21,021 nucleotides of DNA from Microcoleus sp. S13_C3. GTDB taxonomy: Bacteria; Cyanobacteriota; Cyanobacteriia; Cyanobacteriales; Microcoleaceae. Numbering within the stretch: the first letter of the stretch is position 1; each line of letters starts with the position of its first letter. This document shows, piece by piece, positions 1 to 21,021 of this stretch. A model generated the notes under the pieces. It searched no databases. It saw nothing but the letters and a program-made list of their open reading frames with translations, and had not been told where the DNA came from. The DNA is taken from the NCBI GenBank assembly GCA_036700905.1, contig JAUBPT010000012.1. The stretch is one strand, 5' to 3'. The translations under genes and the position numbers were made by a program.

Positions 1-350
1 AACGTAAACGGCACCTTGTATTTCACTGCCGATGACGGCATCAATGGTAATGAGTTGTGGAAAAGTGATGGGACAGCCGCTGGCACCGTCTTGGTCAAAG
101 ACATCAACCCAGGGATAAATAGTTCAAGTATTAGCAACTTCACGAACGTAAACGGTACCTTGTATTTCCAAGCCGATGACGGCATCAATGGTAAAGAGTT
201 GTGGAAAAGTGATGGAACAGCCGTCGGTACTGTCTTGGTCAAAGACTTCTTTTCAGGGGCTAATAGTTCAACCCCTAACAACCTCACGAACGTGAATGGT
301 AACTTGTATTTCACTGCCAATGACGGCATCAATGGTAATGAGTTGTGGAG
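1..350 (+). repeat. Three in-frame 144-bp units encoding ELWxxDGT repeats
   Basis: AACGT(A/G)AA(C/T)GG... recurs at 1, 145 and 289, a 144-bp (48-aa) period. Each unit encodes NVNGxLYFxAxDGINGxELW. Confidence 0.75.
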
Positions 351-2661
351 TCTATCCCCCGCCGTCATCACCCAAGTCTCCTCTACCACCGCTGATGGAC
401 TCTACAAAGTCGGCCAAGACATCAACATTACGGTAAAATTTGACGAACCTGTAACCGTTACAGCCATTCCTCAACTGCAACTGAAAACCGGTACAACCAA
501 TCAATTCGCTACCTACCTAAGCGGTAGCGCCACTGATACCCTCACCTTTAAATACACAGTCCAAACAGGAGATAATAGTTCTGACCTAGAATACTTGGCC
601 ACCAACTCCCTCACCCTCAATAGCGGTACCATTAAAGACAGTGAGGGACTCGATGCTAATTTAACCCTTCCCGTCTTGGGTTCAGCCGAATCCCTTGGGG
701 GGAGTAAAGCCCTTGTCATTGATGCTATAGCCCCCACCATTACCAGTGTCAGCCTACCCGCGAACAAAACCTACATAGTCGGAGAAAACCTGGACTTCAC
801 CGTTACCTTCTCCGAAGCCGTCACCATCACTGGCGGTGCAAACTTACCCATTACCCTAGATACTGGGGGCGCTGTCAACGCGACCCTTAATGGTACAGGA
901 GCATCGGCCACCACCCATACCTTCCGTTATACTGTTGCATCTGGCACCTTAGATACCGACGGGATCACAGTTGGCACAGCCTTATCCTTACCCACCGGTG
1001 CTACCATTGAAAATGCCAGCAACACCAAAGCTACCTTAACCTTCAGCAGCGGCATCACCACAGGCGTATTAGTTGATGGTGTTGTTCCCGCAGTACCCAC
1101 CTTCACGACTACCACTGGCACCACTAAAAGTACCACTCCAACTCTGGCGGGGACTGCCGAAGCCAATAGTACCGTGAAAATCTTACAAGGTACAACTGAA
1201 CTCGGTACTGTCACAGCGGATGCTTCGGGTAAGTGGAGTTTTACACCTTCTACTGCCTTAACTGAAGGTACTTACGCCTTTACAGCCACAGCCACCGATG
1301 CCGAAGGTAATACATCTAGTGCTGCGAGTGCAGTCAATCTGACAATAGATGCAACAGTACCCCCAGTACCCACCTTCACGACTACCACTGGCACCACTAA
1401 AAGTACCACTCCAACTCTGGCGGGGACTGCCGAAGCCAATAGTACCGTGAAAATCTTGCAAGGCACAACTGAACTTGGTACTGTCACAGCGGATGCTTCG
1501 GGTAAGTGGAGTTTTACACCTTCTACTGCCTTAACTGAAGGTACTTACGCCTTTACAGCCACAGCCACCGATGCCGAAGGTAATACATCTAGTGCTGCGA
1601 GTGCAGTCAATCTGACAATAGATGCAACAGTACCCCCAGTACCCACCTTCACGACTACCACTGGCACCACTAATAGAGCTAATCCAACTCTGGCGGGGAC
1701 TGCCGAAGCCAATAGTACCGTGAAAATCTTGCAAGGTACAACTGAACTCGGCACTACGACAGCGGATGCTTCGGGTAAGTGGAGTTTTACCCCTACAAAA
1801 ACTTTAGCCGATGGCAATTATGCCTTTACTGCCATAGCTACTGACGCAGCAGGTAATATATCTAGTGCTTCGAGTGCAGTTAATCTGATTGTAAATACCG
1901 CACCAACAGCCCCACCATCAGTAACGGTAGTACCCTTAGTAACACCAACGGCAACAGTAGAAATTAACACGCCATCAATCAGTCTAATCGATCGTGGAGA
2001 ACCCACTAATTTTCCCCAAAATCAAGTTGTAGATGACCGATATTTACTGGCAGATGATGATGACCGCAGTATCCCACAATCAGCCTTTGGTCAACCGATA
2101 TTTGCGTTATCAGGTAATGATAATTTGACCGGAAGTGACGGTAATGACACGATTCATGGTAACAAAGGCGCTGATACCATTGATGGTGGTAATGGTAACG
2201 ATCAATTATTTGGCGGAAAACATTCCGATCAATTATCTGGTGGCAATGGTGATGACGTATTGAGTGGTAATAATGAGAATGACACTCTCACCGGTGGCGA
2301 GGGTAATGACACCATAAATGGTGGCAAGGAAAATGATGTCTTACTTGGTGGCAATGGCGATGATGAGGTATGGGGAGATAAAGGATTTGATGTGCTTACA
2401 GGTGGCGCCGGAAAGGATAACTTTGTCTTAGAATTCACTGCTAGTAATGCTAATGAAGCTGATTTTATTACTGACTTTAGTTCTGAAGATAAAATCAAGT
2501 TAGTTGGTGTTAATTACAGTCAATTAACTTTTGAGTCAGTGAATGTCATCTTAGATGGAGCAGCGGCTGTAGGTTCAACGGCAATTAAATCGGGGGATAA
2601 CTATTTAGGAGTGGTTTATAACGTGAATCAATCTGCTCTGAATAGTGGTTCTTTCTTGTAA
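1..2661 (+). CDS. Large secreted adhesin-like RTX protein, 5'-truncated by the window edge (ELWxxDGT repeats, Ig-like domains, C-terminal calcium-binding GGxGxD repeats)
   Basis: Frame 1 is open from nt 1 (NVNGTLYFTADDG...), so the ORF-track start at 16 is an artefact of the window edge. There are three LYFxAxDGINGxELWKSDGTAxGT units. These are followed by Ig-like modules and three 91-aa repeats. Next is a run of nonapeptides (GNDTIHGNKGADTIDGGNGNDQLFGGKHSDQLSGGNGDDVLSG...), and the stop is at 2659-2661. No cleavable N-terminus is visible, and the C-terminal RTX block fits a type I secretion substrate. Confidence 0.85.
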   Translation, partial: NVNGTLYFTADDGINGNELWKSDGTAAGTVLVKDINPGINSSSISNFTNVNGTLYFQADDGINGKELWKSDGTAVGTVLVKDFFSGANSSTPNNLTNVNGNLYFTANDGINGNELWSLSPAVITQVSSTTADGLYKVGQDINITVKFDEPVTVTAIPQLQLKTGTTNQFATYLSGSATDTLTFKYTVQTGDNSSDLEYLATNSLTLNSGTIKDSEGLDANLTLPVLGSAESLGGSKALVIDAIAPTITSVSLPANKTYIVGENLDFTVTFSEAVTITGGANLPITLDTGGAVNATLNGTGASATTHTFRYTVASGTLDTDGITVGTALSLPTGATIENASNTKATLTFSSGITTGVLVDGVVPAVPTFTTTTGTTKSTTPTLAGTAEANSTVKILQGTTELGTVTADASGKWSFTPSTALTEGTYAFTATATDAEGNTSSAASAVNLTIDATVPPVPTFTTTTGTTKSTTPTLAGTAEANSTVKILQGTTELGTVTADASGKWSFTPSTALTEGTYAFTATATDAEGNTSSAASAVNLTIDATVPPVPTFTTTTGTTNRANPTLAGTAEANSTVKILQGTTELGTTTADASGKWSFTPTKTLADGNYAFTAIATDAAGNISSASSAVNLIVNTAPTAPPSVTVVPLVTPTATVEINTPSISLIDRGEPTNFPQNQVVDDRYLLADDDDRSIPQSAFGQPIFALSGNDNLTGSDGNDTIHGNKGADTIDGGNGNDQLFGGKHSDQLSGGNGDDVLSGNNENDTLTGGEGNDTINGGKENDVLLGGNGDDEVWGDKGFDVLTGGAGKDNFVLEFTASNANEADFITDFSSEDKIKLVGVNYSQLTFESVNVILDGAAAVGSTAIKSGDNYLGVVYNVNQSALNSGSFL
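1096..1914 (+). repeat. Three tandem 273-bp (91-aa) intragenic repeats encoding Ig-like modules
   Basis: CCCACCTTCACGACT recurs at 1096, 1369 and 1642, exactly 273 bp apart. Copies 1 and 2 differ at only 3 positions by eye (tta/ttg, ggt/ggc, ctc/ctt), all synonymous. Copy 3 diverges in its second half. Confidence 0.92.
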
Positions 2662-2678
2662 AATTCGCAGGAATTATG

Positions 2679-2749
2679 CCAAGAAACCGGGTTTCTCTAA
2701 AAGATGTTTGCTTTCTCAACTAGATATCTACCAGGAAACCCGTTTTCTC
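2679..2749 (+). terminator. Two copies of a 19-nt hairpin-forming unit downstream of the first RTX gene; possible terminator or processing site
   Basis: CCAAGAAACCGGGTTTCTC lies at 2679-2697, with AGAAACC / GGTTTCT as a perfect inverted repeat. CCAGGAAACCCGTTTTCTC lies at 2731-2749. Neither is followed by a clear T-run, so terminator function is uncertain. Confidence 0.3.
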
Positions 2750-2806
2750 GCCTCTTAGAAAAATATCATTCATTTCAATAAAATTTAATTGGTGAGGTAA
2801 ACTAAA

Positions 2807-4501
2807 ATGACCACTTCTGATACAAAAACGGGTCGGTTGGATAACAATGACTTTCTGTTTCCAGCTAGGTATATCGGCGGCTATACCTGGCTTGATGAAT
2901 ATGACTTAAATACAGATGCAATCGGGCAAGGAATCACACTTGCTCTGGATGCTACAGATCAAAGCAAATTTGACACATTCTTAGAAATTATAGATGCCAA
3001 TACGGGTAAGGTTCTTGCTGATAATGACGATGAGGGTGGTATTAGTACAAACTCATTAATTGCGCCTGGTCAGCCTTCCCAAAGTGGCGATATATTTGAC
3101 ATTTCAACAATTCCTGATTCTTTGACAATTGACGGCACTACCAAGTACAAAGTGCGCGTCTTTAGCGTGGATTCTGTTACCGACCTATTGTCTACTTATC
3201 CCTACACTTTACAGGCCACCGTTCCTAATGGTAATGTCAGTTTAGTTCCAAGAGGTAGCAACTTTAGCAGCCCTCTAACGGGCAGTACCGTTGCATTAAC
3301 TGGTAAATTGGAGGTCAACAAAGACTTTACTTTTCCAGGTATAGGTGGTAACACACTTGCTGATGAATTTCTCGTAAGTACATCACTCGACAACGAACCG
3401 CTCAAAATTTCCCTTAGCAGTACAACAATAGGCTTTGACCCTTTCGTAGCAGTCATCAGCCCTAAGAATCCCGAAATTTTTGTCTCAGATAATAACAGCG
3501 GCGGCGGTTTGAACTCACAGCTTACTGTTCCGCGCGCAGGTATTGATTACAGAATCCGCGTCAGCAGTAACACTACATTTCCCAATTCCACAGCTTCTGC
3601 TGCTGATTACAGTTTACAGGTCAGTGTTGCTCAAGGTAGCGTCACATTAACCCCTCGGAGTGGCGAAACTCTGCAATTAGGGCGCGGTGGTGGAAAAGTA
3701 CCCGACGCTTCCACATTGCCGGACGGTGTCATACCACCACTAGACCTTATTTTCACGCCTGTAACGATCGCAACACCAACAATTAATGCCCCCGGCTCAG
3801 GCAATCCTACAGGGCAATCAGCAAACACTGTTACGGGTCTATTTTACAACCTCTCAGACAGTAATGATGATATTTTGCTGTTCTCACTGCCCTCGACTGC
3901 TACTGGTAAACAAATCTTAGCCCTATCTGGCAGCGACAAGATTACTGGCACCAGCGGCGCTGATACGGTTAACGGAATGCAAGGAGCCGATACAATTGAC
4001 GGAGGCGCGGGTAATGACAGTTTATCCGGCGGTAAAGAGTCAGATTCCCTGGAAGGTGGTGCTGGCAACGACCAAATATTAGGCAACAATGACAACGATA
4101 CTCTTACCGGAGGAGAAGGCAATGATACTATCCGGGGCGGTAAAGAGAAAGATAGCCTGACTGGTGGTGGTGGCGATGACTTTCTCTATGGCGATCGCCA
4201 TCAAGATTTTCTCACCGGTGGCGATGGAAACGATACATTTGTCTTAGCTGGGGGACAGATAGCAGCGCTCAGTTTAACAGATGCAGATGTGATTACAGAC
4301 TTCAAGACTGGGGACAAAATTGGTCTCACCGACGGGAATACATTTGGCGGCCTCTCCTTTGAAAATGTCAGTTTGACTCTGACTGGACAACCTGCTGTCA
4401 ATTCTATAGCAATTAAAGTTAAAGCCGACTCCAGTTATTTGGGTATCGTTCAAGGGGTAGCGCAAAGCGCTTTGACGGCAAATGCTTTTGTGATTCTGTA
4501 G
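2807..4501 (+). CDS. Secreted RTX calcium-binding protein with two PPC (pre-peptidase C-terminal)-like beta-sandwich domains
   Basis: ATG at 2807 is preceded by GGTGAGG. Two segments have the PPC-like pattern (DTFLEIIDANTGKVLADNDDEGG...KYKVRVFS and FDPFVAVISPKN...DYRIRVSS...DYSLQVS). The C-terminal block is GADTVNGMQGADTIDGGAGNDSLSGGKESDSLEGGAGNDQILG.... The extreme C-terminus is paralogous to that of the upstream protein (ITDFKTGDKIGL...AIKVKADSSYLGIVQGVAQSAL versus ITDFSSEDKIKL...AIKSGDNYLGVVYNVNQSAL). Confidence 0.85.
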   Translation: MTTSDTKTGRLDNNDFLFPARYIGGYTWLDEYDLNTDAIGQGITLALDATDQSKFDTFLEIIDANTGKVLADNDDEGGISTNSLIAPGQPSQSGDIFDISTIPDSLTIDGTTKYKVRVFSVDSVTDLLSTYPYTLQATVPNGNVSLVPRGSNFSSPLTGSTVALTGKLEVNKDFTFPGIGGNTLADEFLVSTSLDNEPLKISLSSTTIGFDPFVAVISPKNPEIFVSDNNSGGGLNSQLTVPRAGIDYRIRVSSNTTFPNSTASAADYSLQVSVAQGSVTLTPRSGETLQLGRGGGKVPDASTLPDGVIPPLDLIFTPVTIATPTINAPGSGNPTGQSANTVTGLFYNLSDSNDDILLFSLPSTATGKQILALSGSDKITGTSGADTVNGMQGADTIDGGAGNDSLSGGKESDSLEGGAGNDQILGNNDNDTLTGGEGNDTIRGGKEKDSLTGGGGDDFLYGDRHQDFLTGGDGNDTFVLAGGQIAALSLTDADVITDFKTGDKIGLTDGNTFGGLSFENVSLTLTGQPAVNSIAIKVKADSSYLGIVQGVAQSALTANAFVIL

Positions 4502-4681
4502 CATGGGCTTTGTCCACTCTATTTGAGTGAAATTAATCGCGATCGCCTTTGAGTTTGAGAGGAGGCGATCGCACTTGTATTCTTCCTGTGCGAGGGGCGA
4601 TCGCACTCATCACCGTGTGCCAGTTGCGTCCATGACCACGAATTTCAAAGGTGGTACCCGCCACGTGATTTATCCGTGGGA

Positions 4682-4771
4682 TCAATCCAAAATCTAAAAT
4701 CTAAAATCCTCAAGCCCCCGAATTGATCTCGCGCAAGTCAATCCAAAATCGAAAATCTAAAATCTAAAATC
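4682..4771 (+). repeat. Two blocks of tandem heptamers (CTAAAAT / AAAATCT), STRR-like
   Basis: TCAATCCAAAATCTAAAATCTAAAATC lies at 4682-4708 (3 units). TCAATCCAAAATCGAAAATCTAAAATCTAAAATC lies at 4738-4771 (4 units). A C-rich tract follows (CCCCATCCCCCCATC...). Confidence 0.85.
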
Positions 4772-4886
4772 GAATGACTGTCCTCATCTTCCCCATCCCC
4801 CCATCTTTTCCATCCCCATCATCCTCTTCTGCTCCTCAGCACCTATACTTAAAATTGGGATCTTACAGTTAATTTTTTTAAACCGA

Positions 4887-5156
4887 ATGTTCAGCATTGA
4901 CATCATTGTGAAAAATACGCCCGTCTCGCTGTCGGTGCAGCGGAAGTTGGAGGAAGACGCTGAGACTGTTTACCAGCAGGTACTGGCGGCGATTCGCAAC
5001 TCCCAACCGCAAATTTTGGAACTCACCTGCGAGAAAAATCCTGAGAAAAAGGTGGCTGTACTCAGCAGCGAGATTTCTGGGGTGGTGGTTTCTCAGAAAT
5101 CGGGGGCGTCATCTACAGGCAGATCCCCTGGTTTTGTCTCGATGACAGCAGAATGA
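4887..5156 (+). CDS. Small conserved hypothetical protein (89 aa)
   Basis: The ORF has cyanobacterial-like codon usage, and its stop overlaps the next ATG (ATGA at 5153-5156). The layout (IDIIVKN...LSV...EEDAETVYQQVLAAI...ILELT...KKVAVLSSEISGVVV...GF) resembles DUF3107-type small proteins from memory only, which I could not verify. Confidence 0.5.
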   Translation: MFSIDIIVKNTPVSLSVQRKLEEDAETVYQQVLAAIRNSQPQILELTCEKNPEKKVAVLSSEISGVVVSQKSGASSTGRSPGFVSMTAE

Positions 5157-5851
5157 GGGCTGGGGGTGTTGGTGCCGATATGAGCCAGTCAGCCGTTGCT
5201 GTGCGGGATTTGGGTTTTTGCTGGCCGTCGGGCGATCGAGTGTTGCAAGGTTGCTCTCTGGATGTACCCAAGGGCGAGTTTTGGATGCTTTTGGGCACTA
5301 ACGGCAGCGGCAAGTCTACGCTGTTGAGGCTGATGGCTGGGCTGCTGCACCCCCTGTCGGGGGAAATTGACCTGAGTGGACGGGTGGGGTTTGTGTTTCA
5401 AAACCCCGATCACCAATTGGTTATGCCGACAGTGGGTGCGGATGTGGCTTTTGGTTTGGTGGAGGAAAAGCTTTCTAACGTTCAGGTGCGGGCGAGGGTG
5501 GCGGAGGCTTTGGAGGCTGTGAATTTGCTGGATTTGCAGCGGCGGCCGATTTATGCTTTGAGTGGGGGCCAGAAGCAGCGAATTGCTCTTGCTGGGGCGA
5601 TCGCCCGTCACTGCGAAATTCTGCTGTTGGATGAACCGACGGCTTTGTTAGATCCTGATTCTCAGTTGGATTTGGTGGCGGCGGTGCAGCGGTTGGTGAA
5701 AAATCGGGGGATTACCGCTTTGTGGGTGACTCACCGTTTGGATGAGTTGAATTACTGTGATGGGGCTTTTTTGTTGGAAAAGGGCGAGGTGGTCGATCGG
5801 GGAGATCCGGCGCGTTTGAAGCAGCGGTTGATGCAAAGTCAAGATGTTTAG
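5153..5851 (+). CDS. ABC transporter ATP-binding protein, ECF/CbiO-like
   Basis: Walker A is GTNGSGKSTL, the ABC signature is LSGGQKQRIALAGAIA, Walker B is ILLLDEPTALLD, and the H-loop is VTHRL. The start at 5153 is coupled to the upstream stop by ATGA. The alternative start ATG 5180 (MSQSAVAVRDLGF) is equally plausible. Confidence 0.9.
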   Translation: MRAGGVGADMSQSAVAVRDLGFCWPSGDRVLQGCSLDVPKGEFWMLLGTNGSGKSTLLRLMAGLLHPLSGEIDLSGRVGFVFQNPDHQLVMPTVGADVAFGLVEEKLSNVQVRARVAEALEAVNLLDLQRRPIYALSGGQKQRIALAGAIARHCEILLLDEPTALLDPDSQLDLVAAVQRLVKNRGITALWVTHRLDELNYCDGAFLLEKGEVVDRGDPARLKQRLMQSQDV

Positions 5852-5877
5852 GTGTTAAGCAATTTTTGAATTAAGTC

Positions 5878-5928
5878 ATTCGGCGATTGAAATCGCTTCT
5901 ACAGAAACGAAGTCTGCCTCCGCAGACT
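5878..5928 (+). repeat. Bipartite hairpin repeat element, copy a
   Basis: ATTCGGCGATTGAAATCGCTTCTACAGAAACGAAGTCTGCCTCCGCAGACT. Hairpin 1 is GCGATT/AATCGC and hairpin 2 is AGTCTGC/GCAGACT. Seven other copies in the window have the same architecture. Confidence 0.7.
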
Positions 5929-5950
5929 AAGAGGATGGCGGTACGCCAAA

Positions 5951-6739
5951 TCAATCTCGCCATCCTCGATCGCGCAACCAAGCCTCTGCCCAAATTGTAT
6001 CGGCTTCTGACAGCGGTGGTATGACTTCCCAGTTGCGATAATCTATCTTGAGGTCGTAACTTGCTATGTCATAAATTTGATTGAATAATTCCTGCAAATT
6101 TATGACAGGTTCGGTATCGCCCGATCGCAGTGGTAAAGGAAAAGCAGGCAGCGGGTTCTGCACGTTAAAAGCGTACAAATCTGCTCTGGGACGGCGATTT
6201 CCCCGACACACCAAAACGCTATAGTGGCTTTCAATGTCATTGCCAATAACTGGCATTCTTTGACCGCGCCGCAATAAATCTATTTCAATTACATGAGTGC
6301 GACTGGATAAAATTTCTTCTCGCTTTTCTTCGTACATTTGCCGCCCTTTTCCTGTGCGCTTATTGCTAGGCGAGAGGATTTCAATCAGGGTGATTAGTTC
6401 TTGGTTTCCTCTTTCTCTAATTTCTAAATAGCCTTCCCGAACCTGGTATGGCATGGGAATATTTACTGTCAAGGGTTGTGTGGGTGGCGCTGCAACGGCT
6501 ACGTTTGATGTTATTAATTCGGTTGTAGTTCTTGGCTGAATTACGTTTACATCAGGAATGCCAATTGATAAATTGTCGTCAGCGGTTTCATAGATTCTCA
6601 CTTCCAATGAGACTAAATACTTAGGACGAAGTTGGGGAGACAAAAATCTGAAAATTTCACTAATTAACAAGTGATGTAGGGCTGGCCAGAGTTCGGGATG
6701 CTCTAAATACGGGTCCATACCGGGAAAGGGAGATGGCAT
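5951..6739 (-). CDS. DUF4058 family protein (Uma2-like, PD-(D/E)xK restriction-endonuclease fold)
   Basis: The N-terminus MPSPFPGMDPYLEHPELW is the DUF4058 hallmark as I remember it. IPDV...EILSPSNK matches the D...E-x-K nuclease motif of Uma2/DUF820 relatives. ATG at 6739 has an AAGGAG Shine-Dalgarno 8 nt upstream, so the TTG at 6760 in the ORF track is probably not the start. Confidence 0.8.
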   Translation of the reverse strand: MPSPFPGMDPYLEHPELWPALHHLLISEIFRFLSPQLRPKYLVSLEVRIYETADDNLSIGIPDVNVIQPRTTTELITSNVAVAAPPTQPLTVNIPMPYQVREGYLEIRERGNQELITLIEILSPSNKRTGKGRQMYEEKREEILSSRTHVIEIDLLRRGQRMPVIGNDIESHYSVLVCRGNRRPRADLYAFNVQNPLPAFPLPLRSGDTEPVINLQELFNQIYDIASYDLKIDYRNWEVIPPLSEADTIWAEAWLRDRGWRD

Positions 6740-6868
6740 TGATTTTACTCCTTGACTCAAGTCTATTTACAGTTTAGCAATGTTGTTTTGGGAAAATTAG
6801 GGGCGATCGCACTTCCGGTAAAATAGAATAATTCCTATTTGTGGAAGCGCGATCGCACTTTTCAACGC

Positions 6869-7111
6869 TTAAACTTCGATTGACAATTGCATCGGAATTG
6901 GCACGCTGTTTTCATCCAACACAGACACTGCATTCACGAACACAATTGTATGCGGGACTGCCGGCATTAAGCGGCGCAGTGCGTTCAAGTAAGATTCGGC
7001 ATCGGGGCGACGGGCGAAGCGGCCGACTGTTAACCGCTGACAGTTGGGGAGGTGGCGAATTAGATGCCAAGGTTGAAGTCGATCGCGATAAGTCGGTTCT
7101 TTTGGTATCAT
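6869..7111 (-). CDS. Small conserved cyanobacterial hypothetical protein (80 aa)
   Basis: ATG at 7111 is preceded by GGAAGGA. The sequence RLQPWHLIRHLPNCQRLTVGRFARRPDAESYLNALRRL...IVF resembles a small protein family I recall as widespread in cyanobacteria, which I could not verify. I prefer this ORF to the fully overlapping plus-strand ORF 6841-7113. Confidence 0.55.
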   Translation of the reverse strand: MIPKEPTYRDRLQPWHLIRHLPNCQRLTVGRFARRPDAESYLNALRRLMPAVPHTIVFVNAVSVLDENSVPIPMQLSIEV

Positions 7112-7193
7112 AGGAAAATCCTTCCCACTTTTGTGGGTGGTGAATGAAAGGCGATCGCCCTTGATTTATCAGGTCGGAGGGCGATCGCTTGTT

Positions 7194-7228
7194 TATAGTG
7201 TATATTCAACACGAATACTCGAGTGTTG
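7194..7228 (+). promoter_or_regulatory. Candidate -10 boxes and operator-like inverted repeat upstream of the HTH gene array
   Basis: TATAGT lies at 7194-7199 and TATATT at 7201-7206. CAACAC (7207-7212) - N10 - GTGTTG (7223-7228) sits 11 nt upstream of the first HTH start codon. I found no convincing -35 box. Confidence 0.3.
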
Positions 7229-7238
7229 TCAAGAGGGA

Positions 7239-7451
7239 ATGGGACGAATTAGGCTGCGAGTTCGAGAATTTGCTCAAGAGAAGGGTTGGAATCTCACAGA
7301 AGTCTCCAAAAGAACAGGTATTCCATATACCACGATCATTACCTATGCGAACTCTCAGGGTATGGCAACTGTAGATTACACAGCTTTGGACAAGATGGCC
7401 CGTGCGTTTGATATTGCGATCGAGGATTTAGTGGAAATTCTGGAACAGTAA
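7239..7451 (+). CDS. XRE/Cro-C1-type helix-turn-helix protein, 70 aa (array copy 1, type A)
   Basis: MGRIRLRVREFAQEKGWNLTEVSKRTGIPYTTIITYANSQGMATVDYTALDKMARAFDIAIEDLVEILEQ. The start is set at the internal ATG 7239 because all five paralogs begin MG(R/L)IRLRVRE. The 5' extension to 7131 has no paralog support. Confidence 0.85.
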   Translation: MGRIRLRVREFAQEKGWNLTEVSKRTGIPYTTIITYANSQGMATVDYTALDKMARAFDIAIEDLVEILEQ

Positions 7452-7471
7452 ACTGATTTGTCAGCGGGAAA

Positions 7472-7684
7472 ATGGGGTTAATTCGGTTGCGAGTTCGAGA
7501 ACTAGCGCAGGAGAAAGGCTGGACGCTGAAAGAAGTTTCCGACAGAACGGGAATTCCCTACAGCACGGTTAAAAAATACGCCCAAGCTCCTAAAATGGCA
7601 ACGGTGGACTACACGGCTTTGCAGAAACTTGCTGCTGTCTTCGATTTGATGATCGAAGATTTGGTTGAGGTTTTGGAAAATTAA
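7472..7684 (+). CDS. XRE/Cro-C1-type helix-turn-helix protein, 70 aa (array copy 2, type B)
   Basis: MGLIRLRVRELAQEKGWTLKEVSDRTGIPYSTVKKYAQAPKMATVDYTALQKLAAVFDLMIEDLVEVLEN. It starts exactly 233 bp after copy 1. Confidence 0.88.
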   Translation: MGLIRLRVRELAQEKGWTLKEVSDRTGIPYSTVKKYAQAPKMATVDYTALQKLAAVFDLMIEDLVEVLEN

Positions 7685-7704
7685 ACTGATTTGTCAGCGG
7701 GAAG

Positions 7705-7917
7705 ATGGGGTTAATTCGGTTGCGGGTTCGAGAACTAGCCCAAGAGAAGGGTTGGACGTTGAAAGAAGTTTCTGAGCGATCGGGCATTCCTTACAGTACC
7801 GTTAGAAGTTATGCCCATTCTCCCAAACTGGCAACTGTAGACTATACAGCTTTAAACAAAATGGCTCGCGTGTTTGATATTGCGATCGAAGATTTAGTGG
7901 AGATTTTGGAAGAGTAG
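7705..7917 (+). CDS. XRE/Cro-C1-type helix-turn-helix protein, 70 aa (array copy 3, type C, A/B mosaic)
   Basis: MGLIRLRVRELAQEKGWTLKEVSERSGIPYSTVRSYAHSPKLATVDYTALNKMARVFDIAIEDLVEILEE. The N-terminal half resembles type B and the C-terminal half resembles type A. Confidence 0.88.
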   Translation: MGLIRLRVRELAQEKGWTLKEVSERSGIPYSTVRSYAHSPKLATVDYTALNKMARVFDIAIEDLVEILEE

Positions 7918-7937
7918 GCTGATTTATCGTTGGGAAT

Positions 7938-8150
7938 ATGGGACGAATTAGACTGCGAGTTCGAGAACTTGCTCAAGAGAAGGGTTGGACTCTCAGGGAA
8001 GTCTCCAACAGAACGGGTATTCCATACACTACGATCGCCACCTATGCCAGTTCTCCAGGCATGGCTACCGTTGACTACACAGCTTTGGACAAGATGGCTC
8101 GTGCGTTCGATATTGCGATCGAAGATTTAGTTGAGATTTTGGAACAGTAA
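7938..8150 (+). CDS. XRE/Cro-C1-type helix-turn-helix protein, 70 aa (array copy 4, type A')
   Basis: MGRIRLRVRELAQEKGWTLREVSNRTGIPYTTIATYASSPGMATVDYTALDKMARAFDIAIEDLVEILEQ. It lies 699 bp downstream of copy 1. By eye, 16 codons differ synonymously and 7 non-synonymously between the two. Confidence 0.88.
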   Translation: MGRIRLRVRELAQEKGWTLREVSNRTGIPYTTIATYASSPGMATVDYTALDKMARAFDIAIEDLVEILEQ

Positions 8151-8170
8151 ACTGATTTGTCAGCGGGAAG

Positions 8171-8383
8171 ATGGGGCTAATACGGTTGCGAGTTCGAGAA
8201 CTAGCCCAGGAAAAGGGTTGGACGCTGAAAGAAGTCTCTGACAGAACGGGAATTCCCTACAGCACGGTTAAAAAATACGCCCAAGCTCCCAAAATGGCAA
8301 CCGTGGACTACACGGCTTTGCAGAAACTTGCTGAAGTCTTCGATGTGATGGTGGAAGACTTGGTTGAGGTTTTGGAACGGTAA
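8171..8383 (+). CDS. XRE/Cro-C1-type helix-turn-helix protein, 70 aa (array copy 5, type B')
   Basis: MGLIRLRVRELAQEKGWTLKEVSDRTGIPYSTVKKYAQAPKMATVDYTALQKLAEVFDVMVEDLVEVLER. It lies 699 bp downstream of copy 2. By eye, 11 codons differ synonymously and 4 non-synonymously. Confidence 0.88.
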   Translation: MGLIRLRVRELAQEKGWTLKEVSDRTGIPYSTVKKYAQAPKMATVDYTALQKLAEVFDVMVEDLVEVLER

Positions 8384-8421
8384 ACTGATTTGTGATTTAG
8401 TTTTTGCACTTCTTGCAACAG

Positions 8422-8474
8422 TCCGTCGGGGGTTGAAACCCCCGCCTCAAAGCTCAAGTCGTCTAAAGACGACT
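8422..8474 (+). repeat. Bipartite hairpin repeat element, copy b
   Basis: TCCGTCGGGGGTTGAAACCCCCGCCTCAAAGCTCAAGTCGTCTAAAGACGACT. Hairpin 1 is CGGGGG/CCCCCG and hairpin 2 is AGTCGTC/GACGACT. Confidence 0.75.
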
Positions 8475-8535
8475 GAAAAGGCGATCGATCTCCGCTTCAA
8501 TCCTTTTTTTGAAATTTTTAATCAATCCTTTCTTC

Positions 8536-8590
8536 AGTCCACAAAGCGTGGACTTTCGCTTTGAGGCAGGGGTTTCAACCCCTGCCGGAA
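8536..8590 (-). repeat. Bipartite hairpin repeat element, copy c (inverted relative to copy b)
   Basis: The reverse complement reads TTCCGGCAGGGGTTGAAACCCCTGCCTCAAAGCGAAAGTCCACGCTTTGTGGACT. Copies b and c face each other across a 61-bp spacer. Confidence 0.75.
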
Positions 8591-8697
8591 TCTGGCAACA
8601 AATGCAAGATATCAGTTCGATCGCATTAATGCGGATATTGGAATTTTCCGGTTGTAGATTAGAGTCAAGAGTTGTTCATTCTGCCGGAGTTATATTA

Positions 8698-9189
8698 ATG
8701 CCAATTAATCGTCTGTCTGACATAGAAGAGAACTTGGAATCGCTGCGAGAGCAATTAGGGGGCAAGGAGAAGGCTCGAGTTTTAGCACGATTAGAAGATA
8801 AAACCCTAATTCAACAGCAAATTAGAGAGCTATGTAAGGAGATTCAGGAAGAGGAAGAAAAGTATTGGCAGGTTCTCGCTCAGCAAACGAAAACGGTAGA
8901 AATTCCCGAACATGAGGCAGAGATTATTGTTGCCGAGATTGTCGAAGAAGTTGGGCAAATTCAAGTGCAGGGACAGTATTCAGAGGAAGTGCTTAAGATT
9001 TTGCAGGAGATTCGGGACAAGCTAAACCAACCGGGAGCAACAGCGGCCGCGAAACTTAAAGGCGTAATCTCAAGCATTCCGCCGTTTGTAGGAATTTCCA
9101 TAGAGGCAGAATTGGATACAGAGAATTTTTTACAGCAGCATTTCCCAACGTTTCGGAAGTGGTCTAAGGAATTAGCAAAAAAGTCCTAG
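8698..9189 (+). CDS. Coiled-coil protein of unknown function; probable N-terminal module of the downstream NB-ARC/TPR protein
   Basis: ATG at 8698 has GGAG 8 nt upstream. The ORF-track start at 8509 runs through repeat element c and is unlikely. MPINRLSDIEENLESLREQLGGKEKARVLARLEDKTLIQQQIRELCKEIQEEEEKYWQ looks coiled-coil. An acidic stretch follows, then a hydrophobic Gly/Ala/Pro-rich segment (GATAAAKLKGVISSIPPFVGISIEA). The ORF ends at TAG 9187-9189, immediately after A_AAA_AAG. Confidence 0.6.
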   Translation: MPINRLSDIEENLESLREQLGGKEKARVLARLEDKTLIQQQIRELCKEIQEEEEKYWQVLAQQTKTVEIPEHEAEIIVAEIVEEVGQIQVQGQYSEEVLKILQEIRDKLNQPGATAAAKLKGVISSIPPFVGISIEAELDTENFLQQHFPTFRKWSKELAKKS

Positions 9190-9220
9190 ACCTGGAGCGA
9201 AAAACACTCAATCCAGGTTT
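9166..9220 (+). other. Putative -1 ribosomal frameshift cassette (SD-like AAGGA, slippery A_AAA_AAG, downstream hairpin)
   Basis: AAGGA lies at 9166-9170. The heptamer A AAA AAG at 9177-9183 is in the correct phase for the 8698-9189 frame (codons AAA 9178-9180 and AAG 9181-9183). The stem AGACCTGGA (9188-9196) pairs with TCCAGGTTT (9212-9220), giving 9 bp with one G-U pair and a 15-nt loop, starting 4 nt after the heptamer. The -1 frame is open from 9168 and continues into the NB-ARC ORF. Confidence 0.5.
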
Positions 9221-9293
9221 CACAAGTTTTTACCAACTATACGATATTCCCTCCGAACTAGGTTCAAAAAACTTTGTCGGACGGGATGAAGAG

Positions 9294-11717
9294 ATGCAGC
9301 AATTGCACGGATTGTTGCAGGATGGAAGGCGCGTTGCCATTGCCGCTGCGTCGGGAATGGGCGGCATCGGCAAGACAGAATTGGCATGGCAGTATGCAAC
9401 ATTTCACCGCGAGTGCAACACCTATCCAGCCGGGATTTGGTGGGTGTTTGTGCGGGAAATCGATTTAGCGCCGCAGGTGTTGCAGAAAGCGCTGCGAATG
9501 GGAATTCAGCCGCCGGATACTCTCGACAATCTGGAGGAACGGTTGCAATTTTGCTACGAAGAGTGGGCAAAACAAACCTCTGGCAATGCTCTGCTGGTAT
9601 TGGATGATGTCAACGATTACCGCACCGTGGAGCGGTTGCTGCCTAGAAATCCCCGCTTTAAAGTGTTGCTGACAGCGCGACAAATTGTGCCGTCGCCTGT
9701 GGGGTGTTTGCCGTTAAAAGTGTTGAAACCAAAGGCGGCGCTAAACTTGCTGTGGCTGACGGCAGAGGATTTGCCGGGAAACGGACTCGGACGGATTGAT
9801 GCCCAGCTTGAAGATGCTCAAGCGCTTTGTCAGTGGTTGGATTATTTGCCTTTGGGCATCGAACTGGTAGGGCGCCATCTGCGGCGCAAGCGGGCGCTCT
9901 CCTTGGCAGAAATGCTGCAACGGTTGCATAGTCAGCGATTGGAGGCGCGGGCATTGCAGGAGGCGGAAGCTGGGATGACGGCTAGGCGCGGAGTGGCGGC
10001 TGCCTTTGAGTTGAGTTGGGCGGAGTTGAACCCTCCGGCGCGGACGCTGGGGTGTCTGCTGAGCGTGTTTGCTCAGGCTCCGATTCCTTGGGAGTTGGTA
10101 GCCGAGTGTTTGCCGGGTTGGGATGAGGAGGAGTTGGAGGATTGTCAGGATTACGAACTGCTGGAACAGAGTTTGCTGTCGCTGGTGGAGGATGAAACCT
10201 CAGATTCGGGTCAATCTGGGCTGGTACAGCCACGCTATCAACTTCATGCTTTGATTCGGGAATTTTTTGCGGTCAAATTGCAGGGGCGCGCCGATGCTGA
10301 GGATTTGCGGAGAAGTTTTGCGGTGGCGCTGACAGACGTGGCGGAGACGATTCCGCAGACTGTAATGCTGGAGGTGCAGGAACGGGTGAAGGAGGCGCTG
10401 CCCCATTTGGAGGTGGTGGCGGAGCAATGGTCGCATTTACTGGAAGATAGTGCTGATGCTATGTGGTCTTTCACGGGCTTAGCGCGGGTTGCCGAGGAAC
10501 AGAGTTTGTGGGCAGAAGCGGAGAAATGGTTGAAAGCTTGCCTCCAGATGACAGAGAAACGCTGCGGAGCCGAACATCCCGATACGGCAGATAGTTTGAA
10601 CAATCTGGCAGCGCTGTACAAGGCAATAGGACGCTACCCGGAGGCGGAACCCTTGTGTATGCGATCGCTCTGGATCTGGGAGCAACAGCTCGGAGTCGAC
10701 CATCCCCATACGGCAACGAGTTTGAACAATCTGGCAGCGCTGTACGAGTCAATGGGACGCTACCCGGAAGCAGAACCCTTGTATGTGCGATCGCTCTGGA
10801 TCTGGGAGCAGCAGCTCGGAGTTGACCATCCCCATACGGCTCAGAGTTTGAACAATCTGGCAGGGCTGTACAGGGCAATGGGACGCTATTCGGAGGCGGA
10901 ACCCTTGTGTGTGCGATCGCTCGCCATCAGAGAACAGCAGCTTGGAGCCTATCATCCCGATACGGCTCAGAGTTTGAACAATCTGGCAGAGCTATACCGT
11001 GTAATGGGTTGCTACCTGGAGGCGGAACCCTTGTGTGTGCGATCGCTCGCCATTAGAGAGCAGCAGCTCGGAGCCTATCATCCCGATATCGCAACGAGTT
11101 TGAATAATCTGGGATTGCTGTACTATGCAATGGGATGCTACCCGAAGGCGAAACCCTTGTATGAGCGAGCGCTCGCCATTAGGGAGCAGAAGCTTGGAGC
11201 TGACCATCCCGATACCGCAACGAGTTTGGAAAATCTGGCAAATTTATACCGTGCAATGGATCGTTACTCGGAGGCGGAACCCTTGTTAGTGCGATCGCTC
11301 TCTATCTGTCAGCAGCAGCTCGGAGCCTACCATCCCTATACCGCAACGACTTTGAACAATCTGGCAGGGCTGTACAAGGCAATGGGTCGCTACCCGGAAG
11401 CAGAACCCTTGTATGTGCGATCGCTCTCGATCTGGGAGCAGCAACTCGGAGCCGACCATCCTCATACGGCATTGAGTTTGAACAATCTGGCAGGGCTGTA
11501 CGGTGCAATGGGTCGCTACCAGGAGGCGGAACGGTTTTTTCTGGGAGCATTAGAAATCTTGTTTAACCGATTGGGAGAAGATCATCCCGACACCCAAACC
11601 GTTTGGAGCAATTTCATTTATTTTCTCCAGCAGACCATATCAACTGGTCAAGACTCCCAACTTTCCCAGCATCCAGCAACGCAAGCAATGCTTCAGCAAC
11701 TTCGGGAGACGGAGTAG
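9294..11717 (+). CDS. NB-ARC domain / TPR-repeat STAND NTPase (NLR-like); 9294 is only the first ATG, and the frame is open and clearly coding from 9168
   Basis: The P-loop is GMGGIGKTELA, Walker B is LLVLDDV, KVLLTARQ is RNBS-B-like, YLPLGIELVG is GLPLA-like, and YQLHALIREF is MHD-like. About nine 42-aa TPR units of the kinesin-light-chain type follow (HPDTAxSLNNLAxLYxAMGRYxEAEPLxxRSLxIxEQQLG). Upstream of the ATG the same frame encodes ...YQLYDIPSELGSKNFVGRDEEMQQLH, the usual pre-P-loop FVGR-E-EL motif. There is no ATG, GTG or TTG between 9168 and 9293. Confidence 0.9.
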   Translation: MQQLHGLLQDGRRVAIAAASGMGGIGKTELAWQYATFHRECNTYPAGIWWVFVREIDLAPQVLQKALRMGIQPPDTLDNLEERLQFCYEEWAKQTSGNALLVLDDVNDYRTVERLLPRNPRFKVLLTARQIVPSPVGCLPLKVLKPKAALNLLWLTAEDLPGNGLGRIDAQLEDAQALCQWLDYLPLGIELVGRHLRRKRALSLAEMLQRLHSQRLEARALQEAEAGMTARRGVAAAFELSWAELNPPARTLGCLLSVFAQAPIPWELVAECLPGWDEEELEDCQDYELLEQSLLSLVEDETSDSGQSGLVQPRYQLHALIREFFAVKLQGRADAEDLRRSFAVALTDVAETIPQTVMLEVQERVKEALPHLEVVAEQWSHLLEDSADAMWSFTGLARVAEEQSLWAEAEKWLKACLQMTEKRCGAEHPDTADSLNNLAALYKAIGRYPEAEPLCMRSLWIWEQQLGVDHPHTATSLNNLAALYESMGRYPEAEPLYVRSLWIWEQQLGVDHPHTAQSLNNLAGLYRAMGRYSEAEPLCVRSLAIREQQLGAYHPDTAQSLNNLAELYRVMGCYLEAEPLCVRSLAIREQQLGAYHPDIATSLNNLGLLYYAMGCYPKAKPLYERALAIREQKLGADHPDTATSLENLANLYRAMDRYSEAEPLLVRSLSICQQQLGAYHPYTATTLNNLAGLYKAMGRYPEAEPLYVRSLSIWEQQLGADHPHTALSLNNLAGLYGAMGRYQEAERFFLGALEILFNRLGEDHPDTQTVWSNFIYFLQQTISTGQDSQLSQHPATQAMLQQLRETE
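10575..11600 (+). repeat. Tandem 126-bp repeats encoding the TPR array
   Basis: CATCCC(G/C)A recurs at 10575, 10701, 10827, 10953, 11079, 11205, 11331, 11457 and 11583, an exact 126-bp period. Confidence 0.9.
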
Positions 11718-11879
11718 CTGTTGCTGCTAGAGCGATTGTTTCCAATTTCTCACTCCAATTTTTGGCGCATCGCTTCATCTACAAAACTCCAGTTTCCAGA
11801 TGGAAAGACAATGATTTGCAGTTCGTCGCCTGCGAAAATGTCAAGTTCGCCACTTTGTGGGTCAAAGCGGAATAGTGGG

Positions 11880-12116
11880 TTATGGAACCTCTTCTAATTC
11901 AGGAATATGTTCAGCTTCATAGTTTTCGACTAAAACACCAATAACGTCCATCATCGAAGCCAGGGGATGACTTTCATCCTCGCCCACTCGATCGATAAGG
12001 CTATCCAGTAGTTCAACTAAACGCTCGTATTCCTGTTCGGTGTGAGGGACAAAAACCATTTTAGCAATGGATGACCAAGCACCAATTGTTTGATCTAGAT
12101 TAAGACTTTGCATCAT
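11880..12116 (-). CDS. HigA-like antitoxin, N-terminal domain only (no HTH domain)
   Basis: ATG at 12116 overlaps the higB stop (ATGA), so the GTG at 12125 in the ORF track is less likely. VPHTEQEYERLVELLDSLIDRVGEDESHPLASMMDVIGVLVENYEAEH aligns by eye with the N-terminal part of E. coli HigA (IQNEEQYTQALELVDHLL...PLLDLVCAKITAWEE). The protein stops at 78 aa, where full-length HigA continues into an XRE-type HTH. Confidence 0.65.
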   Translation of the reverse strand: MMQSLNLDQTIGAWSSIAKMVFVPHTEQEYERLVELLDSLIDRVGEDESHPLASMMDVIGVLVENYEAEHIPELEEVP

Positions 12117-12400
12117 TCTTTCCACCTTTCTTCATCGTACTCTGAGTGAGTTAATACAGCTCGAATGTAGACTTTGTGCCGATTGTAATGAATAGCAGCA
12201 ATGAGTCTAACTTTATTCCCTCCAATGTTGAAAACAGTCAATTTCCCTACTCGATCGGCAGATGGAAATATTTCGCGGAGTTCAACGAAGGTCGCAAATT
12301 CATTTTGTTTGACGAGTTTGTACCACTGAACCAAGGCATTTGTTGTATCTGGATGAAGTTTAGCAAACTCATTCAGCCGTTTGCGGGTAATCACGTGCAT
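12113..12400 (-). CDS. higB: Type II toxin-antitoxin system HigB family toxin (RelE-fold mRNA interferase)
   Basis: MHVITRKRLNEFAKLHPDTTNALVQWYKLV...FPSADRVGKLTVFNIGGNKVRLIAAIHYNRHKVYIRAVLTHSEYD parallels E. coli HigB (MHLITQKALKDAAEKYPQH...VFNVGGNELRVVAMVFFESQKCYIREVMTHKEYD). The toxin-first gene order is typical of higBA. Confidence 0.88.
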   Translation of the reverse strand: MHVITRKRLNEFAKLHPDTTNALVQWYKLVKQNEFATFVELREIFPSADRVGKLTVFNIGGNKVRLIAAIHYNRHKVYIRAVLTHSEYDEERWKE

Positions 12401-12528
12401 ATTAATTTACTCATGCCTCCTCCTCTTTAATTTTTGGCGTTTTACTCAGGATGACATATGGGCTTTGTGTAACATCAATTCAATTTTACCATGAGGATTA
12501 CAGGTAGATTGCGATTTGTCGTTTGGTG

Positions 12529-12594
12529 GGGGCGGGTTTTTGAGATTGTCTATCTGTCTCGTAAATGGTTGGTGAACCCGCCCCTACAGGTCGA
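12529..12594. repeat. 10-bp perfect inverted repeat GGGGCGGGTT ... AACCCGCCCC with a 46-nt spacer, between the ubiD 3' end and the higB upstream region
   Basis: The arms lie at 12529-12538 and 12585-12594. No U-tract follows on the ubiD strand, so it is not a canonical intrinsic terminator. Confidence 0.4.
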
Positions 12595-12634
12595 TCGAGG
12601 ATGTGCGATATCTCAGATTTTACGGTTGATTCCC

Positions 12635-14143
12635 CTACTTCATCTCATATCCAAACAAATTCGGATCGACTTCTCCCAAATTCAAATCAGCCAAACCATA
12701 CTCGGCCCAACGCCTTTCTACCATCGCCGCCACATCGGGATCGGACTCCAAAACTTCCCCCCATTCGTGATCTGTTTCCGGCGGCATCTTCGTAGTAGCA
12801 TCAATCCCCATTCTGCCTCCCAAACCAATCTTTTCACTGGCAAAATCTAACGTATCAAAAGGCGTATTCGGCAGAATAAATACATCCCGAACCGGATCGA
12901 CTTTAGAACTAATTGCCCAAACTACTTGACGCGGGTCGCGAATGTTGATACTTTTATCGACAACAATCACAAACTTAGTGTAAGTAAACTGCGGTAATGC
13001 ACTCCAAAATGCTAAAGCAGCCCTGCGCGCTTGACCGGGATATGCTTTATCGATCGAGATAATTGCCGCTTTATAACTCAGGGCTTCCATCGGTAAGAAG
13101 AAATCGACAATTTCCGATACTTGCTGCCGCAAAATAGGCGTATAAATACGGTTAAGCGCGATCGCCATCATTGCTTCTTCTTTCGGCGGCCGCCCGCTAA
13201 ATGTGGTCAGATAAATCGGGTCTTTGCGGTGCGTCATGCAGTGGAACCGCACCAACGGCGAATCTTCCACGCCGCCGTAATAACCCATGTGATCGCCGAA
13301 GGGCCCGTCGGGCAGAACTTCCCCCGGTGTAATCGTTCCTTCTAACACAATTTCCGAGTCCGCCGGTACTTCCAAATCTACGGTTTTGCACTTCGCCAAT
13401 TGCACGCCGGAACCGCCGTAAAGTCCGGCAAATAACCATTCCGATAAATCTACAGGAATTGGGGTTGCTGCGGCGAGAATAATCAGGGGATCGACTCCAA
13501 GGGCGATCGCAACTTCCAACTTTTTACCAGCCTGCGCCGCTTTCCGCAAGTGCCGCGCCCCGCCCCGCACCGATAACCAGTGTACAGTCATCGTGTTTTT
13601 TGACTGCAACTGCAACCGATAAACCCCCACATTCGGCGTACCCGTTTCGCAATCTTTGGTAATTACCAAACCCAGGGTGATAATTTTGCCCGCATCTCCC
13701 GGATAAGGGCGAATCATCGGGATTTTGTTCAAATCCAGCCCTTCTCCTTCAAATACCACTTGCTGACAAGCTGGGAAAAAGTCGCGGCCCGGTTTGGCTT
13801 TTACTACGTCAAACAGCACTTTGCCGAATTCTATCGCTTGGGAAATCTTTTTGGGCGGTTTTGGCTGTTGCAGCATTCCCAGTTTTTTGCCGAGCTCTTC
13901 TAGTTCGATCGGCTTTTCCATGTTCATCGCCCAGCAAACGCGCTCTTCCGTACCCAACAGGTTGATTGCGACGGGGAATTCGGCCCCTTTGACGTTTTCA
14001 AACAGCAATCCAGGGCCGCCTTTTTGCAGCATTTGGTTGGAAATTTCGGCAATTTCGAGGTCGGAATCGACTAAAGCGCTAATCCGGCGCAGTTGTCCCC
14101 GTTCTTCGAGTAGTTTTAGGAATCCCCGCAAGTCTCTAGCCAT
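12635..14143 (-). CDS. ubiD: UbiD family decarboxylase (4-hydroxybenzoate-prenyl decarboxylase, plastoquinone/ubiquinone pathway type)
   Basis: The protein is 502 aa. MARDLRGFLKLLEERGQLRRISALVDSDLEIAEI...GPGLLFENVKG is a typical UbiD N-terminus. GPFGDHMGYY and the rest are collinear with UbiD family members as I remember them. Confidence 0.9.
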   Translation of the reverse strand: MARDLRGFLKLLEERGQLRRISALVDSDLEIAEISNQMLQKGGPGLLFENVKGAEFPVAINLLGTEERVCWAMNMEKPIELEELGKKLGMLQQPKPPKKISQAIEFGKVLFDVVKAKPGRDFFPACQQVVFEGEGLDLNKIPMIRPYPGDAGKIITLGLVITKDCETGTPNVGVYRLQLQSKNTMTVHWLSVRGGARHLRKAAQAGKKLEVAIALGVDPLIILAAATPIPVDLSEWLFAGLYGGSGVQLAKCKTVDLEVPADSEIVLEGTITPGEVLPDGPFGDHMGYYGGVEDSPLVRFHCMTHRKDPIYLTTFSGRPPKEEAMMAIALNRIYTPILRQQVSEIVDFFLPMEALSYKAAIISIDKAYPGQARRAALAFWSALPQFTYTKFVIVVDKSINIRDPRQVVWAISSKVDPVRDVFILPNTPFDTLDFASEKIGLGGRMGIDATTKMPPETDHEWGEVLESDPDVAAMVERRWAEYGLADLNLGEVDPNLFGYEMK

Positions 14144-14376
14144 TTTTTTTAAGAATTGTTAACGTTCTTTTGTTATTATGAGCCGATCGACTGCCACAAG
14201 TTACTCCTGAACCGCTCAAAAGATACGTATTTAACGAACCGCGAAGACGCCAAGGGCGCGTTCGGCGAAGCCGTTCCCGTTCCCCGCAGGGGTTCGGTGA
14301 AGGGTAGGGTAGGAAGAGAAAGAAGAAGATAGGTAATGCCTTGTTGGGTTCGGGAGGAGGCTGCAATAATAGTTAC

Positions 14377-15816
14377 ATGAAATGTCCTCGATGTGAATCT
14401 GACCAACTTCGTAAAAACGGCCGTCCCAACGGTCATCAGCGGTATCTTTGCAAAGCTTGTCGCAAACAATTTTTAGAGCCGCCCAGTCCGCAGTCTTTAA
14501 GTCGCCAATGCACGGAAACACGGTTAAGCGAAGCTATCCCGCATGAAATCGCCCCTGCAACCACCATAGAGTCAGGCGGGATTGGGATTTTGCTGTTAGA
14601 TGCCGAAAATCTGAAACTTAAGCTTAATACAGAACAATTTTTAGCGGGTTTGTGCGACTATCCCCTGCAAGTTAAAATTGCTTTTGCTAACTGGAAAAAT
14701 CCGAGTACGGGGAAGTTGGATGCTGAACTTTACGATCGCGGTTACGAACTGATTCACGTTCCGGGCGGTGCGAATAGTGCTGATGGTAAGATGATTGCTT
14801 TTGGCGCTGCTATTTTATATCGATATCGGGATGTGCGACAAGTTTTTGTCTGTTCTTCGGATGGTTTGTTAAATCATCTTTGCAATCAGTTGCAAAATCA
14901 GGGAGTGACTGTGTTTCGGGTGCGTCGGCAAAATTCGGTTTTGTCTGTAGAAAATTGTCAGAATGGTGAGAGCAAGCACTATTCTTGCGAAAGGGAAGAG
15001 GAAATCCCTAGTTTTGAAGAATTGGCTAATCAAGTTGCAGAGTTGTTGAAGGCTGAACACAAATCTATTGATGAGCGAATCGCTCGGTTTTATAGTGTGG
15101 CTGAGCTTTTTCAAGAGCGCCGTAATGTTGCGTTCAATTCTACAAATTCCCCAGCAGCAGCACTGGCGGAGTCAGCACAAAACCAACTTCCCCCGGTGCT
15201 TGAACCATCTTTGGCGACCGTTGCTGTTCCTCCAAATATTGCGGAGCAAAATTTGCCAGAAATAATACCGGCTGTCAATTCAAAGGCTATTGAGTCGCTG
15301 GATGTTTTAAAAAATATACTTGTAGAAATAATTGACTCTGCAAAAAATGAGTTGAAAGAGGATGCTATTCCTGTAACAAGAATTAAGAAAGTTTTTTTTG
15401 CTAAATATCACTCTCATGCTGATTTAATTGTAAAAAGCTTTTTGGGTAAAACTTCTAGTTTAATCAAATTTTTGCAGTTGCAATCAGCTACTTTTAAAAT
15501 AAAATTAATCGGTACAGAACATCAAGTGGGACTCGTTCAAAAACCCTCCGATTCAAAAATTGAATTATCTGCCGCCCTCGAAGCATCGGTAGCAAAAATT
15601 GTAATGGCATTAACTGCTGAATCTCCAGGTAGTTACATTCCGATTCCCCAGGTAGCCGGCGAATTTAAAAAGCAATACGGTCAACCAATTACTAAAAAGC
15701 TGAAATCGCTGGATTTGGACACCAAATTTGCCGATTTTTTGCAGTCCTGTAAAATATTTAAAGTTAAGAAAAAAGGTAAAATTTATGAAGTGGCGATCGC
15801 ACAGTCCGCTCCCTGA
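14377..15816 (+). CDS. Zn-ribbon / NYN (PIN-like RNase) / tandem OST-HTH (LOTUS) domain protein
   Basis: The start is set at ATG 14377 (MKCPRCESDQLRKNGRPNGHQRYLCKACRKQF), a CxxC-N17-CxxC ribbon like the InsA/IS1-type N-terminus. The NYN motifs are ILLLDAENL, FANW, IHVPGGANSADGKMI and VFVCSSDGLLNHLCNQLQNQGVTVFRV. Two C-terminal LOTUS-like modules are present (IPVTRIKKVFFAKYH...FKIKLIG and IPIPQVAGEFKKQYGQPI...FLQSCKIFKVKKKGKIYEVAI). Confidence 0.8.
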   Translation: MKCPRCESDQLRKNGRPNGHQRYLCKACRKQFLEPPSPQSLSRQCTETRLSEAIPHEIAPATTIESGGIGILLLDAENLKLKLNTEQFLAGLCDYPLQVKIAFANWKNPSTGKLDAELYDRGYELIHVPGGANSADGKMIAFGAAILYRYRDVRQVFVCSSDGLLNHLCNQLQNQGVTVFRVRRQNSVLSVENCQNGESKHYSCEREEEIPSFEELANQVAELLKAEHKSIDERIARFYSVAELFQERRNVAFNSTNSPAAALAESAQNQLPPVLEPSLATVAVPPNIAEQNLPEIIPAVNSKAIESLDVLKNILVEIIDSAKNELKEDAIPVTRIKKVFFAKYHSHADLIVKSFLGKTSSLIKFLQLQSATFKIKLIGTEHQVGLVQKPSDSKIELSAALEASVAKIVMALTAESPGSYIPIPQVAGEFKKQYGQPITKKLKSLDLDTKFADFLQSCKIFKVKKKGKIYEVAIAQSAP

Positions 15817-15856
15817 TGTATTTAAGAAATCAGGTTTCCAAGTTTCGGTCGAAAAA

Positions 15857-15934
15857 TTTAATCTATTATTAACCAAAATTTAAGACAAGCTTATTCTTTT
15901 ATTATTTAATCTATTATTAACCAAAATTTAAAAC
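15857..15934 (+). promoter_or_regulatory. Two copies of a three-unit Pho box (SphR/PhoB-type) upstream of pstS
   Basis: Box 1 is TTTAATCT-att-ATTAACCA-aaa-TTTAAGAC (15857-15886). Box 2 is TTTAATCT-att-ATTAACCA-aaa-TTTAAAAC (15905-15934). The TTAA cores sit on an 11-bp pitch and match the cyanobacterial 8-bp unit PyTTAAPyPy(T/A) with 3-bp linkers. The boxes are part of a 48-bp direct duplication (15857-15900 and 15905-15948). Confidence 0.7.
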
Positions 15935-16022
15935 AAGCTTATTCTTTTAGATCCCTTTCCTTGCAGATTTCAGTCTATCCTAGGTCGTAGATGTGCAAAG
16001 TCGGCTATTAAGGGAGAGGAGT

Positions 16023-17051
16023 ATGAATTTTTTCACAGGACGTTGGCGACGTAGTTTTATAGTGACACTAGCAGCAGCAGCATTTTCGCTGACTTTGATT
16101 AGTTCTGCTGTAGCTGCTGTAACACTAAATGGTTCGGGAGCAACTTTCCCTAAACCTCTTTACGATCGCTACTTCTCTCAGATGAGAAGTGCAAATCAAA
16201 TTACTGTAAACTACGAAGGAACTGGCAGCGGTGCTGGCATCAAAGCATTAATTGCAGGCACTGTTGATTTCGCAGGCAGCGACGCGCTGATGACGGCGGC
16301 GCAAATAGCCGAAGTAAAGCGCGGCGTCATGGCGGTTCCGACTGCTGGCGGCGCTGTTGCAGTTGTCTACAACTTGCCCGGAGTGACGAATCTGAGGCTA
16401 AATAACGAGGCCATGAAAGGCATCTTTGAAGGCAAGATTACTCGCTGGAATGATGCGAAAATAGCCGGAATTTCTGGACAAGCTAAAGGCTTGCCAAATA
16501 CTGCGATTCGAGTAGCTGTACGCGCAGATAGCAGCGGTACAACCTTTATTTTTTCTAACCACTTGCAGGCGACTGGTAGCAGCATCAAAGCTGCCGCTCA
16601 GCCGAGTTGGCCAGGAAGCCCTGTCAGTGGTCAAGGAAACCCCGGCGTAGCTGCTTTGGTGAAGAATACAGCGGGTGCGATCGGCTACGTTCAAGATACT
16701 TATGCTCGGCAAAACAATCTCCAAACAGCGTTTATTCAAAATAAAGCTGGTAGGTTTGTAGATCCTAGCTTGGCTGAAGCAGAGAAAGCTTTAGCAGGGG
16801 AAACATTTCCCGCAGATTTCCGCTTAGTAGAAGGAAATCCTAACGACGGTTATCCGATTGTTGGTTTGACTTGGCTGTTAATCTACAAACAGTATCCTGC
16901 TGCGAAAGCAGAGGCTATTAAAAAGATGGTTAATTGGGTGATGACTACAGGTCAAGGTATCAACAAACAGCTAGAGTTTACTACAATTCCTTCAGCTACA
17001 GCTCAAAAGGTGGTTCAAACAGTTAATCAGACTGTGGTTGCTAGAGGTTAA
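16023..17051 (+). CDS. pstS: Phosphate ABC transporter substrate-binding protein PstS
   Basis: ATG at 16023 follows GGAGAGGAG. The signal peptide is MNFFTGRWRRSFIVTLAAAAFSLTLISSAVAA. The sequence continues LNGSGATFP...YEGTGSGAGI...SDA...SSGTT, the PstS/PBP-2 phosphate-binding motifs. Confidence 0.92.
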   Translation: MNFFTGRWRRSFIVTLAAAAFSLTLISSAVAAVTLNGSGATFPKPLYDRYFSQMRSANQITVNYEGTGSGAGIKALIAGTVDFAGSDALMTAAQIAEVKRGVMAVPTAGGAVAVVYNLPGVTNLRLNNEAMKGIFEGKITRWNDAKIAGISGQAKGLPNTAIRVAVRADSSGTTFIFSNHLQATGSSIKAAAQPSWPGSPVSGQGNPGVAALVKNTAGAIGYVQDTYARQNNLQTAFIQNKAGRFVDPSLAEAEKALAGETFPADFRLVEGNPNDGYPIVGLTWLLIYKQYPAAKAEAIKKMVNWVMTTGQGINKQLEFTTIPSATAQKVVQTVNQTVVARG

Positions 17052-17162
17052 TTGGGGCTTTTCAGAGTTAGGGATTTTGAGTTCAATGTATGGCTCAGAA
17101 CTCATATTTTGTATAGCAATATTCCTGATGTATGAGTGCCAATAAATCTGCGCTTTTCCCGC

Positions 17163-17218
17163 ATTCCGGCAGGGATTTAAATCCCTGCCTCATAGCGAAA
17201 GTCCTCGCTATGAGGACT
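17163..17218 (+). repeat. Bipartite hairpin repeat element, copy d
   Basis: ATTCCGGCAGGGATTTAAATCCCTGCCTCATAGCGAAAGTCCTCGCTATGAGGACT. Confidence 0.8.
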
Positions 17219-17241
17219 AGGAATAATGACTGATGTAACAA

Positions 17242-17304
17242 GTTCGGCAGAGATTTAATCTCTACCTTATACCGAAAGTCCTCAAGTCCTCGCGAAGGAG
17301 AACT
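17242..17304 (+). repeat. Bipartite hairpin repeat element, copy e (degenerate second hairpin)
   Basis: GTTCGGCAGAGATTTAATCTCTACCTTATACCGAAAGTCCTCAAGTCCTCGCGAAGGAGAACT. Confidence 0.65.
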
Positions 17305-17365
17305 GGTAATAATAGACTATCCATAAAGTGGGTTTTTACCCAGATTTATTTTGGGGAATACCAAC

Positions 17366-17419
17366 AGTCCTCTTGAGAGGACTTTAGCTTTGAGGCGGGG
17401 GTTTAAACCCCCGCCGGAC
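17366..17419 (-). repeat. Bipartite hairpin repeat element, copy f
   Basis: The reverse complement reads GTCCGGCGGGGGTTTAAACCCCCGCCTCAAAGCTAAAGTCCTCTCAAGAGGACT. Confidence 0.8.
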
Positions 17420-17523
17420 TATGGGAATACCAGATCATCCGGCTGCCGGATAGCAGGATAAATGCGTACCCTACAAGCTTGTCTTTCGATCGAATATTTC
17501 GCTTTTTACGCAATAACTCGGCT

Positions 17524-18525
17524 ATGACCAATTTTTCCAAAAAACCGAAAATATCAACTCGGAAACCGACAGAAATAAACACAGAAGTAGATTTGACAGA
17601 TACTGCTGGTGAAGGTCTATGGATGGAGTCAGGATTTACAGTATTTGTATGGGGTTTTGCCCTAGCGACAGCGGGTACGTTGTTTTTGATGAGTGGGGTA
17701 ATTTTTAAAGATGCTTGGCCTGCTATTAGCCAATTTGGACTCTCTTTCTTGTGGAATCCCAAGTGGGATATCGGTGAGTTGCAGTTTGGGGCTTTGCCGT
17801 TTATTTATGGTACTGTAATTAGTTCTGCGATCGGCATAATCATCGCACTTCCTTTAGGGCTGTCAGTAGCTATAGTTACTAGCGAGAACTTCTTACCCGT
17901 TTGGGTGCGATCGCCCTTGGGATTCATGGTTGAATTAATCTCGGCCATTCCCAGCGTGATAGTTGGGCTGTGGGGAATCTTTGTTTTGATTCCCTTTTTG
18001 TTGCCATTGCAGCAGTCATTGTTCGATAATTTCAGTTGGTTTCCCCTGTTCAGCAGCGAACCTTTAGGCCCGGGAATGCTGCCTGCGGGAATACTGTTAT
18101 CAATTATGATTTTGCCCACAGTAGCCGCCATCAGCCGCGATGTATTGATGTCAGTTCCAGTAGATTTGCGAAGTGCTTCCATGTCCCTCGGCGCCACCCG
18201 CTGGGAAACAATATTCAAGCTGTTATTACCAGCAGCTAGTTCAGGGATTATCGGCGCCACCATATTAGCCTTGGGACGCGCATTAGGCGAAACAATGGCA
18301 GTCACAATGGTAATTGGCAACTCGATTCAAATTAACCCATCCCTGCTCGCTCCCAGCTACTCAATTCCTGCTGTTTTGGCAAGTCAATTTCGGGAAGCTG
18401 TCGAACCGCTGCACACGGGGGCTTTGATGTATTTAGCTTTAATTTTATTTGTCATCACTTTGTTGGTAAATGCGATCGCAGTATTGTTGGTTCAGCTAAT
18501 TGGCGCCAAAAAAGCTAAAACTTAA
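17524..18525 (+). CDS. pstC: Phosphate ABC transporter permease PstC
   Basis: It is a multi-pass membrane protein with an EAA-type loop (LGRALGETMAVTMVIGN) and sits between pstS and pstA. The start is set at ATG 17524 (MTNFSKKPK) rather than TTG 17479. Confidence 0.88.
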   Translation: MTNFSKKPKISTRKPTEINTEVDLTDTAGEGLWMESGFTVFVWGFALATAGTLFLMSGVIFKDAWPAISQFGLSFLWNPKWDIGELQFGALPFIYGTVISSAIGIIIALPLGLSVAIVTSENFLPVWVRSPLGFMVELISAIPSVIVGLWGIFVLIPFLLPLQQSLFDNFSWFPLFSSEPLGPGMLPAGILLSIMILPTVAAISRDVLMSVPVDLRSASMSLGATRWETIFKLLLPAASSGIIGATILALGRALGETMAVTMVIGNSIQINPSLLAPSYSIPAVLASQFREAVEPLHTGALMYLALILFVITLLVNAIAVLLVQLIGAKKAKT

Positions 18526-18607
18526 CATCATCGAAAGCAATTTGATCGCAAGCCGCGCAGCCAGATTTATCCCCTGCTTCAATCTCAAATCTAACATCTC
18601 AAATAAC

Positions 18608-19588
18608 ATGGATAAAACACAAAAATTAGACAGTATTCTGGATGCAGAAATCCATAACCCCCTGTCGCTAAGTCGAACTTTTTTCAGTCGGGGAATGACA
18701 GTTATCGCTTTCGCTCTGACAGCTCTCGCCCTGCTCCCTTTGTTTGCTATTTTATACAAAATTCTGGGGGAAGGACTCACACATTTGAGCTGGGAAGTGC
18801 TAGTGTCTCTACCAGCACCCGTCGGAGTTGAAGACCAGCCCAACGGCTTTGCCAATGCGATTCTCGGCACTGCTTTAATGGTAGGAATTGCGACATTAAT
18901 CAGCGTACCCATAGGCGTAATGACGGGAATATTTTTGTCGGAGTTTGGTAGAGAAAACAAAGCGATAGCCAATAGTATTCGGTTTATCACCGTCATTCTC
19001 AGCAGCGTTCCCTCGATCGTAGTTGGCGTCTTTTCCTACGCCCTAATTGTCGTTACCACCAAAGCATTTTCATCCTTAGCAGGCGGTTTCGCCCTCGCCG
19101 TCATCATGCTTCCAGTTGTTGCTCTGACAACAGAACAAGCATTAAAATTAGTGCCTACTTCTTACCGTCTCGCTTCTGCTGGTTTGGGATGCGGACGCTT
19201 TCAAACTATGTTTCGCATTATCATACCCTCAGCACTTCCAACTATTACCACAGGTATTTTACTCGCTGCTTCCCGGGCCGCCGGCGAAACCGCACCGTTG
19301 ATTGTAACGGCGTTGTCGAGTCAATTTTGGCCTCCTTTAGTTGATAAATTGGGCGAGATAATGCAGTCTCCCATAGGTGCAGAAACTATCTCAAAACTCA
19401 AAGAAATTCCCGAAACACTGCTGACTCCGACTCCTTCTATGTCGGTATTAATATATAGCTACGCCAGCTCTCCTTACAAGGATCAGAACGAATTGGCGTG
19501 GACTGCTGCCTCTGTCCTTTTGGGGATGGTTTTAATTGCTAGCGTCGCATCCCGTACAGTAACTCGGAAACGCTTGCAAAATCGATAA
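18608..19588 (+). CDS. pstA: Phosphate ABC transporter permease PstA
   Basis: ATG at 18608 begins MDKTQKLDS.... It is a multi-pass membrane protein with an EAA-type loop (ASRAAGETAPLIVTAL). The ORF-track start at 18500 would overlap pstC and run through non-membrane-like sequence. Confidence 0.88.
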   Translation: MDKTQKLDSILDAEIHNPLSLSRTFFSRGMTVIAFALTALALLPLFAILYKILGEGLTHLSWEVLVSLPAPVGVEDQPNGFANAILGTALMVGIATLISVPIGVMTGIFLSEFGRENKAIANSIRFITVILSSVPSIVVGVFSYALIVVTTKAFSSLAGGFALAVIMLPVVALTTEQALKLVPTSYRLASAGLGCGRFQTMFRIIIPSALPTITTGILLAASRAAGETAPLIVTALSSQFWPPLVDKLGEIMQSPIGAETISKLKEIPETLLTPTPSMSVLIYSYASSPYKDQNELAWTAASVLLGMVLIASVASRTVTRKRLQNR

Positions 19589-19644
19589 TTCAATAAATCC
19601 AGTCTATCTCTCAATCAAATATTAACAATATCACCAGGCAAATA

Positions 19645-20496
19645 ATGAAACCTAAAGCTAACTTGAAATCAGAAAACTATACAGATCAATTCCTAGAAGA
19701 TGCCACCCCGGAAATTGACCCCAATGCACTCCCAGCATTGCGGGTTCAGGACTTGAGTTTTTATTACGGAACTCACAAAGTCTTAGAAAATTTATCGATG
19801 AATATCCCTCATCCGCAAATTACGGCGATTATTGGCCCTTCAGGTTGCGGCAAATCTACCTTTCTCAAAGCTCTCAACCGGATTGGTGAATTGGAGGGAA
19901 AGGTTAAAATTAAAGGAAGAGTAGAGTTTTTTGGACAGGATATTTACAGCCCGAAAGTAAATATTAATAGTTTGCGCCGCCAAATTGGGATGGTGTTTCA
20001 AAGACCAAATCCTTTTCCGCTGAGCATCTACGATAATATTGCTTACGGAGTCAGGATTTTTGGCCGCAAAAGCAAAGCAGAATTAGATGAAATTGTGGAA
20101 ACTGCCCTCAAAAGTGCGGCGCTTTGGAATGAAGTCAAAGACGATTTGAAGAAATCGGCTCAGGGGATTTCGGGGGGACAGCAGCAGCGACTTTGTATTG
20201 CTCGCGCTTTGGCGGTGAAGCCAAAAATTTTGCTGATGGATGAACCTTGTTCTGCTCTTGATCCGATTTCCACGATGAAGATTGAGGAGTTATTTCAGAC
20301 TCTGCGGCAGCAGTTAACTGTTGTGATTGTGACGCACAATATGCAGCAGGCTGCTCGCGTTTCTGATTACACGGCTTTTTTTAATACTGATGAAAGTCGC
20401 ATCGGCCGCCTGGTTGAATTTGGGCCGACAAGTAAGATTTTTACTTCTGCGGGCAATTCGAGTACGAGAGATTACATTCAAGGCCGTTTCGGTTAA
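19645..20496 (+). CDS. pstB: Phosphate ABC transporter ATP-binding protein PstB
   Basis: Walker A is GPSGCGKST, followed by LKALNR. The signature is SGGQQQRLCIARALA, Walker B is ILLMDEPCSALD, and VTHNMQQAARVSD is also present. The C-terminus TRDYIQGRFG is typical of PstB. Confidence 0.93.
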   Translation: MKPKANLKSENYTDQFLEDATPEIDPNALPALRVQDLSFYYGTHKVLENLSMNIPHPQITAIIGPSGCGKSTFLKALNRIGELEGKVKIKGRVEFFGQDIYSPKVNINSLRRQIGMVFQRPNPFPLSIYDNIAYGVRIFGRKSKAELDEIVETALKSAALWNEVKDDLKKSAQGISGGQQQRLCIARALAVKPKILLMDEPCSALDPISTMKIEELFQTLRQQLTVVIVTHNMQQAARVSDYTAFFNTDESRIGRLVEFGPTSKIFTSAGNSSTRDYIQGRFG

Positions 20497-20529
20497 TACC
20501 AGGGTCCTTTCCTTTCTCTCAGTCGCTAT

Positions 20530-20581
20530 ATTCCGACAGGGGCTTAAGTCCCTGTCTCACAGTTAAAGTCCTCTTCAGAAC
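20530..20581 (+). repeat. Bipartite hairpin repeat element, copy g (second hairpin degenerate)
   Basis: ATTCCGACAGGGGCTTAAGTCCCTGTCTCACAGTTAAAGTCCTCTTCAGAAC. Confidence 0.7.
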
Positions 20582-20658
20582 ACTATGAAATAGTAATAGT
20601 ATTTGAATTATCTCAAATCCGCCCTTCATCGTCCTGTATTCATCTCTCTGTTCTCTTC

Positions 20659-20685
20659 CTCTGCGTTCTCTGCGTACTCTGCGGT
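20659..20685 (+). repeat. Three tandem 9-mers CTCTGCGNN
   Basis: CTCTGCGTT CTCTGCGTA CTCTGCGGT. Confidence 0.7.
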
Positions 20686-20771
20686 TTAATCATTCTAATG
20701 CAAGCGGAATTGATATTAGTGTTGACTCATATGGGGCAACATTCTCAAGAAGTATTGCAGTCCTCCTAGCT

Positions 20772-20815
20772 GGGGACTTGATTTTTGAGGCGGGGGTTTA
20801 GGCCCCGGCCGGAAT
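20772..20815 (-). repeat. Bipartite hairpin repeat element, copy h (truncated)
   Basis: The reverse complement reads ATTCCGGCCGGGGCCTAAACCCCCGCCTCAAAAATCAAGTCCCC. Confidence 0.6.
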
Positions 20816-20880
20816 TATTGCAAATATTGCTAGATGTAACCTACTATCAGTATGGCACTGAACAGAAAACCGCTATATTT

Positions 20881-21021
20881 ATGTCTTCAACACTGCTGAA
20901 GCGAGAGTTAGGTATTTTTGGCGCAACTCTCATGGGCCTGGGTTCAATCCTCGGTACTGGGGTATTTGTGAGTATCGGCATTGCTGCGGAAGTTGCGGGG
21001 CCGGGAGTGATTTTGGCTGTA
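20881..21021 (+). CDS. Amino acid / APC-superfamily permease, 5' part only (runs off the window)
   Basis: ATG at 20881 opens a frame that stays open to the window end. MSSTLLKRELGIFGATLMGLGSILGTGVFVSIGIAAEVAGPGVILAV matches the first transmembrane helix and G-x-I-x-G-x-G-I-F motif of APC permeases. It is absent from the ORF track because it is truncated. Confidence 0.6.
   Translation, partial: MSSTLLKRELGIFGATLMGLGSILGTGVFVSIGIAAEVAGPGVILAV

What the first reader, a model, noticed from the sequence alone, without database searches (positions are those of the whole stretch)
7239..8394. Phased tandem array of five 70-aa XRE-type HTH genes with A-B-C-A'-B' higher-order structure
- **Array layout:** Five co-directional 213-bp genes are separated by 20-bp spacers, so start codons fall exactly 233 bp apart (7239, 7472, 7705, 7938, 8171). 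Each gene encodes only a Cro/C1-type HTH domain.
- **Higher-order repeat:** Copies 1 and 4, and copies 2 and 5, are each other's closest relatives at a 699-bp offset. Copy 3 is an A/B mosaic. This points to a three-gene unit that was itself duplicated.
- **Real genes, not an artefact:** The copies are not recent and not an assembly artefact. Copies 1 and 4 differ at 16 synonymous and 7 non-synonymous codons, and copies 2 and 5 at 11 synonymous and 4 non-synonymous codons (my counts by eye). All five keep intact frames and identical length, which argues for purifying selection on five separate proteins.
- **Where the proteins differ:** Between copies 1 and 4, six of the seven replacements fall in the helix 2 to helix 3 (recognition helix) segment, W(N/T)L(T/R)EVS(K/N)RTGIPYTTI(I/A)TYA(N/S)S(Q/P)G. 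Between copies 2 and 5 they fall in the C-terminal helix. This suggests diversification of DNA or partner specificity.
- **Possible role:** Arrays of small diversified paralogs are typical of immunity or regulator cassettes in conflict systems. I do not know of a described system built from a phased multi-copy XRE array directly upstream of an NLR-like STAND gene.
Basis: partly seen in the sequence, partly recalled or inferred. Interest (0 to 1): 0.85.

Follow-up and report, generated by a model that had tools for sequence, protein, structure and literature searches.

The report
Tandem repressor genes with swappable operators

Summary
Five intact 70-aa HTH_26/HTH_3 genes start exactly 233 bp apart. 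The pairings are 1/4 and 2/5, copy 3 is mosaic, and dN/dS is 0.09-0.18.

The interpretation needs changing.
- **Neighbour:** In 78 related loci, mostly Microcoleus and Tychonema, the array sits in one syntenic frame. Copy number is 1-5 and the period is 233 bp. The NB-ARC/TPR gene is one of many alternative cargoes in a variable, defence-rich stretch downstream. It is present in about a third of the loci that could be scored.
- **Constant partner:** An 80-aa gene of unknown function, here called orf80, lies about 127 bp upstream and is transcribed divergently.
- **Types and order:** Copies fall into old specificity classes A1, A4, B, Bn and C. They follow a cyclic order A→B→C.
- **Operator:** The first ("leader") gene is always preceded by a class-specific 16-bp palindrome. 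The palindrome lies inside the 17-nt spacer that follows an invariant TTGACA facing orf80.

My best reading is an autoregulated operon of mutually orthogonal XRE repressors that controls orf80. The array was probably built by collapse of tandem modules and is reshaped by unequal and inter-strain recombination. What the four non-leader copies do is unresolved. I found no published description of such arrays. I rate it a new variant of a known kind, of moderate to high interest.

The parts
6869..7111 (-). orf80: an 80-aa basic protein of unknown function and the constant divergent partner of the HTH array
   Evidence: It lies 125-131 bp upstream of the first HTH gene at 86-95% identity in nearly all syntenic loci. 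It gave 75 close homologues, all in the Microcoleus clade. A profile search finds 431 representative clusters. It has no significant Pfam, NCBIfam or PADLOC hit. The AF2 core has pLDDT >90 with a beta-beta-alpha-beta layout, and Foldseek finds no PDB match. Family members in other genera also sit divergent to an XRE HTH gene.
7124..7137 (.). CCCAC-N4-GTGGG hairpin in the presumed orf80 5' leader
   Evidence: Read directly from the sequence. The motif is conserved in the Geitlerinemataceae and Oscillatoria intergenic regions and in weaker form in Coleofasciculaceae.
7151..7188 (.). Stem-loop built from two HIP1 sites, GCGATCGCCCT-N16-AGGGCGATCGC. It marks the left edge of the class-specific DNA
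   Evidence: The 11-nt arms are 100% complementary. The element is conserved across genera. Class-specific sequence begins just 3' of it.
7194..7206 (+). Candidate -10 boxes (TATAGT, TATATT) for the HTH operon. This is an inference only
   Evidence: Every class has an AT-rich -10-like hexamer just 5' of the palindrome. The strict consensus scan did not call it.
7209..7224 (.). Class-A1 operator candidate ACACGAATACTCGAGT (16-bp palindrome, 6 of 8 symmetric pairs here)
   Evidence: Palindromes occur only in front of leader genes of the matching class. Within the class there are compensatory variants: ACACGA..TCGTGT, ACTCGA..TCGAGT and this hybrid. Symmetry peaks only in this register.
7227..7232 (-). 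Invariant TGTCAA, which reads as TTGACA on the - strand. Putative -35 of the orf80 promoter, with the operator filling its 17-nt spacer and TTGAAT (7204-7209) in the -10 position
   Evidence: TTGACA is present in 86 of 86 leader regions across genera, whereas the adjacent palindromes differ. The promoter role is inferred.
7239..7451 (+). HTH copy 1, the leader, class A1 (recognition helix TTIITYANS)
7472..7684 (+). HTH copy 2, class B (STVKKYAQAP)
7705..7917 (+). HTH copy 3, class C (STVRSYAHSP)
7938..8150 (+). HTH copy 4, class A4 (TTIATYASS)
8171..8383 (+). HTH copy 5, class B
7452..7471 (+). First of four 20-bp spacers (also 7685-7704, 7918-7937, 8151-8170), consensus ACTGATTTGTCAGCGGGAAG. 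Each is the 3' flank ACTGATTTGT joined to a leader-proximal TGTCA..GGGAA segment
   Evidence: Two B>C spacers elsewhere read ACTGATTTGT+CAAGTGCAAG, which is the C-leader proximal sequence.
8384..8393 (+). Terminal half-spacer ACTGATTTGT, the right end of the array
8404..8607 (.). MITE-like element with 57-nt inverted arms, abutting the array. It is not part of the module
   Evidence: Related copies occur in 37 loci, and a second partial copy lies in the window at about 17163-17420.

Best explanation
The five genes form an operon of paralogous 70-aa XRE/Cro-C1 repressors. The operon belongs to a conserved cyanobacterial two-gene module: a small basic protein (orf80 family) transcribed divergently from an HTH gene across a control region of about 127 bp.

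**Shown by comparison**
- The HTH genes fall into old classes (A1, A4, B, Bn, C) that differ in the recognition helix.
- Whichever class is first in the array is preceded by its own 16-bp palindrome.
- That palindrome fills the 17-nt spacer after an invariant TTGACA facing orf80. It lies just downstream of a -10-like box facing the HTH genes.

**Inferred**
- The leader protein (A1 here) binds this site as a dimer. It represses both orf80 and its own operon.
- The classes are mutually orthogonal. That would keep paralogous modules in one genome insulated from each other.
- Copies 2-5 (B, C, A4, B) are co-transcribed and translated from retained initiation regions. They have no cognate site in cis.
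- Most likely they act in trans on other modules of the family elsewhere in the genome, or they are recently orphaned repressors.

**Origin, partly shown**
- Arrays arise when tandem modules collapse by recombination at the shared TTGTCA motif. This deletes orf80 and the operator and leaves a 20-bp spacer.
- Arrays are then resized and re-headed by unequal crossing-over and by inter-strain homologous exchange. Both preserve the cyclic order A→B→C.

The adjacent NB-ARC/TPR gene is cargo of a neighbouring variable region. It is not a partner of the array.
For: **Family and arrays**
- The family is widespread in filamentous cyanobacteria: 554 hits, nearly all 70 aa.
- In 78 loci there are 37 arrays of one copy, 20 of two, 21 of three, 4 of four and 2 of five. 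The start-to-start gap is 233 bp in 74 of 82 cases.
- Synteny runs ABC ATPase, DUF4058, orf80(-), array, variable DNA, UbiD.

**Classes and order**
- Three cross-strain classes, with sub-classes, are found.
- Adjacent-copy transitions are A>B 23, B>C 22 and C>A 15, against 10 non-cyclic transitions.

**Operator**
- Operator class and leader helix class agree in every locus.
- The palindromes occur nowhere else in 932 kb.
- Symmetry is confined to one register, with compensatory arm changes inside class A1.
- TTGACA is invariant in 86 of 86 leader regions.
- The same layout occurs in Geitlerinemataceae, Oscillatoria and Coleofasciculaceae.
- Remote orf80-family members also pair with a divergent XRE gene.

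**Selection**
- Non-leader copies have pN/pS of 0.09-0.12. Leaders have 0.065-0.16.

**Origin**
- Spacers retain leader-proximal sequence, including two that read ACTGATTTGT+CAAGTGCAAG.
- Loci or genomes with two modules carry complementary classes, such as A1-C|B and A4|B-C.
Against: - There are no expression or binding data. The promoter assignments are pattern-based. The -10 hexamers proposed for the minus strand mostly lack the conserved A at position 2, and the strict scan did not call the leader promoter.
- Operator and leader are only about 130 bp apart. Part of their concordance could be simple linkage.
- No cognate sites for copies 2-5 were found in the window or in any locus, so a trans role is unproven.
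- All 14 disrupted copies are non-leaders. This fits partial dispensability.
- orf80 is truncated in a few loci where the HTH genes persist.
- The function of orf80 is unknown.
Confidence: 0.6

Rival explanations
1. One reading: the array is an immunity or regulator cassette functionally coupled to the downstream NB-ARC/TPR STAND gene. For example, the diversified HTH proteins would control or sense for it.
For: - The two are adjacent in this window.
- The NB-ARC domain starts at residue 4, so the STAND protein has no N-terminal effector or DNA-binding domain of its own.
- Thirteen other loci carry the window's NB-ARC downstream of an array.
Against: - An NB-ARC/TPR-family ORF is present in only 19 of 57 scorable loci. 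It occurs with any copy number, and long arrays exist without it.
- The same slot holds pAgo, NACHT, CHAT, AAA_15/DUF4435, RelE or nothing at all, with only 187 bp between array and UbiD.
- No class palindrome lies near the STAND gene.
- A MITE-like element and orf226 intervene.
Confidence: 0.06
2. Toxin-control (addiction-like) module. orf80 would be harmful when expressed, and the leader HTH would be its dedicated transcriptional repressor. The extra copies would be back-up or cross-protecting repressors.
For: - None of about 80 leader genes is truly disrupted, against 14 of 89 non-leaders.
- orf80 is sometimes truncated while the HTH genes persist.
- The module sits among TA and defence genes.
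- orf80 is small, basic and tightly linked to a repressor across genera.
Against: - orf80 matches no toxin family in Pfam, NCBIfam or PADLOC, and matches no known fold.
- The divergent layout is not typical of type II TA systems.
- The extra copies have other specificities, so they could not repress this operator if the classes are orthogonal.
Confidence: 0.2
3. Copies 2-5 are functionless leftovers. When tandem modules collapse, the downstream HTH genes lose their operator and orf80 partner. They then persist until they decay.
For: - There are no cognate sites in cis.
- 16% of non-leader copies are disrupted, against none of the leaders.
- At least 10 arrays end in truncated stubs of a next copy.
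- Copy number varies freely among close relatives.
Against: - Non-leader copies show the same strong purifying selection as leaders, with pN/pS about 0.1.
- All five copies here are intact although copies 1/4 have dS of 0.58 and copies 2/5 have dS of 0.32.
- Initiation regions and the exact 70-aa length are kept in 158 of 171 copies.
Confidence: 0.2
4. Multi-specificity immunity. The expressed set of repressors would silence incoming elements or alleles that carry any of the operator classes, as phage repressors give superinfection immunity.
For: - Discrete repressor/operator classes segregate at one locus, as in heteroimmune phages.
- The array lies at the edge of a defence-rich variable region.
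Against: - No family member was found in IMG/VR viral contigs or in GenBank phages. Plasmids gave only generic XRE matches at about 40% identity.
- The palindromes were found only at this chromosomal module.
Confidence: 0.08
5. Assembly expansion of a single HTH gene.
For: Many related assemblies are short-read drafts.
Against: - Copies differ by 9-32% at the nucleotide level.
- The same classes and order recur in dozens of independent assemblies and in two closed chromosomes.
Confidence: 0.01

Closest known systems
Lambdoid phage immunity regions (cI - OR - cro) and their heteroimmune variants
   Same: - A small XRE/Cro-C1 HTH repressor and a second small gene are transcribed divergently from a short control region with palindromic operators that overlap promoter elements.
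- Discrete repressor/operator specificity classes occupy the same locus in related genomes.
- The comparison to the phage systems rests on my general knowledge.
   Different: - The module is chromosomal and is not in a prophage. It is absent from the viral and phage collections.
- There is a single 16-bp site rather than tripartite operators.
- The partner orf80 is not an HTH protein.
- The repressor gene is multiplied into an array of different specificities.
Controller (C) proteins of restriction-modification systems and their C-boxes
   Same: - Proteins of about 70-80 aa of the XRE type sit just downstream of their own palindromic site.
- Several specificity groups exist and do not cross-react. 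This point is from my general knowledge.
   Different: - No restriction or modification genes are attached.
- The regulated neighbour is a divergent 80-aa gene.
- C proteins are not known to me as tandem arrays.
Arrays of orphan immunity genes in polymorphic toxin loci (CDI, Rhs, T6SS)
   Same: - Tandem, co-directional small paralogues of different specificity.
- Copy number varies among strains, arrays are shaped by recombination, and they lie next to conflict genes.
   Different: - Those proteins neutralise toxins by protein-protein binding. These are DNA-binding HTH domains with cognate DNA sites.
- No toxin or effector cassettes are interleaved.
- The order here is strictly cyclic.
SinR and DdrO-type XRE repressors (closest solved structures)
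   Same: Weak but detectable sequence similarity over the whole HTH domain: 6jq1 and 6rnz (DdrO) at E about 2e-3, and SinR at E about 7e-3.
   Different: - They are distant relatives, and these proteins are only the bare domain.
- The partners differ: an antagonist (SinI) for SinR and a protease (IrrE) for DdrO, from my general knowledge. Neither has a relative here.

Membership tests
XRE / Cro-C1 helix-turn-helix DNA-binding domain (Pfam HTH_26 PF13443, HTH_3 PF01381) | The sequence matches the domain model above the curated gathering score | tested here: met
   All five copies score 35-40 bits against HTH_26 (cut-off 22) and 25-33 bits against HTH_3 (cut-off 23).
XRE / Cro-C1 helix-turn-helix DNA-binding domain (Pfam HTH_26 PF13443, HTH_3 PF01381) | Binds a specific, usually palindromic, DNA site as a dimer | not testable with these tools
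   Only indirect evidence is available. Class-specific 16-bp palindromes covary with the recognition helix.
Type II toxin-antitoxin antitoxin (HigA / HipB / MqsA-like XRE antitoxins) | Encoded in one operon with, and next to, a cognate toxin gene | tested here: not met
   The genes are separated only by 20-bp spacers. The sole constant neighbour, orf80, is divergent and matches no toxin family. The HipB model scores 13-15 bits against a cut-off of 79.
Phage CI/Cro immunity region | Divergent regulatory genes flank operators that overlap their promoters | tested here: inconclusive
   The layout and the operator position within a TTGACA-N17 spacer fit. However, the promoters are only pattern-based and the -10 is weak.
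Phage CI/Cro immunity region | Located in a phage or prophage genome | tested here: not met
   The flanks are an ABC ATPase, DUF4058, UbiD and pst genes. No relatives were found in IMG/VR or in GenBank phages.
R-M controller (C) protein | Adjacent restriction endonuclease and/or methyltransferase genes under its control | tested here: not met
   No such genes occur in the window or in the conserved frame of the 78 loci.
Component of a STAND/NLR (NB-ARC-TPR) defence system | Conserved co-occurrence and a fixed gene order with the STAND NTPase | tested here: not met
   An NB-ARC/TPR-family ORF is present in 19 of 57 scorable loci, and the window's NB-ARC matched in 14 of 78. Arrays of every size occur with and without it. 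There are no significant PADLOC hits for the HTH proteins.
Higher-order tandem repeat (multi-unit period maintained by unequal recombination) | Distinct unit types recur in a fixed order, so that units one super-period apart are the most alike | tested here: met
   Copies 1/4 and 2/5 are closest at a 699-bp offset. Of 70 typed adjacent pairs in 78 loci, 60 follow A>B>C>A.

The most novel reading that the evidence does not exclude
The array is an expressed library of mutually orthogonal minimal repressors. It would give the cell control over, or compatibility with, every allelic class of the orf80 switch circulating in the population. That would amount to a chromosomal, recombination-driven 'multi-immunity' or kin-compatibility system sitting at the gate of a defence-gene hotspot, with orf80 as its so far unknown effector.
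Probability: 0.12. Interest if true: 0.85.

Novelty: new variant of a known kind. Interest (0 to 1): 0.62.

Why it matters
**A natural specificity series.** If the inference holds, this locus offers at least five orthogonal repressor/operator pairs of minimal size: 70-aa proteins and 16-bp sites. Some pairs differ by only a handful of residues. A1 and A4 differ at 7 residues, and their half-sites are ACACGA and TTACGA. That would be a ready-made system for studying how DNA-binding specificity evolves. It would also be a possible parts kit for cyanobacterial synthetic biology.

**An unusual genome dynamic in bacteria.** The locus documents a gene-level higher-order repeat with a conserved cyclic order. 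It is resized and re-headed among closely related strains.

**A new target for study.** The work defines an unstudied, widespread cyanobacterial module, the orf80 family plus a divergent XRE repressor. Its function is open.

**A practical correction.** A tempting 'XRE array + NLR' defence-system hypothesis turns out to be a coincidence of neighbourhood.

Tried and rejected
- **Metagenome scan for the class-C palindrome.** I scanned for TGATACGTTCGTATCA to look for operator sites away from the module. None had the adjacent TGTCAA. It was uninformative, and it used the only metagenome scan.
- **Mobile-element origin.** No relatives were found in IMG/VR or in GenBank phages. Plasmids gave only generic XRE matches at about 40% identity.
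- **orf80 identity.** Pfam and PADLOC gave no hit, and the only NCBIfam hit (TIGR03087, 20.9 bits against a cut-off of 316.65) was far below threshold. The first AF2 model, from 30 close homologues, was poor (pLDDT 58). A 140-sequence alignment gave a confident core, but Foldseek against the PDB found nothing better than E = 0.6. I did not run the viral fold library because no viral link exists.
- **Deeper higher-order repeat.** I tested whether B sub-variants depend on the preceding A sub-class. There is no association, so the copies are mosaic.
- **Spacer motif as an operator.** I considered CTGA-N4-TCAG. It is rejected because the symmetry is lost in the C>A spacers and the motif is far shorter than the class palindromes.
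- **Known RNAs.** Rfam and tRNA scans of the window found nothing.
- **Literature.** Four full-text searches found no description of such arrays or of the module. Kaur et al. 2020 (PMC7159879) mentions HTH only as an effector or antitoxin domain.
- **Limit reached.** The genome-contig scan returned only the best 80 of 140 hits. I therefore could not establish the full complement of classes per genome.
Full report
**1.

- The + strand carries five ORFs of 213 bp including the stop, at 7239, 7472, 7705, 7938 and 8171. They are separated by 20-bp spacers.
- Tandem Repeats Finder reports one array at 7239-8393 with period 233 and 5.0 copies.
- Each product is 70 aa and passes the Pfam gathering scores for HTH_26 and HTH_3.
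- Copies 1/4 are 86.9% identical at the nucleotide level and copies 2/5 are 91.1% identical. All other pairs are 68-78%.
- Copy 3 resembles copies 2/5 over its 5' two-thirds and copies 1/4 over its 3' third.
Nei-Gojobori dN/dS is 0.085-0.178 for all ten pairs, with dS of 0.58 for 1/4 and 0.32 for 2/5.
- The copies are too divergent to be an assembly expansion.

**2. Context in the window**

- Upstream lie RTX/Ig-like proteins, a small conserved protein, an ABC ATPase and a DUF4058 gene on the - strand. Next comes an 80-aa ORF on the - strand at 6869-7111, which I call orf80.
- Downstream lie a MITE-like inverted repeat (8404-8607), a 226-aa ORF with no domain hit, and an 807-aa NB-ARC + TPR protein. 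Beyond these are UbiD on the - strand, a NYN/Zn-ribbon protein and a pst phosphate transporter.
- The STAND gene is therefore close to the array but not directly adjacent.

**3. Related loci change the picture**

- The HTH family has hundreds of members in filamentous cyanobacteria, nearly all exactly 70 aa.
- A scan of one genome per species returned 78 loci, mostly Microcoleus and Tychonema.
- A family HMM finds 37 arrays of one copy, 20 of two, 21 of three, 4 of four and 2 of five. The start-to-start distance is 233 bp in 74 of 82 cases.
- Of 171 copies, 158 are intact 70-aa ATG ORFs.
- Two closed chromosomes carry three-copy arrays.
- Nearly all loci share one frame: ABC ATPase, DUF4058(-), orf80(-), array, variable DNA, UbiD(-).
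- orf80 always lies 125-131 bp upstream, is divergent, and is 86-95% identical.
- An NB-ARC/TPR-family ORF occurs in 19 of 57 loci where the interval to UbiD could be scored, and the window's own NB-ARC matched in 14 of 78. It occurs beside arrays of any size.
- The interval ranges from 187 bp to 7.6 kb. Elsewhere it holds:
  - DUF6887 proteins;
  - RelE-like toxins;
  - NACHT-NNH2-HEAT proteins;
  - AAA_15 plus DUF4435;
  - CHAT-TPR proteins;
  - a kinase-FGE protein;
  - Uma2 nucleases;
  - a class II pAgo with its Aga partner.
- The array therefore borders a variable stretch rich in defence-type genes. It has no specific tie to the STAND gene.

**4. Classes and cyclic order**

- Clustering all intact copies gives three large cross-strain classes: A (54 copies, window copies 1 and 4), B (52 copies, window copies 2 and 5) and C (38 copies, window copy 3). 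A few minor types come from other genera.
- By recognition-helix signature, A splits into A1 (TTIITYANS) and A4 (TTIATYA[S/N]S). B splits into B (STVKKYAQ) and Bn (STVKNYAQ).
- The classes are old paralogues shared among strains. They are not products of local duplication.
- Arrays are windows on a cyclic series: C-A-B, A-B-C, B-C-A, A-B, B-C, C-A, A-B-C-A-B and so on.
- Of 70 typed adjacent pairs, 60 are A>B, B>C or C>A. Most exceptions skip one unit.
- The window reads A1-B-C-A4-B. Another five-copy array reads A4-B-C-A1-B.

**5. The leader gene carries a matching palindrome**

The roughly 45 bp upstream of the first gene differ by class. Each class has a 16-bp palindrome:

| Class | Palindrome |
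|---|---|
| A1 | ACACGA-ATAC-TCG(T/A)GT |
| A4 | ATTACGA-N4-TCGTAAT |
| B | AG(A/C)TATG-AG-CATAGCT |
| Bn | AGC(C/T)AAA-N-ACGTAGCT |
| C | TGATACG-TT-CGTATC(A/G) |

- Minor types in other genera have palindromes of their own.
- Helix class and palindrome class agree in every locus.
- In 932 kb of locus DNA the palindromes occur only directly in front of a leader gene of the matching class. This includes the second modules in L025, L053 and L058.
- Dyad symmetry appears only in one register. There, 33 of 65 unique regions have at least 7 of 8 Watson-Crick pairs, against about 2 of 8 in other registers.
- Inside class A1 both arms change together: ACACGA..TCGTGT against ACTCGA..TCGAGT. The window has the hybrid form at 7209-7224.
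These data support that idea and make it concrete.
- One caveat applies. Operator and helix are only about 130 bp apart, so linkage contributes to the concordance.

**6. Control-region architecture**

- An invariant TGTCAAG lies 1-2 nt 3' of the palindrome (window 7227-7233).
- On the - strand this reads TTGACA, and it is present in 86 of 86 leader regions across genera.
- The palindrome fills the following 17 nt. After it come TTTAAT, TTGAAT or TTTTAA-type hexamers.
- I infer a promoter facing orf80 with the operator in its spacer. I also infer a -10-like box (TATAGT/TATATT at 7194-7206) facing the HTH genes, with the operator over the start site.
- Both promoters are pattern-based. The minus-strand -10 is weak, and the consensus scan missed the leader promoter.
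- Further left lie a HIP1-based stem-loop (7151-7188) and a CCCAC/GTGGG hairpin (7124-7137). The stem-loop is conserved in Geitlerinemataceae, Oscillatoria and Coleofasciculaceae, and the hairpin is clearest in the first two.

**7. The partner gene**

- orf80 has no significant Pfam, NCBIfam or PADLOC hit.
- A profile search finds 431 representative clusters. They share the core Y-R-x-R-L-x-P-W-C-I-I-R...R-F-R-R-R-N-D-A-E, which is not in Pfam.
- A deep alignment gives a confident beta-beta-alpha-beta core. It has no PDB neighbour.
- Members in other genera also sit divergent to the 70-aa HTH gene at about 130 bp. Remote members sit divergent to other XRE genes.
- The conserved unit is therefore orf80 family + XRE repressor. 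The Microcoleus clade has multiplied the repressor.

**8. Non-leader copies**

- Non-leader copies have no palindrome of their own, because the spacers are only 20 bp.
- Their pN/pS is 0.09-0.12, which equals the leader range of 0.065-0.16.
- All 14 disrupted copies are non-leaders.
- At least 10 arrays end in a stub of the next copy, 19-22 nt long.
- Loci or genomes with two modules carry complementary sets: A1-C|B, A4|B-C and B|A1-C. This suggests that A, B and C coexist as insulated paralogues.
- I could not establish per-genome complements, because only 80 of the 140 genome hits were returned.

**9. How arrays form**

- The spacer ACTGATTTGTCAGCGGGAAG is the 3' flank ACTGATTTGT joined to a leader-proximal TGTCA..GGGAA segment.
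- Two B>C spacers read ACTGATTTGT+CAAGTGCAAG. This keeps the C-leader-specific sequence.
- This fits recombination at the shared TTGTCA motif between tandem modules, which deletes orf80 and the operator.
- Exchange between a leader copy from one strain and the homologous internal copy of another would re-head an array and keep the cyclic order. This last step is inference.

**10. Comparison and verdict**

- The module works like a phage immunity region or an R-M controller system: a small XRE repressor, its own palindrome and discrete specificity classes.
- It fails the membership tests for both families. It is chromosomal, absent from phage collections, and has no R-M genes.
- It is not a type II antitoxin array, because no toxins are present.
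- It is not a STAND system component.
- I found no published description.
- I rate it a new variant of a known kind. It is interesting for the orthogonal repressor/operator series and for the gene-level higher-order repeat. The function of orf80 and of the extra copies is unresolved.

Noticed in passing
window 8394-8620 and about 17163-17420: A MITE-like element of about 200 bp with 57-nt inverted arms abuts the array. A second partial copy lies near the pst genes. Related copies occur in 37 of the related loci, on either side of the module.
   Followed up: partly
window 8509-9189 and 9294-11717: A 226-aa ORF with no domain hit travels together with the NB-ARC/TPR gene in most loci that have the latter. 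The NB-ARC domain starts at residue 4, so the STAND protein lacks an N-terminal effector domain. The small ORF may be its separate partner.
   Followed up: partly
window 5951-6760 (- strand): The DUF4058 gene next to orf80 occurs as two deeply divergent allele groups among close relatives, at about 62-72% and 84-97% aa identity to the window. The groups segregate independently of the HTH leader class.
   Followed up: no
related loci L003-L078, between the array and UbiD: The interval is a cargo hotspot of 187 bp to 7.6 kb. Its contents include a class II pAgo with its Aga partner (L063), NACHT-NNH2-HEAT (L054), CHAT-TPR (L003), AAA_15 + DUF4435 (L066, L037), RelE-like toxins, and DUF6887 proteins.
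   Followed up: partly
window 7151-7188 and 7124-7137: A stem-loop made of two HIP1 (GCGATCGC) sites and a CCCAC/GTGGG hairpin lie in the presumed orf80 leader. The stem-loop is conserved at the nucleotide level in three other cyanobacterial families, and the hairpin is clearest in two of them. Its role is unknown.
   Followed up: no
L022:7998-8000 (M. vaginatus HSN003, closed genome): The second copy of this C-A1-B array has AGG in place of the ATG start codon. This is either a fresh inactivation or a sequencing error.
   Followed up: no
L007, L010, L013, L023, L036, L040, L072 and others, just 3' of the last copy: Many arrays end with a full spacer plus the first 19-22 nt of a further copy. 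This recurrent right-hand breakpoint lies after ...GGTTGC.
   Followed up: partly
window 14341-15816: The NYN / InsA-type zinc-ribbon protein downstream of UbiD is unusually variable among relatives, at 55-98% identity. The flanking UbiD is 97-100% identical.
   Followed up: no
window 1-349, 1087-1888, 10565-11532, 15853-15949: Other tandem repeats are present. Periods of 144 bp and 273 bp lie in the RTX/Ig-like gene, and 126/378-bp TPR repeats lie in the STAND gene. An AT-rich 22/48-bp repeat lies upstream of the phosphate-binding protein gene.
   Followed up: no
window 7437-7464 and 8136-8163 (- strand): The spacers keep CTGACA followed 16 nt later by CAGAAT or CAAAAT on the - strand. The scan calls these promoter-like. 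They may be relics of the leader-region TTGACA or weak antisense promoters.
   Followed up: no

Follow-up and report, generated by a model that had tools for sequence, protein, structure and literature searches.

A putative programmed -1 frameshift connecting a small helical module with an NB-ARC/TPR frame in Microcoleus and other cyanobacteria

Programmed -1 frameshifting is known from several bacterial and phage genes. In Escherichia coli dnaX, the heptamer A_AAA_AAG and a downstream stem-loop allow one mRNA to yield two N-coterminal products, tau and gamma, at a set ratio; a Shine-Dalgarno (SD)-like stimulator is located about 10 nt upstream of the heptamer, and it is the missing tRNA-Lys(CUU) of E. 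coli that makes A_AAA_AAG so shifty. The same heptamer is found in IS3/IS911-type elements (OrfA-OrfAB), in which a small ORF briefly overlaps a long start-less -1 ORF with structure downstream and the long fusion is functional. In phage lambda, a -1 shift on a G_GGA_AAG-type sequence late in a small ORF gives the abundant short chaperone G and the rare, C-terminally extended GT, which share an N-terminal oligomerising part and whose fixed ratio is thought to be important for assembly. A related arrangement without recoding is represented by fungal NWD2/HET-S, bacterial amyloid signalling pairs and NLR-ASC, where the N-terminus of a sensor NTPase shares a domain or motif with a small partner encoded by a neighbouring gene, and activation of the sensor is believed to let it act as a template on which that partner assembles. 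Efficient -1 frameshifting of csoS2, a gene of alpha-carboxysomes, leads to two isoforms (PMC5009743). Effector-associated domains (EADs) are small, non-enzymatic and all-helical; core NTPases carry them N-terminally, and effector or signalling proteins at their ends. They have been described from STAND/NTPase conflict systems, including those of multicellular cyanobacteria, and frameshifting is not mentioned in that paper (Kaur, Burroughs, Iyer and Aravind 2020, PMC7159879). Our literature search found no publication on such recoding in this NLR-like, immune-type protein class.

In this study, a stretch of 21,021 nucleotides from Microcoleus sp. S13_C3 (contig JAUBPT010000012.1, assembly GCA_036700905.1; hereafter the window) was analyzed, focusing on two overlapping frames of its plus strand. 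The zero-frame ORF (8698..9189, +) was read directly from ATG 8698 to the stop TAG (9187..9189, +) and encodes 163 aa (MPINRL...ELAKKS), terminating in ...FRKWSKELAKKS and the stop; this free module would be the output of standard decoding. The codons at its 3' end, GCA AAA AAG TCC TAG, place the heptamer A_AAA_AAG (9177..9183, +), the proposed site of a tandem -1 slip, in X_XXY_YYZ phase, with the stop one codon past it. The -1 frame stays open over 9168-11717, and its coding region (9183..11717, +) comprises a linker (VLDLERKTLNPGF...), an NB-ARC NTPase and about nine TPR units, ending with TAG 11715-11717 (Pfam matches: NB-ARC, E = 3.5e-12; TPR_12, E = 2e-138; TPR_10, E = 1.9e-100). Positions 9273-9293 encode FVGRDEE, and the P-loop GMGGIGKT follows at 9354-9377. 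The first canonical start in this frame is ATG 9294..9296 (+), 105 nt past the zero-frame stop, at which the NCBI-annotated 807-aa 'tetratricopeptide repeat protein' begins. Because the -1 frame is closed by TAA at 9165..9167 (+) and has no ATG, GTG or TTG before ATG 9294, the change of frame is confined to the 19 nt from 9168 to 9186. The preliminary description of this DNA had claimed an upstream ORF ending in KELAKKS-TAG with the heptamer in -1 slip phase, an NB-ARC frame open from 9168 without a start before 9294, and a slip that joins the coiled-coil ORF to that frame in a product of about 1,000 aa; direct reading agreed with the first two, and the predicted product (...ELAKK/VLDLERKTLNPGF...) was computed as 162 + 844 = 1006 aa.

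The locus is probably one recoded gene that gives two products via programmed -1 ribosomal frameshifting. Ribosomes starting at ATG 8698 would mostly stop at TAG 9187 and release the free 163-aa helical module, and a minority would slip back one base with two lysine tRNAs on the heptamer. The downstream hairpin probably slows the ribosomes; counted from the codon in the P site, its first base lies at about +11, the position at which the helicase of the ribosome contacts the mRNA. Slipped ribosomes would remain in the -1 frame and synthesize a 1006-aa protein consisting of module, linker, NB-ARC NTPase and TPR sensor. We infer that the shift is ribosomal and not transcriptional, and the same holds for its efficiency. 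The locus resembles dnaX in the heptamer and its phase, the downstream stem-loop and the predicted N-coterminal products, but the dnaX shift leads to the short product and the Microcoleus shift would lead to the long one, the spacer to the hairpin is 6 nt in dnaX and 4 nt here, the SD-like stimulator has no supported counterpart, and the protein families are unrelated. The layout of ORFs, heptamer, structure and predicted long fusion is likewise that of IS3/IS911, and csoS2 is comparable as a cellular, non-mobile bacterial gene with two isoforms, although its shift produces the short isoform and its protein, slippery site and biology are unrelated to those of this locus. The heptamer alone is statistically unremarkable, being not rare in the window (7 copies observed against 10 expected), and when native 42-nt windows from these genes serve as background, the hairpin ranks only at the 7.8th percentile; the significance therefore lies in phase, 19-nt shift window and conservation combined.

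The preliminary description had also considered that the A run carries a 1-nt indel, whether from sequencing or assembly error, from a decaying pseudogene or from homopolymer phase variation at the DNA level. Homopolymer runs are indeed indel-prone, one relative of the A9 type (L015, from a MAG) has A10 and is in frame, the L002 orthologue has a premature stop within the module, and the L014 locus ends after the 5' arm of the hairpin. However, the A6G heptamer, frame relation and stop were identical in 20 of 20 independent assemblies spanning several strains, species and sequencing projects (the window, 12 intact genome loci, the remnant L014 and 6 metagenome contigs), and neither A7 nor A5 was found at the site with a metagenome scan that tolerated runs of A5-A8. 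The 22-nt ORF overlap was identical in all 12 orthologous genome loci with intact arrangement. The best 120 of 452 matches to a 210-aa transframe query (>100 protein clusters, 69-100% identical) all cover the module part only, with lengths of 162-213 aa, mostly 163, and no in-frame close relative was present among them. Purifying selection acts on both the module and the -1 frame, and the required shift was always -1, never +1, in every lineage checked. An indel is thus largely refuted and was considered highly improbable.

It is also conceivable that these are two ordinary adjacent genes, the NB-ARC/TPR protein being translated from ATG 9294 independently or by translational coupling/re-initiation, and the A-rich end reflecting a conserved Lys-Lys C-terminus only. 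We regard this as unlikely, although it agrees with the two proteins of the NCBI annotation and with the retention of ATG 9294 in 13/13 Microcoleus loci, and a protein starting there would keep a near-whole NB-ARC domain (the Pfam match begins ~3 residues upstream). Against it, the 105 nt before this ATG vary mainly at third positions of the -1 frame (2, 5 and 11 variable columns of 9190-9293 at codon positions 1, 2 and 3, respectively, among 13 loci), and contain no -1-frame stop in any of the 13 loci, compared with 1-3 stops in each of the other two frames. The start-less stretch is under coding constraint in the -1 frame by this pattern, which indicates that it is read as translated. The near-cognate CTG at 9192 is absent from L003.

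Evidence from other lineages bears on the same question. Of the 112 family representatives whose match to the module is near-complete, 101 (~90%) stop at the module C-terminus, 61 of them with KK within the last 12 residues. Ten other KK- or GK-ending lineages (L025, L029, L030, L032, L034, L036, L037, L039, a Nostoc/Anabaena group and a Coleofasciculaceae group) were read at the DNA level, and all ten have an in-phase slippery run (A_AAA_AAG, A_AAA_AAA, G_GGA_AAA or A8-A10), a zero-frame stop 0-9 nt on and a -1 ORF overlapping by 10-70 nt. The stop directly abuts the run in the seven other short-run lineages (six with the heptamer and L034 with A8). Where the contig allows, the -1 ORFs range in length from 417 codons to over 1000 and encode STAND-type or P-loop NTPases, the downstream partners including NB-ARC-TPR, AAA_16-TPR, nSTAND1-WD40, nSTAND4/PDC-S60-like and other P-loop proteins. 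In the six other lineages with an in-phase heptamer, the preceding residue differs (A, L, V, S) and its third base is always A; more widely, the base 5' of the first lysine codon is always A despite residue change (A, L, V, S, P, E) and the two lysines are invariably written AAA-AAG or AAA-AAA, the A_AAA_AAA form likewise obeying X_XXY_YYZ. The exception is L039, which has G_GGA_AAA instead, obeying X_XXY_YYZ with only four As. Heptamer wobble and preceding bases fixed beyond what a KK motif needs point to nucleotide-level selection and speak against two separate genes.

Several lineages do have a TTG, GTG or ATG 33-87 nt past the stop, and the distant RPK-ending subfamily (L026, L038) lacks a slippery heptamer; a hairpin follows its stop and holds a GTG in the 3' arm, as is classic for translational coupling. 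Yet in L029 and L037 the first start lies within or after the conserved motif PHNLxLxG...FVGR, and in 6/8 loci of the Nostoc-type A9/A10 class the first canonical start lies 537-780 nt past the stop, beyond the P-loop GDEQSGKT. The predicted fusion products run collinear with in-frame relatives: for L019, the transframe product and the in-frame L015 protein align over 874 residues without gaps at 79% identity (A9 against A10), and for L034 the transframe product aligns with P0181, also in frame, over 635 residues at 58%. Between programmed frameshifting and an indel, both raised in the preliminary description, the comparative evidence (A6 in 20/20 assemblies, coding-type variation, a recurrent cassette and collinear in-frame relatives) favours the former.

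The preliminary description had proposed two stimulators, of which the hairpin was confirmed as a predicted fold and the SD-like element was not supported as a stimulator. The hairpin (9188..9220, +) has a 9-bp stem (9188-9196/9212-9220) with one G-U pair and a 15-nt loop, begins 4 nt past the heptamer and came out as the MFE fold (-13.1 kcal/mol; z = -3.97, none of 200 dinucleotide shuffles folding as well). Compared with known cassettes, a spacer of 4 nt is on the short side. Alignment of orthologues, as had been suggested, showed heptamer, frame change and stop kept in all intact Microcoleus loci, and the stem arms unchanged in 13 loci apart from one uncompensated change in L003, with variation in 6/15 loop columns; compensatory changes were not found in these loci, and the conservation of the arms is ambiguous because they also code for conserved residues. 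A search for Rfam frameshift elements gave no match. Other heptamer lineages have hairpins of unrelated sequence at the corresponding position, beginning 4-7 nt past the heptamer in most of nine lineages (z from -3.9 to -0.5 against shuffles; Fisher p = 1.7e-4 against native background). A role of the hairpin as frameshift stimulator is suggested by these data. The SD-like AAGGA (9166..9170, +) is present 6 nt from the heptamer, but its anti-SD duplex energy of -5.1 kcal/mol is equalled by 31% of in-gene background positions, and L006 and L007 have AAAGT in its place.

The A-rich runs could instead be sites of programmed transcriptional slippage, in which RNA polymerase adds one A, equivalent to a -1 shift, and brings some of the mRNAs in frame. 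Transcriptional realignment is documented for runs exceeding A7, e.g. the A9 of Thermus dnaX (PMC3711429), a length shared by one branch of the module relatives; relatives with A8, A9 and A10 runs that have no hairpin downstream exist (p = 0.44 for the A9/A10 lineages), and the junction of L015 is that of its A9 relatives plus exactly one A. The run in the window, in contrast, is six As followed by G, under the length for efficient slippage (PMC3711429), and the heptamer lineages, including the window, have a hairpin that such slippage does not need; with only four As, L039 has a homopolymer too short for it. We therefore consider transcriptional slippage likely in the A9/A10 branch and rather improbable in the window.

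The module itself belongs to a family of 271 representatives at 50% identity, and its start MPI[ND]RL and its end, KK[SP] and stop, are unchanged across 21 homologues. Its AF2 model is all helix (mean pLDDT 85); no Pfam, NCBIfam or PADLOC family matches it, and no significant structural or family match was found. NTPases carry it N-terminally, whereas in TIR/SEFIR, TRADD-N, SNF2, NACHT and Roc-COR proteins it forms the C-terminal part, which suggests that it acts like an effector-associated adaptor and may occupy the effector or adaptor slot of STAND/NLR proteins. EADs share this placement and the small, non-enzymatic, all-helical character of the module, which is likewise found in multicellular cyanobacteria, but no Pfam EAD model matched the module, sub-threshold EAD9 matches being confined to 4/78 module members. 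Each locus has one module copy only and none from an adjacent gene, whereas with EADs the second copy comes from such a gene; here zero-frame reading of the gene itself would supply it. The module on the sensor and on a separate small protein recalls the NLR-partner pairs by analogy only, as both Microcoleus copies would come from one ORF by recoding, a ~160-aa helical domain takes the place of a short amyloid motif and the interaction is putative. Lambda G/GT appears to be the closest functional analogy to the proposed pair of free and anchored module, in spite of its phage structural setting, non-homologous proteins and different slippery sequence. Frameshifting would set the ratio of free to sensor-anchored module, and the free module might assemble together with the oligomer of the activated NTPase or, alternatively, cap and restrain it. 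Differing from IS3/IS911, the locus has neither transposase domains nor terminal repeats and is not a mobile element; in Microcoleus it occupies a stable syntenic chromosomal position, with DUF4058 on one side and UbiD on the other.

The module gene, which encodes a 163-aa helical protein, was found to run on the plus strand from ATG 8698 to TAG 9187-9189, and the protein ends ...FRKWSKELAKKS. Direct reading of the sequence confirmed all coordinates of the preliminary description and gave GCA AAA AAG TCC TAG as the closing codons of the gene, so that the proposed slippery heptamer A_AAA_AAG (9177-9183) indeed lies in the X_XXY_YYZ phase for a tandem -1 slip, within 9168-9186. The -1 frame is closed by TAA 9165-9167 and then open until TAG 11715-11717 and, as had been claimed, it has no start of its own, with zero ATG, GTG or TTG codons in 9168-9293; since the frame is bounded in this way and lacks a start codon, a frame change must fall in 9168-9186. 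The predicted slip product reads ...ELAKK followed by VLDLERKTLNPGF... and comprises 162 + 844 = 1006 aa. In the downstream protein Pfam recognises NB-ARC (E = 3.5e-12) and, C-terminal to it, TPR units (TPR_12, E = 2e-138); the protein also matches NCBIfam FxSxx_TPR with 300.6 bits and carries FVGRDEE (9273-9293, plus strand) and the P-loop GMGGIGKT (9354-9377, plus strand) in the NB-ARC frame. With a P-loop NTPase domain and a repeat sensor, it can be classed as a predicted STAND NTPase of the NB-ARC/TPR (NLR-like) type, and the mechanism that joins it to the module would be of a known kind, namely a canonical dnaX/IS911-type cassette. The heptamer AAAAAAG by itself is not rare, with 7 copies in the window versus 10 expected, and is therefore uninformative alone. 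Another AAAAAAG (18508-18514, plus strand) falls where two BPD_transp_1 permease ORFs (17479-18525 and 18500-19588) overlap by 26 nt; its phase is AAA_AAA_G, which is not that of a -1 tandem slip, the downstream permease ORF has its own TTG start, and the two are probably an ordinary overlapping gene pair.

The 210-aa predicted transframe junction, in which the module is joined to the NTPase, was used as a query and matched 452 proteins. The best 120 of these 452 matches (162-213 aa, mostly 163; 69-100% identity) covered the module part of the query alone; the post-junction segment was covered by none of the 120, and no in-frame close relative was present among them. Lys161, Lys162 and the stop position were invariant in 21 aligned homologues. 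A genome scan yielded 25 loci, 12 of which were Microcoleus orthologues with the arrangement intact. All 12 were syntenic with the window (DUF4058, HTH genes, the module/NB-ARC pair and UbiD), and all 12 had gcAAAAAAG (ccAAAAAAG in locus L005), the same 22-nt overlap as the window and a -1 ORF of 735-932 codons. A metagenome pattern scan in which A5-A8 were permitted gave 6 further true junctions, each of them A6, and A6G was thus present in 20 of 20 independent Microcoleus-type assemblies (the window, the 12 orthologues, the remnant locus L014 and the 6 metagenome junctions). Alignment of orthologous loci showed the heptamer and the frame relation to be kept in the Microcoleus orthologues, and more distant lineages also have an in-phase slippery site or A-run with a -1 ORF. 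The preliminary description had offered a 1-nt indel as an alternative, due to error, pseudogene formation or phase variation; with A6 in every one of the 20 assemblies and no A5, A7 or A8 found, this is effectively excluded at the assembly level. A phase-variable (contingency) homopolymer locus was rejected at the same level, the A5-A8-permissive scan having given A6 only.

The main rival explanation for this locus is that the NB-ARC protein initiates independently at ATG 9294, as in the NCBI annotation, and a protein made from this codon would retain nearly the whole NB-ARC domain. Such a start leaves the coding constraint upstream of the ATG unexplained: in 9190-9293, aligned across 13 loci, variable columns numbered 2, 5 and 11 at -1-frame codon positions 1, 2 and 3, respectively, and -1-frame stops occurred in none of the 13 loci versus 1-3 in each of the other two frames, which argues that this start-less segment is translated in the NB-ARC frame. 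Initiation at ATG 9294 also fails to account for the nucleotide-level fixation of the heptamer, for the start-less Nostoc-type genes and for the collinear in-frame relatives.

The module family was collected by a profile search of 1.84 billion representatives and counted at 50% clustering, which gave 271 members. Among the 112 representatives with a near-complete module match, 101 end at the module C-terminus, and KK lies within the last 12 residues in 61 of these 101, many of which end exactly ...KK and a few others GK. A junction table was drawn from the DNA of divergent representatives and from the genome-scan loci (genome or metagenome DNA, labelled L0xx), and an in-phase slippery site or A-run together with a -1 ORF was found in ten lineages beyond Microcoleus. 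The heptamer occurs as gcA_AAA_AAG TAG in L029 (-1 ORF NB-ARC-TPR), ctA_AAA_AAG TAA in L030 (AAA_16-TPR), gtA_AAA_AAG TAG in L032 (at least 331 codons in the L033 copy, up to the contig end; no Pfam data), tcA_AAA_AAG TAA in L036 (at least 417 codons, up to the contig end; no Pfam data) and ctA_AAA_AAG TAG in L025 (45 codons, still open at the locus end). L037 has gcA_AAA_AAA TAA with an NB-ARC-like -1 ORF (FVGRDEA...GMGGLGKT), L034 has A8 then TAA, a -1-frame stop TGA directly 5' of the run and an nSTAND1-WD40 ORF, L039 has G_GGA_AAA TAA with a P-loop NTPase, and loci of Nostoc, Anabaena, Stigonema and Coleofasciculaceae have A9 or A10 with a -1 ORF of 714-720 codons (208 in L017) for an nSTAND4-like NTPase that matches PADLOC PDC-S60. 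The partner lies in the -1 frame with an overlap of 10-70 nt in every tabulated case. Whichever residue is encoded there (A, L, V, S, P or E), the base before the first Lys codon is always A; the Lys codon pairs AAG-AAA and AAG-AAG are never present; and the module gene of L013, the only one with neither a downstream ORF nor a recognisable cassette remnant, has no KK and no heptamer and ends ...LGENS (L013, 1172-1250). The preceding A, the Lys codon choice and L013 support the view that selection acts on the nucleotide sequence itself. GGGCATA-type tandem repeats follow the module in L013. A distant module subfamily (L026, 3000-3070; L038, 515-591) ends ...RPK, ...DPR or ...NPQ, with Pro 1-2 residues before the stop, and the X_XXY_YYZ heptamer is absent from this RPK-type subfamily in L026 and L038. 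Its loci show a C_CCC run, TAG and an immediate 9-10-bp hairpin (z = -3.6 and -2.7), the 3' arm of which holds the first GTG of the -1-frame NTPase ORF, a layout that suggests translational coupling or another kind of recoding signal. The module of L026 is fused C-terminally to a TIR/SEFIR protein.

In 6 of 8 A9/A10-type loci no canonical start occurs until 537-780 nt beyond the stop, past the P-loop GDEQSGKT; the NTPase of those loci needs a frame change for this reason and could not, on this prediction, be made without one. Two in-frame relatives confirm the junction at the sequence level: L015 (A10; relatives A9) and the predicted L019 transframe give a gap-free alignment of 874 residues with 79% identity (...INRTIKKKTDSLTSSE in L015, ...INRTIKKKTDDLSYSE in L019 at the junction), and the alignment of P0181 (module-nSTAND1, 1169 aa) to the L034 transframe extends across the junction for 635 residues at 58%. 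L015 (4480-4500), from a Chroococcales MAG, is the only in-frame Nostoc-type relative, with A10 versus A9 in L016, L019 and L022-L024, and its A10 could reflect a naturally fused allele, slippage at the DNA level or a mistake in assembling the homopolymer. In L021 (Anabaena azotica, complete genome) A10 is followed by TAA at once and a -1 shift is still required. The -1-frame NTPase of L019 (4486-6627), and that of L015, matches PDC-S60, a phage-defence candidate in PADLOC, over profile positions 190-903 (E = 3e-82); the module does not correspond to the N-terminal 150-190 positions of this profile, so the same NTPase elsewhere bears a different N-terminal domain.

Published work describes A_AAA_AAG and A_AAA_AAA as sites at which ribosomes slip and assigns transcriptional realignment to runs longer than A7, Thermus dnaX being an example (PMC3711429). 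Transcriptional slippage is likely for the A9/A10 branch; realignment needs about 8-9 or more A/T, a length reached in relatives with A8-A10 runs, and for the A6 of the window it is unlikely. The split between heptamers and A-runs, together with the presence of hairpins, matches the literature, and we therefore favour -1 frameshifting by the ribosome in the window. The homopolymer of the L039 heptamer G_GGA_AAA is too short for RNA polymerase slippage, yet the tandem-slip rule is obeyed. In L039 (815-880), G_GGA_AAA TAA stands in place of an A-run and has a strong hairpin downstream (-17.2 kcal/mol, z = -3.9), and the several family representatives that end ...GK suggest that this heptamer may define a sub-class.

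The 9-bp hairpin put forward as a downstream stimulator (9188-9196 with 9212-9220, 4 nt downstream of the heptamer) is the MFE fold at -13.1 kcal/mol, with z = -3.97 (200 shuffles, none as stable), but it reaches only the 7.8th percentile against native 42-nt windows of the same genes. Its stem arms are invariant in Microcoleus save for an uncompensated U-to-G in L003, and 6 of 15 loop columns vary; this pattern fits a structure and is not proof of one, because the arms also encode conserved residues. No compensatory change or covariation was found in the Microcoleus hairpin, its arms being invariant apart from this one disruptive change. When the first Lys codon occupies the P site, the stem begins (9188) at about +11, where the ribosomal helicase engages the mRNA, and the 4-nt spacer is plausible from established ribosome structure. 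Most heptamer lineages (A6G, A7 and GGGAAAA) have a hairpin of unrelated sequence starting 4-7 nt past the heptamer, with z values against shuffles of -3.1 in the window's own locus, -3.9 in L039, -2.1 in L034, -1.9 in L032, -1.5 in L029, -1.35 in L036, -1.1 in both L037 and L025 and -0.5 in L030, and against the native background these hairpins gave Fisher p = 1.7e-4. No such structure was found in the A9/A10 lineages (z -0.95 to +0.6; p = 0.44). A downstream hairpin is supported as a probable feature of the heptamer lineages as a class; the window's own stem is a candidate stimulator, with its z value against shuffles in favour and its native percentile, the missing covariation and the L003 mismatch against. 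The SD-like AAGGA (9166-9170), proposed as the upstream stimulator, did not hold up: it pairs with the anti-SD at -5.1 kcal/mol, a value equalled at 31% of background positions; L006 and L007 lack it; and a strong SD-like site is present in only 3 of 12 lineages. Upstream SD-like stimulators are optional for dnaX/IS911-type -1 cassettes. Rfam gave no gathering-level match in the window, and a permissive local scan of 9100-9300 gave chance-level matches only (E of at least 1), none of them a frameshift element.

The module is acidic (pI 4.9, 18.7 kDa) and is confidently predicted (mean pLDDT 85) to consist of helices throughout, with six shorter ones after a long helical hairpin. The window module had no significant match in Pfam, NCBIfam or PADLOC, or in the PDB by profile; Pfam analysis of 78 members returned weak matches to EAD9, an effector-associated domain (EAD), in 4 of them (best E = 0.003, below the cut-off), and that of ten distant members returned no match. 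A Foldseek search of the PDB with the module model gave the archaeal ESCRT-III protein CdvB as the best entry (E = 0.5, TM 0.36, not significant). The top entries for this model (m66f1eb85e05c, 8698-9186) were repeatedly CdvB/CdvB2 (E 0.5-7, TM about 0.3-0.36, none significant), and the model may be called loosely reminiscent of ESCRT-III/PspA-type polymerising proteins, as a lead only. The module was found N-terminal, in frame or via the frameshift, to at least four STAND-type NTPases (NB-ARC, nSTAND1, AAA_16 and nSTAND4-like) and C-terminal to TIR/SEFIR, TRADD-N, SNF2, NACHT and LRR-Roc-COR proteins. EADs are defined by such 'grammar' as adaptor domains acting through homotypic contacts (Kaur et al. 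2020, PMC7159879); the module resembles them in being small, non-enzymatic and located on core NTPases and effector/signalling proteins, but belongs by sequence to none of their families, and frameshifting is not mentioned in that paper.

A second module copy in an adjacent gene was found in no locus. The zero-frame product would be the second copy in place of an adjacent-gene one, the frameshift would set the ratio of free to sensor-anchored module, and the free module might either join the NTPase oligomer once this is activated or keep it in check; the proposed ratio has analogues in dnaX tau/gamma, lambda G/GT and NLR-adaptor pairs. A broader reading, which we put forward tentatively and consider rather improbable, is that recoding would be the standard wiring of adaptor to NLR-like sensors in this family. 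From one gene would come much free helical module and a little module-NLR fusion. Once activated, the NLR oligomer would nucleate or recruit two kinds of partner into a higher-order complex for death or defence, namely the free module and TIR or TRADD-N effectors that carry a module tag and are encoded at other loci, and the system would be a single-gene equivalent of NLR-ASC or NWD2/HET-S. Frameshift efficiency would then determine the trigger threshold and could itself respond to infection-induced translation changes, and the three solutions, ribosomal heptamer with hairpin, long A-run slippage and in-frame fusion, would have been interchanged repeatedly.

Conserved programmed frameshifts are few in non-mobile bacterial genes (dnaX, prfB, copA and csoS2 are examples). 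No description of frameshifting in NLR-like STAND NTPases was found in the searchable full-text literature, including the GeneTack survey, the Atkins 2016 recoding review and the 2026 STAND survey, nor was any account found there of a family in which heptamer, A-run and in-frame fusion alternate. If the frameshift is true, a whole family of about 270 clusters at 50% identity would be added to the recoded genes, and these would be NLR-like STAND NTPases, the class that contains bacterial antiviral sensors. The family would offer a natural comparison of heptamer, A-run slippage and in-frame fusion as solutions to one problem, and a fixed ratio of free to sensor-anchored adaptor would be a testable principle for activation thresholds in prokaryotic NLR-like systems. 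Databases annotate each of these genes as two, a 'hypothetical protein' and a 'tetratricopeptide repeat protein' that is truncated at its N-terminus, and for this reason their N-terminal module escapes surveys of bacterial NLR domain architecture; in the Nostoc-type loci, gene callers must start the NTPase far past the P-loop or call a pseudogene.

Several further observations were made in Microcoleus. In L002 (Microcoleus sp. K1-B1) the module is interrupted at codon 50 by a premature TAA (4148-4150), and this copy is a possible true pseudogene. A 406-aa TRADD-N-module protein of Microcoleus sp. A006_D1 (L014 / L028, 4001-5241) has the same gcAAAAAAGtccTAGacctggag ending as the window; the sequence diverges after this ending, the -1 frame is shut 13 codons on, and the junction looks like what recombination or deletion has left of the cassette. 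Its neighbours are a CyanoTRADDas_TM gene, HTH_26 genes, single copies of which flank the TRADD-N-module gene in L028, and a DUF4058 fragment. Directly upstream of the module gene in the window lie five head-to-tail 70-aa Cro/C1-type HTH genes (7239-8383, plus strand; Pfam HTH_26, E = 1e-9) with an exact 233-nt period and copies about 70-98% identical; orthologous Microcoleus loci have 1-5 copies, so the array length varies between strains. Between this array and the module gene, an inverted repeat (8404-8460/8551-8607; 57-nt arms, 82% complementary, 90 nt apart) has GGGGTTGAAACCCC-like cores in each arm and no Rfam match; it explains a spurious ORF extension upstream of ATG 8698 and may represent a repeat element or form a regulatory structure. 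Adjoining UbiD (12635-14143, minus strand), a 491-aa ORF (14341-15816, plus strand) combines an InsA-type zinc ribbon (E = 5.5e-8) with an NYN ribonuclease domain (E = 7.8e-8), an unusual pairing.
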